Of a stretch of DNA of 64,000 bases, positions 1 through 64,000 are shown one piece after another. A program made the position numbers and the translations under genes. Each line of letters starts with the position of its first letter. The stretch's first letter is position 1. The notes beneath the pieces were generated by a model. It was not told the origin of the DNA, did not search any database, and saw nothing but the letters and a program-made list of their open reading frames with translations. The stretch lies in assembly GCA_964346665.1 (NCBI GenBank), contig CAYFVC010000067.1, positions 987-64,986 on the forward strand, given 5' to 3'. The DNA is from an uncultured archaeon (GTDB lineage Archaea; Aenigmatarchaeota; Aenigmatarchaeia; QMZP01; QMZT01).

Positions 1-71
1 ACGAGGTTTTCAGGAGTTCTCATAATTAAATATATGACCAGGATTGAATTTATTACCTTGTTTCGCTAGAT

Positions 72-377
72 TCACGAAACCTCAATCTGGTCGCCCGGGA
101 AACCGAGCTTCACAAGTATTTCCTTTATCTTTCTCCTGTGGTCTCCTTGAAGTTCGATCACACCATTCTTCATCGTCCCGCCGCACGCAAGCCTAGTTTT
201 CAATTCCTTCAAGATTCCTTTGTAATCCACGTCCCTGCTCATCCCTTCGATTATAGTCACTCTTTTGCCGAATCTCTTTTTAGTGGAGGAAACCTTTATC
301 TTCACCTCCTCCTTTGCGATGGTTTCGCATGCGCAGATGTCTTTCGGAAGACCGCAGTTTGGACAAATCTCCGTCAT
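72..377 (-). CDS. Translation initiation factor SUI1/aIF1 homolog
   Basis: The 101-aa ORF has SUI1-like length and sequence (CPNCGLP...C zinc knuckle at the N-terminus, [16 protein letters not shown] core). Its position directly after rpl29 is typical of archaeal operons. Confidence 0.8.
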
Positions 378-444
378 CTTTTGATCCCACTCTCCTTTAT
401 TTCAAAAATCGAACATCCAGATTTCGTAAAATCTAAAGCCCCTT

Positions 445-651
445 TCATTCTCCCCTTTTCTCACTCTTAATAGTTTTTATCCTGGCAATCGTCCTTCGAA
501 TTTCTTTCAGCCTGCCAGGAGAGGTTACACTTGCCCCTATATGCACGTTGGCTTTTTCCTTAGAAAGTTCCAAATTGAGTTCTTTCGTTTGCTTTTCGAG
601 TTCCTTTTCATCCATCTTTCTCAATTCTTTCATTCTCAATATCGCCATCAA
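445..651 (-). CDS. rpl29: 50S ribosomal protein L29 (uL29)
   Basis: The 68-aa coiled-coil basic protein (MKELRKMDEKELEKQTKELNLEL) has the uL29 signature. It follows rps3 in the conserved operon order. Confidence 0.8.
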   Translation of the reverse strand: MMAILRMKELRKMDEKELEKQTKELNLELSKEKANVHIGASVTSPGRLKEIRRTIARIKTIKSEKRGE

Positions 652-657
652 AACAAC

Positions 658-1293
658 CTATTTCTTTTTATTTTTGGATTTCTCCTTTTTATCCTTTTCC
701 TTTTCCAAGTCCTCCGCTATCAGGGGCATGGATTTCATTATCCTGACCTGAACGCCTATTTTCCCTGGCTTCGTGTCAGCCTCATCGAATCCGTAGTCAA
801 CCAGCTCTTTCGCAGGCTGGCCGCAGTGTTTCAGATACCCATATGTGAATTTCCCTCTCCTCCCTTTCGAGCCTCCGAGCTTCCCGGAGATAATGATCTC
901 CGTTCCTATCGCCCCAGCATCCATCACCCTTTTCAACATTATGTTCCCGATCTTTTTGTAGTTGTACCCTCTTTTTAACGCTGATGTTATCTTTTTCGCA
1001 ACGATTTTTGCATCCAAGTCGGGGTTTTCGATTGATTTGACATCAACTTGAGGATTTTCGAGTTTGAATTTCTCCTTAAGACTGTCAGTCATCTCATTTA
1101 TCTTCCTTCCACCCGCGCCTATTATCCTTCCGGGTCTGTCTGTGTGTATTATGATCTTAACGCCCAAAGGCGTTCTTTCGAGCTCGATTTTCGAATAGCT
1201 TTCCTCAGGGAAATAACCCCTTATGAATTCCTCTATCTTTGTCTTCCTTATTGCGTAGTCCACGAAAAAGCTTTTTATCAACATCAAAATCAC
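658..1293 (-). CDS. rps3: 30S ribosomal protein S3 (uS3)
   Basis: It has a KH domain motif (GRIIGAGGRKINE), a uS3 C-terminal domain and a lysine-rich tail. It lies between rpl22 and rpl29. Confidence 0.9.
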   Translation of the reverse strand: MILMLIKSFFVDYAIRKTKIEEFIRGYFPEESYSKIELERTPLGVKIIIHTDRPGRIIGAGGRKINEMTDSLKEKFKLENPQVDVKSIENPDLDAKIVAKKITSALKRGYNYKKIGNIMLKRVMDAGAIGTEIIISGKLGGSKGRRGKFTYGYLKHCGQPAKELVDYGFDEADTKPGKIGVQVRIMKSMPLIAEDLEKEKDKKEKSKNKKK

Positions 1294-1673
1294 TTTTGCT
1301 GTAAAACAACCTGTATGTTCGTCATCTTCCTCCTTGTCCTCCTCATTTTCAACCTTCTGGGTCTCATGAAAGTAAAGCCCTTGTGAGCGGAAGCAAATAT
1401 CACCAACCTGCTCGTGTCCAAGCCCTTGAATTCCGCGTTCGCTTCCGCGGATTTTATAACATTCAATATTCCCTTACAAGAGTTCGTATAATACTTCCCC
1501 TCCAGGCTCCTTTTCTGATTAATCAGATCTTCCAAAAGTCTTTTGCCCTTTGTAAGATTCTTTCCGCTTATCATTCTGCAAACAACGGTTGAGCTCTTAG
1601 TGGATATTCTTAATGCTCTACCATACGCCATAGCTGACTTCTTCGGATTAAGGTTAAGCGCGTAGTTTGTCAT
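1290..1673 (-). CDS. rpl22: 50S ribosomal protein L22 (uL22)
   Basis: The 127-aa protein has the uL22 beta-hairpin region. Its position between rps19 and rps3 is conserved, and the ATGA-type overlap with rps3 suggests translational coupling. Confidence 0.85.
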   Translation of the reverse strand: MTNYALNLNPKKSAMAYGRALRISTKSSTVVCRMISGKNLTKGKRLLEDLINQKRSLEGKYYTNSCKGILNVIKSAEANAEFKGLDTSRLVIFASAHKGFTFMRPRRLKMRRTRRKMTNIQVVLQQK

Positions 1674-1677
1674 AACA

Positions 1678-2073
1678 TCACTTCAACGGGACGAATTTAG
1701 AAGACCTTGTTGCCCCGAAACCAGGGGCTGAATGCTTCACGCCCTTTCTCGTCATCACGAATTCCCCCAGCCTGTATCCGAGCATTTCAGGTTTGATCTC
1801 AAAGGAAACGTATTCCTTTCCGTTGTGAACCCCTATCTTAACTCCAACCATTTCAGGGAGTATTATCATCTCCCTACACCTTGTCCTGTGGAATTTCTTG
1901 GGGTCTTTCCTTACCTTTTCGAGCAACTTTTTCTGTCTTTCGGTCAGCCCGCGTTTCAACGCTCTCCTCTGCCTGGATTTCAAGAGAAGGCTGAATTCCT
2001 CCAAATTCATTTCCTTTACTTCTTCCAAAGATTTTCCTCGGAATGCGAATTTCGCCATATATATCACCATCAC
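1678..2073 (-). CDS. rps19: 30S ribosomal protein S19 (uS19)
   Basis: It carries the uS19 core ([13 protein letters not shown] and nearby residues). The true start is probably an internal Met (MAKFAFRG). It follows rpl2. Confidence 0.9.
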
Positions 2074-2741
2074 GTTTTCCCTTTCTTCTTCCCTGTCCTC
2101 CTAGCTCCCCATGACCCAACCTTCGCTCCAGGAGGAGCGTGTTTGCTCACGGTCATGGGCTTACCAGGTTTTGTAGGACCTCCGAATGGGTGGTCGATCG
2201 CGTTCATAGCAACGCCCGAGGTCCTGGGGTAAAGTTTCCCCTTCTTATGCATAACAATCCATTTCTTTCCCGCCTTAACAAATGGTTTCTCCCTGAACCC
2301 CTCTCCTGCAGGCATTCCCAAGCTTGCCCTGCATTCGGGATTCAAATCCTTTGTCTTCTTCGAAGGTAGTTGTATAACACATTTCCCTTTTGTTTTGGAA
2401 ACAAGTATCGCGAATGAGCCAGGGGCATTGCATAACCTCGGGCCTGAATTCGGGAATGTTTCGATTCCGAAGATTTGGGCTCCAACAGGGATTTTCGAAA
2501 GCGGTGAAACGAAATCCGCCCTGTCCCCCACTTTCAATCCTTTGGGAGCTATAAGGTAGTCTTGCGAACCATCCGAATACCTGACCCTTGCAGCAGGCGA
2601 ATTCCTTCCTGAATCGTTTATGATATCTATAACTTCACCATCCATGTTCTTGTAAGTGATTTCGATCGTTTTCCCCCTTTTCGGGACTCTGTAAGTGGGA
2701 GAACCTCTTCCTCTCCTTTGCGAAATTATCCTCTTTCCCAT
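2070..2741 (-). CDS. rpl2: 50S ribosomal protein L2 (uL2)
   Basis: uL2 motifs are present (GGGxxKPR-like region with the conserved His, [11 protein letters not shown], and a C-terminal basic tail). Confidence 0.9.
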
Positions 2742-2742
2742 A

Positions 2743-3060
2743 TTATATCATCCCCAATTTCGAAGCGATGTCAGCGGCTGAAAAATCCGGATGTATTTTT
2801 ACGAACGCCTTTTTTTGACCACGTGTCGTTATCTCCGTTCGCACCCATTCAACTTTCACTTCAAACTCCTTCTCAACAGCCCCCTTTATTTCATCCTTAT
2901 CCGCCTTTTTATCAACTATGAACACCAGTTTATTCTCGAGTTCAACCATGTTCATTGATTTTTCAGTTAAATGGGGATACACAAGGATATCCCATGCGTT
3001 TTTCCCACCTTTCACTTCTTCTTCAACGAGCTTGTCTTTACTTTCCTTTTTCTCTGCCAT
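2743..3060 (-). CDS. rpl23: 50S ribosomal protein L23 (uL23)
   Basis: The 105-aa ORF has a uL23 fold signature (VFIVDKKADKDEIKGAVEKEFEVKV). It lies between rpl4 and rpl2. Confidence 0.85.
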   Translation of the reverse strand: MAEKKESKDKLVEEEVKGGKNAWDILVYPHLTEKSMNMVELENKLVFIVDKKADKDEIKGAVEKEFEVKVEWVRTEITTRGQKKAFVKIHPDFSAADIASKLGMI

Positions 3061-3850
3061 TTAAATCCATCTCCTTTATAGCTGACTTCGTGAATATCGC
3101 GAATCTCCCCGGATGCGTTCCGGGCGCTAACAAACTCACGTCCAATTCCTTCACTAGGGAAACATCAATTCCAGGCACGTTCTCCAAAGCTCTACGAACG
3201 CCCTCGTCCTTTTCTATTACCACCAAAGGACCCCTCTTAGTTCGGTATCTCCTCCCCCTTACCTTCCCTTTACCTGACCTCACCTTCTTCTTTTCACATC
3301 TTTTCATTTCCTCTCCCAAGCCAAATTTCTCAAGTATTTTAATCACTTCTGAGGTCTTGTTGATTTTCTGGAACCCATCCTCGAGCACGATGGGGACGTG
3401 CTTCGCCTTCGAAATCCTATGACCCCTTTTCAGAACCATATCCTTGTCAAGGGTCGCAGCCAACGCGGATTTCAAGGCCTTCATTCGTTCCTTCTTGTTT
3501 ATTTTCAAAGTCCATTTCTTCCAGGACTTTGGGGGGTGCGCCTTCCTTCCTTTCACAGCTTGAGGAACAACCCTTGCGGTCAGATTGAGAAAACCATGAC
3601 CATGAATCCTTCTCATACGGGCGAGCTCCCTGTTCATCTGCGAGTCCCTTCGACTCCTTCTCCCGTGGTAATGAGCGGAGCTCCTGTGACCCGCTAAAGG
3701 ATCGCTTCCGTATACCTGCCTCAGTTTGCTGACCTCCGCAAGCACCGCCCTTTGTATGAGATCTTTTCGAACTTTTTCCATGAAAGCTTGGGGTAAGGAA
3801 ATCCTTCCCTTCTCCTTCCCGTTCAAATCGAATACAGGCAACGTATGCAT
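3038..3850 (-). CDS. rpl4: 50S ribosomal protein L4 (uL4)
   Basis: It shows uL4 (L1e-type archaeal) features. The start is probably the internal Met (MHTLPVFDLNG), so the tool ORF is trimmed at its 5' end. No rpl3 lies upstream. Confidence 0.85.
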   Translation of the reverse strand: MHTLPVFDLNGKEKGRISLPQAFMEKVRKDLIQRAVLAEVSKLRQVYGSDPLAGHRSSAHYHGRRSRRDSQMNRELARMRRIHGHGFLNLTARVVPQAVKGRKAHPPKSWKKWTLKINKKERMKALKSALAATLDKDMVLKRGHRISKAKHVPIVLEDGFQKINKTSEVIKILEKFGLGEEMKRCEKKKVRSGKGKVRGRRYRTKRGPLVVIEKDEGVRRALENVPGIDVSLVKELDVSLLAPGTHPGRFAIFTKSAIKEMDLNGREKGK

Positions 3851-3867
3851 ACACAAACCTCGCAAAT

Positions 3868-3900
3868 GACAATATTTATGTTAGGTTAATTTATAAATAT
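3868..3900 (+). promoter_or_regulatory. A/T-rich TATA-like element (aatatttatg...ttaatttataaatat) upstream of the small ORF at 3905
   Basis: It was read directly from the sequence. The consensus used is archaeal BRE/TATA-like TTTATAAA. Confidence 0.25.
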
Positions 3901-3904
3901 ATAT

Positions 3905-4132
3905 ATGGCAATCAAAAGAGACGAGGTCCACCCGGTTGAGATCAACAAAAAGCTGACCTTGATAATTTCTTTAGTATTTCTGATAGCAGTCCTTTTGCTG
4001 ATCTACCTGATCACTTACTCATTCGTTAATCTCGACCCGTTCATAACCCTCATACTGGTAATAGTTCTGATGATAGTTGTTGTGGTGGGGATATTCGCAC
4101 TGGACGTCTCAACATTCAGGGAAGTTCACTAA
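3905..4132 (+). CDS. Small membrane protein (2 predicted TM helices), hypothetical
   Basis: The 75-aa ORF is mostly hydrophobic (LTLIISLVFLIAVLLLIYLI; ILVIVLMIVVVVGIFAL). An A/T-rich TATA-like element lies just upstream. Confidence 0.35.
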   Translation: MAIKRDEVHPVEINKKLTLIISLVFLIAVLLLIYLITYSFVNLDPFITLILVIVLMIVVVVGIFALDVSTFREVH

Positions 4133-4136
4133 TTCC

Positions 4137-4862
4137 CTATTCCAACATCTCCAGAAATTCTTTCTCCATGAAATGGAGCTTTCCAGGGATTACAATCACA
4201 GCCGGGGGAGATAAATCCATCCCGATCAAATCCTCTACCTTTCCGTAAACGATCCTTTCGTGATCTGATCCGAGTTTCGAACAAAGGACAGCATGTTTCA
4301 AGATTTTATTCTTCTTTCTCCTCTCCATACCCTTCAGGATTTCGAGCGCTTCTTTCGTCCCCATTTCCCTGTCGAGAAGGAGCAAGGTGTGCAAACCTTT
4401 CGAAAGGTTTTCCTTGATTACATCGTAAAACCCTAGACTTTTGTAACCCTTTCTCGGGGTTATTATAGTCGCGGTTCTCCCGAATTTGTATATCTGTAAT
4501 CCTGTCCTAGCAATGGTAGTGTATATCGAAGAGGAATGAACGATTTCTATGGGTATGTTCGCTTTCTTTGCGTCAATAATCAAATGAATATGCGTGGTCG
4601 CCACAAGCGGATCGCCCGGGACGAGGAGAACGATATCTTTCGACCTCGCCTCCTTCAGGATTTTGTCCGATCCCTCCTCCACATCTTTCCTCTCGAGGAC
4701 TTTTACCTTCTTACTGATCAGTTTCTCCAGGTTTTTCAAATCCCCTCCCCAGTATGCCGTGTACAATTCGCAGTAAACAGAATCCGATTGCTTGCAAACT
4801 TCGATGCCGCGGAGCGAGATGTCCTTCTCGTTCCACACTCCTAGTCCGACAAGGTAGAACAT
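4137..4862 (-). CDS. dphB: Diphthine synthase (tetrapyrrole-methylase fold)
   Basis: The MFYLVGLGV N-terminus and the GDPLVATTH motif are characteristic of class III SAM methyltransferases and of DphB. The 241-aa length is typical. Confidence 0.85.
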   Translation of the reverse strand: MFYLVGLGVWNEKDISLRGIEVCKQSDSVYCELYTAYWGGDLKNLEKLISKKVKVLERKDVEEGSDKILKEARSKDIVLLVPGDPLVATTHIHLIIDAKKANIPIEIVHSSSIYTTIARTGLQIYKFGRTATIITPRKGYKSLGFYDVIKENLSKGLHTLLLLDREMGTKEALEILKGMERRKKNKILKHAVLCSKLGSDHERIVYGKVEDLIGMDLSPPAVIVIPGKLHFMEKEFLEMLE

Positions 4863-4930
4863 AAGTAGATTTTCGTTAAAGATTTAAATAATATTTATTA
4901 CGAAGAGTTACAAAATTTAATATGGGTTAA

Positions 4931-5956
<1,026 letters not shown>

Positions 5957-6005
5957 GCTTTTCGTAATAAACTTTTTATAACAACTAACGAAATTTTAAT
6001 AACTT

Positions 6006-6998
6006 ATGAAAGTAGAAGAATGGTTCGTTAAAAACAGGTTCAAATACAAGAGTTTTTCCCACATCAAAAGATTGGTTAAATTTAAAAATAAGCAAAAAGA
6101 GACGATAAGCGTTCTAATTCCCACTTTAAACGAGGAAAAGACAATAGGAAGGGTGGTGAGGATCCTAAAATCCGGTTTGATGGACAGACACGGGCTCATC
6201 GATGAGATAATAGTTATTGATTCTCACAGCACGGACAAAACTAGAGAAATAGCGGAAGAAGCAGGAGCGACAGTTTACATTGACAGCCAAATTTTGAAAA
6301 AACGGGGAAATTGGAGGGGCAAGGGAGAAGCCCTTTGGAAGGGATTGTACATTTCGAACGGTAGTATTGTATGCTGGGTCGATGCCGACATAAGAAACAT
6401 TCATTCGAGGTTTGTTTACGGCCTTGTAGGACCCTTGCTCACCCATCCGAAAATAAGATTTGTCAAACCGTACTACAAGAGACCGTTAAAGGTAGGGGAC
6501 AAACTCCAGCCCCTGGGGGGCGGGAGGGTCACCGAACTCCTGATAAGACCAATGCTCAACATGTATTTCCCGAGACTTTCCGGTTTTACACAACCGCTTA
6601 GCGGAGAGGCTGCCGCAAGGAGGACAGCCTTGGAAAAAATACCGTATTTCACAGGATACGGTGTTGAGACAGGTATGATGATAGATACCGTGAAAAAGTT
6701 CGGCCTTAATTCAATAGCCCAGGTAGATCTGGTAAGGAGGGTGCACAGAAATCAGGAGTTGTCTGGTCTCAGCAACATGGCCTTCGGAATTTTACAGGTT
6801 CTAGTTAAGAGAGCCAACACTTTGGGTAAGCTGATACTTGTTAAAAAGATAAAAAACAAATATAGGATTATAGAGAGGCGTGATGGTGAGTATCACCTGA
6901 AACACAAAATAATAACCGAAAGGGAAAGGCCGCCAATGATCACCCTGCAAGAATACAGAAAAAAGTTTAAAAAATATCCAAAGTGGCTTTACGTATGA
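6006..6998 (+). CDS. GT81-family glycosyl-3-phosphoglycerate synthase-like glycosyltransferase (GpgS/MpgS-like)
   Basis: It has a GT-A fold start (ISVLIPTLNEE), a DxD-like VDAD motif and a GKGEAL motif typical of retaining GpgS-type enzymes. The adjacent phosphatase supports the call. Confidence 0.6.
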   Translation: MKVEEWFVKNRFKYKSFSHIKRLVKFKNKQKETISVLIPTLNEEKTIGRVVRILKSGLMDRHGLIDEIIVIDSHSTDKTREIAEEAGATVYIDSQILKKRGNWRGKGEALWKGLYISNGSIVCWVDADIRNIHSRFVYGLVGPLLTHPKIRFVKPYYKRPLKVGDKLQPLGGGRVTELLIRPMLNMYFPRLSGFTQPLSGEAAARRTALEKIPYFTGYGVETGMMIDTVKKFGLNSIAQVDLVRRVHRNQELSGLSNMAFGILQVLVKRANTLGKLILVKKIKNKYRIIERRDGEYHLKHKIITERERPPMITLQEYRKKFKKYPKWLYV

Positions 6999-7798
6999 AA
7001 TTCGTAATCTTCACAGACCTTGACGGAACCTTACTTGACCCTAAGACTTATTCTTTCCAGAAAGCTTTGCCAACCCTGAAATTGATAAAAAAATTAAAAA
7101 TACCCCTTATTTTTTGCACGAGTAAGACGCGAGCTGAAACCGAACTTTACAGAAAGAAAATCGAAAACAAAGACCCGTTTATAGTCGAGAATGGTGGCGC
7201 AATATTTATACCAAGAAACTACTTTGATTTCGAAATAAAATACGATCAGATCGATGGCGAATACTTTGTGATAAAACTAGGAGTGGAATACGAAAAATTG
7301 AGAAAGGTATTGGAATCTATAAAAAACAAAGGTATCGAAATAACCGGTTTCGGGGACATGAACCCAAAGGAAATCCATGAACACTGCGGCCTTCCATTAG
7401 AGCAGGCAGAGCTAGCGAAACAGAGGGAATTCGATGAGGCTTTCAAGCCCGTTAATGAAGAGGACGAGAAAGAGATTTCGAGAATCATAAAGCAAAAAGG
7501 ATTGAACTTCGTTAAAGGAGGGACTTGTTTTCATATCACGGGAAAGAACGACAAGGGGAAGGCCGTGAAAATCCTGACAGATTTATACAGGGAGAAATAT
7601 AAAAAAATTATAACGTGCGGACTTGGTGACTCGGAAAACGATTTCGAAATGTTAGAGGTTGTTGACAAGGCATACATAATTCAAAAACCGGACGGTTCAT
7701 TCATTTCTGAAAGGTTCGAAAGGGTTGATGGTGTTGGTCCTATAGGGTGGAACAAAGCGATATCGAAGTTATTCAAATTTATAGAAAAGAAGATATAA
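6983..7798 (+). CDS. HAD-IIB phosphatase, mannosyl/glucosyl-3-phosphoglycerate phosphatase-like
   Basis: It has a HAD motif I (FTDLDGTLL) and a C-terminal GDSEND motif. The size and the 16-nt overlap with the upstream GT81 gene point to an operon partner. Confidence 0.65.
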   Translation: MALRMKFVIFTDLDGTLLDPKTYSFQKALPTLKLIKKLKIPLIFCTSKTRAETELYRKKIENKDPFIVENGGAIFIPRNYFDFEIKYDQIDGEYFVIKLGVEYEKLRKVLESIKNKGIEITGFGDMNPKEIHEHCGLPLEQAELAKQREFDEAFKPVNEEDEKEISRIIKQKGLNFVKGGTCFHITGKNDKGKAVKILTDLYREKYKKIITCGLGDSENDFEMLEVVDKAYIIQKPDGSFISERFERVDGVGPIGWNKAISKLFKFIEKKI

Positions 7799-7805
7799 TC
7801 TTATT

Positions 7806-9278
7806 ATGAATTATGAGGGTGAAATTGGAGGCGTGGTGGAGAGAAACAACGAAAGGGTTTTGCTTATCGATGCCGAAAAACCTATGGGTGATTCAAAGAA
7901 ATACAACAATAGATATGTGTGTTTAGTGAAAATAAACGAAAATATTTACAAAAAACTTGAAAAACTGTATATAAAAAATGCAATCGAAGGGGTAAGGAAG
8001 ATCGATGGGAAGAAAAATTTTTTAACAAGGATTCAAAAGATTTTGGATTCCAAGTTTGAGCTCATGGCAGACAAGGACTTCTTCTTCTTTTTGTCTCCAG
8101 GGTTTTTGAACAGATTCAAGAATTTTCGTATGGTTAAGAAAGGAGCTAAATGTTTAAATGAAGTAGGAGAGAAAGATGTGAGAAGAATCGAGGGATTGAA
8201 ATCAAAAGATCCTAGAAAGGTTGAAAAAACAATCGAAATGCTAGGAGAGATACGATCGGAATTGTCGGAAGTGAAGAAATGGAAATGGATTTTGAAGAAA
8301 TCCAACGTTAGAATTGCCCTTATATTCCCTTTTTACAACGAACCGAGCGTGATCGAAAACGTAAGGGATGTCTGGGATTTGATAGAAGAGGGGATAGTCG
8401 AGGAAATAATTATCGCGGATGGATGGTCTGATAACCCATCAGCGGATGTCATCAAACGAAGGCTGGATGCTCCCCTTACCGTTGTAAAAAACCCCGGAAC
8501 AGGCAAAGGAGAGGCCTTGGAATCCGCTGTAAAATACGCCTTCCATCGAAAGTTTGATCTCGTGGTTTGTCTTGATTCAGATATAATACCACCCTTACAT
8601 AGGGTAAATGATATTCCGCCCCTGCCTTTGGACATAACATGCAACTTCTTCGCCAGAAATTTTATATCCATGTTTGTTAGGATGTTAAAAAAACATGGTA
8701 AAACAAAGGCTTTGAGAACGTACTATAAGGCGAGTTATATGAGAATACAGAAAAGGGGAGATATATTAATACCTCTAAGGTTCGGAGGAACTACGATTTA
8801 CGTGAAAAAATTGTACAAGATGCTGAAATTTAAATCGATTGATGAATTTCTATATCCTTTATCAGGGGAATACGCATTCAACCCTGAATTTCTTCTCAAG
8901 GAATTGTCTGTTTCGAGGGATCTTTTCGAACTCTTTGGAAGGAAATATCATGGTTCAGGCCTACCATCTGGTTTTACAATTGAGAATTTTTGGAATATCC
9001 TGATGGAAATAAAAGGATTGAATGTCGCTTTTTGCAACATGTTTATCCACCATCATACCCCAAGGAAGGAAAAGGTTAAAGACCCTCTAGCTTATGCAAA
9101 GCAGAGAGGAACCGTTACCATGGGAGCTTTTGGAGCAATCTTGCAATCCTTGCCTAGAGAAGAGGCAAAAAAATACGTTCGACATTTTGATTTTGATTTA
9201 TTCAGGCTCCCCAGACCAAAACTAAGGTTAGAGATTGATGGAAAAGGTGTAAAAAATATCAAGTTCATGAAGAATTGA
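7806..9278 (+). CDS. Two-domain protein: unknown N-terminal domain plus divergent GT81-like glycosyltransferase domain
   Basis: The central region (IALIFPFYNEPSVIE...GTGKGEALESAV...CLDSDII) parallels the upstream GT81 protein, including the GKGEAL motif. The N-terminal 170 aa and the C-terminal region are unassigned. Confidence 0.5.
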   Translation: MNYEGEIGGVVERNNERVLLIDAEKPMGDSKKYNNRYVCLVKINENIYKKLEKLYIKNAIEGVRKIDGKKNFLTRIQKILDSKFELMADKDFFFFLSPGFLNRFKNFRMVKKGAKCLNEVGEKDVRRIEGLKSKDPRKVEKTIEMLGEIRSELSEVKKWKWILKKSNVRIALIFPFYNEPSVIENVRDVWDLIEEGIVEEIIIADGWSDNPSADVIKRRLDAPLTVVKNPGTGKGEALESAVKYAFHRKFDLVVCLDSDIIPPLHRVNDIPPLPLDITCNFFARNFISMFVRMLKKHGKTKALRTYYKASYMRIQKRGDILIPLRFGGTTIYVKKLYKMLKFKSIDEFLYPLSGEYAFNPEFLLKELSVSRDLFELFGRKYHGSGLPSGFTIENFWNILMEIKGLNVAFCNMFIHHHTPRKEKVKDPLAYAKQRGTVTMGAFGAILQSLPREEAKKYVRHFDFDLFRLPRPKLRLEIDGKGVKNIKFMKN

Positions 9279-9308
9279 ACTTTTTTAACCAGTATTCTAA
9301 TTTTAGTT

Positions 9309-10010
9309 ATGAAAGCCGTGATACTAGCGGGCGGGAAGGGAGAAAGACTTCGACCTCTCACCCACAAAACCCCGAAGCCATTGCTCACTATAAAGGACAG
9401 GACGATCCTCGAGTACGTGATAGAATATCTTAAGAAACACGGCATCCGAGATATCATATTGACAATAGGGTACAAGGAGGATCAAATAAAAGAATTCTTC
9501 GGGAACGGGAAGAAATTCGGCGTGAAGATCGAATACTCCGTGGAGGAAAAACCCCTGGGAACAGCAGGCTGTTTAGTTCCGATAAAGAACAAACTGAAAG
9601 AAACCTTCATTCTGATAGGTGGGGACAACCTCACTAAACTGAATCTGAAAAAATTCATGGAGTTCCACAAGAAGAAAAAGGGAATCCTCACCGCTGCCCT
9701 GTTCGAATTCGAGGAGAAATCGAAATGGGGGATTTACAACCTGAAAAAGGACAAGTCCGTTCACGAATTCAAAGAAAAGCCAGTTTTCAAGCATACTGCT
9801 GGAACCATGATATTCTGTCTGGAGCCCGAGATTTTCGAGCACATCCCAAAAAAACCGAAAGGAGTCGTGAATCTCACAGACCACATAATTCCCGATCTGC
9901 TCAAGAAGGGAGTGAAAATATTCGGGTTCAAATTCAGCGATTTCTGGGAGGATATAGGAAACCACGACGATTACAAAAGGGTTAATAAGATTAAGGACAC
10001 TCTTTGCTAA
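9309..10010 (+). CDS. Sugar-phosphate nucleotidyltransferase (NDP-sugar pyrophosphorylase family)
   Basis: The N-terminus (MKAVILAGGKGERLRPLT) matches the G-x-G-x-R-L signature of NTP_transferase enzymes. Confidence 0.7.
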   Translation: MKAVILAGGKGERLRPLTHKTPKPLLTIKDRTILEYVIEYLKKHGIRDIILTIGYKEDQIKEFFGNGKKFGVKIEYSVEEKPLGTAGCLVPIKNKLKETFILIGGDNLTKLNLKKFMEFHKKKKGILTAALFEFEEKSKWGIYNLKKDKSVHEFKEKPVFKHTAGTMIFCLEPEIFEHIPKKPKGVVNLTDHIIPDLLKKGVKIFGFKFSDFWEDIGNHDDYKRVNKIKDTLC

Positions 10011-10928
10011 TTATCTTTTTCTCAATTGTTTTGCAGCATCTTCCGGAGAAACCTCGTTGACATTCAAGCCGAAAAACTCAAGGCCTGCGTGCGTAACAAG
10101 TCTTGGGTAAAAACTGATATGGAAATGGGAGAAATCTGATTTAGGGAAGTTGTGATAAACCATGTTATACGAAATCTTTGGGAACAGTTTTTTGATACTC
10201 TTAAAAACACCGTGAATTATTGTTGCCAAATCCTTCATTCCCTCTTCTTTCATCTCGGAAATTTCTGAGAAGTGTCTCTTTGGGAAGAAGGAAAGCTCGA
10301 AAGGCCAGACAGAAACATAAGGAGCGAAACATATCCAGTTCCTGTTAACATCAACCACCCTTTTTCGCGATTCTATTTCTTTTTTGATCATTAAACAGTA
10401 ACCGCATTTTCCTTCCTTCTTGAAATAACGTTCAGAATCTTCCATTTCATTTGCGATAAGCTTTGGAAAAAAGGGAGAGGCAAGAATCTGCAAATGAGAG
10501 TGGTGGATGGATTCCCCTCCCCCCTCTCCCCTGTTCTTGAATATGATGACATATTTCACACCATTCTTTTTCATTAAGTCTCCAGAATGCTTTTTCAGGG
10601 TTTTGAGAACAAGGAAAATTTGATCAACTTTCATTTGGTCATAATCCTCGGTATGCTTGGGGGTTTCCACCAAAATGTTATGGATACTAGATGATGTCAA
10701 CTTAACAGGAAACTTGTTTCGAAAAATCCTGATTTTCCAGTTTTTTTCATCCGGGTACACGAATAGACTCGGAGGTGTTAATTTTTCATTCCCTGGACAG
10801 AAAAAACACACATGCTTTGGTTTTTTCACCCCCTCCCTTCTACTTATCGATGCCCCGGGTCTCTTTGAACGCTTGGTTGCTATTATGACCTCTCTACCAA
10901 GAATATCCCTTCTTATCTCGTTGCTCAT
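10011..10928 (-). CDS. Galactose-1-phosphate uridylyltransferase-family (GalT/HIT-like) nucleotidyltransferase
   Basis: It has a CFFCPGNE zinc motif and HHSHLQ histidine-triad-like active-site residues, both typical of the GalT family. It is convergent with the sugar cluster. Confidence 0.7.
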   Translation of the reverse strand: MSNEIRRDILGREVIIATKRSKRPGASISRREGVKKPKHVCFFCPGNEKLTPPSLFVYPDEKNWKIRIFRNKFPVKLTSSSIHNILVETPKHTEDYDQMKVDQIFLVLKTLKKHSGDLMKKNGVKYVIIFKNRGEGGGESIHHSHLQILASPFFPKLIANEMEDSERYFKKEGKCGYCLMIKKEIESRKRVVDVNRNWICFAPYVSVWPFELSFFPKRHFSEISEMKEEGMKDLATIIHGVFKSIKKLFPKISYNMVYHNFPKSDFSHFHISFYPRLVTHAGLEFFGLNVNEVSPEDAAKQLRKR

Positions 10929-10949
10929 TCAATCTAATTAACTATTACT

Positions 10950-10970
10950 CCAGTTTTTTTATAAAAGATT
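10950..10970 (+). promoter_or_regulatory. TATA-like element (cagtttttttataaaag) upstream of PQQ paralog 1
   Basis: This is a sequence-only observation. Confidence 0.2.
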
Positions 10971-11027
10971 TGCAAAGGGCAATCAGCATGGAAGACCACT
11001 TTTTAAATTTTAAATCAATTTTTCACT

Positions 11028-12320
11028 ATGAATCCCGAAAAACACGATTTGTTCATGGCAACCGTTGGCTCTGATTTCGAGCTAGGTGACTTCGCCAAAA
11101 AAACTGAGGGGAAGAAGGCGTACAGAATATGGCATATTAAAGAGGGAGGAGGGAGCATAGACTCGGCTCCTGTTATGTACGAGGGCAAACTTTTCGTAGC
11201 CTCCCTCGACAATTACCTTTACGCGATAAACCCTGAGACGGGGAAGTTGATCTGGAAGTTCAGAGCGGATTCCCCTTTCATTGATAATTATCCTGCATAC
11301 TGGAAAGGAAGGCTTTACATTGGAAACTACGACCAAAACTTTTACTGTATAGATGCAAAGACCGGAAAAGAAATTTGGAGATTCCGGACGGGAGACAATA
11401 TATTCGGATCATGCGCTTTGGTTGTGGGCGGCAATGTTATATTCACTTCCAAAGACTTCTACGTATACTGTCTGGATTGCAAGACGGGTAAAATGATATG
11501 GGCATTCAGAACAGGCGGGTGGAGCGCTTCGACGCCCACACTCGCTGAAAACAAGGTTTTTGTCGGTTCTTCAGATGGAAACTTTTACTGCCTTGACCCA
11601 GAAACCGGAAAAGAAATCTGGCGCTTTAAAACTTCAGGAAACATATTTTCCCAGAACAGGTTCGCTGTGAATGATGGAATTATATACTTCGGCTCGGACG
11701 ATTCGAATGTCTACGGAGTGGGTATTTCTGACGGTAAAGAGAAGTTCAGGTTCAGGACTGGAGGATTCGTAAATGTAGTCCCCAGGGTTCATAACAACGT
11801 TGTTTACATTCATGCCAACGACAGACACCTATACGCAGTTGACATTAAAACGCGAAAAGAAATCTGGAGATTCAAGACAGGACACGATGAGGGCGGAACC
11901 GAAGCAATGATGCATGATAATAAACTGTATTTCGGTTCTTCTGACGATAACCTTTACTGTTTGGATCCGAATACTGGAAAAGAAATCTGGCGCTTTAAAA
12001 CAAGCGGGCCCGTATGGACACCACCACTTATAAAGAACGATCGAATTTATTTCGGTTCCTTTGATTGCCACCTGTATTGCATCACAACGGAAGGTAAGCT
12101 CCTTTGGAGGTTCCAAACCTCAACACTAAACCAGACCAAATACGAATACGAGGAGGAAACGATTTTCGAGTTCAAGCCTCCTAAAGTCGAGGAAACAAAA
12201 GACGAGGAAAAGGATATTTATGAGGTGAAAACAGAGGTGATGCACGGCGACACATATAAAGCTAAAAGCGAATATCAAATGGAAATACACTATCAATCAA
12301 AAGGTGGGGAGTATAAATGA
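11028..12320 (+). CDS. PQQ-repeat beta-propeller protein, paralog 1 of 4
   Basis: It has about 8 repeats of the form LY(A/C)(I/L)D..TGKE(I/L)W(R/K)F(K/R)T. There is no signal peptide. The N-terminal head (FMATVGSDFELGDFAKKT) and the acidic Tyr-rich tail are conserved among the paralogs. Confidence 0.75.
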   Translation: MNPEKHDLFMATVGSDFELGDFAKKTEGKKAYRIWHIKEGGGSIDSAPVMYEGKLFVASLDNYLYAINPETGKLIWKFRADSPFIDNYPAYWKGRLYIGNYDQNFYCIDAKTGKEIWRFRTGDNIFGSCALVVGGNVIFTSKDFYVYCLDCKTGKMIWAFRTGGWSASTPTLAENKVFVGSSDGNFYCLDPETGKEIWRFKTSGNIFSQNRFAVNDGIIYFGSDDSNVYGVGISDGKEKFRFRTGGFVNVVPRVHNNVVYIHANDRHLYAVDIKTRKEIWRFKTGHDEGGTEAMMHDNKLYFGSSDDNLYCLDPNTGKEIWRFKTSGPVWTPPLIKNDRIYFGSFDCHLYCITTEGKLLWRFQTSTLNQTKYEYEEETIFEFKPPKVEETKDEEKDIYEVKTEVMHGDTYKAKSEYQMEIHYQSKGGEYK

Positions 12321-13579
12321 GCGTTCAGTTCGAGAAGGATTTTGACATAGAGATGACCGATCTGACCAAGAAGAAAAAAGGCAAGAGGTTCAGCATCCTG
12401 TGGACACACCTGCCCGGTGGCGGAAGTATCGCTTCAATCCCACTGGTCCACAACGATGTGATATACTTCGGATGTGATGATTTCTACGTTTACGCGGTTT
12501 CGCTCGAAGGTAAAGAGATATGGAAATTCAAAACGAACGGCTGCATCCCAAATGCAACTCCTCTTATAAAAGATAATATTCTCTACATAGGCTCTTATGA
12601 CGGATACTTACACGCTATAAACATAAAAACAGGAAAACTCGTTTGGAAGTTCAAAACGGGTGATAAGATATGCTTTTCTGCATCTATTCATAAAAACGTC
12701 ATCTACTTCGGTTCAAGGGACGGTTATGTTTATGCTGTTGACACGAAAGGAGAAGAATTATGGAGGTTCAAGACAGGGGATTTTGTGAGATCCGTTCCAA
12801 CCGTTCACAACAACAAGATTTTCGTTGGCTCTTACGATTGCAATCTTTACGCGTTGGACTTCAACGGTAAGGAGATTTGGAGGTTCAAAACAGGAGGAGT
12901 TATAATAAATATCGAACCGTTTTGCATAGAAAAGAACAAAATTTACTTTGGCTCTTATGACAACAACCTTTATGCAGTGGACACGGAAACGGGAAAAGAA
13001 CTATGGAGGTTCAAGGCGAGCTGGGGCGTGAACGGCGTCCCTACCCTGCATAAGGGAAGATTGTATTTCGGCTCCGAGGATGGGAATTTTTATTCGATTG
13101 ATCTGAAAGGGAATGAGGTATGGCGTTTCAAGGCGGGAGGAGGGATAGGGACCAGTCACACAGCAATTCATAAGAACACGGCTTATTTCGGTTCTGAAGA
13201 TGGGAATCTTTATGCCTTAGACATGAATACAGGGAAGGAGAAATGGAGGTTCAAAACGTTCGGACCAACATGGGCCGGCTCTATTTTATACAAAGGGATA
13301 ATATATCTCGGTTCCTGGGATTGCCACATGTACGCTATAGATCCAGAAAAGGGCAAGGAAATGTGGAGGTTCGTCACCTCCACACTGAACCAGTCCGATG
13401 AAATTCTGGAAGAGGAAACCCCTATCGAATTCGCGGAAAGGAAGGAAGAGAAAGAAGTAATAGAGGAAGACAAATACACCGTAAAGAGAACAGTCGAGAT
13501 TTCAGGGGATGTTTACACCACAAGAAGCGAATACGCTTTCAAATCAGAATACGATAAGAAGGAGAAACATTACGAATAA
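12317..13579 (+). CDS. PQQ-repeat beta-propeller protein, paralog 2 of 4
   Basis: It has the same repeat architecture as paralog 1. Its ATG overlaps the stop of the upstream paralog (ATGA), suggesting translational coupling. Confidence 0.75.
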   Translation: MSVQFEKDFDIEMTDLTKKKKGKRFSILWTHLPGGGSIASIPLVHNDVIYFGCDDFYVYAVSLEGKEIWKFKTNGCIPNATPLIKDNILYIGSYDGYLHAINIKTGKLVWKFKTGDKICFSASIHKNVIYFGSRDGYVYAVDTKGEELWRFKTGDFVRSVPTVHNNKIFVGSYDCNLYALDFNGKEIWRFKTGGVIINIEPFCIEKNKIYFGSYDNNLYAVDTETGKELWRFKASWGVNGVPTLHKGRLYFGSEDGNFYSIDLKGNEVWRFKAGGGIGTSHTAIHKNTAYFGSEDGNLYALDMNTGKEKWRFKTFGPTWAGSILYKGIIYLGSWDCHMYAIDPEKGKEMWRFVTSTLNQSDEILEEETPIEFAERKEEKEVIEEDKYTVKRTVEISGDVYTTRSEYAFKSEYDKKEKHYE

Positions 13580-13612
13580 CGAACTTATTAATTTTTCAGA
13601 CAAATTTTCACT

Positions 13613-14899
13613 ATGAAATACGAAAAAGAAAGCTTTTTCACCGCAACCGTAGGAAGCGAGATGGGATTCGAGCTTGGAGATTTCGTGAAGAAGACGAAGA
13701 CAGGGAAAGCCTTCCGTATATGGCACATAAAGGAAGGCGGGGGTTGTGTTGAATGCACTCCGGTTATCATAGACAACATCCTGTATTTCACTTCCCACGA
13801 CCACAATCTCTACGCTTACGAGTTGCCTTCAAGAAAACTACTATGGAAGTTCAGAACGGGTGCCCTGCTCAGTCAGACTACACCTGTATTTTGGAATGAT
13901 TACGTATACATTTGTTGTTATGATAATAATCTATACTGCATACATGCTAGAACAGGCAAGGAGTTATGGAGATTCCGAACCGGAGATCGATTGTATTCAA
14001 CCGCATCGGTTGGAGAAGGCATTGTTTACTTCTCCTCAAAAGACCAGTACGTATACGCAATAAACGCAGAGACTGGTAAAGAACTCTGGAAGTTCAGAAC
14101 TGGCGGCTGGACAGGCTCAAAACCAACCTTGCACGAAGGAAGAGTCTTTGTTGGCTCTTTCGACGGAAATTTGTACTGCCTAGATGTCAAAACAGGAAAA
14201 GAATTGTGGAGGTTCAGAACAGAAGGCAATATATACAATTCTGATGATTTCGCCGTAAAAGATGGAATAGTGTATTTCGGAAGCGATGACCAGAACCTTT
14301 ACGCCGTTAGCACGGATAGTGGCAAGGAGATCTGGAGATTCAGAACAGGAGGGATTGTAAACAGCGCAGCCACTATAAGTGACAACGTCATATACTTCGG
14401 TTCGCAGGACAGGAACCTCTACGCCTTGGACATGAACGGCAAGGAGTTATGGAGATTCCAGACAGGAGACAAAGTGGCATCAAAGCCTATTGTTTATAAG
14501 GGAGTCATATATTTCGGTTCAACAGACTACAACCTTTACGCTGTCACAAAAGAAGGGAAACTTTTCTGGAAATTCAGAACCGAGAATGAGATCTGGAGTA
14601 CACCTAACCTGAAGGAAGGAATAGTTTATTTCGGTTCATACGATTGCCATCTTTATGCAGTAGACGCAAAAATAGGAAAAGAACTTTTCAGATTTAAGAC
14701 CAGCAGTTCAAAGGTTAGCGAATATGAAATCGAGCAGGAAACAATATTCGAATTCAAACCACCAGAAGTCAAAGAAGAAAAGGAAGAAAAGGAAGATAGG
14801 TATGAAGTGAAAACTCAGGCCACACACGAGAGCACGTACGACACGAAAAGCGAATACGTTTTCAAGAGTGAGTACAAACAAGAGTCGGAATACAAATAA
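13613..14899 (+). CDS. PQQ-repeat beta-propeller protein, paralog 3 of 4
   Basis: It is highly similar to paralog 1 and has the same upstream sequence (ttttcactATG). It ends in an SEYKQESEYK tail. Confidence 0.75.
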   Translation: MKYEKESFFTATVGSEMGFELGDFVKKTKTGKAFRIWHIKEGGGCVECTPVIIDNILYFTSHDHNLYAYELPSRKLLWKFRTGALLSQTTPVFWNDYVYICCYDNNLYCIHARTGKELWRFRTGDRLYSTASVGEGIVYFSSKDQYVYAINAETGKELWKFRTGGWTGSKPTLHEGRVFVGSFDGNLYCLDVKTGKELWRFRTEGNIYNSDDFAVKDGIVYFGSDDQNLYAVSTDSGKEIWRFRTGGIVNSAATISDNVIYFGSQDRNLYALDMNGKELWRFQTGDKVASKPIVYKGVIYFGSTDYNLYAVTKEGKLFWKFRTENEIWSTPNLKEGIVYFGSYDCHLYAVDAKIGKELFRFKTSSSKVSEYEIEQETIFEFKPPEVKEEKEEKEDRYEVKTQATHESTYDTKSEYVFKSEYKQESEYK

Positions 14900-14931
14900 A
14901 GAGATTTTAAATTTTAACACAAGTGTTGATT

Positions 14932-16218
14932 ATGAACTTCGAAAGAAAAGACCTTTTCATGACAACCCTTGATCCCAAAATGGGATTTGAACTGGGAGAT
15001 TTCGTGAAGAAAAAACATGGAGGGAAGGTTTTCAAATCATTTTATTACAGGGGCGAGGGCGGAAATATAGACGCAAGTATCAGGGAATTCAACAATAAGA
15101 TCCTGGTGGCGTCTCTTGACAGAAGGCTCTATAAACTAGATCCAAAAACAGGCAAGAAGATATGGGAATTCAAAGCAGGAGGGTATTTTGGAACAGGTGG
15201 ACCGGAAGTTCATAATTCAAGGGTTTATATAGGTAACTACGATCACAATTTCTACTGCATAGATTTCAATACGGGAAAGGAAATCTGGCGCTTCAAGACA
15301 GGGGATGTGATTTCCTCTTCTCCGTTGCTTGTAAAGGACATGGTCATCTTCCCTTCGCATGATTACTTCGTTTATGCCCTTGATATCAAAACGAGCAAGA
15401 TGTTATGGGCTTTCCGAACAGGCGGTTGGACAAATTTCAGCCCTGTTTCTGATGGGGAGAACATATTCATCGCATCCTCAGATGGGAACCTCTATTGTTT
15501 GGATTTCGAGGGAAGGGAGAAATGGAGGTTCACCACAGGAGGGAACATGTTCACCAAGGAGCAGGCCCCAATAGTGGATGGGGTGATATACTTCGGCTCG
15601 GATGACTGTTTTATTTACGGATTGGATATCAAGACAGGGAGAGAGGTCTGGAGATTCAAGACGGGTGGGATGGTAAATAGGCCTCCTGTTATATCGGATG
15701 GAAAAATGTACATACTTTCGCATGACGGATATTTTTACTGCATAGACATGGAAACGCGAAAAGAGCTCTGGAGGTTCAAGACATCTTCAGATGAAGGTGG
15801 AACTAAAGCCCTCATATTAAAAGACAGGATAATATTCTGTTCAGCTGATTACAACGTTTACTGCCTTGACAAGAATGGAAAACTTCTGTGGAAATTCCGA
15901 ACAGGCGGACACATATGGAGCACGCCTTTGTTCTACAAAGGAAAGCTGTATGTGGGTTCATACGATTGTCGCCTTTACTGCATGGATATCGAAGGCAACG
16001 TGGAATGGAGATTCGAAACCTCGAACCTGAATCAAGCACTCTGCATAATCGAAAATGGAACTACAATGGAATTCAAGCCCCCGGAAATCACAGGGGAAAA
16101 AGAGGAGAGAGAAGAAAAATACGAAACCAAAACACAGACGGGAGGCGAAGACGCCTACAAGGTTCAAAGCGAGTACGTGTTCAAATCAGAATACAAGCAG
16201 GAATCCGAGTATAAGTAA
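14932..16218 (+). CDS. PQQ-repeat beta-propeller protein, paralog 4 of 4
   Basis: It has the same architecture. The start is probably MNFERKDLFMTT (the tool ORF begins 9 nt earlier). It ends in SEYKQESEYK. Confidence 0.7.
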   Translation: MNFERKDLFMTTLDPKMGFELGDFVKKKHGGKVFKSFYYRGEGGNIDASIREFNNKILVASLDRRLYKLDPKTGKKIWEFKAGGYFGTGGPEVHNSRVYIGNYDHNFYCIDFNTGKEIWRFKTGDVISSSPLLVKDMVIFPSHDYFVYALDIKTSKMLWAFRTGGWTNFSPVSDGENIFIASSDGNLYCLDFEGREKWRFTTGGNMFTKEQAPIVDGVIYFGSDDCFIYGLDIKTGREVWRFKTGGMVNRPPVISDGKMYILSHDGYFYCIDMETRKELWRFKTSSDEGGTKALILKDRIIFCSADYNVYCLDKNGKLLWKFRTGGHIWSTPLFYKGKLYVGSYDCRLYCMDIEGNVEWRFETSNLNQALCIIENGTTMEFKPPEITGEKEEREEKYETKTQTGGEDAYKVQSEYVFKSEYKQESEYK

Positions 16219-16241
16219 TTCCAGACCACTTCTCGAATTGA

Positions 16242-17429
16242 TTATTTTTTGAAAACGATTTTGATGGTATCCCCGTCTTTCAATTCGTGATCCTTGCTGA
16301 TCTTCTGCTTGGTCTTTGCATCTATCCCACACACCATGTTTTCGGCGATATCGGAGTGAACCTTTTCCGCGAGATTTTTGGCGGTGCTTCCTTTCTTGAG
16401 TAAAATCGCATCGGGGAGAACTTGGTTTTTTTTATTTGAGAAGTGTGTTTCACTTTCCACAGGGTAGACCACTATGTAATTCAAGAGTTCGAAAACCGCT
16501 TTGTTAAGGGATTGCTGAATACCTGTTAGCCCGAATTTTTCCAGGACATTTTCCTTTATGAAATTCAGGGCTTCTATTTGCTTTTCATTCATTTTGCTTT
16601 CATCTTTTATTTTGAATTCGCCATCACCCGGGGTGTATTCTATTATCCCTCCCTTCGCAGCCCTCCTAAGGGCAAGCTCGCTTTCAGCAGAACATGGTAC
16701 GCACTCAATTCTGGATTTCTTGACCTTCTCATAGATTTCTTTCGAAACAGGAACATCTATCTTGTTCGCTGCGATCAGGATTGGTTTGTTACTTTCCCTC
16801 AAAACTTCAACAAACTCCAAAAGCTTTCCCTCATCAGCGTTCACATTCAGTTTCGTCTTTTCAATCGCTCCCTTCACGAATTCCTCTGTTATACCCAAAC
16901 CTGTTAACTGTTTTGTGATCAGGGCGTCCAAACCTATTTTCGCGGTCTCGATTTTTTTCCTTATCTGGTCCCAGTTCTTTGTCAGAATCCCCAGTATCCA
17001 GAAGTCGATCTCCTTGACAAAGAATTTTATGTCCTCTAGAGGATCTTGACTTCCAGGGGAAACAGGATTCCCGTCTTTGTCTGTCCCTCCTGAAATATCA
17101 ACCACGTGTATCAAAGCGTTTGCCTCCATTATGTCAGAGAGGAATTGGTTTCCCAGACCCCTCCCCTTGTGGGCATCAGGGACAAGACCAGCCACGTCTA
17201 TTATTTTTACCGGGATCAGCCTTGTCCCATCCTCGCATTTCGAATTCTGTGGATCGCATTTAACATTCAATTTCTTGCAAGGGCATTCATTTGTGACATA
17301 TCCTACCCCCACATTCGGTTTTATCGTGGTAAAAATACGATTAGAAATCTCCACGTCAACCAGGGTCGCTGCATTGAAAAATGTCGACTTCCCGGTGTTG
17401 CTCTTCCCTGTCAATGCTATCAGCATCAA
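16242..17429 (-). CDS. OBG/YchF-like GTPase with C-terminal TGS domain (archaeal Ygr210-type)
   Basis: It has a P-loop (GKSNTGKST), G3 (DVAG) and G4-like motifs, a Cys-rich insertion, and a C-terminal beta-grasp TGS-like domain (DGDTIKIVFKK). Confidence 0.75.
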   Translation of the reverse strand: MMLIALTGKSNTGKSTFFNAATLVDVEISNRIFTTIKPNVGVGYVTNECPCKKLNVKCDPQNSKCEDGTRLIPVKIIDVAGLVPDAHKGRGLGNQFLSDIMEANALIHVVDISGGTDKDGNPVSPGSQDPLEDIKFFVKEIDFWILGILTKNWDQIRKKIETAKIGLDALITKQLTGLGITEEFVKGAIEKTKLNVNADEGKLLEFVEVLRESNKPILIAANKIDVPVSKEIYEKVKKSRIECVPCSAESELALRRAAKGGIIEYTPGDGEFKIKDESKMNEKQIEALNFIKENVLEKFGLTGIQQSLNKAVFELLNYIVVYPVESETHFSNKKNQVLPDAILLKKGSTAKNLAEKVHSDIAENMVCGIDAKTKQKISKDHELKDGDTIKIVFKK

Positions 17430-18940
17430 CTCACCTTCCCTTCAATCTTCTTGAAAAGAATCTTCGCTTTTCCTATCTTATGGTTTTCAAGCGGTTTCTT
17501 GAGATCCTCCCATTTAAGATCCTTTGAATTCAGTTGTTTCTCTAGCTTTTTCGAAAATTCCGGCAGGATGGGTTTCAGAAGTATTGCGAGGTCCTTCACT
17601 ATGTTGGCTGAAAATGCAAGAACCCCACTGCATTTTTCCTGTTCCTTCTTGATCAGTACCCAGGGCTGGTTTTCCTGGAAATACCGGTTTCCGATATCCC
17701 CTATCTCAAGTACCCCTTTGATAGCGTCACGGAAGTTGTAATCAAGATAGCATTTACGAATGTTTTCAATCTTCTTTTCGATTTCTTTCGAAAGTTTCTT
17801 CTCCCATTCACCCTTCGCTACCCCTCCAACCCTCGATTCTGAATACCTGTTTATGAAGCTGAGCGTTCGATAGCAGAAGTTTGAGATGTTCGCGACGAGC
17901 TCGTTGTTCACCCTCTCAACGAGATCCTTTGTTGAGAAGTCCCCGTCCTCTCCCATAGGAATTTCCTTGGCGAAGAAATACCTAACATGATCTGCTTCAT
18001 ACCTTTTAACGATCTCAGCAGGATCTATATGAGTCCCAAGAGATTTGCTTATCTTCTGACCGTTTACAGTAAGGTAACCATGAACAAGTATTGTCCTTGG
18101 AGGCTTTATCCCAGCTGAGATGAGCATTGCAGGCCAGATCACTGAATGGAACCAGTTTATCCCCTTCCCAATAACATGCGCATCCGCCGGCCAGAATTCC
18201 TTGAACTTCTTGCCATCAGGATAATCCAAGGCAGACACGTAGTTTATTAACGCATCAAACCAGACATAGATTTTGTGTTTCTTGTCAACAGGGATATCTA
18301 TTCCCCAGTTGAGGCCCTTCCTGCTAACACACAAGTCTTTCAACTCATCGGATTTTATTCTTGAAAGCATTTCGTTTCTCCTCTTCTTCGGAATTACGAA
18401 GGTCGGAGATTCCAGAAGCTTGATTATCTGATCCTTGTATTTACTAAGCCTGAAAAAGTAAGCCTCCTCTTTGAGAGACTTGGGAGGTTTTTGGTGTTCA
18501 GGACATTTCCCATCAACCAAATCCTTTTCGGTTAGATAACTTTCACAACCCTCACAGTACAGGCCTTGATAAAATCCCTTATATATGTCCCCCTTATCCA
18601 AAACCTTCTTGAATATATTCTGAGAAATCTTTATGTGGCTTTCCTCTGTGGTTCTTATGAAATGGTCATTCGATATACTAAGAATCCCAGTAAGTTCCTT
18701 GAAATACTTCACGTTTCTATCCACAAATTTTTTAGTTGGGATACCTGCCTCTTTCGCTGCCTGAGAATTCTTTTGAGCATTTTCATCAGTTCCTGTTAAG
18801 AAAAAAACCTTCTCACCCCTCAACCTCCGAAACCTAGCTATAATATCGGCTATCACTTTCTCATAAGCATGCCCTATATGTGGCTTTGCATTCACGTAGT
18901 CTATCGCTGTCGTAACGTAGAACTTCATTTTCACCACCAT
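17426..18940 (-). CDS. metG: Methionyl-tRNA synthetase
   Basis: It has the HIGH motif (PHIGHAYE), KMSKS as KISKS, and a zinc knuckle (CEGCESY...CPEH). It is a class I aaRS with MetRS-specific signatures. Confidence 0.9.
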   Translation of the reverse strand: MVVKMKFYVTTAIDYVNAKPHIGHAYEKVIADIIARFRRLRGEKVFFLTGTDENAQKNSQAAKEAGIPTKKFVDRNVKYFKELTGILSISNDHFIRTTEESHIKISQNIFKKVLDKGDIYKGFYQGLYCEGCESYLTEKDLVDGKCPEHQKPPKSLKEEAYFFRLSKYKDQIIKLLESPTFVIPKKRRNEMLSRIKSDELKDLCVSRKGLNWGIDIPVDKKHKIYVWFDALINYVSALDYPDGKKFKEFWPADAHVIGKGINWFHSVIWPAMLISAGIKPPRTILVHGYLTVNGQKISKSLGTHIDPAEIVKRYEADHVRYFFAKEIPMGEDGDFSTKDLVERVNNELVANISNFCYRTLSFINRYSESRVGGVAKGEWEKKLSKEIEKKIENIRKCYLDYNFRDAIKGVLEIGDIGNRYFQENQPWVLIKKEQEKCSGVLAFSANIVKDLAILLKPILPEFSKKLEKQLNSKDLKWEDLKKPLENHKIGKAKILFKKIEGKVS

Positions 18941-19049
18941 AAAAAGAAGTTCGCATTTCTAATTTAAATAAATGAATATGATCAGGGGTTATAATTATTA
19001 ATTTAGAAAACAATAAATAGCTGGCTGTGAAAATAACAAAAGTGAGGAA

Positions 19050-20606
19050 ATGCTCGAAGCACTGCAAAAAATGATAAAGGAATCGAGGAAGGCGAAGGAA
19101 TGGATCAGCGAGGCGAAGGAACAGATACGCGTGGTTTCGCATTACGATGCGGACGGGATATGTTCCGCTTCTATTATGGTGAAAACTCTGCTCCGCTGGG
19201 AAAAGGATTTCCATTTAACGTTAGTTAAACAGCTGAGTGAAAAAGTTCTGGAATCCCTCGCCGAGGAGAAGCATTCGCTAGTTATATTCCTTGATATGGG
19301 ATCGGGCCAGCTCGAGGGGATAAAGAAACATCTCAATTCCTCTAAGGTTATAATATGCGACCACCACCAGCCTGGGGGAGAACCCAACGAAAATATAGTT
19401 CACATAAACTCCGTTGTGATAGGGATAGAGAACAACATATCGGGTTCGGGAGTGACCTACATACTTTCGCGTACAATCGACCCGAAAAACATAGACCTCA
19501 GCCAACTCGCAATAATAGGGGCGATAGGTGATTCGCAGATAGACGCGATCGGCCCTGACTGGGGTGTGAGCGGCCTTAACAAGGAAATACTTAAAGATTC
19601 CGAAGGCCAGGGAAAAATAAGGGTTTCTAAGGGGTTGAGACTTTGGGGGAGATACACACGTCCTCTCCACAAAGCCCTCGAATATTCAATAGACCCGTAC
19701 ATCCCAGGAATTACCGGATCGGAATCCGCGAGTGTTCAATTCCTCCAGGACCTTAAAATACCCGTTAAAGAAAACGAAAAATGGAGGACTATCGCGGACT
19801 TGAGCCCAGAGGAACAGAAGAAACTCGCTGATGGTATAATCAAGGAAAGGATACGAGCGGATCACGAAAACCCTGAATACATTTTCGGTGATGTTTACGA
19901 TCTCCTAGACAAGGAAGGAGAATTTCGCGATGCTAACGAATTCGCCACAATGCTTAACGCCTGCGGGAAAATGGATAAAGCAGAACTAGGGGTTTCCCTG
20001 TGCCTTAATGGAGAGAAGGCGTTTGATAAGGTTAAAGGTATTCTGGAGAACTACCGAAAAGAGATAGGGAAAGGAGTGAGCTGGATACAATCGAACATTG
20101 AAAACCCGGATATAGTCAAGCGAATGAACGGGATTTACGTCCTGGCGGGAGCGAACATATCAGAACATTTAATTTCGAACGTCATATCGATTATTAACCA
20201 TTCTGGTTTGTTACCTGAAAAACCCTTGTTTGGTTTCGCTGACTCTGAGGACGGGTTGAAGATATCCGCACGAGCGAATGATTCCCTCGTGGAAAAAGGG
20301 GTGAAACTAAACGAGATAATGAGCGAAGTTTCTGGAAAACTAGGAGGCGAGGGAGGAGGACACATGGGTGCAGCGGCGGCTATGGTTCCAAAGGAAAAAC
20401 AGAATGAATTTATAAATATGACAGAACAAATACTTACAAATACCGGAGGTAAGCATGGGAATGAAGAGCAGACCAAGGCTGAGAGAAGAGAAGGAGGAAA
20501 AGAAAGAGGCGAAACTAGAGAAAGAAGCGACTCCAGAGGAGAAGGAAGAGAAGGTTCTAGTGAAAAAGTGGAAAGGAAAGGACTGGTTCAATATTTTGGC
20601 TCCTAG
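19050..20606 (+). CDS. RecJ-like DHH/DHHA1 phosphoesterase (archaeal RecJ/GAN-type nuclease)
   Basis: It has a DHH motif (HYDADGICS...CDHH) and a DHHA1 motif (GGGHxxAAG as GGEGGGHMGAAAAM). Its low-complexity R/E/G-rich C-terminus overlaps rps3ae. Confidence 0.75.
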   Translation: MLEALQKMIKESRKAKEWISEAKEQIRVVSHYDADGICSASIMVKTLLRWEKDFHLTLVKQLSEKVLESLAEEKHSLVIFLDMGSGQLEGIKKHLNSSKVIICDHHQPGGEPNENIVHINSVVIGIENNISGSGVTYILSRTIDPKNIDLSQLAIIGAIGDSQIDAIGPDWGVSGLNKEILKDSEGQGKIRVSKGLRLWGRYTRPLHKALEYSIDPYIPGITGSESASVQFLQDLKIPVKENEKWRTIADLSPEEQKKLADGIIKERIRADHENPEYIFGDVYDLLDKEGEFRDANEFATMLNACGKMDKAELGVSLCLNGEKAFDKVKGILENYRKEIGKGVSWIQSNIENPDIVKRMNGIYVLAGANISEHLISNVISIINHSGLLPEKPLFGFADSEDGLKISARANDSLVEKGVKLNEIMSEVSGKLGGEGGGHMGAAAAMVPKEKQNEFINMTEQILTNTGGKHGNEEQTKAERREGGKERGETRERSDSRGEGREGSSEKVERKGLVQYFGS

Positions 20607-21288
20607 GGAATTGGGAGCGAAACTTCTCGGTCAGACTCCTACAACCGATCCCAAATCTCTTGTCGGAAGGAACATGGAGGTAGGAGTTCCGGATATAACT
20701 GGCGATAGATCCAAATATTACATGAAGGTGAACGTGAGGATAAACAAAATTGAAGGTAAAACGTGCCTAACCTCTTTTAACGGTTTTGAGTGCGCCCGCG
20801 AACATTTGCTGAGGATGGTGAGGAAAAGAAATCAGAAGGTAGAAAATGTTTTTGATGTTGTCACGAAGGACGGGTGGCTTTTGAGGATAAAGCCTTGGAC
20901 AATCCTTAACGGAAAGCCCGCAGCGAGTGTAGAGAGCAAGATGAGGATGTTCACGATGAACTTCTTTAACGAGTTCGCAAAGAAAAACAACACGAGTGAT
21001 TTGATAAGAAAGGTGATTTCAACAGAAATCCAGATGAGGATAAAGAAAGAGGGGAGCAAGATTTATCCGGTCCGCTTCTCCGAGGTCGCGAGGATAAAGG
21101 TTTTGCGATCACCGGAATTCAAGGTGGCCAAACCTAAACCCGAAGAGAAACCCAAGGAGAAGAAGGAAGCAAAACCCGAGAAAAAAGAAAAACCCAAAGA
21201 AGAAAAACCAGAGACAAAGAAAAAGGAACCTGTGAAGGAAACAAAGAAGGAAAAGAAAAAAGAGACGAAACCGAAGAAGAAAAAATAA
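20455..21288 (+). CDS. rps3ae: 30S ribosomal protein S3Ae (eS1) with K/E-rich N- and C-terminal extensions
   Basis: It has the eS1 core (KKWKGKDWFNILAP...MKVNVRINK). The C-terminal tail is about 80 aa and lysine-rich (KPKEEKPKEKKE...). The true start may be the internal GTG near 20560. Confidence 0.8.
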   Translation: MGMKSRPRLREEKEEKKEAKLEKEATPEEKEEKVLVKKWKGKDWFNILAPRELGAKLLGQTPTTDPKSLVGRNMEVGVPDITGDRSKYYMKVNVRINKIEGKTCLTSFNGFECAREHLLRMVRKRNQKVENVFDVVTKDGWLLRIKPWTILNGKPAASVESKMRMFTMNFFNEFAKKNNTSDLIRKVISTEIQMRIKKEGSKIYPVRFSEVARIKVLRSPEFKVAKPKPEEKPKEKKEAKPEKKEKPKEEKPETKKKEPVKETKKEKKKETKPKKKK

Positions 21289-21306
21289 TTTATTATTTTT
21301 AAATCA
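21289..21306 (+). terminator. Oligo-T/A-T tract (tttattatttttaaatc) immediately after rps3ae stop
   Basis: It is a T-rich run typical of archaeal intrinsic termination and was read directly from the sequence. Confidence 0.25.
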
Positions 21307-21328
21307 AACACGGATAGAAACTAATATT

Positions 21329-21970
21329 ATGGTCGAATTTCATAAGAACAAGTTGTATCAAGATGACTGGACTGTGGGCAAGGCGAGCGGTGAGATAAAG
21401 GAAGGTCTGGACCTGCTCAGGAAGGTAGATTCAAAGATAATTGTTTTTCAGGGTTCTTCAAAGATTAAACCAGGAAGCAAACATTACGAGCATGCAAAGA
21501 AACTCGCTTTTGAATTGGGAAAGAAGGATTATGTAATAATGACCGGTGGAGGGCCTGGGGTAATGCACGCCGCGAATTCAGGTGCCACAGAAGCGAAAGT
21601 TAGGTCAATAGGTTGTAGAGCTGAACTGCTTAAAAGGGAAAGGGTTACTGATGATATATACACTGATACTTTGGATTTCCATTTCTTCTTCGCGAGAAGG
21701 TTCATAATGTTGATAAAGACAGAGGCAATGATATTCTATCCAGGAGGTTTCGGGACGCTTAACGAATTGCTTGAGAACGCAATGCTCATGCAGAATGAAA
21801 TCGTTGATTGCATCCCCCTGATCTGCGTTGGGAAATCGTATTGGAATGGTTTATTCAAATGGCTGAAATCAAGAGCTCTGAAAAACAAGTATATGAGTGA
21901 AATCGACTTCAATCTAATACACGTGATGGATGAAATCCCGAAAATTATAAAATTTGTCGATTCTTTATGA
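21329..21970 (+). CDS. LOG-family protein (TIGR00730 Rossmann-fold nucleotide-binding; cytokinin riboside 5'-monophosphate phosphoribohydrolase-like)
   Basis: It has the GGGPGVM and PGGFGTLNEL motifs, which are diagnostic of the LOG/YvdD family. Confidence 0.8.
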   Translation: MVEFHKNKLYQDDWTVGKASGEIKEGLDLLRKVDSKIIVFQGSSKIKPGSKHYEHAKKLAFELGKKDYVIMTGGGPGVMHAANSGATEAKVRSIGCRAELLKRERVTDDIYTDTLDFHFFFARRFIMLIKTEAMIFYPGGFGTLNELLENAMLMQNEIVDCIPLICVGKSYWNGLFKWLKSRALKNKYMSEIDFNLIHVMDEIPKIIKFVDSL

Positions 21971-22755
21971 AAAACCAAATTCTGAAAAAGGGAGTGGTTC
22001 TGGTTGACAAGCCCAAAGGAATCACGAGCTTTGACGTTGTTGAAATGGTGTGTGAGACCTTAGGCATTAAAAAGGCCGGACACACAGGGACGCTCGACCC
22101 TAACGTCACGGGGTTGATGCTTCTCGCCCTCGAAGAATCCCGAAAGGCTATGCCCATCCTTATGGGGATGGACAAAGAATACGAAGGGAAAATGTTATTA
22201 CACGGAGAAGTGGAAAAGGGAAGGATAGAAAAGACATTCAAAAAATTCACCGGCGAGATCGTCCAGAAACCCCCTGTCAAATCAAGGGTCGCTCGCGTGG
22301 AGAGAAAAAGAAAGGTTTACTTTCTGGATATTCTCAGGATAAATGGAAGAGAAATCGAGTTCAGAGTTAAGTGTGAAGCAGGGACTTATGTGCGAAAACT
22401 GGTTCATGATATTGGAGAGGAACTAGGGTGTGGCGCACACATGACGGGTTTGAAAAGAACGAAGATCGGACCCTTCGAATTGAAGGAATCGGTTCCACTT
22501 TCGAAACTATCAGAAAAAAATGTAATCCCTCTCGAAAGAATTCTCGAAAGGATCAAGCTGAAAAAGATAACCGTTAAAGAGCAAGCGATACCCAAAATAA
22601 GGAACGGCTCACCTGTCTTTCCGGAGTGGATTGTAAAACGAGAGAAAGCGAAGGAAAATGAAATCGTGGGGATTTTCGACAAAGGTGGGGAGATAATAGC
22701 CCTGGGGAAACCCTTAGGCAAGAAAGTAAAAACGGACAGGGTTTTCAACTTCTGA
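21967..22755 (+). CDS. cbf5: tRNA pseudouridine synthase TruB/Cbf5 with C-terminal PUA-like domain
   Basis: It has the TruB catalytic motif (GHTGTLDP with the catalytic Asp), and its C-terminal region resembles a PUA domain. The 4-nt overlap with the LOG gene suggests coupling. Confidence 0.8.
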   Translation: MKNQILKKGVVLVDKPKGITSFDVVEMVCETLGIKKAGHTGTLDPNVTGLMLLALEESRKAMPILMGMDKEYEGKMLLHGEVEKGRIEKTFKKFTGEIVQKPPVKSRVARVERKRKVYFLDILRINGREIEFRVKCEAGTYVRKLVHDIGEELGCGAHMTGLKRTKIGPFELKESVPLSKLSEKNVIPLERILERIKLKKITVKEQAIPKIRNGSPVFPEWIVKREKAKENEIVGIFDKGGEIIALGKPLGKKVKTDRVFNF

Positions 22756-22835
22756 GAACTTAAAGATAAAAACCCGAAATCATATTGAATAATATTAACC
22801 GAAACAGAACTACGTTCTGTTTCATTCGAAATCTT

Positions 22836-22947
22836 GCCTCGGTAGCTCAGTGGTAATTTCGTAGGAAGCAGATTACATCTGCTTCGATCGCTAGGGAGCG
22901 TTCGCTTGGTAAGCGAAAGGTCGCGAGTTCAATCCTCGCCCGAGGCT
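22836..22947 (+). tRNA. tRNA-Thr(GGU) with a ~37-nt intron in the D-loop (non-canonical position)
   Basis: The acceptor stem is 7 bp (gcctcgg/ccgaggc). The D-stem is gctc/gagc. The anticodon arm ttcgc-ttGGTaa-gcgaa is uninterrupted. The T-arm is gcgag-ttcaatc-ctcgc and the discriminator is t. About 37 extra nt lie between the D-stem halves and contain a perfect 9-bp hairpin (gaagcagat-tac-atctgcttc). Confidence 0.7.
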
Positions 22948-23003
22948 TTTGCTTTTTCTCATTACACAAAAACAATTTAAATAAAACACGCGTATAAGAT
23001 AAC

Positions 23004-23096
23004 ATGCCTTGCGGAAGGAAAAGAAAGAGAAAGAAGATGAAGAAGCATAAACTAAAGAAGAGAAGGAAGAAGATGAGGCACAGGAGAAAGAAATAA
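23004..23096 (+). CDS. rpl41e: Ribosomal protein L41e (eL41)-like micro-ORF (30 aa)
   Basis: The ORF (MPCGRKRKRKKMKKHKLKKRRKKMRHRRKK) is extremely basic. Its pattern KKxMxxxLKxRRKxMRxR parallels eL41 (KKRMRRLKRKRRKMRQR). It is too short to appear in the ORF track. Confidence 0.45.
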   Translation: MPCGRKRKRKKMKKHKLKKRRKKMRHRRKK

Positions 23097-23156
23097 CAGT
23101 AATAACTACTTTTAAGGGGTTAAAATATATTTAAATACTCAAATGAAGATTTAAAC

Positions 23157-23954
23157 ATGGCATATAGACCGGATCTTATACTCCTAGTAGACTTCGATGA
23201 AGGGAAATATAGTAAAGGAAGAAAGAATCCACTCTCTGTAAACCAGATTCCTCTAATGCGTTTTCGCGGTTTGTCTTATTTAGGAAAAAATTTGATGAGT
23301 TTTGATGGTAGTCCTGAATACGATAAAAATCAAATAAGGCATGTTATTAAAGCATTTGCCAAATTCCCTGTCAAAATAAAATGTTACGGGGGATCGAAAA
23401 AATGTAGTGGAGTTGCTGAAAAAATTGTCATTCCTTGGGAAATGGTTCACAAACATGATGAACAGGTGGGACCCGAATTAAGAAAACAATTTTACGTTGA
23501 TCAAAGTCAGTTTTGCTGTATAAACTGTTACAATGATAAGAAATATAGAGAAGTTGAGAATGATAAATTAGCTGGTCTCACGGCCCTGCCGATAAGTTTC
23601 GGCATTGCTGTTGCTGGTAAAAAGAGATTTGGAACTAATTTGGATAGAACAGAACTTCACAGAAAATTGAAAAAAATAGCATACCAGTTAATCTCCCAAG
23701 ATACCGGAGAGATAATTGACCCTTATGAAATGAAAGAGCTTTCAAGAATTAGCAAAAAAGGTGCCAAGGAAATAGTTAATAAACTTCTTGGAATTCAAAG
23801 ACCTCCAAAAGAACCAGAACAGGGGGAACTTTTCGATTTGGAACGGAAAAAAGTTAAACGTAAAGAAATTGAATATAAAGAAAGACCTATATTTATATTG
23901 AAAAGAGCACCTCAAAAGAATAAAGGACAACTCATGATTGAAACTAACCTTTAA
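23157..23954 (+). CDS. Hypothetical protein (Cys-containing, AT-rich gene next to tRNA-Thr)
   Basis: The 265-aa ORF carries CYGGSKKC and CCINC cysteine clusters and lies in a region of lower GC. No recognisable family was found. Confidence 0.4.
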   Translation: MAYRPDLILLVDFDEGKYSKGRKNPLSVNQIPLMRFRGLSYLGKNLMSFDGSPEYDKNQIRHVIKAFAKFPVKIKCYGGSKKCSGVAEKIVIPWEMVHKHDEQVGPELRKQFYVDQSQFCCINCYNDKKYREVENDKLAGLTALPISFGIAVAGKKRFGTNLDRTELHRKLKKIAYQLISQDTGEIIDPYEMKELSRISKKGAKEIVNKLLGIQRPPKEPEQGELFDLERKKVKRKEIEYKERPIFILKRAPQKNKGQLMIETNL

Positions 23955-23980
23955 AAACCTCGCATTACAAACTTTATTAA

Positions 23981-24244
23981 ATGAAAGAGTTTAGTGACTT
24001 GAACACCTCTAGGATTTCTTTGGGGGTCCATACCATCACAGGAATAATAGCAGGATATCTTTCGATTTTCTTGGAGAGGGCGCTTTATTCCTTGGGTCTC
24101 GCCATCCTGATACTGATAATAACGGGATACGTAATAGAGTTCGTTTTGAAGAAGAAAGGAATAAAGTGGTGGATGACGAATGGCGGAATCCTTTACATTC
24201 TCGTCTGGCTTGTGAGCTGGGTTTTCTTTTTCAATCTGCCTTGA
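23981..24244 (+). CDS. Small 3-TM membrane protein, hypothetical (upstream partner of get3)
   Basis: The 87-aa ORF has three hydrophobic helices. It ends 12 nt before the get3 start. Confidence 0.45.
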   Translation: MKEFSDLNTSRISLGVHTITGIIAGYLSIFLERALYSLGLAILILIITGYVIEFVLKKKGIKWWMTNGGILYILVWLVSWVFFFNLP

Positions 24245-24256
24245 TCGAGGTGAATT

Positions 24257-25204
24257 ATGCTGGGTTTAAAAAGCAAGGAAACGCAATTTTGCCTGTTTGC
24301 AGGCAAAGGGGGAGTTGGAAAAACAAGCATGGCAGCAGCTGCCGCTTTGCATTTCGCGAGCAAGGGAAAGAAAACCCTGATAATATCAACCGACCCAGCC
24401 CATTCATTATCAGATTCTTTTGAAACGAAAATAGGAGGAGAAATCCGAAAACTACGAAAGAATTTGTTTGCGGTTGAAATCGATCCCAAGAAGGCAATGG
24501 CTGAATACAAGGAGAGGATCACACCACAGATAGAGAAGGTGGATTTTCTGAAAGGACTGGGTTTGGAGGATACGTTAGATTTCGCTGGGAGCACACCTGG
24601 AATAGATGAGATGGCTGCATTTGATAAGTTTTTGCAATACATGCAATCAAAGGATTACGACGTGATAATTTTTGATACGGCTCCAACAGGGCATACACTC
24701 CGCTTCCTTTCGTTGCCCGATGTCTTGGATTCGTGGGTCGGGAAGATGATAAGCATACGTTTGAAATTCTCCGGTTTTATCAACACTTTCAAGAAATTCC
24801 TGCCTTTCGGAGAGCCGGAAAAGGAAGAAAAGAAACTCGGGACAGAGCAGCTCGATGAGATAAAGGAAAGGATAGAGAAGGCAAGGAAGATTATGAGTAA
24901 TAAAGAGAAAACGCATTTCAACCTCGTTATGATACCTGAAGCGATGAGCATATACGAATCCGAACGTTCGATTTCGATATTGAATGAATACGGGATACCA
25001 ATAAAGACGATCGTTGTGAACCAGTTAATACCCGAAAACAGAAAATGCCCGTTCTGCACGGAGAAGAGAAAGCTCCAGAAGGAAAGGCTGGAAGAAATAA
25101 GAAAGAAATTCAAGGGTTATAAGATCCTTCGAATCCCGATGCACAAGGAAGAAGTTAAGGGGTTTGACATGCTCGAGAAAGTGGGGAAAGAATTATATCC
25201 TTAG
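24257..25204 (+). CDS. get3: ArsA/Get3-family ATPase (archaeal Get3-like, CxxC zinc motif)
   Basis: It has a deviant Walker A (GKGGVGKTS) and an A-loop/switch region. The CPFC motif near the C-terminus is characteristic of Get3-type rather than ArsA pump ATPases. Confidence 0.8.
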   Translation: MLGLKSKETQFCLFAGKGGVGKTSMAAAAALHFASKGKKTLIISTDPAHSLSDSFETKIGGEIRKLRKNLFAVEIDPKKAMAEYKERITPQIEKVDFLKGLGLEDTLDFAGSTPGIDEMAAFDKFLQYMQSKDYDVIIFDTAPTGHTLRFLSLPDVLDSWVGKMISIRLKFSGFINTFKKFLPFGEPEKEEKKLGTEQLDEIKERIEKARKIMSNKEKTHFNLVMIPEAMSIYESERSISILNEYGIPIKTIVVNQLIPENRKCPFCTEKRKLQKERLEEIRKKFKGYKILRIPMHKEEVKGFDMLEKVGKELYP

Positions 25205-25207
25205 GGA

Positions 25208-26458
25208 TCATGTTCCTTCTTCCCAGCCTGATAAATACTTCTCTTGATCTTCCGTGAGCTTATCGATTTTTATCCCCATTGACTCGAGTTTCAACTTCGC
25301 TATCCGAGAATCGATCTCCTTTGGGAGTTTGTATACCTTAGGTTCGAATTTCCCCTTGTTCTTGAGAATATATACTGCCGCTAATGCTTGGTTAGCGAAA
25401 GACAGGTCCATCACTTCGCTCGGATGTCCCTCCGCTGCGGCGAGGTTCACGAGCCTTCCCTCAGCAATAAGGTATATCTTTCTCCCGTCCCTTAGCATGT
25501 ATTCCTCCACATTGTCTCTTATTTTTTTCTTGCCCTTTGAAACCGTTTCTAGTTCTGGCAGGTTTATCTCCACATCAAAGTGGCCTGAGTTCGCGATTAT
25601 CGCCCCAGATTTCATGGAAGCAATATGTTTTCGAGTGATCACGTTCTTGTCCCCCGTTGCTGTAACGAAAATGTCCCCCATTCTAGACGCCTCAGACATC
25701 GGCATAACAGAAAAACCATCCATCACCGCCTCTAACGCCTTCAATGGGTCAACTTCCGTTACTATCACGTTTGCTCCCATACCTTTCGCACGCATCGCTA
25801 TCCCTCTTGCACACCACCCGTAACCAGCAACCACGAAGTTCTTCCCAGCAAGAAGGACGGATGTCGCCCTTAGTATACCATCGATAGTGGATTGTCCTGT
25901 TCCATACCTGTTGTCGAAGAGATATTTAGTGTACGCATCATTAATCGCTATTATGGGGTATTTTAAAGCGGAATCCCTCTCCATTGCCCGGAAGCGGATA
26001 ACACCAGTCGTTGTCTCTTCCGTGCCAGCAATTATATTCTTCAACAAATCTTCCCTTCTTCCGTGAACCCTCGTGACCAAATCCCCACCGTCATCCATCG
26101 TTATGTCAGGGTTGAAATCGAGAACGCTGTCAATACACCAGTAGTAATCCTCTTTTTTCACCCCTCTCCAGGCGAAGACGTTTATCCCTTCCTTGACAAG
26201 GGCAGCTGCCACATCGTCCTGCGTGCTCAAGGGGTTCGAACCGCATAAAGCGACTTTCGCTCCCCCTTCCTTCAAGGTTTTAACAAGAACAGCGGTTTCC
26301 TTCGTCACGTGCAAGCAGCACGAGACCGTTACGCCTTTCAAAGGCTTTTCCTTTTGAAATCTTTCTCGTATATTCATTAGAACGGGCATGTGATCTTCAG
26401 CCCAGCGGATTTTCATCTCTCCCTCTTTCGCCAATTTCAAATTCTTGACCTTGCTCAT
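25208..26458 (-). CDS. ahcY: Adenosylhomocysteinase (S-adenosyl-L-homocysteine hydrolase)
   Basis: It has an NAD-binding motif ([10 protein letters not shown]) and the conserved HFDVEI and DDGGDL motifs of SAHH. Confidence 0.9.
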
Positions 26459-26516
26459 TCGAACACCTTTGAAAATGAATTTTTACATTTTAGTTTGGTA
26501 ATATAAATATATAACT

Positions 26517-27533
26517 ATGTTAAAGCAAACGAAAGAAATGCTAGAGGCGTTGAAAACCCCAGAATCATACGATTCGCCTGTTAAGGAAATAAGCTTAATT
26601 CAAACGCACATTTCCTGGGTCTTTCTGACAGGAGACTTCGTTTACAAGATAAAGAAGCCAGTGGATTTCGGGTTTCTCGATTTCACCACACTCGAAAAGC
26701 GGATGAAGTTCTGCAAAAAAGAGCTCGAAATCAACCGGATGTTTTCTCCGGAGATGTACATTGATGTTCTCCCCGTGAACAAATTCGACCACATGATCAA
26801 GATAAACGGGCCGGGGGAAACGATAGACTACGCAATAAAGATGAAGCAGCTTCCCCAGGAAAACCTCATGAACAGGCTGTTGGAGAAGAACCTGATTGAA
26901 ACAAAGACCATTGACAAGATCATTGATATTATTATCGATTTCTACTCAAAGACCCAGACATATACAGACCCACATTCCATAGGCTCTCTTGAAACCGTTA
27001 AATTCAACTGGAAGGAGAACTTTAGACAGACCCGCCCTTTCATCGGGGAAACGATCGACCAGAAAACATTCGATACGATCGAAAGGAAAGTTTCTGAATT
27101 CATGGAGAAAAATAGCGAGCTATTCAGCAAGCGCCTTCGCGAGGGGAAAGTCAAGTGGTGTCACGGGGATTTGCACTCAGGGAACATTTTCGTTGTGAAC
27201 GAAAAGATATACATATTCGATGCGATCGAGTTCAACGAGCGCTTCGCTTGTTCGGACGTTGCAAGCGATATAGCATTCTTCTTGATGGATCTCGATTTCC
27301 ATCACAGGAAATTCCTTTCCGATTATTTTCTGAAAAGATACGTAGAGAAAACCGGGGACAGCGAAGTAACAAAATTCCTTGATTTCTACAAGTGTTACCG
27401 GGCGTTTGTGAGGGGGGAGGTGACAGGATTCAAAATTAACGATCCCAATGTGCCTGATTTCGAAAAGAAGGAGGCGAAAAACACCGCCAAGATGTACTTT
27501 CAGCTCGCCCTCGAATACGCGAAGAATTTCTAA
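26517..27533 (+). CDS. Protein-kinase-like phosphotransferase (APH/choline-kinase fold family)
   Basis: It has a catalytic-loop motif (HGDLHSGNIF) followed by a D-x-x-E-F-N-like metal-binding segment (IFDAIEFNERF). Both are hallmarks of APH-family kinases. Confidence 0.55.
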   Translation: MLKQTKEMLEALKTPESYDSPVKEISLIQTHISWVFLTGDFVYKIKKPVDFGFLDFTTLEKRMKFCKKELEINRMFSPEMYIDVLPVNKFDHMIKINGPGETIDYAIKMKQLPQENLMNRLLEKNLIETKTIDKIIDIIIDFYSKTQTYTDPHSIGSLETVKFNWKENFRQTRPFIGETIDQKTFDTIERKVSEFMEKNSELFSKRLREGKVKWCHGDLHSGNIFVVNEKIYIFDAIEFNERFACSDVASDIAFFLMDLDFHHRKFLSDYFLKRYVEKTGDSEVTKFLDFYKCYRAFVRGEVTGFKINDPNVPDFEKKEAKNTAKMYFQLALEYAKNF

Positions 27534-27850
27534 GTTTTCTTTTTCTTCTTGAGCATCCCATTCATGGACTCTTCTCCGTAAAGGGTTTGCTCATAGAGTT
27601 CAGGGTATTTCTCAAGAATTTCGATACCGTTGAGGTTCGGATCGCTTATCTCCCACACGTAAGAATTCTTCTTTTTGTCAAAGTTTTTTCTTACAAACCC
27701 GGTTTTTTCCAGAACCACCATGTTGGGGACGAGGGTTTCGAGGTTTCTTGGAGATTTGTCTGCGACGTGGTTTATGATCTCGTTCGTGGTCACAGGCCTG
27801 TTCTGTTTCTCCAAAAGTTCCTTCAGCAGGTTGAAAGTTATTATCGGCAT
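27530..27850 (-). CDS. Hypothetical small protein (possible winged-helix)
   Basis: The 106-aa ORF has a 4-nt overlap with the convergent kinase gene end and a C-terminal poly-Lys tail. The family assignment is weak. Confidence 0.3.
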   Translation of the reverse strand: MPIITFNLLKELLEKQNRPVTTNEIINHVADKSPRNLETLVPNMVVLEKTGFVRKNFDKKKNSYVWEISDPNLNGIEILEKYPELYEQTLYGEESMNGMLKKKKKT

Positions 27851-27852
27851 GT

Positions 27853-28185
27853 TCAGACCGCCTTTATGAATTTACACTCTGGATCGACTTCCACGAAGTG
27901 TTTCGCTCTCCCCTCCCTGAATTCTCTGCACTGGTTTTCAGGAATATTGTCAACATTTTCCCTCGGCGAGTGAGCGACATCGCAAACCCAGTCTTCCACA
28001 TCCCAGTTCGGATTGTCGTCCGAGAGGCAGGGACCGTTCGAAAGATCTTCACCGGCTGACAACTTAGTTTCACATAACTCTCTGCACATCTCTACTTCTA
28101 TATCCTCATCCTCTGGAAATACATATACATCTACACAACCAGAAACTAGTATAATTCCCACCAAAAATATGAGAATCCACCTCAA
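27853..28185 (-). CDS. Small secreted Cys-rich protein (lipobox-like LVSGC signal)
   Basis: It has an N-terminal signal peptide followed by eight Cys and an acidic region. It is adjacent to the preceding ORF. Confidence 0.4.
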   Translation of the reverse strand: MRWILIFLVGIILVSGCVDVYVFPEDEDIEVEMCRELCETKLSAGEDLSNGPCLSDDNPNWDVEDWVCDVAHSPRENVDNIPENQCREFREGRAKHFVEVDPECKFIKAV

Positions 28186-28234
28186 ACAATCACCCCATTC
28201 AAACTTGGTTCTTTGATTTAAAAATTATCAATGT

Positions 28235-28951
28235 TTATACAATCTTGAAGTAAACCCTACGGTTGTTCTTTCCCTTGTTCTCCGCCTTGAGGAATTCGAT
28301 TTTCCCTATCTCTTTCGTGGATTTCACATGAGTCCCACCATCAGCTTGTATGTCAAATCCTTCGATCTCCACTATCCTGAGTTCCTTTATGCTCGGGGGG
28401 AGAACGTTTGCGAGTTTGGTGATGTTCTCTATTTTCATCGCCTCTTCCCTCGGGAGGAAATACATTTTCACGTTCAGGTCTTTTCCCACGATCTCGTTCG
28501 CCTTTGCGAAATACTCGGACATCTTCTCCCTGTCGAAGTCCTCCAGGCTGAAGTCTATCCTTGATTTGTTGAGATCAAGCTGGTTTCCCGTTATCATCGC
28601 ACCAGAATCCTTGTGAAAAACCTCTGAAATTATGTGAGCCGCCGTGTGCATTCTCATAAGTATATATCTCCTCTCCCAGTCTATCGTTCCCTTTACCACA
28701 TCGCCTTCTTTCAAGCCTTCTTTCGAAACTTCATGCGATATTTTCCCTGAGAACTTCCCGACATAAACCACCGGGTACTCCACACCATCCTTCACGAATT
28801 TCCCTCTATCGTGTGGCTGCCCTCCAGAATTCGGATAGAAGGCGGTTTTATCGAGCACGACGAAGAATTTATTCTCCCCGCCTTTCGTTACACTAACGAC
28901 ATTCGCCTCGAACCCCTTCAAATACGAATCATCCATGTAAAGCGCATTCAT
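28235..28951 (-). CDS. alaX: AlaX-type alanyl-tRNA editing (trans-editing deacylase) domain protein
   Basis: It has HxxxH (HTAAHI) and a C-terminal GGTHV motif typical of the AlaRS editing domain / AlaX-M. The 238-aa length fits. Confidence 0.8.
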   Translation of the reverse strand: MNALYMDDSYLKGFEANVVSVTKGGENKFFVVLDKTAFYPNSGGQPHDRGKFVKDGVEYPVVYVGKFSGKISHEVSKEGLKEGDVVKGTIDWERRYILMRMHTAAHIISEVFHKDSGAMITGNQLDLNKSRIDFSLEDFDREKMSEYFAKANEIVGKDLNVKMYFLPREEAMKIENITKLANVLPPSIKELRIVEIEGFDIQADGGTHVKSTKEIGKIEFLKAENKGKNNRRVYFKIV

Positions 28952-28953
28952 AA

Positions 28954-29049
28954 TAGCGGGAGGTGGAGACTCACCTCCCGAAGAAGGTTTTGAACCACCG
29001 ACCTCTGGGTTATGGGCCCAGCGAGCACTCCAGGCTGCTCCATCCCGCT
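28954..29049 (-). tRNA. Initiator tRNA-Met(CAU) with ~21-nt intron in the T-loop region
   Basis: On the minus strand the gene reads agcggga-tg-gagc-agcctggagt-gctc-g-ctggg-ccCATaa-cccag-aggtc-ggtgg-ttcaaa[21 nt]t-ccacc-tcccgct-a. A1:U72 and three G:C pairs in the anticodon stem are initiator features. The extra 21 nt sit inside the T-loop. Confidence 0.7.
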
Positions 29050-29115
29050 ATGCAGTGTATTTCGTGGGAATGTTATAAATAGTTTGTATTTTAATATTTA
29101 ATTACTATCTAAGGG

Positions 29116-29415
29116 GTGTCTTGTTTGGAGGAAGATGAAGTTCTAATAACAGACATATTCAAGAAGGTAACACAGGAATTGGGGAATCTCGAGATGGAGA
29201 GGAAGATCCTTGCGGACTTGATCAAGGACCTCAGAAAAAAGATAAAATCCCTTGACCGAAGGGAAGCGAGACTGCGTTCCCAAATAATGGAACTTGTTAA
29301 GAATGAAACACAGCTCAGCAAGAGAAAGGTCAGGCTGGAAAAGAGACTCGAAAAAACGAGAAAGAAATTGAAAAAAATCTCCGAGGCCAAGAAGTCGCTT
29401 TCCGAAGCGTTTTAA
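29116..29415 (+). CDS. Hypothetical coiled-coil protein
   Basis: The 99-aa ORF has heptad-like charged repeats (LRKKIKSLDRREARLRSQIMEL). No family was recognised. Confidence 0.35.
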   Translation: MSCLEEDEVLITDIFKKVTQELGNLEMERKILADLIKDLRKKIKSLDRREARLRSQIMELVKNETQLSKRKVRLEKRLEKTRKKLKKISEAKKSLSEAF

Positions 29416-29909
29416 AATCTCTCCCAGCGGATCACGTCTTCCATCTTTTTCTTGTCATGGGGTTCGGGGTTCTTTTCGAAATAACCCAGTGGTATGAAGC
29501 AAACGATTTCGTAGTCTTCCGGTATTTCTAGGACCTCTCTTGCATGATCAACATCCTTCCCAAGAGCGGCAACGTAACAAGATCCTATTCCGAGGGATTT
29601 CGCGGAAAGCATTATATTTTCGGAAGCTAGACAACAATCTTCCACGTATCTCTTTACACTTTTGTCACCGCAAACAACTATGCAGGCCGCAGCATCCTTA
29701 ATGAAACTCCCGTATTCCATGTGTTCTGAAATTTTGGCCAGTTTTTCTTTATCGGTCACCACTATGAACTTCCAAGGTTGGATGTTTCTCGCTGAAGGGG
29801 AAAGCCTGGCACAATCTATTATCTCCTCAAGTATTCGTTTTTCTATCGCTTTGTCGGAGAATTCCCTCACACTCCTCCTTTCCTTCAAAATCCGGATAAA
29901 CTCGTTCAT
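29412..29909 (-). CDS. Nitroreductase-family protein
   Basis: The RRSVREF N-terminal motif, the 165-aa size and the conserved (SARN)QPW segment are typical of the NADH oxidase / nitroreductase fold. Confidence 0.75.
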   Translation of the reverse strand: MNEFIRILKERRSVREFSDKAIEKRILEEIIDCARLSPSARNIQPWKFIVVTDKEKLAKISEHMEYGSFIKDAAACIVVCGDKSVKRYVEDCCLASENIMLSAKSLGIGSCYVAALGKDVDHAREVLEIPEDYEIVCFIPLGYFEKNPEPHDKKKMEDVIRWERF

Positions 29910-30412
29910 CTTCTTACCTTGGGTTCCTTGGGTTCGAACCTGTCGTAGAAAATTCCGATCATGTAGCCCAATACCAAGAAGAACACCGCATTCAATGGGG
30001 TGAGCATTATGAAACTTGTCTGGATGAGGAATACCCCGCCTATCACTCCCTGGTATGCGAGTTCACCGAGTGCTATCGCCACCAAAAGCAGTACCGACAG
30101 GAATAAACCCTTCCTTTTTGAATTCTTTCCGATCAGTTCGCTGTATATCAGTGAAAATATAAAGGCAAAGACCAATCCCGCTATGATTCCCCCTACTATG
30201 GATCCTGGTATGGCGAATATCATACCTATATCGGCAAGCTGCTCCATACTTATTGGGATGTTGACGTTCGAAGGGATACTCGCTCTTATGATTTCTATTA
30301 TCTGCTCCCTGTAGAAGACGTAAGACATTACGGTAACAATGCCTTGGAGGATCCCGTATACAATTCCGGACACTGCTCCTGTTTTAAGAAACCTTCCCCA
30401 CTCCATAACCAT
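29906..30412 (-). CDS. Hypothetical membrane protein (4 predicted TM helices)
   Basis: Its hydrophobic segments are rich in Gly/Ile. It has a 4-nt overlap with the nitroreductase gene. Confidence 0.4.
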   Translation of the reverse strand: MVMEWGRFLKTGAVSGIVYGILQGIVTVMSYVFYREQIIEIIRASIPSNVNIPISMEQLADIGMIFAIPGSIVGGIIAGLVFAFIFSLIYSELIGKNSKRKGLFLSVLLLVAIALGELAYQGVIGGVFLIQTSFIMLTPLNAVFFLVLGYMIGIFYDRFEPKEPKVRR

Positions 30413-30460
30413 AATATATATTTTTCATATATTTATTGGTTCGCATTTATAGAATAAAAT

Positions 30461-30637
30461 ATGGACAGAAAGGGTTTATTTCCTTTGTGGTTCACCGCGA
30501 TCTTGGGATTCCTGTTCCTAGTCGTCGGGGCGTATCTAGCGATAGCGATGTTCACGATCCCTTTCGCTTTCTGGACAGGGATAGTCTTGATACTAATAGG
30601 AATTGGGATGATAATAATAACTATGGTTCTCGGTTAA
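30461..30637 (+). CDS. Hypothetical small membrane protein (58 aa)
   Basis: The ATG at 30461 gives MDRKGLFPLWFTAILGFLFLVVGAYLAIAMF..., two hydrophobic helices. It is too short for the ORF track. Confidence 0.3.
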   Translation: MDRKGLFPLWFTAILGFLFLVVGAYLAIAMFTIPFAFWTGIVLILIGIGMIIITMVLG

Positions 30638-31605
30638 AATGGGTATTGATTGTATTTAACATAGTGATTGAACAAGACAATACTCTCAACATCAAAAATC
30701 ACGTCAGAGAATTTCGTCCTTATGTCAATAATAAGATCCTGTAGTTTTTTCTGGTCCTCTATCTCGTAAATGATTTCAAAATTCCACTTACCGACCGTTT
30801 CGATGTAAAAGATAATGTTTAGGTGAGCCTGACAATAAGAAAAAAGTTCTTTTTTACCCTCCCCAGTCAGGTTATGCGTGTTGAGAAATAGCTGGTAGCT
30901 TTCGTATCCGAATTGCTGGCAATTAATCTGGGTTCCATATCCCTGAATGATCTCCTTTTTCTTCAATTTTTTCAAGCGAGAAGTTACCGTTGAGAATGGC
31001 TTCTTTACCCTTTTAGATATTTCAAGAGCAGATAAGCGAGCGTTGTTTGATATTTCTCTCAGAATGAGATTATCGAGCGTATCTAATTTTTCCGATTCGA
31101 TGTATTTCCCGAATCTTGGTGCTTTTTTCACAATAACCTTTCTTTCAATCAAATAATCACGAGGGAACTGGACAAGCTCCACCCTTATAGCAACGGTGAA
31201 GTCTTTCAACACATTGTTATACTTTGTGGAAATCTCGCCAAATATCTCGTTAAAGTGAACCACATTCTTCGCCATTATCGCAAAGGCGAGATCGAACTTC
31301 CCCCCGAATTCCGCTATCCAGTAAACATGATCATGTTGCTTTAATTCTTCGATAATATTTTTCTTCTCTTCTTTCGTAACGTTTTGAAACCGGGCATATA
31401 CAGCATATCCTGTGTAACCGATCTTCCCGAAATTGAGAAACGTCATGTAACCTGAGATTATACCCTGCCTTTCAAGCCGTTTCAAACGGTAGAACGTACC
31501 TTCCTGGCTCAGGCCCACTTTCTTCCCTAGGACAGACGTCCCCAATCGCGCATTAAGGTCTATTTCATACAGGATTTTCCTGTCCTTCACGTCCAGTTTA
31601 TCCAT
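30634..31605 (-). CDS. Tandem (duplicated) Lrp/AsnC-family transcriptional regulator
   Basis: It has two successive HTH-plus-RAM units (KILYEIDLNARLG...ERQGIISGY and LILREISNNARLS...KKKEIIQGY). Confidence 0.65.
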   Translation of the reverse strand: MDKLDVKDRKILYEIDLNARLGTSVLGKKVGLSQEGTFYRLKRLERQGIISGYMTFLNFGKIGYTGYAVYARFQNVTKEEKKNIIEELKQHDHVYWIAEFGGKFDLAFAIMAKNVVHFNEIFGEISTKYNNVLKDFTVAIRVELVQFPRDYLIERKVIVKKAPRFGKYIESEKLDTLDNLILREISNNARLSALEISKRVKKPFSTVTSRLKKLKKKEIIQGYGTQINCQQFGYESYQLFLNTHNLTGEGKKELFSYCQAHLNIIFYIETVGKWNFEIIYEIEDQKKLQDLIIDIRTKFSDVIFDVESIVLFNHYVKYNQYPF

Positions 31606-31722
31606 ATTTTATATATTATCTATTTTATTTAAATATTTTGTTAATTTATTTAAAATTTTTAACAATATTTTATATAATATGGAAACCACTATAAAGTAAT
31701 AAAAATTGATTAAAATAAGGAA

Positions 31723-32130
31723 GTGGTGAATACGAGTTATCGAGGAAAATGTTATTCAATGAATGATGCCACATTAGAAAAAATGTATAGAGGATTGGAA
31801 GAAAAAATAAGACGCATCAAAGTACATGATAAAATTCCTATCATGTTATCCCTCGTAAAAGATTTAATGGAACTTGCTCCAGAACAGAGGGAAGAGGTCA
31901 GGGAAAGGTTAAAGGAAGTAAAAACAGGTAATTACACTCCTCAGAAAAAAGATAGATTTTACATAGGTGTAAGACGTGATGTGGCAGAATCAGTTGGTGA
32001 TCAAGATTTACGTAATTTTCTATTAAATTACAGGCCGGTTCAGCATATTGTTGATCCCGTATTCGAAAAAGTACAGAAACTTAGAAGGTCGAACAATTTA
32101 CCTCTACCAGATCAGTGGTACGATGTTTAA
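31723..32130 (+). CDS. Hypothetical protein (first gene of a two-gene overlapping operon)
   Basis: The 135-aa ORF matches no family. Its stop overlaps the downstream ATG by 8 nt. Confidence 0.4.
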   Translation: MVNTSYRGKCYSMNDATLEKMYRGLEEKIRRIKVHDKIPIMLSLVKDLMELAPEQREEVRERLKEVKTGNYTPQKKDRFYIGVRRDVAESVGDQDLRNFLLNYRPVQHIVDPVFEKVQKLRRSNNLPLPDQWYDV

Positions 32131-33169
32131 TGAAACGAAAAGAGATATAGTGGAAAATATTTTACTGGACAGATTTGAACAGGTTCAACCATATAGCCCA
32201 AATTATAGTGAGGTGATAGGAAAATACAAAGATGGCAGTTTCGGGGTGAGCAACTTGGCTTTTGCCCTTTATTCCAACGGCCTCGGTCCAAGGGGGAGGA
32301 GTTCGAAACATCCGTACGGACTTGTTTTCGAGGATAGTGAAACGCTTTTCTCTATTGGATATTATCGTAAAGAGAATGATCCAGAAGATTCTGATGGCTA
32401 TCTGTTCGTTGTGGCCCCGAGAGGAAAGAATATCGGAGAAAAGATAGGAGAAATTTTTGATGAAGTCAAAGGTAAAGATATTCCTTGCAAGGGAGTGTAT
32501 GCACGATTTTTAAAATTGGATCAATACTTAGAGTTACTAAATACAGGGTTCTTGCCGATTGAGGAATCGCCTTGGCATTCTGAATCACCGAAAGAAGATG
32601 AGACTTATTCCCATTCAATTGTAAATATCAAAAACCATATTCCCATAAAAACAAGATACGCGAAGAACAGGTTTAAAAACTTTTTAAAAAGGAGCGGGTT
32701 TCAATACGAACTGGAAAAACTTGCAAACAAAGAAGATGCAAGACAGGTGATTGATTCTCATTTCGATATGCTGCAGAAAAAAGGGAAAGCTATAGGCTCG
32801 ACACCTGAAGATCATTACAACTCCTTGAGTTCAGACCTTTTAAATCTAGAATCCGTTAATGCTTACGTTGGATATTTGCAAGAAGATCCTGTTTCTGTAT
32901 TTGTTGGGGAGATGCTTTCCCCGAATAGATTTGGATTGTACACTCCATTTACGTTGAGGGATCCGGATAAAATTTCGTGTGTAGATACATGTTCTGATTA
33001 TACTGGGTTTACAGCAATGCCCACTTATGCATATGTTCGGTTATCTGAGAAATTGAAAGAAAGAGGGATTAGTGAAGTTCATTTAGGTGGCTCTGAACTG
33101 CCTGATCTTGATAGATTTAAAAGACAATTAGGTGGAAGAGAAGATCCGTCCTACTGGGCAGTCAAATGA
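32123..33169 (+). CDS. Hypothetical protein (weak resemblance to acyl/aminoacyl-transferase DUF2156-like folds)
   Basis: The start is at MFNETK, which is internal to the tool ORF. The similarity claim rests only on a short HLGGSE...FKxxLG segment and is weak. Confidence 0.4.
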   Translation: MFNETKRDIVENILLDRFEQVQPYSPNYSEVIGKYKDGSFGVSNLAFALYSNGLGPRGRSSKHPYGLVFEDSETLFSIGYYRKENDPEDSDGYLFVVAPRGKNIGEKIGEIFDEVKGKDIPCKGVYARFLKLDQYLELLNTGFLPIEESPWHSESPKEDETYSHSIVNIKNHIPIKTRYAKNRFKNFLKRSGFQYELEKLANKEDARQVIDSHFDMLQKKGKAIGSTPEDHYNSLSSDLLNLESVNAYVGYLQEDPVSVFVGEMLSPNRFGLYTPFTLRDPDKISCVDTCSDYTGFTAMPTYAYVRLSEKLKERGISEVHLGGSELPDLDRFKRQLGGREDPSYWAVK

Positions 33170-33170
33170 T

Positions 33171-33920
33171 TTATTCCTCCACCCTCGGAGCTAAAATGAA
33201 CGATAGGTTTATCTTGTCTATGTCCTTGAACACAATCCTCATTGGATAGTCATTCGCGAATTCGAGCGCTACCTTGTTCGCGAACTTCGCTGCCTTTATC
33301 ATCTTCTTGAGGTATTCGAGAGGGTATCTCGCCCTTACCGGTTCCATAGCCTCGAGCTTCGCAAGACCTTCCTCCCCTTTTTTCAATTCGAGTTGCGAGG
33401 AGGAGATATCGCCTTTCGCCCACAGCTTGAAGAGTTCAGGGTTCGTTTCGAAAACGACGGAATCATCAACTATGTCCGCATCCGATATTCCCTCTTCCAA
33501 AACATTCGAATCCATTTCCACTTTACCTTTAAATTCGAGCTGATCTAGCGGGGGCTTTTCAGTCGAAATGTTCAACAGCGGGATCTCGAATTTTCGAGTT
33601 CCTTTCCCCTGCATTGTGAATTGCAAGACGTTCGATCCATCCTCCTTGCTCAGTATGACCTTCTCCCCTGCCTTTATCCTCTTCACCACCGCTACGAGGT
33701 TCGCAAGGTTTAGACCGAGCAGGTTCTCCCCGGTGACCTTGAAATCGTCAAAAGCAGACGCTAAAAGTTGAAAGTCAACAACGGCTATCATGCTCCTGTC
33801 TGGAGAAAGCAAGGACAAACCATTTGAATCAACCTTGAAAACTCCCTCATCTATAATCTCCGATATTATTGGTATGGAATTCTTCAACAGATCCGCGTTA
33901 TTCAGAGTTATTTTGAACAT
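33171..33920 (-). CDS. pcn: DNA polymerase sliding clamp (PCNA)
   Basis: The N-terminus (MFKITLNNADLLKNSIPIISEIIDEGVFKV) and the ~250-aa two-domain length are typical of archaeal PCNA. The start is taken at the internal Met. Confidence 0.85.
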   Translation of the reverse strand: MFKITLNNADLLKNSIPIISEIIDEGVFKVDSNGLSLLSPDRSMIAVVDFQLLASAFDDFKVTGENLLGLNLANLVAVVKRIKAGEKVILSKEDGSNVLQFTMQGKGTRKFEIPLLNISTEKPPLDQLEFKGKVEMDSNVLEEGISDADIVDDSVVFETNPELFKLWAKGDISSSQLELKKGEEGLAKLEAMEPVRARYPLEYLKKMIKAAKFANKVALEFANDYPMRIVFKDIDKINLSFILAPRVEE

Positions 33921-34011
33921 AGTACGCAATCTGAAACCGTCTTTGACGGTTTCAACGTGCTCTATCACCTCCTAGGATATACTTATTGAAACATTAGGAT
34001 TTTAATATTTA

Positions 34012-34344
34012 TCATTCCTTTTCGAGTTCGCTGACCTTTTTGTAAAGTTCGAAATCCATCCCTTCCATATCCTGAAGGACTTCCCCTTGTATTTCAAACC
34101 CATCCTCGCTGGGTATGACCCTTCCGAATACCCGAACCCTTTTGTTAACTTCGGTAGCGAAAGGCTCAGCGAAGACAATGTTGATCTTCCCCGTCCCGTC
34201 ATCAAGAACGACCACGTTCTCCTTTTTATCAATCACCATCCCTAGCAAACGAACACGAACATCATCCTTCCCGATCTCCGCTATTTTCTTTTCGTATGCA
34301 GGCAGCCTTCTCGGGGAAACGAATCCTTCAAGAGTTTCTGGCAT
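34012..34344 (-). CDS. OB-fold nucleic-acid-binding protein (RPA-associated/anticodon-binding-like), hypothetical
   Basis: The 110-aa ORF has a VRVRLLGMVIDKKENVVVLDDGTGKINIVF...VRVFGRV pattern typical of OB folds. It is adjacent to PCNA. Confidence 0.4.
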   Translation of the reverse strand: MPETLEGFVSPRRLPAYEKKIAEIGKDDVRVRLLGMVIDKKENVVVLDDGTGKINIVFAEPFATEVNKRVRVFGRVIPSEDGFEIQGEVLQDMEGMDFELYKKVSELEKE

Positions 34345-34383
34345 TATTGAATTTTATATATAAAATTTATAAGCTTGAGGTCA

Positions 34384-35745
34384 TCAGACCAGAATTACCT
34401 CTTGCTGGACCTTGCAGTTTTCCGGGTCCTCATAATAATTGATCCTGTATACCACCTTCTCCCCTAACGTGTCTGGGTCAACCTCTATCGAATACGCTCC
34501 TCCATCGATCGGTTCTCCATAACCGCACAGAAATTCCGAAACAGAATAAGTCTTGCTTCCTTCCCCGTATACGTATATCACGTTTTCACACCCTCCAGGA
34601 CCTGTTGTTTTCAAATGATCAATCCCGAACCTTTCGAGGTTCTCATAAACTACCCTTATTTCACCTCCTTCACATACGTTCGATCTGTCTCTGAGAAGGT
34701 AACTTCCCAAGTAAAACCTGAGTTCTGATCTTTCAGGAGAATTCCCTGGATTCACGTAATTCCCCATCCCTTCCAATTTTTTCCAGCAGTTCTTGAAATC
34801 CCTCTTTTCAAGGCAGTCTATAAGCCTGACCTTGTTCATCACTAGGAAATTCGGATTCAAAATATGGTCGAAATTTTCTTGTATTTTTTCGCAGCTCCCG
34901 TCCACGTCATTCTCTAGGTTTTCGAATATTTCACCCCAGAGATACCCTTCCCCAAGCTGGTAGATGATTTCGCTTATGAAATGCCCTGTTAGCAGACCTT
35001 GGAAGAGGAAATGATCGAGCAGTATTGAAAGGAAAGGATCCCCGTTTTCAGCATACAAAGAAGCGAGAATACTTGAGGTTTTGAGAAGGTTCAGGGATTT
35101 GCTAGCGATAGTTCCGCTAGGTATTAACGTCCCCCCAAGGTTTTCGAACTCTTTCTCGTATTCATTTATCTTTCCAAACCAAATACCTGTTCCAAGATAA
35201 GAGCAAATCCCCGAGTTGTAAATCGATTCCTTATCAAAATCCTTCACGGTTAAAAAGTCATTATTGAGTTTCGTTTTCTGTTTTTCAAGGCTGAGCAGAC
35301 TGGTTTCGATTACCGGTATTATCTTCAAAGTCCCCTCGTACCTCTCTTCCCCCAGGGATTCGTTTGAGAACTTTGTGTAGAAATAGAAAGTCATTTCGCA
35401 ATCACTCGGTTTTTCGAGTGTTATGATCGGTTCCAGATCGAAGTAACACAGGTAAAGGTTTTCCGTCCTGTTACATTCGTTAGCATACGTTTCCACTCGC
35501 TTCCCCCCACACATAAGGTCGAGGTCCGCTTCAAGGTTTTCGATATCACTCCTTATAGTAACCGATAACTGATTATCTAACAAATGGCAATCGAAATCAG
35601 AATTCAGTATCTGACAATATATCTCGTTTTCTGAAACCTCGATGACCTTGAATTCCTCCGAGTTCGCAATAACGCTGAACAAAAGGAAGAACGCGATCAC
35701 CAACACCACTCCGTAATATTTTTTCATCCTAACCACACGGTACAC
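34384..35745 (-). CDS. Secreted hypothetical protein (signal peptide, Cys-rich)
   Basis: It has an N-terminal hydrophobic signal (YYGVVLVIAFFLLFSVIANS), is 453 aa long and carries many Cys. Confidence 0.4.
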   Translation of the reverse strand: MYRVVRMKKYYGVVLVIAFFLLFSVIANSEEFKVIEVSENEIYCQILNSDFDCHLLDNQLSVTIRSDIENLEADLDLMCGGKRVETYANECNRTENLYLCYFDLEPIITLEKPSDCEMTFYFYTKFSNESLGEERYEGTLKIIPVIETSLLSLEKQKTKLNNDFLTVKDFDKESIYNSGICSYLGTGIWFGKINEYEKEFENLGGTLIPSGTIASKSLNLLKTSSILASLYAENGDPFLSILLDHFLFQGLLTGHFISEIIYQLGEGYLWGEIFENLENDVDGSCEKIQENFDHILNPNFLVMNKVRLIDCLEKRDFKNCWKKLEGMGNYVNPGNSPERSELRFYLGSYLLRDRSNVCEGGEIRVVYENLERFGIDHLKTTGPGGCENVIYVYGEGSKTYSVSEFLCGYGEPIDGGAYSIEVDPDTLGEKVVYRINYYEDPENCKVQQEVILV

Positions 35746-37531
35746 TCACACTCTGCTCCCCCTCGCTCACAACCTCAATACCACATTCGCCTAATGCGAT
35801 TTCAATTTTGTATATCTCGCTGGGTTTTATAGATTCCGAAATCCCCTCGACAAATGGGAGGTAAATATAAATTTCATTTTCATCCCCGGTCGAAAGATAT
35901 ACAGTTTCAACATAACCAACGGTTTCACTCGTTTGATTGTTCACTATCGCTCCAAACACATCATAAACCCCTGGTTTGAGGATCATTTTAGTTTCTCCTA
36001 TGAAACCTTCCGAACCTATATTGTAAAGCATTATGTTGTCCCCGTCTTCCGGTTTAATGTAAACGAGAACGAAGTAGTCTTCGGAGAAAAGGTTTATCGA
36101 CCTGGGTTGGCCGGAAACCGAATAATCTTTATAAGTTCCCCCTGCTTTCGGATCTCCGGGTTTCACAGGAACTCCGTAAAAATGAACTGGTATCTCCTTC
36201 CCTCCACCCTCTAGGACAACGGAATAACCCTCAAGATTGCTAGCTTTCAAAAGTTTTCTATGCTCCCTGTACCCTTCCTTATGAATCGAAATCTCCCCTA
36301 TCATGCATGGTATTCCTGAATTCAACAATCCTAGGTAATCAGTCTCCCCTAGCGAGCAACCCCCGAACGTGACCAGCGCTTTGCTTACAGGAAGACCTTT
36401 CGAATCCCTTACGTTCACGCTTGCTAGGCACCCGCTTTCCATCACGCATTTTTCATGATAAGATGTTTTCTCCCCTTTCCTGAAACCACATCCAGGCTCA
36501 TTCTCATCAATGTTCACCATTATCGCGAAATTGAACAACTGATCAAACACATCGTCCTCGATCATCACAATTATAGGATATCGAAACGAATAACGAACAT
36601 CCATAGTTTCGATACAGGTGGAGGAGAACGAAATGACGGGTTTCGGGTAGAATACAACAGGATTAGGCTCAATATCGAAGTTGTTTCCTAAGTTCCAGTC
36701 TTCTGGGTAAACAAATGATACTTGAAGGTCTGAATCCGCGACCCCTAGCAAATAAAACGGATTCTCGGGAAGATCTAAAACATCCCTGTTGAAAACAGTG
36801 TGACTAGCTGTATACTTCACAAGGTTTTCGAGAGAATTCCGAACTTCGCTTTCGGTTTTGAATAACGTATTCCTACAACCTGTTCTCAGATCTATTGTTG
36901 GAAGCCATTCCTCCTCGGGGTTTGAATAAAGTATGGTGTTTAGCGTGGCGGACTCGAGAAATTTAGAATTATTATTCCTGTTTGTTATATCTTCCGAGAC
37001 CTCGATTATTTCCTTAAGCTTCGAAGGTATAAGGATGCTGTATGGTTGGGGGATGCTAGAATTCTCCACGAATGTCGGCATATTCACATCGATCTTTACC
37101 CCGTTATCCTGTATGCTAACGAAAACGTCGAGGTTTCCCAGATCGATAGAAACACCCTTCCCGAAAAATTCCATCTCTGGCTTGAAAACCACTTTAATTC
37201 TTTCCTCCAAATCCTTTTCAAGAATTTTCTCTATTTTTGGTATTTCTGTCCTGTCACAATCCCCCCATATCCCTATTTCCTTCACCCCGTATCTCACCGT
37301 GTTTTCCGAGTTTGAAATTCCCCCTGTTCTGTATATTTCCCTCAGTTCTTTCTTTCCGGAGTCCCTTATCGAGTTGAGGATGGAGTCCTTTATCAGTTTC
37401 TTTTCCTCTCCTAACCCTGTCACAATAGGTCGATCCTCCTCTGCAACGAACCCCCCGAAGGAAACGAGGATAACGACAACCGCGATCACTATGAAGGCAA
37501 AAACAGCTATAAACTCAACCTGACCTTTCAT
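35729..37531 (-). CDS. Large class III signal peptide (type IV pilin-like) protein
   Basis: The N-terminus MKGQVEFIAVFAFIVIAVVVILV matches the archaeal prepilin KG|Q cleavage context followed by a hydrophobic helix. The protein is 600 aa long. Confidence 0.5.
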   Translation of the reverse strand: MKGQVEFIAVFAFIVIAVVVILVSFGGFVAEEDRPIVTGLGEEKKLIKDSILNSIRDSGKKELREIYRTGGISNSENTVRYGVKEIGIWGDCDRTEIPKIEKILEKDLEERIKVVFKPEMEFFGKGVSIDLGNLDVFVSIQDNGVKIDVNMPTFVENSSIPQPYSILIPSKLKEIIEVSEDITNRNNNSKFLESATLNTILYSNPEEEWLPTIDLRTGCRNTLFKTESEVRNSLENLVKYTASHTVFNRDVLDLPENPFYLLGVADSDLQVSFVYPEDWNLGNNFDIEPNPVVFYPKPVISFSSTCIETMDVRYSFRYPIIVMIEDDVFDQLFNFAIMVNIDENEPGCGFRKGEKTSYHEKCVMESGCLASVNVRDSKGLPVSKALVTFGGCSLGETDYLGLLNSGIPCMIGEISIHKEGYREHRKLLKASNLEGYSVVLEGGGKEIPVHFYGVPVKPGDPKAGGTYKDYSVSGQPRSINLFSEDYFVLVYIKPEDGDNIMLYNIGSEGFIGETKMILKPGVYDVFGAIVNNQTSETVGYVETVYLSTGDENEIYIYLPFVEGISESIKPSEIYKIEIALGECGIEVVSEGEQSVSVPCG

Positions 37532-37562
37532 ATTAAATATATTTCGTTTCTAAATAATTAAG

Positions 37563-40400
37563 ATGAAGTTGAAATTCCTGTTGCTCATTCTTGCAGTTCT
37601 GATTGTTTTGCCGTTTTTTGTTTTTGGCCAAGGCGAACAAGCAATAACTGATGAATTGGGTATAATGGGTGTTCACAAGACTGAGGCAGAAAATATCATA
37701 AAAAGTCTAGAGGACGCAGAAGAAATAAAGATAAGGGTTTACATAAGCAAAGATAACTTTGATGATGAACAATCATTTAGGAACTTTTCTCGGTCAAAAT
37801 ATCGGGATTACGAATTGGATTTAAAAGGAACTCCACTTTATAACATTCTTATTTTTTACGCCCATGTTTACGAGGGTAATCTAAAAAAACCGTACCTGGG
37901 TTACGTATATTCTGAGAGATGTGGAGCTATGAATGATATGGTAAAGGAACTTAGAGTGGGTTATTTAAGTCAAGAGCAAGAGCTTTCAGGAGATGAACTT
38001 CTGGGAATAGTAAAAGAAGTTTCTGACGGTATAAAAAGGATAGTTTTCACTCATAGTTATGACTGCATAATCAACATTTGCGAATATGAAATTAGATATA
38101 ATGAAGCCGATTGTGAAGAGTTTGACCCCTCAAGGCCAGAAGATGTATACACATGTATAAGATGGAATAATGAAATAGGATGTTATTACGCTAAGGGGAT
38201 CGATGAGGAATTAAAATCCCAGGTTTCGCGAGAGGAAGACATGGAGATATTGGAGGACAAAACTGTTTACCTCATAGATGACAATAACTGGAAAGATATC
38301 CTAAGTCTCTATCCTTTGACAACATATCATTACGTAAGCAAGGATATCGTAAAAATCACGGAAATAGAGGAGATGAAAGCAAGAAAAAATAGCATCAGAT
38401 ACAGCCCAACCCTTTTATACCATAGGGAGGGGGATAATTTGGATCTGGATTCGACCCTCATATTCCTCAAGCAGTTCAGACCAAGCGAAGTTGTCATAGT
38501 CCATAACGACATTCCAAAGAAACTCAATCTCGCTCTGGAAAAATACGAATTAAAACACCTCTCCGTGGAAGATTACCATGAACTGTGGAATAAAAAAGGC
38601 TACGAATACATCGTTGTTTCGGAAAATGACTACAAGACAGGACTGCTGGCTTCTGTTTTTGCTTCCTATCTTAATGCCCCACTGGTGTTCGAAAATTCTA
38701 AAGAATTCGATGAATACGACTTCGAGGACAAAAAAGTTTACTATGTTCACCCTCATTCCAAGAACAGCGAAACCTATTCCTCCATATTAGAAAAAACATC
38801 AGCCGATAATATCACATCCTATGATATTCCTACGCTGCAGAAGATATACGTTGAATACACGAACACGGACAAAATAATACTTGTCAACCCAAACGATATA
38901 AAGGATGAATACTGCGAGCATTTTGAGTACAAAACAGAATTCGGAAAGATTAAAGACAATTACTGCAGGGATTCCCTGGTTTCCCCCCTACTTGCAACTT
39001 TAAAGAATGAGCTTATCGTTTTCACGGATGTTGAACCTCTGGAAAAGGGGGTTGAAATAGGAAGGGAATCGAAAAGGTTTGGAAATTGCACTTCATACGT
39101 AATGGACAGATACTCAAATCCCGAAAAGCAGGAGTTTGAGAACGAGATTGAAACCAAATCAGCAACAGTTAAACAGGATATTCAAGAGGCAATAGAAAAC
39201 ACATGCTGCCCTTATGTTGAGATCAATTACCTCACGATAATTTCAAGCCCAAAAATGATACCATTAAGCGGTTTTTGGAGCTGTTTTTATAATCTGGGTG
39301 AATTCAGATCAAGCCTTGATTTAAAATACTCTCCTGAAAGCGCAAACGGCTGGATTTTCGGAATATCCATTTCCGACACTTCAAGTTACATGAATAGGGA
39401 TGCGAGCTTTTATAAACACGGTTTATCCTATTTACCTAGTCAATCTGATGTGAGAATGTTTCAGAAAATAGGCCTGATAGCATACGATTTACCGGATGAA
39501 CAAAAGTACGTACCTGATCTGGCGAATCAGCTTGATGTTCAAGGCTACAATGTATCTTGTTTTGTTGGCAATGAATCAATCGCCATAAACAACTGTAAGG
39601 AGGGAAGGGCAAGAGGCTCGTTCCTCGGCGAAAACGATATAATACTTTATGATGATCACGGGCGCACGTATTCCTGGAAAGGTATAGATTCGGATGAAAT
39701 ACCTGAACTTCATTCTCCCATAGCGATAGCTGCCGCCTGTTTTACCATGGACTACTACAAATCAGAAAGAGATGAACTCTTCGGTTCCAACTTCATTAGG
39801 ATGGGAGGTCTGGGTTATTATGGAGGCGTCTCGTTTATGATTGCTAGTGATATGGGGAAAGAACTGATTTATAATATTTTTGAAGGATACGATCTAGGAA
39901 ACACCCTTAAGGCGGCCCGAAGAAAAATACAAGATGCTGGAGACAGGTATATACTTCTCGGAGACCCGACGATCAAACCAGCCTTAATCGGCGAAGTGAA
40001 AATCGCAGAAATGAAGGAAGAGGCCGAACGCAAAGGTTATAAGTGCATTGCAGTGGCCGGAAGGAAGAAATGTTACAGAACAGATTTTTTCAAAATTAAA
40101 TGTGGTGAGGACGATTTTGGCGACCCCGAGATTAAATGCATAGATTTGTCCAAAAAATATTCTATAAAGCGCGAGTTCGGTGGTGATTATTATGTTGTAT
40201 TTGGAAAAAACAGATTCCAAAAATCAGATGAAAGATCAATAACCTGCGGAGATTTCTACTACGAGGGACCCTTCTTGGCAACTCCGGACGGAGATGCATG
40301 GTTGGGTGAAGTTACTTGCAAGGTAGAAGAAAACATGTGCCTTGATGAACCGAAAATAGTGAATATAGGAGGAACGCTTAAAAAGAAACTGGTAACATGA
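37563..40400 (+). CDS. Large secreted protein with putative clan CD (gingipain/clostripain-like) cysteine peptidase His-Cys dyad
   Basis: It has a signal peptide. About 33 residues separate YDDHGRT from AIAAACF, which is the His-Gly...Ala-Cys spacing of C25/C11/C13 peptidases. The protein is Cys-rich. Confidence 0.4.
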   Translation: MKLKFLLLILAVLIVLPFFVFGQGEQAITDELGIMGVHKTEAENIIKSLEDAEEIKIRVYISKDNFDDEQSFRNFSRSKYRDYELDLKGTPLYNILIFYAHVYEGNLKKPYLGYVYSERCGAMNDMVKELRVGYLSQEQELSGDELLGIVKEVSDGIKRIVFTHSYDCIINICEYEIRYNEADCEEFDPSRPEDVYTCIRWNNEIGCYYAKGIDEELKSQVSREEDMEILEDKTVYLIDDNNWKDILSLYPLTTYHYVSKDIVKITEIEEMKARKNSIRYSPTLLYHREGDNLDLDSTLIFLKQFRPSEVVIVHNDIPKKLNLALEKYELKHLSVEDYHELWNKKGYEYIVVSENDYKTGLLASVFASYLNAPLVFENSKEFDEYDFEDKKVYYVHPHSKNSETYSSILEKTSADNITSYDIPTLQKIYVEYTNTDKIILVNPNDIKDEYCEHFEYKTEFGKIKDNYCRDSLVSPLLATLKNELIVFTDVEPLEKGVEIGRESKRFGNCTSYVMDRYSNPEKQEFENEIETKSATVKQDIQEAIENTCCPYVEINYLTIISSPKMIPLSGFWSCFYNLGEFRSSLDLKYSPESANGWIFGISISDTSSYMNRDASFYKHGLSYLPSQSDVRMFQKIGLIAYDLPDEQKYVPDLANQLDVQGYNVSCFVGNESIAINNCKEGRARGSFLGENDIILYDDHGRTYSWKGIDSDEIPELHSPIAIAAACFTMDYYKSERDELFGSNFIRMGGLGYYGGVSFMIASDMGKELIYNIFEGYDLGNTLKAARRKIQDAGDRYILLGDPTIKPALIGEVKIAEMKEEAERKGYKCIAVAGRKKCYRTDFFKIKCGEDDFGDPEIKCIDLSKKYSIKREFGGDYYVVFGKNRFQKSDERSITCGDFYYEGPFLATPDGDAWLGEVTCKVEENMCLDEPKIVNIGGTLKKKLVT

Positions 40401-41266
40401 AACGAAGTCTAACGCTCTTGGGTTTCGCAGTTTTCCTTTTGTTAGCTTTGCCTGTCTATTCACTCGAGATAGTGAACTTCGAGGATACAGAAGGCAAAAC
40501 CTTTTACCCTGAGGATTTCGTTGATCTCGGGACGGTTTTGATCAACGATGAGAATAACACACTCAACCTTTTCGTTGAGCAGTATGTTTTAAGGCCCGGA
40601 ATAGACCCTATGCCGTTGTATGAAGAATTTACCATAAAACCTGATGGCGACGTTATGATTTCTGATATGAGTTTCATAGTCTCTGAATATCTATTCCCTG
40701 GAAAATACACGCATATGGTAAGGGTTCGCAAATCAGGGGAAATCGTGGCGGAGAAAACAACTAAATTCTACGTGACTGGAACGAAGGAGAAGTTGAGCGA
40801 TTTCGAAATACTAATTTGCGCGGATCATGGATGCAAGGACCTGAGACCGGTTTTAATTCTTGGGGAAACAGCATACATACGGGTGGAATGTCTAGAAAAC
40901 CCTGAAATTTCAGGCTATGTTGTCCACGATGGCGATACCACGACCCTGAGTTTCGATGAAGGGCTCGCGAGTTTCAAAGCAGTTTCGGAGGGAACATACA
41001 TAGCGAATGTGATATTCTCGAAAGACGGCTTCTTCACAGAGAATATCGAGAGAGACATAACATTCGTAAAGGAGGGGCCAAAAGTAATCTATTATTTCTG
41101 TAGCGATGTGAAGGACGGGGTCTGCGAGGATTGCCCTGATGGGGATGATCCTGACTGCGGGAAAATAACCTTTGGTTACGAATACGCGATTGTCTTGGTA
41201 GTCATTCTCGTTATCTTTTTCCTGATAGGCTTGTTTTTCTTTAGAAAGAGCGCTATGAGGGTTTAA
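40397..41266 (+). CDS. Surface protein with signal peptide and C-terminal TM anchor
   Basis: It has an N-terminal signal and a C-terminal hydrophobic helix (IVLVVILVIFFLIGLFFF) followed by a basic tail. It overlaps the upstream gene by 4 nt. Confidence 0.45.
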   Translation: MKRSLTLLGFAVFLLLALPVYSLEIVNFEDTEGKTFYPEDFVDLGTVLINDENNTLNLFVEQYVLRPGIDPMPLYEEFTIKPDGDVMISDMSFIVSEYLFPGKYTHMVRVRKSGEIVAEKTTKFYVTGTKEKLSDFEILICADHGCKDLRPVLILGETAYIRVECLENPEISGYVVHDGDTTTLSFDEGLASFKAVSEGTYIANVIFSKDGFFTENIERDITFVKEGPKVIYYFCSDVKDGVCEDCPDGDDPDCGKITFGYEYAIVLVVILVIFFLIGLFFFRKSAMRV

Positions 41267-41297
41267 TATATATTCCACTCGGGGTAAATTAAATTAT

Positions 41298-42719
41298 ATG
41301 AAATGGCTTTTTCCTTTCGTGATCACGTTTCTGTTGCTTGTTCCTCTGGGAAGTTCACTGGAAGGCGGAACGATCCTCTCGGTTGAGCCCGGGACAGGGT
41401 ATAAGTGTGTGTACGTAAGCCTCCCCCAGGATCTCGGTATGAGCTATGTTGACAGAACTTTGGAAACGGTCATAGAGGTGGACAAAGGGGAAAGCCCATG
41501 GACGGACACGACGTACAGCAAGGTCGTTATGGAGCCTGGGGTTTTGAACAAGAACCCTGTTTGCTTCTACTATTCGGAAAAGGAAGAGGGGGATTTTTCT
41601 TTTTACAGTATAAGCCTGTCCTCGCGTGATATCGGAGTTTCGAGTTCGATTTCAGGAGGGTTGTGCGTTTCTGGTTACGAGGATGTTGATACAGGGGTGG
41701 ATATGGAGAACGAAACGGATATATGTAAACTTCTGAACGAGAACGCTGACATAATAGACCTCAGCTTCAAGGAGGAGGTTACGCAGGCGAAGCCAGGGGA
41801 AATCGTTACCAAAACGTTATACATAACCTCTTATGCGAACCTCAGGATACGGCTTTCCATCGCAACGAACCTTCAGAACGATTTCGGAGAGCCGGTTGTG
41901 ACGACTTCTCCTTCAAACCCGACCGCTATGAAAACGTTCAAGGTTAAGGCTCCCGAAAGGGAGGGGGAATTCGAGATGATAGTGAACGCGCAGGCCGAGG
42001 GTTGCGAAATACAGGCGTGCAAAAAACAAAAGAAGGGAACGATATCAGTCACAACAAAAGAAAAGGAAGGTTTCACGGCTTCGGTTATACCGGAAAACAT
42101 AAACCTGAAAGAGGCAGGGGAAACCATCTTTAGGGTGGTCATTTCGAATTACGATGAATCACAGGATTTCCTCATAGAGGCGAGTTCAAGTCCTTCGATG
42201 AATATAGAGCCTGAATCAAAAACCGTTAACTTAGGCGAAAACGAGGAGAAGACAACCGTTTTCAAGGCATTCCCAGGAGAGGAGGATTTGTACAAGATAG
42301 AATTCAAGATAACTTCCGAAAAATCCGAGAAGTTACTGACTTCTCATATCTCGATAGGCGAGCTTCTTACCGATGCGTTCAGGTATTCGGAAGCAAGCGA
42401 AAAGGTTTCGACCCCTGACATAAGGGAAGAGATAAGGAACGCTAGGATCGAATACGAAGAGAAGTACAAAACAACCTCGTACGGCGAGGATGTGAATGAG
42501 TATGAGAATTTCATAGACACGATTGACGAGCTGAAGAAGACTTCTGAGAGCGGAGGGAACGGGAAAGACGAAAAAGAGCCTAAAGAGGAGGGGTTCAACT
42601 GGCTGTTTCTTGTGATACCCGTTATTGTGATAGTAGTTATTATCCTTCTTTTTATTGCTTATAAGAGGTCGAAGGTTGCGAGTTCAGGATACCAAGGTTA
42701 CGAATATTCTAGGATTTAA
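41298..42719 (+). CDS. Surface protein with signal peptide and C-terminal TM anchor
   Basis: It has an N-terminal signal and a C-terminal TM (WLFLVIPVIVIVVIILLFIAY) plus a KRSK tail. The acidic ectodomain is 473 aa. Confidence 0.45.
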   Translation: MKWLFPFVITFLLLVPLGSSLEGGTILSVEPGTGYKCVYVSLPQDLGMSYVDRTLETVIEVDKGESPWTDTTYSKVVMEPGVLNKNPVCFYYSEKEEGDFSFYSISLSSRDIGVSSSISGGLCVSGYEDVDTGVDMENETDICKLLNENADIIDLSFKEEVTQAKPGEIVTKTLYITSYANLRIRLSIATNLQNDFGEPVVTTSPSNPTAMKTFKVKAPEREGEFEMIVNAQAEGCEIQACKKQKKGTISVTTKEKEGFTASVIPENINLKEAGETIFRVVISNYDESQDFLIEASSSPSMNIEPESKTVNLGENEEKTTVFKAFPGEEDLYKIEFKITSEKSEKLLTSHISIGELLTDAFRYSEASEKVSTPDIREEIRNARIEYEEKYKTTSYGEDVNEYENFIDTIDELKKTSESGGNGKDEKEPKEEGFNWLFLVIPVIVIVVIILLFIAYKRSKVASSGYQGYEYSRI

Positions 42720-42775
42720 CAAATATTTAAATATAAATATGAAATTAATAGAAATTCAGAGACCGGGAGGTAAGT

Positions 42776-43072
42776 ATGAAAGCAGTGTTTTTCATCCCTG
42801 CGGAAAATTTTTCCAAAGTTAAAAACACCGTCTATGAGGACGATTTGGTGTCAAGGCAGACAATCAATTTCAGGGAAGCGCGGGCGCTAGGTTTCGAAAA
42901 GGACGGGTATTACCTCGAAATAGACGGCTCCGGCGAAGCTGTGAAGAAGACGAAAGAATTAATCGGGGACATGGGAAAGGAAGTTGATAAGAAGGAGAAA
43001 GAAGAGATTCTGAAAAAGATTTCAGAACAAGAGGAATCAGCTGCGCAGGGATTTGGCACAATTTTCGGATGA
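42776..43072 (+). CDS. Hypothetical protein
   Basis: The 98-aa ORF has an acidic C-terminus and no recognised motif. Confidence 0.3.
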   Translation: MKAVFFIPAENFSKVKNTVYEDDLVSRQTINFREARALGFEKDGYYLEIDGSGEAVKKTKELIGDMGKEVDKKEKEEILKKISEQEESAAQGFGTIFG

Positions 43073-43147
43073 CAACTTAGAATGAAAGTAAAGGTCATCA
43101 GCAGATATCTGTTGGCATAGACGAAGTCTATGTCTTTCGAAAGGTAT

Positions 43148-43385
43148 GCGTCGGTAGTCTAGTCTGGTGCTCGCCCCGCGAGAAGCGAATGGGCACTAGG
43201 ACACAGGCTTGCCAAATCGAAACCTCCAGCGGGTTTCGATGCATCCAGCAACCATAATGCAAAAAGCCTGTAACCCGGGTTCAAATCACATTTACGGGCT
43301 GGTAAAATACGTGAACATTTTTCGGCCAGCCGACTTTTGAGGAAGCCGGCTGCTCCCGTAAAAGGTGGCTATCCCGGCCGACGCA
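43148..43385 (+). tRNA. tRNA-Gly(GCC) interrupted by three introns (D-loop ~29 nt, canonical 37/38 ~50 nt, T-loop ~86 nt)
   Basis: The exons assemble a 73-nt cloverleaf. The acceptor gcgtcgg pairs with ccgacgc, and the discriminator is a. The D-stem is gtct/ggac, with the D-loop split by a 29-nt insert. The anticodon arm is caggc-ttGCCa[50 nt]a-gcctg. The T-stem ccggg/cccgg flanks ttcaaat plus an 86-nt insert. Each insert contains its own perfect hairpin. Confidence 0.65.
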
Positions 43386-43426
43386 TACAAATTAATTATT
43401 TATTATTGAAACGCGAAATAATAAAC

Positions 43427-43927
43427 ATGAAACTTTTCAAAAAGAAATCCGAGGAAATCAAGGAACTACAACCGGAAAAACTACCAAAACTAACAGAAGA
43501 GGAAAAGGAATTCGAACCTCCGGCCAAACTACCTGAAATAAAGAAAGTCCAACCACCTCCACCAAGGCCAGCGGTTTCTAGATCACCACCGATTTTCATA
43601 AAGGTTGACAAGTACAGTGATATCATAAAAAACATTCGGGATCTCAAATCACACATTCTCAACCTAAGGGATGCTCTCGATGTTCTCGATGATATGCAGA
43701 AAGAGATTATGAACGGGATAGACCTTGCACACAAAACCCTTGATGAGCTGAACATGATAATATCGAATCTGGATTCCTTTTTCATGAGACCTCAGGGAAT
43801 CGAACATCACATGGAAGAGGAAATACCAGAACCCGGAAGGATGAGTCCTGATGAGGTCGAGGGCTACATGACAGATGTCCAAACCCAGCTCCAGAAGTTG
43901 CGGTCTCAACTTAAGGCTATACAATAA
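43427..43927 (+). CDS. Hypothetical coiled-coil protein with Pro-rich linker
   Basis: The start is at MKLFKKK (43427). The tool ORF starts inside the tRNA gene and is considered over-extended. It has a PPPPRP linker followed by a coiled-coil C-terminal half. Confidence 0.4.
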   Translation: MKLFKKKSEEIKELQPEKLPKLTEEEKEFEPPAKLPEIKKVQPPPPRPAVSRSPPIFIKVDKYSDIIKNIRDLKSHILNLRDALDVLDDMQKEIMNGIDLAHKTLDELNMIISNLDSFFMRPQGIEHHMEEEIPEPGRMSPDEVEGYMTDVQTQLQKLRSQLKAIQ

Positions 43928-43962
43928 ATATAATAACCTTGTTTTTCATATATTTCTAATAT

Positions 43963-44194
43963 GCGGGGGTAGCCAAGAAACCCTTTTGCGCAAGTAAACG
44001 CACAAAAGCGTTTACGGAAAATACGCTGACGCAGGGGTTTGGCACTGGTCAAAGGCGATAGGCTCAAGACCTATTCACTTAGTGTGTTCCTGGGTTCGAA
44101 CACCGCTTTTTCAATAAAAGCGGTGGAGCAAAATGGAGCCAACGTCGCTCACATTGTTCGCTCCTGGCTTCCATCGGAATTCCCAGCCCCCGCA
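43963..44194 (+). tRNA. tRNA-Leu(CAA) with two non-canonical introns (D-loop ~65 nt, T-loop ~80 nt)
   Basis: The acceptor gcggggg pairs with cccccgc, and the discriminator is a. The D-stem gcc...ggc is separated by an over-long insert. The anticodon arm atagg-ctCAAga-cctat is intact. A 15-nt variable arm fits a class II Leu tRNA. The T-stem ctggg/cccag encloses ttcgaa plus an 80-nt insert that forms its own hairpins. Confidence 0.65.
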
Positions 44195-44235
44195 TGGCCA
44201 AAAAATTTTTAAATATAACATGTATAGGATAAATC

Positions 44236-44505
44236 ATGGCTGAGGAAAAGAAGCCTGAGGAAAAGAAACTTGTGGGGAAGATAACGCATTATTTCACAAA
44301 TATAGGAGTCGCTGTAATAGAACTGGAAGACACCCTTAAGACAGGAGATGAAATCTCGATAGAGGGAGCGACTACGAACTTCACGCAGAAGATCGAGTCG
44401 ATGCAGATCGAACACAAGAACGTGGATGAAGCGAAAAAAGGGGACTCGATAGGATTGAAGGTCGTAGACAGGGTAAGGGAAGGAGATCAGGTTTTCAAGG
44501 TCTAA
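44236..44505 (+). CDS. Small standalone beta-barrel protein (translation-factor domain-2-like), hypothetical
   Basis: The 89-aa ORF has a Gly-punctuated pattern (GKITHYF...GDEISIEG...GDSIGLKV...GDQV) resembling an EF-Tu domain 2 type barrel. Confidence 0.35.
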   Translation: MAEEKKPEEKKLVGKITHYFTNIGVAVIELEDTLKTGDEISIEGATTNFTQKIESMQIEHKNVDEAKKGDSIGLKVVDRVREGDQVFKV

Positions 44506-44558
44506 AAGCGAGCGAAACGTTGAAAGTATTTAAACTTTCCCTATTTTTAATAGTTAAT

Positions 44559-46622
44559 ATGCCTTACACCCTGATAATAGCTGAAAAACCGAGTGCTTCC
44601 CAGAGGATAGCTTATGCGTTAACAGATGAAAAAGTAGAAAAGGTAGGGAAGCAAGCTTATTATTTCAAGTTCAAACATTCCGGTAAGGATTTCATCGTAG
44701 TTCCTGCTGTCGGGCATTTATTCGTTCTCGACCAGAAAGAGGCGAACACGAAATGGACGTATCCTGTTTTCGATCTCCAGTGGAAACCCACATTCGAAAA
44801 CAAGAACAACCTGTGGGCGAAGAAGTATTACAAAAACATAGCAAAGCTCGCGAAGAACGCGGATGAATTCGTATCAGCGTGCGACTACGATATCGAAGGT
44901 TCGACAATAGCTTACAACATACTCAGGTTTATTTGTAACGTTAACGATGGGAAGAGGATGAAGTTTTCAACCCTTACAAAAAACGATATTCTGGATTCTT
45001 ACGCCAACGCTTCTCCGCGTCTCGATTTCCCGCAGATAGAGGCGGGGTTGACAAGGCATACCCTCGATTTCTTGTGGGGCATTAATCTTTCTCGCGCTCT
45101 CACACTCGCCCTCGAGAAAGCGAAAGGCTACTGGACTTTATCTATTGGAAGGGTCCAGGGCCCGACATTGAAAATCCTTGCGGAAAGGGAGAAGGAGATA
45201 GGGAGGTTCGTTCCGGAGCTTTTCTGGATACTTGAAATTCACGGGTTGGTAAACGGGGAGGAGATAACAGCAACGCATGAAACAGACAAGTTCTGGGAGA
45301 AGGAGCAAGCTGAAGGCATCCTTGGTAAGTGCAAAGGCAAGGAAGCTAAAGTGGATTCTGTGGAAAAGCGAATGGTCGAGCAACATCAGCCCTTCCCCTT
45401 CGATCTCACCACCCTGCAAAGAGAAGCGTTCCGAAACTTCGGTTATTCCCCGAAAATGACGCTGGATATCGCCCAGTCCCTATATGAGCAAGCCCTTATT
45501 TCGTACCCGAGAACCTCGAGCCAAAAGCTCCCCCAAAAACTCGGTCTGAAAAACATAATAGAAAAACTGTCAAAACAGAGAACTTACTCAAACCTCTGCG
45601 AAAAATTACTGGAAAAGGGGAAATTCTTTCCCAAGGAAGGGAAGAAGGACGACCCAGCACACCCGAGCATTTTCCCCACAGGTCAGCTCCCGAAGAAACT
45701 AAACCCCTACCAATCGAAAGTCTACGATTTAATCGTAAGGAGATTCCTTTCGACATTCGCGAACCCCGCAGTTAGGGAGCACATAATATCGGTAATAGAT
45801 GTGAACGGCGAAAAGTTCAAGGCTTTCGGGATGAGAACGGTCAAACCGGAATGGATGGAGTTTTACGGGAAATATGCGAAATTCAAGGAGCAGATTCTTC
45901 CCGAAATGAAGAAAGGGGATTCCATCGAAAACCCGGAAGTTCGAATGGACGAGAAGGAGACCTCCCCTCCAAACCGCTATTCACAGGCATCAGTTCTCAA
46001 GGTGATGGAGGAGAAAAACCTCGGAACGAAGGCTACTCGAGCGCAAATCCTCCACACGCTTTATGAAAGAGAATACATAAGAGACAAATCAATAAGGGTC
46101 ACTAGCCTGGGATCAGCGGTTATCGAAGCTCTCGAAAAACATTGCCCTGATATAATATCAGAGGAACTCACGAGGAATTTCGAGAAGGAAATGGAGATAA
46201 TACAGGAGGGGGAGAAAAAGAGAGAGGAGATAATAGAGGATGCTAAGAAAGAGCTCGAAAAAATCCTCCAGAAATTCAAGGAGCACGAAATGCACATAGG
46301 TTCCGAATTGAAGGAGGGTGTCAAAGAATTCCAGGAGATTTCACACTACATTGGAGTCTGTCCGAAATGTAAGGGTGAATTGAGAATACTCCATTCACAC
46401 ACGACACACAAACGTTTCGTTGGTTGCTCGAACTACCCGAAATGCAAGCACGGCTACCCGCTTCCGCAGAAAGGGAAGATAACGGTCCTGGACGAGAAAT
46501 GCGAGAAGTGCGGACTGAACATAATCCAGGTCAAGCAGTTCAAACGAAGACCCTGGAAGTTGTGCGTGCAGTGCGGGTTCGTGGTTAAGAAGAAGAAAAA
46601 GGAAGAAACTAAAAAATCCTGA
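44559..46622 (+). CDS. topA: DNA topoisomerase I (type IA) with C-terminal zinc ribbons
   Basis: It has a Toprim start (MPYTLIIAEKPS) and the active-site Tyr region (ISYPRTSS). There are C-terminal C4 zinc ribbons (CPKCKG...C..C and CEKCG...CVQCG). The start is at the internal Met. Confidence 0.85.
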   Translation: MPYTLIIAEKPSASQRIAYALTDEKVEKVGKQAYYFKFKHSGKDFIVVPAVGHLFVLDQKEANTKWTYPVFDLQWKPTFENKNNLWAKKYYKNIAKLAKNADEFVSACDYDIEGSTIAYNILRFICNVNDGKRMKFSTLTKNDILDSYANASPRLDFPQIEAGLTRHTLDFLWGINLSRALTLALEKAKGYWTLSIGRVQGPTLKILAEREKEIGRFVPELFWILEIHGLVNGEEITATHETDKFWEKEQAEGILGKCKGKEAKVDSVEKRMVEQHQPFPFDLTTLQREAFRNFGYSPKMTLDIAQSLYEQALISYPRTSSQKLPQKLGLKNIIEKLSKQRTYSNLCEKLLEKGKFFPKEGKKDDPAHPSIFPTGQLPKKLNPYQSKVYDLIVRRFLSTFANPAVREHIISVIDVNGEKFKAFGMRTVKPEWMEFYGKYAKFKEQILPEMKKGDSIENPEVRMDEKETSPPNRYSQASVLKVMEEKNLGTKATRAQILHTLYEREYIRDKSIRVTSLGSAVIEALEKHCPDIISEELTRNFEKEMEIIQEGEKKREEIIEDAKKELEKILQKFKEHEMHIGSELKEGVKEFQEISHYIGVCPKCKGELRILHSHTTHKRFVGCSNYPKCKHGYPLPQKGKITVLDEKCEKCGLNIIQVKQFKRRPWKLCVQCGFVVKKKKKEETKKS

Positions 46623-47292
46623 ACCCGCTCGGCTTGACACCTTCGTTCACTATTTCGAACTTCGCGAACTTCCCCTCAGGGATCGAGCGGTGTTTCACGA
46701 TCGTTGCCTTTCGTTCACTCATTTTTCCGGTGTGCTCGATAAAAACGATCGATTTAGACCAGTATTTGATTGAATCTCCTCCTATAATCTGGTTTTCTCC
46801 TGTATCCCAGTTTTTGAAGGTATGAGCCGTTATTATAACTGGTATGTTCTTCCTTCTTGCAAGACTGGAAAGGATTGAAAGCTGGATCGAAAGCTCCTTG
46901 TTCGCCTCAAGTGTTTCCTTCGTGGGGTCAGCACATTTCAGCCTGTAGAGCGCAACGGAAGAATCAAGTATGAGCATATCGAAATTCTGGTTTTCTAGGT
47001 TCTTTATAACAACGCCCTGTTCCTCGAATGTTTTCGGCTCTATCAGAACTATGTTTTTGAACACATCCGTATCATCCATGGATATTTGTTTTACCCGTTC
47101 GGGCGAAAGCCCGCCTTCCGTGTCTATGTAAACAACACGTCCTCCCTTCCGTATGCATTCGAGCATCGCTAGGACACACAAATTGGTTTTTCCGACCCCA
47201 GGAGGACCGTAAAAGTTCGTTATCGCCCCTTTCTCAATTCCTCCAGTGAGCGAGTGTAGGGGTTCGGGAAGGAGGAGTTTTTCAGAGTTCAT
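46609..47292 (-). CDS. radB: RadB (archaeal RecA/RadA paralog)
   Basis: It has Walker A (GPPGVGKT) and Walker B (ILDS) motifs. The 227-aa length lacks the N-terminal HhH domain of RadA. Confidence 0.8.
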   Translation of the reverse strand: MNSEKLLLPEPLHSLTGGIEKGAITNFYGPPGVGKTNLCVLAMLECIRKGGRVVYIDTEGGLSPERVKQISMDDTDVFKNIVLIEPKTFEEQGVVIKNLENQNFDMLILDSSVALYRLKCADPTKETLEANKELSIQLSILSSLARRKNIPVIITAHTFKNWDTGENQIIGGDSIKYWSKSIVFIEHTGKMSERKATIVKHRSIPEGKFAKFEIVNEGVKPSGFRIF

Positions 47293-47332
47293 AATGATTC
47301 TATAAAACGGATAATTAAATATTTAGCAGGTT

Positions 47333-47352
47333 GACGTTCGCTTTCGAACGTC
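47333..47352 (+). repeat. Perfect 8-bp inverted repeat hairpin (gacgttcg-cttt-cgaacgtc) followed by a T-run
   Basis: It was read directly from the sequence and lies in a 380-nt non-coding gap. Confidence 0.5.
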
Positions 47353-47673
47353 TTTTGCTAGTTACGCTGGGAGAGGGATTTTCTCACCGCTTAGATTGGT
47401 GTTTCGAACCCCCAAGCCCAGATGGGCACACGCTATTAAGGAGCCTTAAAGGCTTATTCCAAGCGTGCTCCTTAGCCGTTCGGACATCCCAGCGTGATAT
47501 AATATTCTATTGGGGTTATTTTTAAGTTTATTCAACACGTTTTAGCCTTGATTTGCAATTAGAACACATTCCCGTCGAAACATCGTAGTGTTCGCTACAC
47601 ACGATCGCCCCGCAGAATACGCAAGAGTGCGGATGCTTTGTGGGTTTCCCGCATATTGAACATAAACCCGAGA

Positions 47674-50600
47674 TCATTTCCCCCCCCTCCTAGCTTCCGC
47701 TCTCCTCTCCAGCAAAAGGTATACAAGTATGCTAACCAAGGCTATCGAGAGGAAGACTATCATTATCTCGTTTATAGGAATCCTCTCCATCTCTGGTGTG
47801 ATCTTTCGTTTCGTAAGGTTGGTGTACTTTATTATATCCCTGCAGTTTTCGAGCGCACTTTCTGTCAACTCCCTCGCTCTATCAATATTATCCTCGCCGA
47901 GTTCCCTTTCAGCCTCGAGGATGAGTTCTGTCAGATCCAAGCATTCAGGATTGTCTTGAAACAAATCCTTCGCGAGACTTATCCTGTCCTGTATTTTTGT
48001 TCTCCCGTAAATCGGTCTCAGGTAGATTGTGCTTGACTGGTTGAAACTCGGGTTTCTCACAATTCCCGTTACCTTTATCTCATAAGTTTCCTTCGTTAGC
48101 TCATATGTTGTTATGGTCAGGGTGGTGTTCACCTTATCCCCGATACCGAGCTGGCTAACGTATACCCTGCTGAGATCAAGTGAAACCTCATCACTCTCGT
48201 TAACGTAAGCAGTTATGTTCACGCCGTTAAGCGTAACCTCCCCCGTGTTTTCCAAGGTCACGTTTGCGGACGTTTCGTTATAAGATCCTATCCTTTCCAT
48301 TGGGGAGACTGTTATGGTCAGCGAGGCGACCCTCGCTTGAGAAGGGACCATCCTGGTTCTTGTCTCAGTAATTATTTGAATTTCGGGTTCCTGTTCAACA
48401 AGGCTCACGTTAAGGGATATGTTGTTGCTTGTTGTGCTAAACTCGGAATCGTTAACGGTGAAAACGACATATTCCAACCCGTACCAGTCCGTATCTGGTG
48501 TGAGGGTGACGACCCCCTTTCCTGTCCAGTTCGCAGGAGTCAAATTCACAGGACCGGTCTGCCCATCTATCAGAACAGTTATGTGAGAAAGCGCTGTGTA
48601 ATTAATTGTCAGATTGTTATCATCGTTAGAAACATTATTCTCATTGTCAGGATCACGGAAGTTGTAGGAGAGGATTATGTTCTTGTTGTTTGAGTTCATG
48701 TTCCAGCTTTGATTTTGTATGGGGTAGATTTGTTCAGGGGGCCTGTTCTTGTTTAATATGGTTACTCCCCATGTATCATAGTCCGTTAAGTACGAATCGG
48801 TGACCTCGAGCCTGATTGTCCAGCTCCCTGATTCATCGAAATCTGGGGTGTATTGCCAAGAGTTGTCCCCTTGACAGTAATCCACATTGTCTATCTGTGT
48901 TCCATCTCTAAACCATGTGCAGAAGAGGTCGTCTCCGTCAGGATCCGTGACGCTTATCGCGAAAAGAACGGTTTCATTTTCGTAAAAAGTATCGCTAGGG
49001 ATCACCCCACCTATATCAGCAGAGGGTGGTTTGTTTATCGATAATACCTTGAAATCGACAAGTTGCCACCCTGTAGCGTTGTATGGTTGTGTGAAATTCC
49101 CGCTGTCCGTTACGGTCACGTTTATGGTGTAGTTTCCTACTTCACCACTTGTAAAAACACTCGTTCGGTTCACCACACCCGTTGTGTTGTTGACATCGAA
49201 TATCGAGCAGTTCGAATCCATATCCACTCTTGAACAATTAATGAATGTTATGTTGTAATAGAATGGAATATCATTCTCCTCATCGGTTGCGGTCAAACTT
49301 AGGTCCATGAAGAAAGTTGAGTTTTCAAAGCCGGTCGTATTCGTGAAGCTGAATTCAGGGGCATCGTTAACGGCATGTATAGTCAGGTTGAATTCCTCCC
49401 AGTCTATTGAATTGTTGCTGTCAACAACGCTTATGTTCAAGACGTATGTGAAATTGTGCGAATTGTTTGCCCAGGAATCATCGGAGGCCGTGAAATTAAT
49501 AACCCCTGTGGTTGAGTTTATGGTGAACAAAGAAGGTCCTGAAATAAACGTTAGGTTATAAGTTAGGGTTTCCCCGTATGGCGTTTCCGAATCTACGTCC
49601 GTCGTGTTCTCTCCCATGTTGCAAAAGTATTCGTTATCCTCGTATGTGTAATTCACGCACGAAAAATTCAGAACGGGCGGGTCGTTTAAGTTGTAAACGG
49701 TGAAATTCACAAGGATGAAATCCTCCCTGCTCCACGTGTCGTTAACGATTATCTTAACCGTGTAGTTCCCAACCTGTGAATTGTTCACAGAGGTGTAATT
49801 CATTACCCCCATTGCAGGACCGGGAGGCCAAAGGCTATTATCAGTGTCTATTGGGAATAAGGTATCGTTAAGTAGCGAACCGTTGTAATAGGTTTCCGTT
49901 ATAAACGTTAGGTTATCGGTTGCGTTGTCACGGTCCGTTGCGTTTATGGAGAGGAATAAGGACTGTCCCTGCGTAGTGAACTGAGGTGAGACGGAGGTCG
50001 TTATGTTAGGCTTGTAGTCCGGGATGACGGTGAAGTTGAACTCCACCCAGTCTGTGAGATTCCCTCCATCCTTAACGGATACGTTTAACGTGTAATTCCC
50101 CGAATCTTTTCTCAAAGGGTTGGTATAGTTTATAACCCCTGTCTGGTTGTTTATTTCGAAAATCGAGCAGTTCGTATCGCTTTCATTGAATGTCTTGTTA
50201 CAATAAGTGAAATTAATTTCGAAGGTTATAGTCCCGTTCACTGGATCGTTGTACGGAACGTAAGAGGGGAAATCATCCGGGTCTGTTGTGTTTTCCCCTA
50301 CATCGCAGTAGTATTCAAGCCCCTGGACAGAGTAATTATTACAAAGGAAGTTGAGGTTTGGAGGATCATTTATGTTCGTAACGGTGAAATTCACAAGTAT
50401 TGAATACGTACCGTTCTCCTTGCCGTCGTAAACCGAGACGTTTATCGTGTAATTCCCGACTTGACTGTTTCCGACAGGAGTGTAGTTCATGGTTGCATTC
50501 CCTAGACTCGTCCCGTTATCTAGATAAAGGGTCTCATTCAGGGCTATGGGGAAAAGGCTCGAATTGTAATAAACGGACAAATTCCTGTAAAGGGTTGTTG

Positions 50601-51858
50601 TATTGAAAACCAACGTCCCGTTGTCTATGTCACTCGCGTTTACAACTAACGTACGGCTCTGGTTCTGCGACCAGAACTGATTGGAAACGGGATCGATAAC
50701 CGGAGGGTCGTTTATGTCGATAACGCTGAAATTCAAGACCTGCGAATCCGTCTCGTTGGAAAGCCACGTGTATGGAGGGGTGGAGGTTCCTGTCAGGTTG
50801 TCTCCAGGGTCGGTAACGGTGTAATTTATGGTGTAGTTTCCAACATCCAAATTTGTGAAGATGCTTGTTCTATTTATTTCGCCTGTCGTGTTGTCTATCG
50901 TGAACAAATTTGAACAGTCCGTTACGTTCGTGTGCTCTGGGTTGAATGGCCTGTAACATTCTAGAAAAGTGATGTTGAAAAAGAAAGGCCCGCTAGGGGT
51001 TTCCTCATCCGTCGCGTCAATATCTTGGTAGAATGAAGAGTTCTGGTAGGAATCGGAAGGAAGGTTTTGAAGGCTTGGCTTATCATTGACCGCATTCACT
51101 ATGAAGGTTTTGTTGGCGACTGCTCCCTCTCCTATTGGGTCCTGTACAGTAAGCGATACCTCGAACTCACCGCAATCAGTATCGCTAGTAATGTCAACTG
51201 TGACACTTCCTGTTGCCGAATCCATACTGAAACCATTGAATTCGGTTCCAGCAACATAACTGTAGGTGAGGTTGTTTTCATCGATATCATCTATATCATA
51301 ACAATCCACGCTGAAATCGTAGTTACATGTAGTATCTTCATAGCATGTTTTGTCTGAAAGGGGAACATATATTCCGGCCGGGGTGTTCAACACCGTTATG
51401 TTATCTGTTGCATTCAGCACATCAAAATTCTGAGAGGACCCGTCACAAGTAACATTCCAATAATAAACCCCCCTTGAATCAAATGATTTGTTATGCTCGT
51501 AAAGCAGAGAAGATGAATTGAACCACATAACTACTGGAGAAGTCCAACTCCCTGAAAGGTTAAAACTTATGTTACATTCAATCCCTGACCCATTTATCGA
51601 TTCCCCAGAGGTTAGATTTGTGTAGTTCGCGAAAAAGTTTGGGAGGGTTGTAGAACTTGGACCACCTCCTTGGGGACTTCCCTCGGCATAAACCTTGTAA
51701 GAGCCTCCTTGGGAATCAGCCGAATCCCACAGAGCAAGGCTCGCGTTCTCCCCTGTCACGGATATGAAAAACCCTGTGAACACCAAGGGATAGGAAATAA
51801 AAATCGCCAAAGTTGCCAATACTATCAAAGCTATCCAGACGCCTGAATACCCTCTCAT
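47674..51858 (-). CDS. Giant cell-surface adhesin-like protein (signal peptide, repeated cadherin/Ig-like modules, C-terminal TM anchor)
   Basis: The 1394-aa ORF has an N-terminal hydrophobic signal and dozens of N-x-S/T sequons. VNDKP/INDPP modules recur about every 100 aa. The C-terminal TM is IMIVFLSIALVSILVYLLL, followed by a basic tail. Confidence 0.6.
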   Translation of the reverse strand: MRGYSGVWIALIVLATLAIFISYPLVFTGFFISVTGENASLALWDSADSQGGSYKVYAEGSPQGGGPSSTTLPNFFANYTNLTSGESINGSGIECNISFNLSGSWTSPVVMWFNSSSLLYEHNKSFDSRGVYYWNVTCDGSSQNFDVLNATDNITVLNTPAGIYVPLSDKTCYEDTTCNYDFSVDCYDIDDIDENNLTYSYVAGTEFNGFSMDSATGSVTVDITSDTDCGEFEVSLTVQDPIGEGAVANKTFIVNAVNDKPSLQNLPSDSYQNSSFYQDIDATDEETPSGPFFFNITFLECYRPFNPEHTNVTDCSNLFTIDNTTGEINRTSIFTNLDVGNYTINYTVTDPGDNLTGTSTPPYTWLSNETDSQVLNFSVIDINDPPVIDPVSNQFWSQNQSRTLVVNASDIDNGTLVFNTTTLYRNLSVYYNSSLFPIALNETLYLDNGTSLGNATMNYTPVGNSQVGNYTINVSVYDGKENGTYSILVNFTVTNINDPPNLNFLCNNYSVQGLEYYCDVGENTTDPDDFPSYVPYNDPVNGTITFEINFTYCNKTFNESDTNCSIFEINNQTGVINYTNPLRKDSGNYTLNVSVKDGGNLTDWVEFNFTVIPDYKPNITTSVSPQFTTQGQSLFLSINATDRDNATDNLTFITETYYNGSLLNDTLFPIDTDNSLWPPGPAMGVMNYTSVNNSQVGNYTVKIIVNDTWSREDFILVNFTVYNLNDPPVLNFSCVNYTYEDNEYFCNMGENTTDVDSETPYGETLTYNLTFISGPSLFTINSTTGVINFTASDDSWANNSHNFTYVLNISVVDSNNSIDWEEFNLTIHAVNDAPEFSFTNTTGFENSTFFMDLSLTATDEENDIPFYYNITFINCSRVDMDSNCSIFDVNNTTGVVNRTSVFTSGEVGNYTINVTVTDSGNFTQPYNATGWQLVDFKVLSINKPPSADIGGVIPSDTFYENETVLFAISVTDPDGDDLFCTWFRDGTQIDNVDYCQGDNSWQYTPDFDESGSWTIRLEVTDSYLTDYDTWGVTILNKNRPPEQIYPIQNQSWNMNSNNKNIILSYNFRDPDNENNVSNDDNNLTINYTALSHITVLIDGQTGPVNLTPANWTGKGVVTLTPDTDWYGLEYVVFTVNDSEFSTTSNNISLNVSLVEQEPEIQIITETRTRMVPSQARVASLTITVSPMERIGSYNETSANVTLENTGEVTLNGVNITAYVNESDEVSLDLSRVYVSQLGIGDKVNTTLTITTYELTKETYEIKVTGIVRNPSFNQSSTIYLRPIYGRTKIQDRISLAKDLFQDNPECLDLTELILEAERELGEDNIDRARELTESALENCRDIIKYTNLTKRKITPEMERIPINEIMIVFLSIALVSILVYLLLERRAEARRGGK

Positions 51859-51974
51859 AAAGCGTACCCTCTAAGTAATTATATGTTTTTGAACAATTAA
51901 ATAAAGAAAACTTTTCCTCAATAAAAAGTTTTATCAATTTCAAAATTTATATTGGTCGGGACCAATAATTTATT

Positions 51975-52967
51975 ATGGTCGAAGCTGAGGGCATAGATGA
52001 ACGGGTTATTGATTCGTATAAGGACAAACTTGAATCTATAAGGAAGGAGATAGCAAAAGTCGTTGTTGGGCAGGAAGAGGTTGTAGACGGTCTTCTTACA
52101 GGTCTGGTATGTAACGGACACGTACTTGTAGAAGGTGTTCCGGGAATAGCGAAAACCCTTCTAATACGTGCGCTTGCAAGGGTTACGGGATGTGATTTCA
52201 AGAGAATACAGTTCACAGTCGATTTGCTTCCCACAGACATAACCGGTATAACTGCGTACCACAAGGAAAAGGGATTTTACGTTGTGAAAGGACCGATATT
52301 CACGAATTTCGTCCTAGCCGACGAAATAAATCGAGCGCCACCCAAGACCCAGTCCGCACTTCTGGAGGCGATGGGTGAGAGACAGGTTACAATCGGAAAG
52401 CAAACGTTCGGTGTCCCCGACCCCTTTTTCGTGATGGCAACACAGAACCCCATAGAGGCCGCAGGAACGTATCCCTTACCAGAAGCCCAGGTAGACAGGT
52501 TTCTCCTAAAAGTTTATATGTTTTACCCTGACAGCAGTGAAGAGATGAAAATACTCAAACGGAACATACAACTTTACAAATTCGAGAATTTTGGATTGAA
52601 ATCGGTTATCACGCCACAGGATATCACTAAGATGCAGACGGACGTGAAGAATATATACATGAGCAAGAAAGTCGAACAGTATTGCGTTAACCTCGTTGAT
52701 GCCACTAGGAACTCAAAGAAGTACAAGATCAAACTGGGGAAGTACGTGGAATGGGGCTCCTCTCCGAGAGCTTCGATCGGTCTGTTCATAACCTCGAAGG
52801 CGAGGGCTTTCATCCATGGAAAAAATTTCGTGATACCCGATTTCGTGAAGGAAGTCGCCCTTCCCATTCTTAGACACAGGATAATCCTTAACTACGAGGG
52901 TCTCGCTGAAGGGATAAAAACGGACGACATAGTAAGGGAGATCCTCGCAAAGGTCCCCATCCCGTAA
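51975..52967 (+). CDS. MoxR-family AAA+ ATPase
   Basis: It has Walker A (GVPGIAKT), Walker B and sensor motifs, and the 330-aa MoxR-typical size. Confidence 0.85.
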   Translation: MVEAEGIDERVIDSYKDKLESIRKEIAKVVVGQEEVVDGLLTGLVCNGHVLVEGVPGIAKTLLIRALARVTGCDFKRIQFTVDLLPTDITGITAYHKEKGFYVVKGPIFTNFVLADEINRAPPKTQSALLEAMGERQVTIGKQTFGVPDPFFVMATQNPIEAAGTYPLPEAQVDRFLLKVYMFYPDSSEEMKILKRNIQLYKFENFGLKSVITPQDITKMQTDVKNIYMSKKVEQYCVNLVDATRNSKKYKIKLGKYVEWGSSPRASIGLFITSKARAFIHGKNFVIPDFVKEVALPILRHRIILNYEGLAEGIKTDDIVREILAKVPIP

Positions 52968-53072
52968 GCCTTTTACCCAAAAGGCTTAATCGAAAACCAG
53001 TAGCTAACACTTACTTTTTGATAAACCACAAGTGGTTATTCAAATTTAACTAACTAGAACCAAATATAATTT

Positions 53073-53981
53073 ATGAAAGCCAAAAAGCTTAGGGTTGACG
53101 TTGTTTCTCTGATCAAGAAAATCGAGATAATACTCAGAATGCTGGTCGACACGCAGCTCATAAGCAGATACAGAAGTGTTTTCAAGGGGAAGGGTCTGGA
53201 ATTCGAGGACTACAGGGCTTACACTACTCAAGATGATGCGAGCAGGATTGACTGGAAGGCGAGCACGCGCTCGAATCAGATACTTGTAAAGCTATTCAAG
53301 GAGGAAAGAGAACTGGATGTCTACATACTCGTGGATACCTCCTCTTCGATGATTTTCGGCTCAACCGAAAAGCTGAAAATGGAATATGCAGCGGAGGTAG
53401 CGGCAGCATTCGCTTTTCTCGTAATCGAGGCAGGGGACAAGGCAGGACTGCTGATGTTCAATGACAAGGTCGTTAAGATCATACCCACATCAGTAGGTAA
53501 AAAACACTTCCAGATAATCCTCAATTCCATTGTGAACCCTAATTTGTACGGAGGCGGATATGATCTCCAAAAGGCCCTGAATTTCGTTATGAAGGTCTCT
53601 AAGAAGAAGGGTCTTATGATAATCATTTCGGATTTCATAGGCCTGAAACAGGGATGGGAGAAAGCTCTCAGACTGGCCTCGGTTAAATTCGACGTGATCG
53701 GGGTCATGATTAGGGACCCAAGAGACGAGTACATGCCTGAGGAGGATGCAGGACAATTCATTATTCAAGACCCTTACTCCGAATCCTCGCTCCTGATAGA
53801 CCCGAAAAAAATAATTGAAGAATACAGAGAACACGTGAAAAGGGAGGAGGATATGTTGCACAAGGCATTCCTCGAAAGCAATGCAGATTTAGTAAAGCTT
53901 TCCACAAAAGAACCATTTATCAAGCCGTTCGTAGAATACTTTATAATGAGGAAGACACGAATAACCAGATACGGAATTTAA
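53073..53981 (+). CDS. DUF58-domain protein (MoxR partner, VWA-like fold)
   Basis: Its location downstream of MoxR and its size are typical. The conserved DxSxS-like VDTSSSM motif is present. Confidence 0.75.
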   Translation: MKAKKLRVDVVSLIKKIEIILRMLVDTQLISRYRSVFKGKGLEFEDYRAYTTQDDASRIDWKASTRSNQILVKLFKEERELDVYILVDTSSSMIFGSTEKLKMEYAAEVAAAFAFLVIEAGDKAGLLMFNDKVVKIIPTSVGKKHFQIILNSIVNPNLYGGGYDLQKALNFVMKVSKKKGLMIIISDFIGLKQGWEKALRLASVKFDVIGVMIRDPRDEYMPEEDAGQFIIQDPYSESSLLIDPKKIIEEYREHVKREEDMLHKAFLESNADLVKLSTKEPFIKPFVEYFIMRKTRITRYGI

Positions 53982-53997
53982 TGAGGAGGGCACGTAC

Positions 53998-54936
53998 ATG
54001 GAGATAACATTCACGAACCCATTGTACCTATGGTTTCTCATAGTCATACCACTGATGGTTCTCGCTCACTTCATAAGTCTCAAATTCACCATGAGGAAAG
54101 CCCTCAAATTCGCGAATTTCCCTGCAATAGAATATGTAACAGGGAAGAGAATCCTTTCCAAGAACTACCTGCTCCTTCTAATAAGACTGGTTACGCTATT
54201 CCTGCTAATACTCGCTGTTTCCGGCGTTACCTTTTGGTATGAAGGGGAGACGAGCGAGATGGATTATATGTTAGCGATAGACTCCTCGGGTAGCATGCTG
54301 GCGAAGGATTTTGAACCGAACAGGCTGGAATCAGCAAAAAAATCCGCTTTATCATTCGTCCACTCTCTTCCAGAACACACAGAAGTCGGGGTTTTATCTT
54401 TTGCGGGCGTGAGCTTCATAAGACAAAGGCCAACGAACGATTTTTCGAAGGTTACGAAAGCAATAGAGAATATCTCGATAGAACTGGTTGGAGGGACTGC
54501 AATAGGCTCCGCCGTCATATCCTCGGTAAACCTTTTCAAAAACCCGGAAAAGGCGAAGGTTGTGGTTCTCCTCACTGACGGGCAGAACAATGTCGGGCCT
54601 AGTGTGGATGAAGCTGTAAGGTACGCGAACGAGAACCACATCACAATACATACGATCGGGATAGGAACGGAAGAGGGAGGGGGGTTCGCTGAAATGGACC
54701 TGACGTTCGTCTCGAAACTTGATTCGGAAACCCTCCAGATAATAGCGAATGAAACGAAGGGGAAGTATTATGAGGCGAGGAACGAGAGCGAACTTTCAGA
54801 GGTATATGAGGATATCGCGCTGGCGAGCTTTCAGAAGCTTTCCTTGAAACTTTCTTTGGTATTCCTCATAATTGCTTTAATTCTGCTCTTCACCGAGTGG
54901 GGCATGATCAACACAAAATACAGAACGCTCCCCTGA
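53998..54936 (+). CDS. Membrane-anchored von Willebrand factor A domain protein (BatA-like)
   Basis: It has two N-terminal TM helices, a VWA MIDAS motif (DSSGSM) and a C-terminal TM. Confidence 0.75.
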   Translation: MEITFTNPLYLWFLIVIPLMVLAHFISLKFTMRKALKFANFPAIEYVTGKRILSKNYLLLLIRLVTLFLLILAVSGVTFWYEGETSEMDYMLAIDSSGSMLAKDFEPNRLESAKKSALSFVHSLPEHTEVGVLSFAGVSFIRQRPTNDFSKVTKAIENISIELVGGTAIGSAVISSVNLFKNPEKAKVVVLLTDGQNNVGPSVDEAVRYANENHITIHTIGIGTEEGGGFAEMDLTFVSKLDSETLQIIANETKGKYYEARNESELSEVYEDIALASFQKLSLKLSLVFLIIALILLFTEWGMINTKYRTLP

Positions 54937-54998
54937 AACTTTTCCTCAACCAAAAGTTTCATCAAAACAGGAGCTTCGTTCGATCGCTTCCCTGATGT

Positions 54999-57473
54999 CT
55001 ATCCCACTTCGCTCATTATCTTGTTATACATTCTTATGATACGTATGGTTTCGTTGTACAACCCCTTCTTCACTTCCGGATGGATATCATCATAAACTTC
55101 CCTTATCTTGGTATAAATCTTCTCCGCCTCATCTATTTTGTGGTCCGCTAACACCTTTTCCCCTTCCGCTATCAAATCTTCAAGGGTTTTAACGTTCGTT
55201 GTATCCCTCTCCGTCATTCTGTATCTTTTCACTTTCCTTTCAGGCGGAGGTTTCGGAAGTTTAACCTCTTCCTTTTTGATCTCTACCTTTTTCAACTCCT
55301 TTTCCGCCTTCTTTTCCAAGGCTTCATACATTCTAATACCTGTCAACCTTTCGACAATTATTATCGCGTTCTTGATCGCAGCAGACAGATCGGATATGGA
55401 TGGCTCCACGTGTTTGTATTCTATTTCCGTCATCTTAACGGAGAATTCCGCTATCCTGTTGGCAATATCACTCTTGACTTTTCTCCTCCTCACAACCTCG
55501 ATCAATTCTATGTACGTGAATTTCTTGCGAATGTTGAACATTTTGACGAAGAACCCTATCATAACCGCTGAGAATTCCGAGATTATGGTTCGTATTCTCT
55601 TCTTCCCTATTTCCAGTTGTATGAGGTGGAGTTTCCTGAGGGTCAATACACCGAGTAGCTGAAGGTCCGTGTAGGGCGGTGGCCTGATCTTCCTCCTGTA
55701 AACCACAAGCATAAGCGTGTACATTCTGTAAATGAATATCGAACCCGCTCCCAGGATGATCACGATTAGCAAGAACAACACGAAGAACAGTCCACAATCC
55801 TGCGGACACGCCAGCAATTCGCCCTCTTCGCACATCCCGTTACCGCAAACCGGTGGCATCACTTCAGGACACGGAGGACACGGCCCACCGCAGTCTATAT
55901 TCTCTTCACATAACCGAGTCCCCAACTTCGTTATGTGGCAGTTCTTAATCCCGTCGTCACACGTAGAACACGGAGGACACGGCCCTCCACAGTCTATCCA
56001 TATTTCACACATCCCATCATGACAATTCACTACCCCGTCCTCACAGCTCGGTATCGGGACGTAAATGCATGACCTCATCTCCTCGGGTTTATTGAATTCG
56101 GTTCCACAGTTGTTAAGGTCCACGCATTCCCTTGTCTGTATTTCGTAAACAGGACATACAGACCATTCAGAGCATCTCCAGTTCTCCACACAAGCAGGCG
56201 GAGCTCCAACGGGTGGTGCTTTTTTGGAGGGCTCCGGTACGTCTATAACCTTCAGCTCCCACTCATGCGAATCCGTCAATTCCCCGTCAGAGATTATAAC
56301 GGTTACGTTGTGAGTCCCAGCTGATGCGTAGCTCGCGTAATATGTATATTCATCCTCTGTTTCTCCTGTTAATAACCTGCTATCAAAATACCACTGAGTC
56401 GAAGGAATCGTCCCGTCCAGATCGAACTTAGTTATGTTGAAGTACTGGCTTTCTCCCTCGTATATCTCTATCGAATAGTTAAACGGATACCATGAGGTTA
56501 TGTTCGGGGCGTGGTTCACAAAAATAACGGAGAAGCTTATGATTTCCTTATCCCAGAGCTCCCCATCCGTGACCGATATGTTTATCCAGTACGTCCCATT
56601 CAGGGTTTCGTTAACGTAGAACTCAATCAATCCTGTCGAAGAGTTTATATCGAAGAACGTGGAATTGTCGAAAAACGTTAGGTTAGACCATTCCGGCTTG
56701 ACATCCACATCCGTGGCATTAACATCATACGTGTAGTTCTCGTATATTATAGCCGTCTGCGAGCCTATCGTATCAAGAACAGGGGGATCGTTCACGTCTA
56801 TTATCTCGAAATCCACGTTCTGCCAGTCTAGTAACCCGTGCTCATCCATAACCCATATCAGGACTGTATGGTTCCCCACATCCTGCTGGTCAGGTATGAA
56901 GGATATAAGACCCGTTTCGTTGTCTATCTGGAACAGGGGGGTATTGTCCCCGAAGGTCAAAGTGTCGTTATTGGGATCAGTGGCGTTCACGTCATATATA
57001 AAAACGTCGCTCTGGTTTATAACGAAGTCGGGTATGAAATCAAGGACAGGAGGCAGATTCTCTTCTTCAATAGTCAGCTTCATTATCTCTGAATCGCTCA
57101 ATATTCCGCAATTCGAAACCACAGAGATATTTATGTAATGAATCCCATCGTCCCCTTCTTGCGGAGTGAAGGAAATCAAACCCGTTTCATTATTTATATC
57201 GAATAAATTCGTATCATCATAGAACGTGACATTCTCATCATTTGAGACGGTGGTATTGACATCATAGCTATAAGGTACGCCAACGGTGGCGTTCTGGTCT
57301 TCAATCGGGATTATTATAGGGCTGTTATCTATACATAACCCAACGAATCCGACAGCCGTTGCTTTCAAAGTTATTTCCTTGTATCTTATGTAATAAACAG
57401 ATATCTGCAACAAAGTCACGATTATTAATATAACTATTAGTATTGCAATAACCCTGTTAGAGACCTCTCTCAT
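54999..57473 (-). CDS. Large membrane-anchored surface protein with cadherin-like repeats, Cys-rich module and ~250-aa cytoplasmic tail
   Basis: It has a signal anchor. Repeated VNDPP/VNHAP modules occur together with sequons. A CGGPCPPC x2 Cys-rich stalk precedes the TM (LFFVLFLLIVIILGAGSIF), and a charged cytoplasmic domain follows. Confidence 0.5.
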   Translation of the reverse strand: MREVSNRVIAILIVILIIVTLLQISVYYIRYKEITLKATAVGFVGLCIDNSPIIIPIEDQNATVGVPYSYDVNTTVSNDENVTFYDDTNLFDINNETGLISFTPQEGDDGIHYINISVVSNCGILSDSEIMKLTIEEENLPPVLDFIPDFVINQSDVFIYDVNATDPNNDTLTFGDNTPLFQIDNETGLISFIPDQQDVGNHTVLIWVMDEHGLLDWQNVDFEIIDVNDPPVLDTIGSQTAIIYENYTYDVNATDVDVKPEWSNLTFFDNSTFFDINSSTGLIEFYVNETLNGTYWINISVTDGELWDKEIISFSVIFVNHAPNITSWYPFNYSIEIYEGESQYFNITKFDLDGTIPSTQWYFDSRLLTGETEDEYTYYASYASAGTHNVTVIISDGELTDSHEWELKVIDVPEPSKKAPPVGAPPACVENWRCSEWSVCPVYEIQTRECVDLNNCGTEFNKPEEMRSCIYVPIPSCEDGVVNCHDGMCEIWIDCGGPCPPCSTCDDGIKNCHITKLGTRLCEENIDCGGPCPPCPEVMPPVCGNGMCEEGELLACPQDCGLFFVLFLLIVIILGAGSIFIYRMYTLMLVVYRRKIRPPPYTDLQLLGVLTLRKLHLIQLEIGKKRIRTIISEFSAVMIGFFVKMFNIRKKFTYIELIEVVRRRKVKSDIANRIAEFSVKMTEIEYKHVEPSISDLSAAIKNAIIIVERLTGIRMYEALEKKAEKELKKVEIKKEEVKLPKPPPERKVKRYRMTERDTTNVKTLEDLIAEGEKVLADHKIDEAEKIYTKIREVYDDIHPEVKKGLYNETIRIIRMYNKIMSEVG

Positions 57474-57511
57474 AACTACAATTTAAAATTAACCGCGAAA
57501 GGTTAAATTGT

Positions 57512-58702
57512 TTACATGAGCTTTTTCTGTTTGAATTTCTCCCTTTTTTTCATGTAAAACATGAACAAAACAACCAATATCACGATAACGATAACTGCTA
57601 TTATAATCAGAGTTTCAATTCCGATAAAAAATCCGGGTCTCAATTTCACTTCCAGATCAACTTCTCCTGTGTCATTTTTATCTAGGTAACGGAGGACAAC
57701 GAAACCCTTGTATTCACCTACGGGAACGCCTTCCGTTGTATCCCAGTAGTTAGTTACGGTTGGCGTGGCGAATGCCCACACCTTTACATTCTGGCTTTTG
57801 TCAGAGGCGATCGTTTTGCCTTCCATATCCCTGATTGACAGTTCAACGTAAACATCCTTTATTTCCTGATTCCAATAACTTTGTATTTTAGTCAGGATTT
57901 TCCCGACCGTTCCATTGATAATTGGCTCTGCAGAGACGTTAATTATTTCAATGAGTGGAGCCCCTAGATTGAATTTTCTTTCCAGATTTGCAGTTTCTCC
58001 GTCATAGAAAACAGTAACCTTAGCCTGGTACAAACCGAGATCAACATTCGAGAACCAGGTTGCACGTAATTTTTCGCTTTTCGTTGTTTCAATCGGTTTC
58101 CCATCCGTCTGGAGGATAATGATAGTTTTGTTTTCTATATCAAGTATCTCTATCTCACCTTTCGCTCGGGTTATGTTTTCTTTACCAAGGTTGGATACGG
58201 TTATATCGAAAATGACCGTGTCGTTCACGTTCGGATTCTCTATACCCAATTCTATCTCAGCATATTTCCCAGGATAAGGGACCTTAACTATAACCCTCGT
58301 CCCCACCCTTATCCTTGCAACAACAGCCCCTCCCTCAGCAGGGTCCACATACTCCCTTGCCCAGATAATGCTCTCGTGCTCACCGGGCCTTTCAAATTCA
58401 CCAGGAAGTTTAATCCTGAATCTGTAAAGTTCTGACTGGTATGGACCAAAAACGACGTAATCCGGCGTGAGCAAGGTAATGTAGTCTTCCAGTTCACCGG
58501 TCACATAAACATCAAGCTCTTGTGTTCCACCTCCTGTATTAAATATTCGCCCTTCAAATTCCAGTTCCTCATTAGGGACGAAATCCATGGTTATCTTTGC
58601 AGGAGCTATGCCAAGGGCTGATACAGAAGAAGTTAAAAAAAATAAAGAAAAAAATAAAAAAATAAACACAACTATTCTTTTCATGAAAACACCAGTTATC
58701 AC
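57512..58702 (-). CDS. Signal-peptide plus C-terminal-TM surface protein, paralog A
   Basis: It shares its architecture and blocks (ALGIAPAKITMDF; ELEDYITL; RIKLPGEFERPGEHE; VKVPYPGKYAEIELGIENPN) with the ORF at 62116-63357. Confidence 0.45.
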   Translation of the reverse strand: MITGVFMKRIVVFIFLFFSLFFLTSSVSALGIAPAKITMDFVPNEELEFEGRIFNTGGGTQELDVYVTGELEDYITLLTPDYVVFGPYQSELYRFRIKLPGEFERPGEHESIIWAREYVDPAEGGAVVARIRVGTRVIVKVPYPGKYAEIELGIENPNVNDTVIFDITVSNLGKENITRAKGEIEILDIENKTIIILQTDGKPIETTKSEKLRATWFSNVDLGLYQAKVTVFYDGETANLERKFNLGAPLIEIINVSAEPIINGTVGKILTKIQSYWNQEIKDVYVELSIRDMEGKTIASDKSQNVKVWAFATPTVTNYWDTTEGVPVGEYKGFVVLRYLDKNDTGEVDLEVKLRPGFFIGIETLIIIAVIVIVILVVLFMFYMKKREKFKQKKLM

Positions 58703-58724
58703 TTGTTACGAGTTTAAGATTGTA

Positions 58725-59408
58725 TTATGCGGATGATATAGCGCCTATGTTTATTATCTCTCCTTTGGGTCCTACCGCATCGCTGGGTATTGAAAGTCTG
58801 AAGTGAATCCTTAACTTATCTATCTCTGGAGTGTCTCGGTAATCCAAGTCAGAACATACTACTGTTTCCGATACATTCAAGGCTGTCCAAGAGCCTTCCC
58901 CGTAGCCAGATCCATAATCTGCGGAACAAGATCCTGTTTGCCCTGATACATTACCACTCTTGCCTTTGAAGTATGCACCAGCACCAGAATGTATCCATGA
59001 AGATGCCTCGGTGTCAGCACTTATGTTGAGTGATACGTTGACATTACCTTCATTCTCTACCACGAACGGGAAGGCGCATAAAGCCTCTGTACCGTCACAA
59101 CCAGCTACATTCGTTCCGTTAGCCTCTGAACCGTCATCGAAAGCACAAAGTCCACCACAGTTGTTCTGTGATTGCGTGTCTAGTATTCTCCCTGCACCGG
59201 CAAGAATCGAGTCACCGAAGTCGGTTACGTTCCTCACCATATCTATAGCCACAGCACCCGTGATTGAAACGTTCGCTGTTCCGTATTCGAGCGGAGCTCT
59301 CCCTGTCACCGTTATCCTTAGGTTAGCGAGAGTGAACACACCAACCCCTGATACCAATATCGCTATTACCAACAAACTCGCTATCAGATTATTTGATATT
59401 TCAGCCAT
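58725..59408 (-). CDS. Pilin-like / signal-anchored secreted protein (Gly/Ser/Cys-rich)
   Basis: It has an N-terminal hydrophobic helix (LIASLLVIAILVSGVGVF) after a short polar head. The mature part is Gly/Asn/Ser-rich with 6 Cys. Confidence 0.4.
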   Translation of the reverse strand: MAEISNNLIASLLVIAILVSGVGVFTLANLRITVTGRAPLEYGTANVSITGAVAIDMVRNVTDFGDSILAGAGRILDTQSQNNCGGLCAFDDGSEANGTNVAGCDGTEALCAFPFVVENEGNVNVSLNISADTEASSWIHSGAGAYFKGKSGNVSGQTGSCSADYGSGYGEGSWTALNVSETVVCSDLDYRDTPEIDKLRIHFRLSIPSDAVGPKGEIINIGAISSA

Positions 59409-59441
59409 ATTCCTCCCTTAGTATATTTTATATTTGAATAA

Positions 59442-59675
59442 TTATTCCTCAGGCAATATGTTAACTCCTATGTAACCCGTGGTTGACATCGAGCCAGGTC
59501 CCGGCAATATGGTCAATTTTATTTCCCCTTGCTGGGTTGTTTGCGGGCCTTTAGCCGGTATGGTCACAAAATTTATGCTGTTAAGCAAAGCAAACGTTCC
59601 GAATACCGAAACCAAGAGTAACACGATTGCCAATATAAAGAGTATGTTATTAGATTTTACCATACTAACACCCAA
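59442..59675 (-). CDS. Small pilin-like protein (class III-like signal peptide)
   Basis: The 77-aa ORF has MVKSNNILFILAIVLLLVSVFG: a short charged head, then a hydrophobic helix, then a short polar domain. Confidence 0.4.
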   Translation of the reverse strand: MGVSMVKSNNILFILAIVLLLVSVFGTFALLNSINFVTIPAKGPQTTQQGEIKLTILPGPGSMSTTGYIGVNILPEE

Positions 59676-59729
59676 CCCTTATAGATTATTATTTGTTCAA
59701 ACATATTTAAATCTATATTGTCATTAATA

Positions 59730-61601
59730 TCAACTCGTTTTTATTTCAAGATTGATTTTGTTCCCTATCATTCCCTTCTTCTCTATTATCAACCTGTTCA
59801 AACCCCTGCCGATTTTTAATGTTTTATTCAGGTCGATATTTTCATAATCCAGCACTATTTTGAGTGGATAAGCTTCCCCCAGACCGTAGAAGAAACTCGG
59901 TTTTATGTTGGATAAGAACTCGCCCTTTTCAATCGAGCTAATCCTGTTGTTTATGGTTCTCCAGTTCCCCTTTGAAAAAACGAGGAAAACCACAGAATTG
60001 GAGAATCTCTGGTCCGTTCCGATCCCGTAAGTGTTAGAGCCTTTCTCCGTGAATATGGAAAGGGGATTCATTTGCGAAAATACGACGGATTTGAGCACAT
60101 TATTGGAATACGAAGCAAGGTAATAATGATTAGGTGTTGAGTATTCATTTGTAGTTAAGCCTGAGAATGTTGTCTCCCCTGTCCCGGGGATGTAAATTCT
60201 ATCAGATGTGCTGTTCAGGACGAGTTTAACCTGTAGGGTTAGGAGAACTATCGCTATTTTCTTGGAATCATAACCCTTCCCGCCGAATGAATCAGTTGTT
60301 GTTACGCTTATGGACCAGAGACCCTCCGCATCTCCGGGGATTGTGTAATTGTATTCGTAAATATACCCGTTCGTTATCTCCGATATGTTAGTCATGAGTT
60401 CGTTGTTCACAATAGTTGAACCTAGGTTGTCCTTTACGAGCACGGTGGAATTGCTTATGTATTCCCTTCCTAAGATATGCGTAACCTCTGCCCTTATCCT
60501 AACGATTCTTCCGGGCTTGAAAATGTCTTTTTCGGAGAGACCCAAATCATATGTTTTTATTTCGACAACAGGTGTGGAAATTCTTTCAAGGCGGATGATC
60601 ACAAGCTTATTGGTAGTCACGTTTACAGATGTTTTATTCGAGAGAAACCCGAATCTCGTTGCATTTATGGTGTAGTTGTTGTAGAAAAACTGCCCGGAGA
60701 AATTCTGATGGAATTCGGTGATATTCTGTCTCTCTATATAGCCAGAAGCACCCGTTACTTCGAAAAACACGGTTACGTTGTCCTTGTCCTTTCCCGTGAC
60801 ATTTGCCTGGTCCAACGGCGAACCTTCCTCTGTGAGAACCCTTACATCAAGATACCATTTCACATGAACAGCTCCGGCATCAATTTCTATCCCCGATTTA
60901 TCTAGGCTCACATTCAAGAAAATCGTATCACCGGATGAGAAATGGTAGATATTGGCTGACGTGCTGTTTATTATCGAGTCTCTGAAGAAGTTGGCTGATG
61001 ACTGGTATAAGTAAATGGCATAGCTGTTGAAGGATTCGAGAACGTTTCTGAAAAGAGTGTTGTACCGTGAATTTGAATAGAATGCAATACCGATATCGCT
61101 GTTCTTCATAGAATTGTGACCTATCGAGTTGTTGGAGGAGTTGTCTAAGTAGATGTCGTTATTCACGCTTTCCATGAAATTAACACTTACGTTGTTGTAC
61201 CACGAGTCAATCATTTCCACCCCATGGTAATTGTGGGTGAAGTTGTTGCTGAATATCACATTGTCAAAACTGGAATCCAGATAAACCCCGTACCACCAGT
61301 CTGTTATGTTGCAATTCTTTATCGTGATGTTATCATTCCCATTCCAATAGACCCCATATGTACTTGAAGAGTAAACGCCGTCTATTTTATACCCGTTACA
61401 ATCGAGGGTTACGTTATCCGCTGTTATGTTCATGCAGGTTGTATTAGGGCTGTTCAGGATATCCTGGGTGAGATTGTAGATCTCCCCTGCTGTGTCCAAG
61501 ACTGAGCAGTTGTCTATGTTGGCTGCGGATACGGTTTGAGCGCTTCCTAAGAAAACCGTCAATATGGTTATGAATATAAAGAACTTCCCAAACCTAAGCA
61601 T
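59730..61601 (-). CDS. Secreted right-handed parallel beta-helix repeat protein
   Basis: It has a signal peptide (FIFITILTVFLGSAQTVSA). About 20-residue repeats rich in N/S/D/I (NITIKNCNITDWWYGVYLDSS...) are typical of PbH1 beta-helix repeats, and it carries many sequons. Confidence 0.55.
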   Translation of the reverse strand: MLRFGKFFIFITILTVFLGSAQTVSAANIDNCSVLDTAGEIYNLTQDILNSPNTTCMNITADNVTLDCNGYKIDGVYSSSTYGVYWNGNDNITIKNCNITDWWYGVYLDSSFDNVIFSNNFTHNYHGVEMIDSWYNNVSVNFMESVNNDIYLDNSSNNSIGHNSMKNSDIGIAFYSNSRYNTLFRNVLESFNSYAIYLYQSSANFFRDSIINSTSANIYHFSSGDTIFLNVSLDKSGIEIDAGAVHVKWYLDVRVLTEEGSPLDQANVTGKDKDNVTVFFEVTGASGYIERQNITEFHQNFSGQFFYNNYTINATRFGFLSNKTSVNVTTNKLVIIRLERISTPVVEIKTYDLGLSEKDIFKPGRIVRIRAEVTHILGREYISNSTVLVKDNLGSTIVNNELMTNISEITNGYIYEYNYTIPGDAEGLWSISVTTTDSFGGKGYDSKKIAIVLLTLQVKLVLNSTSDRIYIPGTGETTFSGLTTNEYSTPNHYYLASYSNNVLKSVVFSQMNPLSIFTEKGSNTYGIGTDQRFSNSVVFLVFSKGNWRTINNRISSIEKGEFLSNIKPSFFYGLGEAYPLKIVLDYENIDLNKTLKIGRGLNRLIIEKKGMIGNKINLEIKTS

Positions 61602-61672
61602 ATTTTATAATTGTCTCGAGCCTAATAAAAACAAGAATACCAATTTAAAGATTCGTTCTAAAAATAGATTGA

Positions 61673-62119
61673 ATGGACAGGAGAGTTTACATTCTGCCAA
61701 TAATGAGCGTTATTTTAATCGTAATTTTAGCCATGAGACCGGATATAACTGGGTTCATGGTTGCCAGACCTTCAGGACCACTCGAGAACCAAATTTTCGC
61801 AAACATCAGCATGAGCATAAACGAGGACGGGTTCATACCCGAGGATTCGCTCGTAACGGTTTACCTTGATGATCGAAGCTCTTCCATGGGTTTCAAGGAG
61901 TTCATCGACAAAACAGGAACTGGTTATAACCGAATGAAAGGCGAGATACCGGATATAGATTACGAAGGATACGGATTCGGAGGGACATACACCTATGCGA
62001 TAGACATCTCTGAATTCGATCTCAACACAATCCTAGAACCAGGAGAACACAACCTGATAGTTGAAGTGAGTTACGAGAACTACGTGATCTCTCACACCTC
62101 CCAGACCATCGAAGTTTAA
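61673..62119 (+). CDS. Signal-anchored hypothetical protein
   Basis: It has an N-terminal TM (YILPIMSVILIVILAM) and is 148 aa long. Confidence 0.35.
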   Translation: MDRRVYILPIMSVILIVILAMRPDITGFMVARPSGPLENQIFANISMSINEDGFIPEDSLVTVYLDDRSSSMGFKEFIDKTGTGYNRMKGEIPDIDYEGYGFGGTYTYAIDISEFDLNTILEPGEHNLIVEVSYENYVISHTSQTIEV

Positions 62120-63357
62120 AAAGTGGTTTGTCTACTTCCTTTCCCTCTCCTCCTGAAGTAGAAGAACCACCCCACGTTTATCATTATCAGTATTATTACA
62201 ATGGGGACGAGCACGTCCACCCCAGGGCCTCTTTCCCCCTTAGTAGTTATCGCCCTCGCGGTGACCCCGACTATTTCGGTTGTTATGCTCTCAAGCTCTA
62301 TGTAGGCTTTGAGCATTTTCTCCGTTGTTTTTCCAGCGTAGTGGAGGATAAGTCTTCCTTCATACGTCCCCTTCTCAACGCCTTCCGTGTCCCAGTACGC
62401 GTAAAGAGTGGATCTCTTCAAGGCCTCCACATCGACAGAGGCGGATTTGAAACTCGCTACCTGATCGCCTTCCAGATCGTTTATGATCATCTCCGCGTAA
62501 ACACTCGAAATCTTCTGGTTCCATTTGTTCTCCACATTTATCTCAAACTTCGCTATTCCACCGAGGACAAAACTCCTCACCTTGATGTCAATGACCTCTA
62601 TTCGAAGCGTGCCCACGCCGAAATTCTTCCCAATGCTAGCGACTTTCTCGTCATAGTTCACGGTCACGACTGCATGATACATCCCTGGGTTCACATTCGC
62701 TTTCCACGGGACGATGATCTCCCCTGTTTTCTTTGAATCCACTGCTATTTCCTCACTTTCGATTATAGATATCCTCTCGTTTGTCGGCCCTAGTATGTCG
62801 ATTGTTGCGGAGGCCTTGTATATGTTCTCTGTCCCAAGGTTGTATATCTTGACGAAGAATGTAACGGTCTCGTTCGGCTCTGCCTCATGGATAACCAAAT
62901 CCAAATCCGCGTACTTCCCTGGATAAGGAACCCTTACCCTTAACTGGTGGATTACAGCGGTAGTTGCCATAACAATCTGTTCCCCTTCCTCCGCCTCTGA
63001 TGGCATTTCCATAACCACTATCTTTGCCCAGTGGTCCCCGGGCTTCTCGATTTTTTCAGGGAGTTTGACTTTGTAAGTGAAGGGTTTTGAATCGTCCGTT
63101 TCGCTGAACTCCACTATGTTCTTTTCCGCCGTTATGTAATCTTTAAGATCGTCCTCAGCGTATATTAACGCTCTGAACTCCTTGTGTTCATTGTTGATTA
63201 TCGTGAACGTAACGGTTTTTTCGAGACTTGGCTCGAAATCCACCGTCGTCCTGCCCGGCGTCACACCGATCGCACTAACATTTACCGGGACCAGACACAA
63301 AGCTAACAAAATCGTTAGCAACGCTACCAAACCCTTAAACCTGTTCTGCATTGACAT
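62116..63357 (-). CDS. Signal-peptide plus C-terminal-TM surface protein, paralog B
   Basis: It is a paralog of 57512-58702: AIGVTPGRTTVDF; DLKDYITAEKNIVEF; KVKLPEKIEKPGDHW; VRVPYPGKYADLDLVIHEAEPN; C-terminal TM plus RRRGKG tail. Confidence 0.45.
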   Translation of the reverse strand: MSMQNRFKGLVALLTILLALCLVPVNVSAIGVTPGRTTVDFEPSLEKTVTFTIINNEHKEFRALIYAEDDLKDYITAEKNIVEFSETDDSKPFTYKVKLPEKIEKPGDHWAKIVVMEMPSEAEEGEQIVMATTAVIHQLRVRVPYPGKYADLDLVIHEAEPNETVTFFVKIYNLGTENIYKASATIDILGPTNERISIIESEEIAVDSKKTGEIIVPWKANVNPGMYHAVVTVNYDEKVASIGKNFGVGTLRIEVIDIKVRSFVLGGIAKFEINVENKWNQKISSVYAEMIINDLEGDQVASFKSASVDVEALKRSTLYAYWDTEGVEKGTYEGRLILHYAGKTTEKMLKAYIELESITTEIVGVTARAITTKGERGPGVDVLVPIVIILIMINVGWFFYFRRRGKGSRQTTF

Positions 63358-63823
63358 CCTCGTTCCTTTCTATTTCTAGAGACTCATTTACCCCGAGCAA
63401 AAACGATCCGGTTATCCGGTGGAGGAGGAGAACAACATTACCCTCGTTCTTCACCTCGTTTTCCTTCCTAGCGATGATCACGCTCGACCCTATCGTTAGC
63501 TTCCGGACCTCGCTTACTATCCCTGCTGATACAACCTTCCAATAATACGTCCCGAAATCCAGATTTCGCTCGAATCTGTAAGAATTCCCCGTAACCTCCC
63601 TGGTTAAAGGCGTTGTGAAATCCGGGTCGTCGTCCAGGAAAATCACAAATTCCCTCTGCATTCCACCCCAAGCGAACTTGGGCTTCCTTTCGGTGGTGTA
63701 CAACCCGTTTTCAGGCGAAACAAGCGGGATTGTCACGAGGTTTATGAATACGAATGAAAGTACACCAATCACTAACAGATTCAAAACTGCGATCGATATT
63801 TTGGCTTTATACATGGTACTCAC
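63335..63823 (-). CDS. Signal-anchored hypothetical protein
   Basis: It has an N-terminal TM (ISIAVLNLLVIGVLSFVFINLV). The tool start is GTG, and an ATG (MYKAK) lies 3 codons downstream. Confidence 0.35.
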   Translation of the reverse strand: MSTMYKAKISIAVLNLLVIGVLSFVFINLVTIPLVSPENGLYTTERKPKFAWGGMQREFVIFLDDDPDFTTPLTREVTGNSYRFERNLDFGTYYWKVVSAGIVSEVRKLTIGSSVIIARKENEVKNEGNVVLLLHRITGSFLLGVNESLEIERNEDVNAEQV

Positions 63824-64000
63824 CTGTGAACATTATAGTGGAGTTTTTTGGTCCAGGAGGTTCGCCCAAAGGAACCTCTATGTAAATATCAATCTCCGCA
63901 GAGCTGTTCCCTGAGGTGTAATTCATGTAGTCTATAAAGGTTACGTTTTGATCAACCTGAGGAACATTAGCAGGGGAAGTCTGTGAACCGCTCCAGTTGA
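63811..64000 (-). CDS. Partial CDS (3' end of a gene continuing beyond the window), probably secreted/glycosylated
   Basis: An open frame on the minus strand runs to the window edge, ends in TAA near 63811 and has N-x-S/T sequons. Confidence 0.25.

Follow-up and report, generated by a model that had tools for sequence, protein, structure and literature searches.

The 64,000-nt stretch of DNA analyzed here (the window) carries on its forward strand, at 43148..43385, a gene that our results support as a tRNA-Gly(GCC) gene interrupted by three introns, of which one occupies the canonical position 37/38 and the others lie in the D and T loops. Exon 1 (43148..43167, +, 20 nt, positions 1-19 including 17a) holds the acceptor 5' strand, U8 and A9, the D-stem strand GTCT, and the D-loop bases AGTCTGG, and is followed at D-loop position 19/20 by intron 1 (43168..43196, +, 29 nt). 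Exon 2 (43197..43214, +, 18 nt, positions 20-37) supplies T20 and A21, the D-stem strand GGAC, A26, the anticodon-stem strand CAGGC, and the loop bases TTGCCA, with the anticodon GCC at 43210-43212. Intron 2 (43215..43264, +, 50 nt), at the canonical 37/38, contains a 9-bp hairpin, ATCGAAACC/GGTTTCGAT, and separates exon 2 from exon 3 (43265..43285, +, 21 nt, positions 38-59), which comprises A38, GCCTG, the variable loop TAAC, the T-stem strand CCGGG, and the T-loop bases TTCAAA. Intron 3 (43286..43371, +, 86 nt) lies at T-loop position 59/60, and exon 4 (43372..43385, +, 14 nt, positions 60-73) completes the gene with T60, the T-stem strand CCCGG, the acceptor strand CCGACGC, and the discriminator base A73; no CCA is encoded at the 3' end. 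Deletion of 43168-43196, 43215-43264, and 43286-43371 from 43148-43385 (+) leaves a cloverleaf of 73 nt, and a script listing all three-segment deletions returned a single product of that length, GCGTCGGTAGTCTAGTCTGGTAGGACACAGGCTTGCCAAGCCTGTAACCCGGGTTCAAATCCCGGCCGACGCA, from inserts that were always 29, 50, and 86 nt. The product has a canonical cloverleaf, a proper anticodon loop, G18 and G19, the T loop TTCAAAT, and a discriminator base, and ARAGORN reads it as tRNA-Gly(gcc) of 73 bases with acceptor, D, anticodon, and T stems of 7, 4, 5, and 5 bp.

Much of this structure had been foreseen in an initial annotation made from the sequence alone. Its 73-nt cloverleaf, obtained by removing inserts of 29, about 50, and about 86 nt, is borne out by the exhaustive deletion script and the ARAGORN Gly(gcc) call, and its figure of 238 nt of gene for 73 nt of product by the enumeration of exons and introns. 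The stems that it named read as claimed in 43148-43385, namely seven perfect acceptor pairs (GCGTCGG/CCGACGC), CAGGC/GCCTG in the anticodon stem, and CCGGG/CCCGG in the T stem; the D stem GTCT/GGAC, including one U-G pair, was absent from that account. Its three hairpins, one in each insert, are likewise present (43170-43182; 43216-43223/43233-43240; 43327-43332/43347-43352). [quoted passage not shown] Two other gene architectures were considered and rejected. Group I or group II self-splicing introns do not agree with inserts of only 29, 50, and 86 nt and no Rfam intron match, and a split or permuted tRNA gene does not agree with four exons that are all colinear on one strand within 238 nt.

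Judged from its gene content and its relatives, the host of the window is a DPANN archaeon of the Aenigmatarchaeota. Pfam assigns a topoisomerase IA gene to 44520-46622, 1.1 kb downstream of the tRNA gene, and its relatives at 71-88% identity lie on MAG contigs with conserved gene order. Where a phylum name is given for these MAGs, it is Candidatus Aenigmatarchaeota; the closest (80-88%) bear only the name 'uncultured archaeon', and remoter relatives (45-46%) are Micrarchaeota. Pfam matches among the ORFs of the window, which has a G+C content of 42.8%, include archaeal ribosomal protein S3Ae, PCNA, RadB/Rad51-like, and Cbf5/TruB, among others. No clear archaeal TATA box was seen upstream of the tRNA gene, and in two of the related loci discussed below (L001 and L015) the tRNA starts 13-20 nt past the stop codon of the upstream ORF. 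Directly before the gene, the leader GTAT (43144..43147, +) pairs with ATAC at 43385-43388, which lengthens the acceptor helix into a perfect inverted repeat of 11 bp, as found by a repeat search. The sequence TTTCGAA was considered as a tRNA-specific upstream signal and set aside, as it occurs 65 times in the window against 30 expected, a twofold excess, but with the majority of copies located within ORFs.

In its unspliced form the gene escapes both ARAGORN and Rfam. ARAGORN reports nothing on 43148-43385, even with intron options and lowered thresholds. A search of 43000-43550 against Rfam yielded neither a tRNA nor any other credible family at gathering thresholds, nor did it at E values up to 10, where three matches far below threshold belong to unrelated families, none of them an intron; there was likewise no C/D-box or other known RNA inside the three introns by Rfam. 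An sR42 match at 43035-43105 was dismissed as noise (10.7 bits against a threshold of 38). Over the whole window, ARAGORN calls a single tRNA, at 22881-22947, and ARAGORN and Rfam together recover just one of the five tRNA genes present. All five are interrupted, with nine introns in total, which indicates that interruption is the norm in this genome. Exon 3 has no second copy in the 64-kb window.

In a BHB motif, the last six bases of the exon comprise four helix bases followed by two bulge bases, and the helix bases pair with intron positions -6 to -3. The base following each cut is the third base of its bulge, giving two 3-nt bulges on opposite strands with a 4-bp helix between them. This rule recovers the known anticodon-intron pair as well as the canonical case at 37/38, and when applied over all registers that preserve the product it picks one register for each of the three introns, with 4/4, 4/4, and 3/4 central pairs for introns 1, 2, and 3, respectively; the other product-preserving registers were rejected, with just 0-2 central pairs each. 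For intron 1, exon GTCT (43162-43165) pairs with intron GGGC (43191-43194) at 4/4, including two G-U pairs, and this is the sole 4/4 register of the two that preserve the product. The D stem serves as the outer helix, past an A14-A21 mismatch, and GCTCGC/GCGAAT, with a single mismatch, as the inner one; the bulges read GG|U and AC|U. For intron 2, where the motif is complete, TTGC (positions 32-35, 43209-43212) pairs with GCAA (43259-43262) at 4/4, with the anticodon stem as outer helix (6/6 pairs counted), an inner helix of 2 bp, and the bulges CA|A and AA|A. For intron 3, TTCA (positions 54-57) pairs with TGGC (43366-43369) at 3/4, with a U54-C mismatch, in the best of four product-preserving registers. 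The outer helix is the 5-bp T stem and the 3' bulge, UA|U, is clean, while the 5' site lies in a looser loop that is followed by an 8-bp helix, TTTACGGG/CCCGTAAA. From base-pairing odds, the chance probability of a set with 4/4, 4/4, and 3/4 or better is about 1e-4 at fixed registers and at most about 3e-3 when all registers are allowed. Of 67 related introns, 48 show a 4/4 central helix and 14 a 3/4 one, the remaining five, which pair less well, being mostly misalignments by the script, and off-register sites reach 4/4 in just 23 of 804 (3%). The hairpins named in the initial annotation were also considered as splice determinants; they are real, but the defining helices pair exon with intron, and one of the hairpins, CTCGC/GCGAG, is in competition with the inner helix of intron 1. 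The motifs at introns 1 and 3 appear to be relaxed ones, of a kind that would require a broad-specificity enzyme (PMC5829648, PMC6379350).

Thermodynamic folding with ViennaRNA gives a more divided picture. The MFE structure of the precursor, at -94.6 kcal/mol with a z-score of -4.64, retains the acceptor, anticodon, and T stems. When the three BHBs are imposed as constraints, the fold reaches -77.1 kcal/mol, 17.5 above the MFE, and in the ensemble the central helices of the BHBs at introns 1 and 3 have a probability of about 0. The initial annotation had called for folding each junction to look for a BHB, and the answer is split: the geometry is found at all three junctions, whereas ensemble support fails for introns 1 and 3. 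Intron 1 is dominated by a competing 7-bp helix, CUGGUGC/GCACUAG, with a probability of about 1, in which both splice sites would stand opposed within a continuous helix, and the MFE competitor at intron 3 is UCAC/GUGG. These competitors arise because the start of the intron pairs with the same 3' intron segment as do the preceding exon bases: the start of intron 3 repeats the exon bases (exon UCA, intron UCA), and in intron 1 the intron bases GCUC compete with exon GUCU for GGGC. The D arm carries a direct repeat, GTCT-A-GTCT. A homologue of intron 3 in locus L048 keeps TGGC while the competing helix is broken (UCCC versus UCAC), and this lends weak support to the BHB conformer.

Comparison with related loci provides a further test of the gene model. 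In eight related loci, a tRNA-Gly gene occupies the corresponding site upstream of the topoisomerase gene. Two of these, L005 and L006, have no intron; they carry a contiguous 73-nt gene that is 72/73 identical to the spliced product of the window, is called by ARAGORN, and scores 69.8 bits against Rfam RF00005, and the counterpart of exon 1 is contiguous there and identical or 1 nt different. The closest relative, L001 (88%), has a 59/60 intron only, and L003 a 37/38 intron only. Two introns each are found in L004 (37/38 and 59/60), L007 (19/20 and 59/60), and L015 (29/30 and 59/60), and three in L002 (15/16, 29/30, and 59/60). The view of the initial annotation that one intron position is canonical and two, in the D and T loops, are non-canonical holds up well, as the same junctions are also used in these syntenic orthologues. 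When metagenome contigs were scanned for exact matches to exon 3, with A or G permitted at its ninth base, 87 further loci were obtained, and spliced alignment resolved about 35 distinct tRNA-Gly genes well, with anticodons GCC, TCC, or CCC and 0-4 introns. L033, L038, and L042 have four introns, and L078 has the three intron sites of the window occupied by other sequences (16, 63, and 62 nt). A 59/60 intron is present in 26 related genes, mostly with a 4/4 TTCA/TGAA pairing. The 3' intron segments proposed to be complementary to the loops are TGAA (T loop), GCAA (this anticodon loop), and GGGC (D arm). In L033, the 15/16 and 19/20 introns lie 5 nt apart, and the second motif is 4/4 only once the first intron is removed, a pattern that matches the sequential splicing reported for other archaea (PMC8450103).

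Every resolved gene splices to 73 nt, with 11 distinct products, and the exact mature sequence of the window is also obtained from L001 (one intron), L015 and L068 (two), and L033 (four). In these 11 products, standard pairs make up 99.6% of the cloverleaf cells. Both sides have changed at 4:69 (C-G/U-A), 5:68 (C-G/U-A), and 7:66 (G-C, A-U, G-U), and slid controls showed no such both-side changes of acceptor pairs. In the window, the partners in these three acceptor pairs are separated by more than 220 nt. The ends of the gene thus evolve as one helix, and such covariation across the inserts excludes chance and leaves a pseudogene very improbable. Exons that are invariant, together with introns that differ in presence, length, and sequence, are the signature of selection on the spliced RNA. 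We are highly confident that the locus is a functional Aenigmatarchaeota tRNA-Gly(GCC) gene whose precursor, of at least 238 nt, would carry three protein-spliced BHB introns, at 19/20, 37/38, and 59/60.

A further question is how the inserts came to be there. A near-identical copy of intron 1 occurs at the same site in L007 and L074, with shorter or longer relatives in L033, L078, L024, L046, and L053. Intron 2 matches the intron at 37/38 of L003 and L021 with 96% identity, and in members of its family from L004, L026, L042, and L052 the hairpin stem has undergone compensatory changes. Intron 3 is 93% identical over 54 nt to the 59/60 intron of the tRNA-Gly(CCC) of L048, with the same TGGC. 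L001, although the closest relative, has neither intron 1 nor intron 2, and its 59/60 intron is unrelated, whereas the remoter L007 and L003 hold near-identical copies of the missing two. The intron 2 family consists of a hairpin, NNNGAAACC..GGGTTTCNNN, with a covarying outer stem, a conserved AAACC..GGGTTT core, and an CATCCTGCAACC tail, and it occupies Gly 37/38 in six genomes, Gly 59/60 in L090, and Leu 59/60 in L054 and L078. An inverted copy forms the 37/38 intron of tRNA-Thr(CGT) in L055, where the antisense alignment is 37/40 identical and the sense alignment covers the palindromic stem only; this copy hints at movement at the level of DNA. Resemblances also extend to the tRNA-Leu of the window, whose D-loop intron is similar to the 59/60 intron of L074 tRNA-Gly and whose T-loop intron is similar both to the intron at Gly 59/60 in L002 and to that in the D loop of tRNA-Leu in L001. 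A possible presence of the intron 2 family in viruses was also considered and discarded, as 16 matches to AAACCNCCAGCGGGTTT in viral contigs are attributable to chance, being without the flanking stem or tail and set in unrelated sequence.

From these distributions, one might read the inserts as MITE-like mini-elements that move as DNA and are tolerated since they can be removed from the RNA, an account that concerns their origin and is compatible with BHB splicing. In its fuller form, which we offer only tentatively, the tRNA introns of this clade would be actively mobile mini-elements whose 3' segment rebuilds a cleavable BHB on landing, hopping between loops and genes in either orientation until the tRNA set is nearly saturated, and intron 2 of the window would be one such element. 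The change of site and of tRNA by the intron 2 family, the inverted copy in L055, the resemblances of the tRNA-Leu introns to introns at other sites and in other tRNAs, and the patchy occurrence of introns 1 and 2 among close and remote relatives all speak for it. Against it, neither a transposase nor terminal inverted repeats or target-site duplications were seen, every one of the 10 copies of the intron 2 family in 742 kb lies inside a tRNA gene, a single inverted copy was found, and reverse splicing at the RNA level followed by recombination could yield the copies in the same orientation. On balance, we consider the mobile-element account possible but rather doubtful. The spread of the intron 2 family does resemble the intron transposition in Thermoproteales attributed to Fujishima et al. 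2010 in the summary given by PMC4033280.

Far less probable is that the locus is a decaying or silenced tRNA pseudogene, with another intact copy serving the cell. In its favor are the silence of ARAGORN and Rfam on the unspliced gene, the lack of an obvious promoter, the mismatch in the central helix of intron 3, and predicted folds that disfavor the BHBs at introns 1 and 3. Decay is nonetheless hard to reconcile with exons that show no mismatch to the products of L001, L015, L033, and L068 and one to those of L005 and L006 while the introns turn over completely. The gene also sits in the same syntenic slot as the Gly gene of all relatives, the 3/4 helix with TGGC is retained in the L048 homologue, the window offers no second copy of exon 3, and interruption is shared by all five of its tRNA genes. 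The remaining reading, a chance resemblance or an assembly chimera of tRNA-like pieces, would account for the silence of standard tRNA finders at the locus but is already refuted by the comparative data, given a product that matches 73/73 in four independent assemblies and 72/73 in contiguous genes, the same junctions in dozens of independent metagenome contigs, and a precursor that retains its acceptor, anticodon, and T stems at a z-score of -4.64.

For the spliced, functional tRNA-Gly(GCC) gene that we favor, we infer the enzymes, the order of the steps, and expression from established archaeal tRNA splicing. The last bases of each exon would pair with four bases near the 3' end of the following intron, placing the cleavage sites in bulges on opposite strands, and EndA would cut both bulges of each motif. 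An RtcB-type ligase would then join the four exons, with the excised introns presumably released as circles by RtcB. As the three introns lie in three different arms, no order of removal would be imposed on them. Trimming by RNase P and RNase Z, followed by the addition of CCA, which is proposed because none is encoded, would yield the mature 73-nt tRNA. Neither EndA nor RtcB was found in the 64-kb window by Pfam (50 ORFs), by a motif scan, or by phmmer with the EndA of L013 as query, and the only EndA detected by the motif scan, epsilon2-like in type, is that of the Micrarchaeota locus L013. A broad-specificity endonuclease in the host, as supposed in the initial annotation, would fit the literature (PMC5829648), and the heavy load of introns at many sites implies that an enzyme with relaxed rules probably operates in this clade as well.

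The multi-intron tRNA gene is of a rare but already known type, found here in a lineage for which our literature search returned no description of tRNA introns (Aenigmatarchaeota). Archaeal tRNA genes are reported, in reviews and in the tRNAscan-SE 2.0 paper, with up to three introns, mostly in Thermoproteales (PMC4033280, PMC8450103), and according to a 2024 study the Asgard classes Atabeyarchaeia and Freyarchaeia have introns in 92-95% of their tRNA genes, with three- and four-intron genes tabulated (PMC11291895, Supplementary Data 4). The initial annotation treated three introns in one tRNA as a rarity, which is fair in that such a number is rarer than usual, although it is no longer a record given the Asgard tRNAs with three and four (PMC11291895). 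Four introns per tRNA, as in some relatives of the present gene, were considered as a new record and dropped, since Freyarchaeia and Atabeyarchaeia already list such tRNAs (PMC11291895). A 2018 survey of DPANN archaea, in which Aenigmatarchaeota were not included, linked inserts in the endonuclease to disrupted tRNA genes and predicted that some had gone undetected (PMC5829648), and the annotation gap seen here matches the one foreseen. The recovery of one tRNA gene in five by ARAGORN and Rfam also implies that tRNA counts and completeness estimates made with such tools for Aenigmatarchaeota MAGs are too low. The gene itself will not surprise a specialist, but the clade-wide picture should be useful for understanding how archaeal tRNA introns spread, as the occurrence of 0-4 introns in one tRNA among close relatives, together with intron families that are shared, provides unusually clean material on intron gain, loss, and movement.

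One parallel among known systems is the nuclear tRNA-Ile(UAU) of the red alga Cyanidioschyzon merolae, which is eukaryotic, depends on a different endonuclease complex, and is unrelated in lineage and sequence (PMC3728597, PMC9602550). As PMC4033280 and PMC8450103 summarize the work of Sugahara et al. 2007/2008 and Fujishima et al. 2010 on Pyrobaculum, Thermofilum, and Caldivirga, the Thermoproteales likewise have colinear genes with up to three short introns in BHB or relaxed-BHB motifs, including the D and T loops. The same summaries describe similar introns across different tRNAs, read there as transposition, and genes missed by standard finders. The enzyme of the Thermoproteales is an (alpha-beta)2 form with a Crenarchaea-specific loop. 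The present case differs in that the host is a DPANN archaeon rather than a crenarchaeon, that its relatives reach four introns, and that one intron family is found inverted. With Atabeyarchaeia and Freyarchaeia it shares the interruption of nearly every tRNA gene and the presence of three- and four-intron genes (PMC11291895). More than half of the genes in those classes have several introns, many of them non-canonical, and tRNAscan-SE misses part of them (PMC11291895). They belong to a different superphylum, and the evidence there comes from complete curated genomes, whereas here it comes from presence/absence polymorphism among close relatives. Comparable systems are also found in other members of the same superphylum, ARMAN-2/Micrarchaeota with an epsilon2 EndA and lineages with an alpha4 EndA bearing an L3 loop, in which non-canonical and multiple introns have been tied to endonucleases of broadened specificity (PMC3239211, PMC5829648). 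With the gene described here, a DPANN lineage joins the few groups with a heavy load of tRNA introns at many sites, alongside the Thermoproteales, some Thaumarchaeota, and two Asgard classes.

The window has five tRNA genes, and every one of them, including that for tRNA-Thr(GGT), contains at least one intron; the total is nine. The two-intron tRNA-Leu(CAA) gene (43963-44194, plus strand, 232 nt), located 580 nt downstream of the tRNA-Gly gene, contains a 66-nt D-loop intron (43979-44044) and an 80-nt intron at position 59/60 (44101-44180), each with a fully paired central helix of four exon and four intron bases in the bulge-helix-bulge (BHB) motif (CCAA/TTGG and TTCG/CGGA, respectively). Neither ARAGORN nor Rfam gave a match to the unspliced gene at this location; the spliced 86-nt sequence is called by ARAGORN as tRNA-Leu(caa). 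Two further tRNA genes are hidden on the minus strand. That for tRNA-Ser(GGA) (47365-47493, 129 nt) has two introns, of 22 nt at 37/38 (47435-47456) and 24 nt at 59/60 (47379-47402), both with three of the four central helix positions paired, and its spliced length is 83 nt, called as tRNA-Ser(gga). The gene for initiator tRNA-Met(CAT) (28954-29049, 96 nt) has a single 21-nt intron at 59/60 (28968-28988), which forms a near-perfect BHB with a 4/4 central helix (TTCA/TGAG) and outer and inner helices of 5 bp each. For tRNA-Thr(GGT) (22836-22947, plus strand, 112 nt), the Rfam match covers all 112 nt; the ARAGORN call is truncated to 67 nt (22881-22947). Its D-loop intron of 40 nt (about 22855-22894) has a 4/4 central helix (AGTG/CGCT).

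Some introns of the window also resemble introns elsewhere. Those of tRNA-Leu are similar to tRNA-Gly introns (L074 and L002) and to a Leu D-loop intron (L001) among the related genome and metagenome loci compared. The family of the 50-nt intron at 37/38 of the window's tRNA-Gly gene (43215-43264) is not confined to this site or this tRNA (L055, L090, L054, and L078), and an inverted copy, with an antisense identity of 37/40, lies in the 37/38 intron of tRNA-Thr(CGT) (L055, about 230-460, minus strand). Judged from these sequences, the inverted copy and the spread over sites and tRNAs suggest that the family may be mobile at the DNA level.

The two ends of the tRNA-Gly gene lie within an inverted repeat that is perfect over 11 nt, GTATGCGTCGG/CCGACGCATAC (43144-43154 and 43378-43388), in which the leader GTAT pairs with ATAC of the discriminator and trailer and thereby extends the acceptor helix by 4 bp, compared with only one to three such additional pairs in relatives. 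Several tRNA genes are preceded, at a distance of 5-35 nt, by a short hairpin with T(T)TCGA(A) directly after it; these include the window's tRNA-Gly gene (AGAC..GTCT..TTTCGAA, 43116-43142) and those of L003, L004, and L006 (GACGCA..TGCGTC TTTCGA is an example from relatives). The element is also present within introns of unusual length in L076 (two copies in 167 nt) and L086. The heptamer TTTCGAA is enriched twofold in the window, but most copies are inside ORFs.

Regarding protein genes, the window encodes four tandem paralogous PQQ/BamB-like beta-propeller proteins of 420-431 aa each (11028-16218, plus strand) and, elsewhere, a number of predicted surface proteins that are very large and rich in asparagine (e.g., 47674-51858, 1394 aa). 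In L013, a Micrarchaeota MAG, a minus-strand ORF of ~395 aa, a few kb from the topoisomerase gene, carries the EndA catalytic motif GFKFGTHFRLY..HSKH; its length fits that of the epsilon2 splicing endonuclease of ARMAN-2, which consists of three units.

In several relatives, the tRNA-Gly gene is interrupted four times, at 15/16, 19/20, 37/38, and 59/60: L033 (648-914, plus strand), L038 (1742-2034, minus strand), and L042 (1936-2220, minus strand), to which L087 is identical. The mature tRNA-Gly encoded by L033 is exactly that of the window, and the exon between its first two introns is only 5 nt long; therefore, splicing must be sequential. Reviews state that archaeal tRNA genes contain up to three introns (PMC4033280, PMC8450103), a maximum that the tRNA-Gly genes of L033, L038, and L042 exceed, although they do not go beyond the tRNAs with four introns already tabulated for Asgard genomes (PMC11291895).

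Follow-up and report, generated by a model that had tools for sequence, protein, structure and literature searches.

A probable twice-spliced tRNA-Leu(CAA) gene with D-loop and T-loop introns in an Aenigmarchaeota (DPANN) archaeon

Interrupted tRNA genes related to the present one

Non-canonical and multiple BHB introns, introns at site 59/60, relaxed splice motifs and intron sequences shared between genes are all documented in tRNA genes (PMC4090602, PMC4033280, PMC8450103, PMC3239211), and the stated maximum for an archaeal tRNA gene is three introns (PMC3239211, PMC4033280, PMC8450103). The multi-intron tRNA genes of the Thermoproteales and their "large-scale intron transposition" (Sugahara 2008; Fujishima 2010) are summarised in PMC4033280, PMC4090602 and PMC8450103. 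Among the DPANN, the pre-tRNA-Cys(GCA) of ARMAN-2 (Ca. Micrarchaeum) carries a 13-nt hBH intron at 59/60, which is cleaved in vitro by the epsilon2 EndA of that organism (PMC3239211). Moreover, disrupted tRNA genes have been inferred in DPANN and Asgard from incomplete tRNA sets, they correlate with DPANN EndAs bearing an extra loop (L3), and further unidentified ones have been predicted (PMC5829648). BHB-dependent intron removal has also been verified by RT-PCR in the red alga Cyanidioschyzon merolae (PMC3728597).

Here we describe a tRNA-Leu(CAA) gene at positions 43963-44194 (forward strand) of the window, that is, of the whole 64-kb stretch of DNA that was analysed. It is most probably (probability about 0.88) a functional, twice-spliced gene of a Candidatus Aenigmarchaeota (DPANN) archaeon. 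As in the Thermoproteales, the gene is co-linear and has more than one non-canonical intron, one of them at 59/60, with relaxed motifs of the hBH and HBh' kinds; similar introns are found across positions and tRNA species, and they are rapidly gained and lost between close relatives. The non-canonical introns of Thermoproteales mostly measure a few tens of nucleotides, whereas the Leu introns described here are 68 and 80 nt long and built from recognisable modules, and the host is a DPANN archaeon of 43% GC ("mesophilic-GC") and not a crenarchaeon. A further difference is that the 15/16 site lies outside the list of positions given in PMC4090602, and that relatives reach four introns per gene against the maximum of three. 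The resemblance to ARMAN-2 pre-tRNA-Cys(GCA) (PMC3239211) extends to the DPANN host, the 59/60 site, the T stem as outer helix, the 3-nt bulge and the 4-bp T-loop helix, but intron 2 of the Leu gene is six times longer and has two hairpins, and for ARMAN-2 tRNA genes at most two adjacent T-loop introns are reported. The locus is one such disrupted DPANN gene as predicted in PMC5829648, a study whose genome set lies outside the Aenigmarchaeota and in which gene structures of this kind are not described. With the nuclear tRNA genes of Cyanidioschyzon merolae (PMC3728597) it shares the type of site used, since D-loop, 37/38 and T-loop introns occur there in one gene; in the alga, a eukaryote, there are up to three short introns and no shared intron families are reported.

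The presumed mechanism is ordinary, and what is unusual is the degree: the size of the introns, their density, their modular families and the relatives with four introns. A sequence-only reading of this DNA had proposed large D-loop and T-loop introns. That proposal is supported, although introns of this sort, being documented, are less exceptional in kind than it implied. A literature search that took in a minority of the subscription journals returned no description of such introns in Aenigmarchaeota and no archaeal tRNA gene with four introns.

The interrupted gene and its spliced product

Read along the forward strand, the gene runs GCGGGGG-TA-GCCAAG, a 68-nt insert, TGGTCAAAGGCG-ATAGG-CTCAAGA-CCTAT-TCACTTAGTGTGTTC-CTGGG-TTCGAA, an 80-nt insert and T-CCCAG-CCCCCGC-A (Table 1). 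The acceptor stem is formed by GCGGGGG (43963-69) and CCCCCGC (44187-93), with A73 at 44194; the anticodon arm lies at 44058-74, with the CAA anticodon at 44065-67; the variable arm has 15 nt (TCACTTAGTGTGTTC) and the T stem is CTGGG/CCCAG, so that all the parts which the sequence-only reading had called intact are in place. Its estimates of about 65 and 80 nt come close to the lengths of the inserts, of which the first is closed by a helix (AACCC/GGGTT) and the second opens with a hairpin, and the canonical 37/38 site is uninterrupted, as it had said. CCA is not encoded at the 3' end. The three exons are co-linear on one strand within 232 nt, and a split or permuted tRNA gene was rejected on that ground. 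The TATA-like box overlaps the stop codon of the upstream ORF, and similar boxes stand at equal distance from tRNA-Leu in two relatives (L001 and L004).

Table 1. Positions of the tRNA-Leu(CAA) gene, its surroundings and the other tRNA genes of the window
Feature	Position	Strand	Description
tRNA-Thr(GGU)	22836-22947	+	D-loop intron
Initiator tRNA-Met	29049-28954	-	21-nt T-loop intron
tRNA-Gly(GCC)	43148..43385	+	introns of ~29 nt at 20/21, ~50 nt at 37/38 and ~86 nt at 59/60
166-aa coiled-coil ORF	43427-43927		between tRNA-Gly and tRNA-Leu
TATA-like AT-rich box	43924..43936	+	ATAAATATAATAA; ~30 nt upstream of mature 5' end; putative promoter, read by eye
tRNA-Leu(CAA) exon 1	43963..43977	+	tRNA nt 1-15: acceptor 5' strand GCGGGGG, U8 A9, D-stem 5' strand GCC, A13 A14 G15
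tRNA-Leu(CAA) intron 1	43978..44045	+	68 nt, D-loop, between nt 15/16
tRNA-Leu(CAA) exon 2	44046..44100	+	tRNA nt 16-59: remaining D-arm, anticodon arm, variable arm, T-stem 5' strand, T-loop U54-A59
tRNA-Leu(CAA) intron 2	44101..44180	+	80 nt, T-loop, between nt 59/60
tRNA-Leu(CAA) exon 3	44181..44194	+	tRNA nt 60-73: U60, T-stem CCCAG, acceptor CCCCCGC, discriminator A73
T5 run	44206..44210	+	12 nt past gene; plausible archaeal oligo-T terminator, read by eye
tRNA-Ser(GGA)	47493-47365	-	introns at 37/38 and in T-loop (24 nt)

Standard tools do not see this gene. On the whole window ARAGORN called a single tRNA, tRNA-Thr, and a scan at the Rfam gathering thresholds matched the same gene only; ARAGORN with its intron options called no tRNA on the unspliced Leu region, and Rfam at E<=10 over 43100-44250 returned no tRNA, intron or sRNA family, with two chance-level matches (sX4 and an HCV element). 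The two inserts were therefore deleted in silico over 6,720 combinations of boundaries, and each product was given to ARAGORN, which called a tRNA in 1,752 of them, tRNA-Leu(caa) in each call inspected. With the boundaries AAG|TGG and TTCGAA|T, a class II tRNA of 84 nt is obtained, called tRNA-Leu(caa) with a complete and regular cloverleaf, in agreement with the identity first proposed. This product has U8, A14, the G15/C48 pair, G18G19, U33, G37, a TTCGAAT T-loop, A73 and a long variable arm. Removal of both introns hence restores a canonical tRNA, as expected of BHB introns.

The other tRNA genes of the window, found by a scan for acceptor stem plus T-arm followed by reading of the sequences, have a similar organization: there are five in all and every one is interrupted, with nine introns in total (1.8 per gene). 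The window has a G+C content of 42.8%, and the neighbours of the Leu gene include a topoisomerase I/III-type enzyme, a RadB/Rad51-like ATPase and a small EF-Tu-domain-2-like protein. Upstream, tRNA-Gly(GCC) ends 577 nt before tRNA-Leu, with the 166-aa ORF between them, which matches the earlier description of two intron-rich tRNA genes about 580 nt apart around a coiled-coil gene. Neither an EndA nor an RtcB gene turned up in the 64 kb of the window in a weak search (tblastn with an approximate M. jannaschii EndA query).

Of the five tRNA genes present, ARAGORN and the Rfam tRNA model thus recovered a single one. For published Aenigmarchaeota MAGs that are >90% complete, reported numbers of tRNAs go down to 17-25 (PMC8407114), and the "missing tRNAs" of DPANN may in part reflect failed detection rather than gene loss, as was suspected in PMC5829648.

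Orthologous genes and splice junctions

The 166-aa ORF has 34 homologues, and all the named ones come from Candidatus Aenigmarchaeota (Aenigmatarchaeota) MAGs. For eleven of these homologues the surrounding DNA was compared, and the consensus mature tRNA was aligned to each locus in a splice-aware manner. Most loci have the order 98-aa ORF, tRNA-Gly, coiled-coil ORF, tRNA-Leu, small EF-Tu-domain-2-like protein and topoisomerase. Within this group the tRNA-Leu(CAA) gene is interrupted at four sites, namely 15/16 in the D-loop, about 30/31 in the anticodon stem, the variable arm and 59/60 in the T-loop, and 37/38 is never used; among the orthologues the four sites are occupied in all combinations (Table 2).

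Table 2. Introns (length in nt) of tRNA-Leu(CAA) in the window and at related loci
Locus	D-loop	Anticodon stem	Variable arm	T-loop
Window	68	none	none	80
L001	93	none	31	none
L004	64	none	none	none
L005	none	35	31	none
L006	91	35	31	69
L008	66	35	none	none
L010	none	35	43	none
L011	67	71	none	none
L166/L168	none	35	none	none
L169	66	35	36	none
L172	none	35	40	none
L174	93	none	none	none

In four loci without the D-loop intron (L005, L010, L166 and L172) an uninterrupted GCCAAGTGGT is found, and every orthologous locus but L006 lacks the T-loop intron and has an uninterrupted TTCGAAT. The sequence across the junctions in these orthologues is identical to the predicted ligation products (AAG|TGG and TTCGAA|T). 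The intron-less orthologues thus place the exon/intron boundaries with single-nucleotide precision, and no structural model is needed for this.

One might still regard the gene as dead, that is, as a relic broken by two small mobile or repetitive insertions and no longer giving a functional tRNA. The failure of standard tRNA finders on the unspliced gene fits such a state, as does the membership of the inserts in families that are repeated at other sites, with one member outside any tRNA. The orthologues speak against it. After splicing, the twelve of them all measure 84 nt, in ten distinct sequences, and exon 1 is identical across the twelve; the exons hardly vary at all, in contrast to the divergent introns and flanks, and the rare exon changes are compensatory in stems. 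Standard pairs occupy 99.6% of the cloverleaf cells of the spliced orthologues, against 31-53% when the partners are slid; compensatory double changes occur in three pairs (27-43, 50-64 and 52-62), and none of 500 shuffles reached the observed covariation score or paired fraction. The aligner picks exon bases that fit the consensus and could thereby flatter the variable arm, whereas the results for the anticodon stem and the T stem are independent of this. Taken as sequence evidence, the conservation and covariation of the spliced product argue strongly against a pseudogene. Furthermore, the inserts are placed exactly at BHB-like motifs that covary with the host exon, the syntenic Leu gene is interrupted in 12 of 12 genomes, always in a spliceable way, and the five interrupted tRNA genes of the window, which include the initiator, cannot all be dead. 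We consider a dead gene very improbable.

In the canonical archaeal splice motif a 4-bp helix stands between two 3-nt bulges, the one next to the outer helix lying on the 3' strand and the one next to the inner helix on the 5' strand, and each bulge is cut after its second nucleotide. At the junction of intron 1, G10-A13 (GCCA, 43972-75) can pair with UGGC (44040-43) as the central 4-bp helix, flanked by the bulges A14 G15|A on the 5' side and A C|U16 on the 3' side. The inner helix has 5-6 bp (AACCC, 43979-83, with GGGUU, 44035-39), and within the intron lies an 8-bp hairpin (GTAAACGC, 43994-44001, with GCGTTTAC, 44008-15); the outer helix is weak, with three of five pairs formed and two of these being G-U. 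As modelled, the junction is a relaxed, HBh'-like BHB motif and departs from the strict hBHBh' form. The motif was tested on introns defined by exon alignment alone. Across the nine introns at 15/16 (eight from Leu and one from Gly genes) the central helix has 36 of 36 pairs, against 5-17 in slid registers, and the inner helix has at least five of six pairs in all eight Leu introns. Moreover, the intron strand covaries with the D-stem of its host, GCCA being matched by UGGC or UGGU in Leu and GUCU by GGGC in Gly.

Intron 2 is organized differently. Here the T stem serves as outer helix, and the central helix is predicted between U54-G57 (UUCG, 44095-98) and CGGA (44175-78), with the bulges A U|U60 (3') and A58 A59|C (5'), while a conventional inner helix is absent. 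The modelled junction is accordingly a relaxed BHB of hBH-like type, again short of the strict hBHBh' form. The same test at 59/60 (two Leu and seven Gly introns) gave 35 of 36 central-helix pairs, against 6-21 in slid registers, with five of five pairs in the T stem, and the intron strand varies among CGGA, UGAA, UGGA, UGAG and UGGG. In a wider scan the T-loop arrangement recurs in many other tRNA genes of related contigs. On folding of the precursor, the T-loop motif is already present in the unconstrained MFE structure, and the fold with both motifs enforced has -87.3 kcal/mol against -91.8 kcal/mol for the MFE, a cost of 4.5 kcal/mol. The intron opens with hairpin 1 (44101-44125), a 10-bp stem of CACCGCTTTT-TCAAT-AAAAGCGGTG, followed by the linker GAGCAAAA (44126-33) and by hairpin H2 (TGGAGCC, 44134-40, with GGCTTCCA, 44166-73), whose loop holds a 25-nt insert (44141-65). 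In this intron and its relatives a perfect hairpin of 9-11 bp starts 1-2 nt past the 5' cut, and in our model hairpin 1 would stack on the central helix and so substitute for the missing inner helix. Both junctions, then, can form a BHB-like motif; the sequence-only reading had named their inability to do so as grounds for abandoning it.

That the inserts are instead self-splicing introns of the group I kind, or expansion segments retained in the tRNA, is exceedingly improbable. Archaea do have group I introns, and so do tRNA genes of bacteria with small genomes (PMC6125680, PMC13011429). Here, however, a group I core (P3-P9) would take at least 200 nt, far more than the 68 and 80 nt of the inserts, both inserts lie outside the anticodon loop and no Rfam intron family matched, on which grounds a group I intron was rejected; the junctions, besides, fit the BHB rule precisely. 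Were segments kept in the D- and T-loops, the elbow of the tRNA would be destroyed.

The pathway that we favour, judged from the sequence, is splicing of the precursor by EndA and a ligase. A precursor of about 232 nt would be transcribed from the locus. In its D-loop, GCCA of the D-stem would pair with the intron-borne mimic UGGC, setting the splice sites in 3-nt bulges 4 bp apart, and the motif would be backed by the intron-intron helix. In the T-loop, the T stem would act as outer helix and U54-G57 would pair with CGGA near the 3' end of the intron; the stable hairpin lying 1-2 nt past the 5' cut could supply the inner helix by stacking. An EndA of broad-specificity type would cleave the four sites, an RtcB-type ligase would join the three exons into the 84-nt class II tRNA, and CCA would be added afterwards. 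That such a pathway is feasible is supported by the in vitro cleavage of the ARMAN-2 hBH intron at 59/60 (PMC3239211) and by the association of loop-bearing DPANN EndAs with disrupted tRNA genes (PMC5829648). Since the D-loop outer helix is weak and the T-loop has no conventional inner helix, both motifs need a tolerant enzyme. An 80-nt T-loop intron that uses a local hairpin for its inner helix and an intron that mimics the D-stem are demanding substrates, from which a broad-specificity endonuclease is predicted for Aenigmarchaeota.

Intron families and turnover

Both introns of tRNA-Leu(CAA) resemble introns of other tRNA genes more than those at orthologous sites, as expected of transposed intron families. 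Intron 2 is 88% identical over its whole length to the T-loop intron of a tRNA-Glu gene in L143, but only 62% to its T-loop counterpart in the L006 Leu(CAA) orthologue. Two genes of L001 have related pieces: a stretch of the D-loop intron of its tRNA-Leu is 93% identical to a 43-nt core of intron 2 (positions 30-72), and the T-loop intron of its tRNA-Gly matches positions 5-33. In turn, the T-loop intron of L006 Leu is 91% identical to that of a Ser-like tRNA in L143, and the two differ mostly at the 3' end, where pairing with the T-loop of the host is required. For intron 1, identity to the D-loop intron of a second tRNA-Leu gene in L143 is 88%, compared with 52-65% for same-site introns of orthologous Leu(CAA) genes. 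Within the window, the T-loop intron of tRNA-Ser resembles a shortened intron 2 (CACC...GCGGTGAGAAAAT compared with CACCGC...GCGGTGGAGCAAAAT).

A metagenome scan with the core 18-mer GGAGCYAACGTCGCTCAC gave 34 loci, of which four (L143, L147, L151 and L152) have the extended module and the rest are chance matches. The genuine copies lie in T-loop introns of tRNA-Glu in L143, L147 and L152, while the L151 copy lies outside any tRNA, downstream of a TATA-like box. A scan of genome contigs with AAGCNGTGGAGCAARA, which proved too degenerate, gave more than 120 mostly bacterial chance matches and one Aenigmatarchaeota contig; two scans of viral contigs for the intron modules gave no genuine copy (one chance match, with the hairpin in none of the other 68).

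By per-sequence folding, a common architecture was established for 24 elements, comprising hairpin 1 (NNNGCYUUUU-loop-AAAARGCNNN), the linker (N)AGCRAAAA and H2 (GGAGC...GCUUCC). These elements are located at 15/16, 37/38 and 59/60 in Leu, Gly, Glu and Ser-like tRNA genes and in a possible Pro gene. The outer stem of hairpin 1 varies in a compensatory manner, as CACCGC/GCGGTG, CACAGC/GCTGTG, CACGGC/GCCGTG, TAAGCC/GGCTTA, GAGC/GCTC and GACC/GGTC. Intron 1 of the Leu(CAA) gene is devoid of this hairpin-linker-hairpin core.

The Leu introns are best explained as selfish passengers that the tRNA does not need. An alternative is that they are kept for a functional RNA, the core being released, probably in circular form, as an sRNA or a protein-binding module. 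The architecture shared by 24 elements, which occupy three intron positions and belong to at least four tRNA species, is in line with such a role, and so are the compensatory changes in the outer stem of hairpin 1 and the L151 copy, which is not part of a tRNA and has a TATA-like box upstream. A precedent exists in the euryarchaeal tRNA-Trp intron, which carries a C/D-box guide, measures about 100 nt, is structured and is excised and circularised; a C/D-box sRNA has a C box (RUGAUGA) and a D box (CUGA) with the guide between them. The two Leu introns share with it the length and the structure, but have neither C nor D boxes and belong to no Rfam family, even at E<=10. An intron-encoded C/D-box sRNA was rejected accordingly, as no UGAUGA-like box is present, CUGA occurs only in intron 1 and no Rfam sRNA family matched. 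In addition, intron 1 lacks the conserved core (hairpin, AGCRAAAA linker and GGAGC/GCUUCC hairpin), each intron is missing from many orthologues and is therefore dispensable, the similarity is just as well accounted for if the copies are mobile and descend from a recent common ancestor, and the hairpin may plausibly serve as a structural part of the splice motif. Retention for a functional RNA is thus unlikely.

The introns might also protect tRNA genes by disrupting the attachment sites that integrases of viruses and plasmids use in the D- and T-arms; the hypothesis that tRNA introns guard genes against integrase attachment is said to go back to Randau and Soll. It would account for the clustering of introns in the most conserved segments of the tRNA (D-loop and T-loop) and for the interruption of all five tRNA genes of the window, and stretches like the 3' end of tRNA-Gly (GACGCA), as read by eye, turn up repeatedly in the vicinity of these genes. 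On the other hand, presence and absence among close relatives look like neutral turnover, and no integrated element was identified adjoining the Leu gene, so that we rate protection as somewhat less probable still than a retained RNA function.

If the introns are selfish passengers, transposition or gene conversion would add them, remove them and swap them from site to site and from one tRNA gene to another, in a lineage whose endonuclease would tolerate relaxed motifs. The presence or absence of each intron at four sites in close relatives, together with near-identical introns across genes, offers material on which the spread of BHB introns can be tested. A broader proposal, which we put forward only tentatively and hold to be a possibility short of even odds, is that the introns are lineage-specific structured BHB families moving in Aenigmarchaeota among Leu, Gly, Glu, Ser-like and possibly Pro genes at 15/16, 37/38 and 59/60, with a core that makes the element spliceable and mobile or else a stable circular RNA with a role of its own. 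This core, which would then reflect more than common ancestry, comprises a perfect hairpin containing U4/A4 that begins at the 5' splice site, the AGCRAAAA linker and the GGAGC/GCUUCC hairpin. Were this true, the lineage, with its genes of four introns and >70% intron sequence, would be a natural system for the study of BHB intron gain, the mechanism of which has been called unknown (PMC4090602). Two further observations touch on these elements: at least one copy lies in an apparent mRNA leader, and repeats of the 3' arm of the hairpin that flank the linker and H2 may be insertion footprints.

Interrupted tRNA genes in the window and in related archaea

Besides tRNA-Leu(CAA), all the other tRNA genes of the window are also interrupted by introns, with tRNA-Gly(GCC) carrying three, and tRNA-Thr(GGU) is the only tRNA gene of the window that was found by ARAGORN and Rfam. 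The T-loop intron of tRNA-Ser(GGA), which accompanies an intron at position 37/38, resembles a shortened form of the second Leu intron. In related Aenigmarchaeota contigs, single tRNA genes contain four introns, with three introns each given as the ceiling for archaeal tRNA genes in the literature consulted (PMC3239211, PMC4033280, PMC8450103). Two such genes, encoding tRNA-Leu(CAA) and tRNA-Gly(GCC), are found at the related locus L006, and the spliced products of both are called by ARAGORN. The tRNA-Glu genes of two metagenome loci (L147 and L152), 335 and 339 nt long, respectively, apparently contain four introns as judged by eye.

Coordinates of the features
Feature	Location	Strand	Detail
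tRNA-Thr(GGU)	window 22836-22947	+	D-loop intron ~41 nt
Initiator tRNA-Met	window 28954-29049	-	T-loop intron 21 nt
tRNA-Gly(GCC)	window 43148-43385	+	three introns
tRNA-Ser(GGA)	window 47365-47493	-	37/38 intron; T-loop intron 24 nt
tRNA-Leu(CAA)	L006 2022-2331		introns 91+35+31+69 nt; gene 310 nt
tRNA-Gly(GCC)	L006 1171-1437		introns 56+15/16+56+66 nt
tRNA-Glu	L147 425-759	-	apparently four introns, by eye
tRNA-Glu	L152 1919-2257		apparently four introns, by eye
35-nt intron	L005 3109-3143; L006 2144-2178; L008 2137-2171; L010 2074-2108; L166 2130-2164; L169 2158-2192; L172 2086-2120		tRNA-Leu(CAA) anticodon stem
Family-1 introns	L001 3057-3149; L004 3114-3177; L006 2037-2127; L006 2249-2317; L008 2055-2120; L174 2059-2151		with 3'-arm repeat
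Hairpin unit ahead of tRNA genes	window 43119-43146, 22800-22835; L004 ~2270-2307, ~3020-3098; L008 ~1290-1351		by eye
Intron module	L151 1447-1520		outside any tRNA

Conserved and repeated elements of the introns

The 35-nt intron in the anticodon stem of tRNA-Leu(CAA) is almost unchanged between distant relatives (AATGGTCTTGAACCCTGATTCAAGATGATGTCGAT) and is absent from the window gene. It contains CTGA and GATGATG; in a circularised form of the excised intron, these would correspond to a D box and to an element resembling a C box, respectively.

Family-1 introns carry a second, directly repeated copy of the hairpin 1 3' arm right before the 3' splice helix (for instance AAAAGGCTT...AAAAGGCTT or GCTGTG...GCTGTG), so that the segment comprising the linker and hairpin H2 is bracketed by the two copies; the window T-loop intron lacks the distal copy. 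These repeats could mark the past insertion of an element, as its target-site duplication, or could instead provide two alternative helices, the local hairpin and the BHB inner helix.

Intron-like sequences at other sites

A complete intron module (hairpin 1, AAGCGAAAAA and H2 including the 25-nt insert) is present in the metagenome locus L151, where it is not part of a tRNA. This copy is preceded at ~25 nt by a TATA-like box and directly followed by GGAGGT, which resembles a Shine-Dalgarno sequence, and by the start codon (ATG) of an ORF for a membrane protein; the divergent gene encodes a ribosomal protein uL4-like product, as judged by eye from the translated sequence. The copy may belong to an mRNA leader, may be an sRNA in its own right or may represent a BHB intron within an mRNA.

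At many tRNA genes of the window and the related loci, a perfect hairpin and then (T)TTCGAAA were noted by eye 4-8 nt ahead of the mature 5' end, as in GAAACAGAAC-TACG-TTCTGTTTC ATTCGAAATCTT|GCCTCGG; the window tRNA-Leu is without this unit. The same unit, a GACGCAGG/CACAGG hairpin plus TTTCGAA, is also seen by eye within some introns, at L172 (1358-1432), L143 and L045.

Finally, the last 16 nt of the first Leu intron (GACGCAGGGGTTTGGCAC) match GCGCAGGGATTTGGCAC at 15/16 positions (window 43040-43059, BLAST E=0.3), at the 3' terminus of the 98-aa ORF that precedes tRNA-Gly, a match that may be due to chance.
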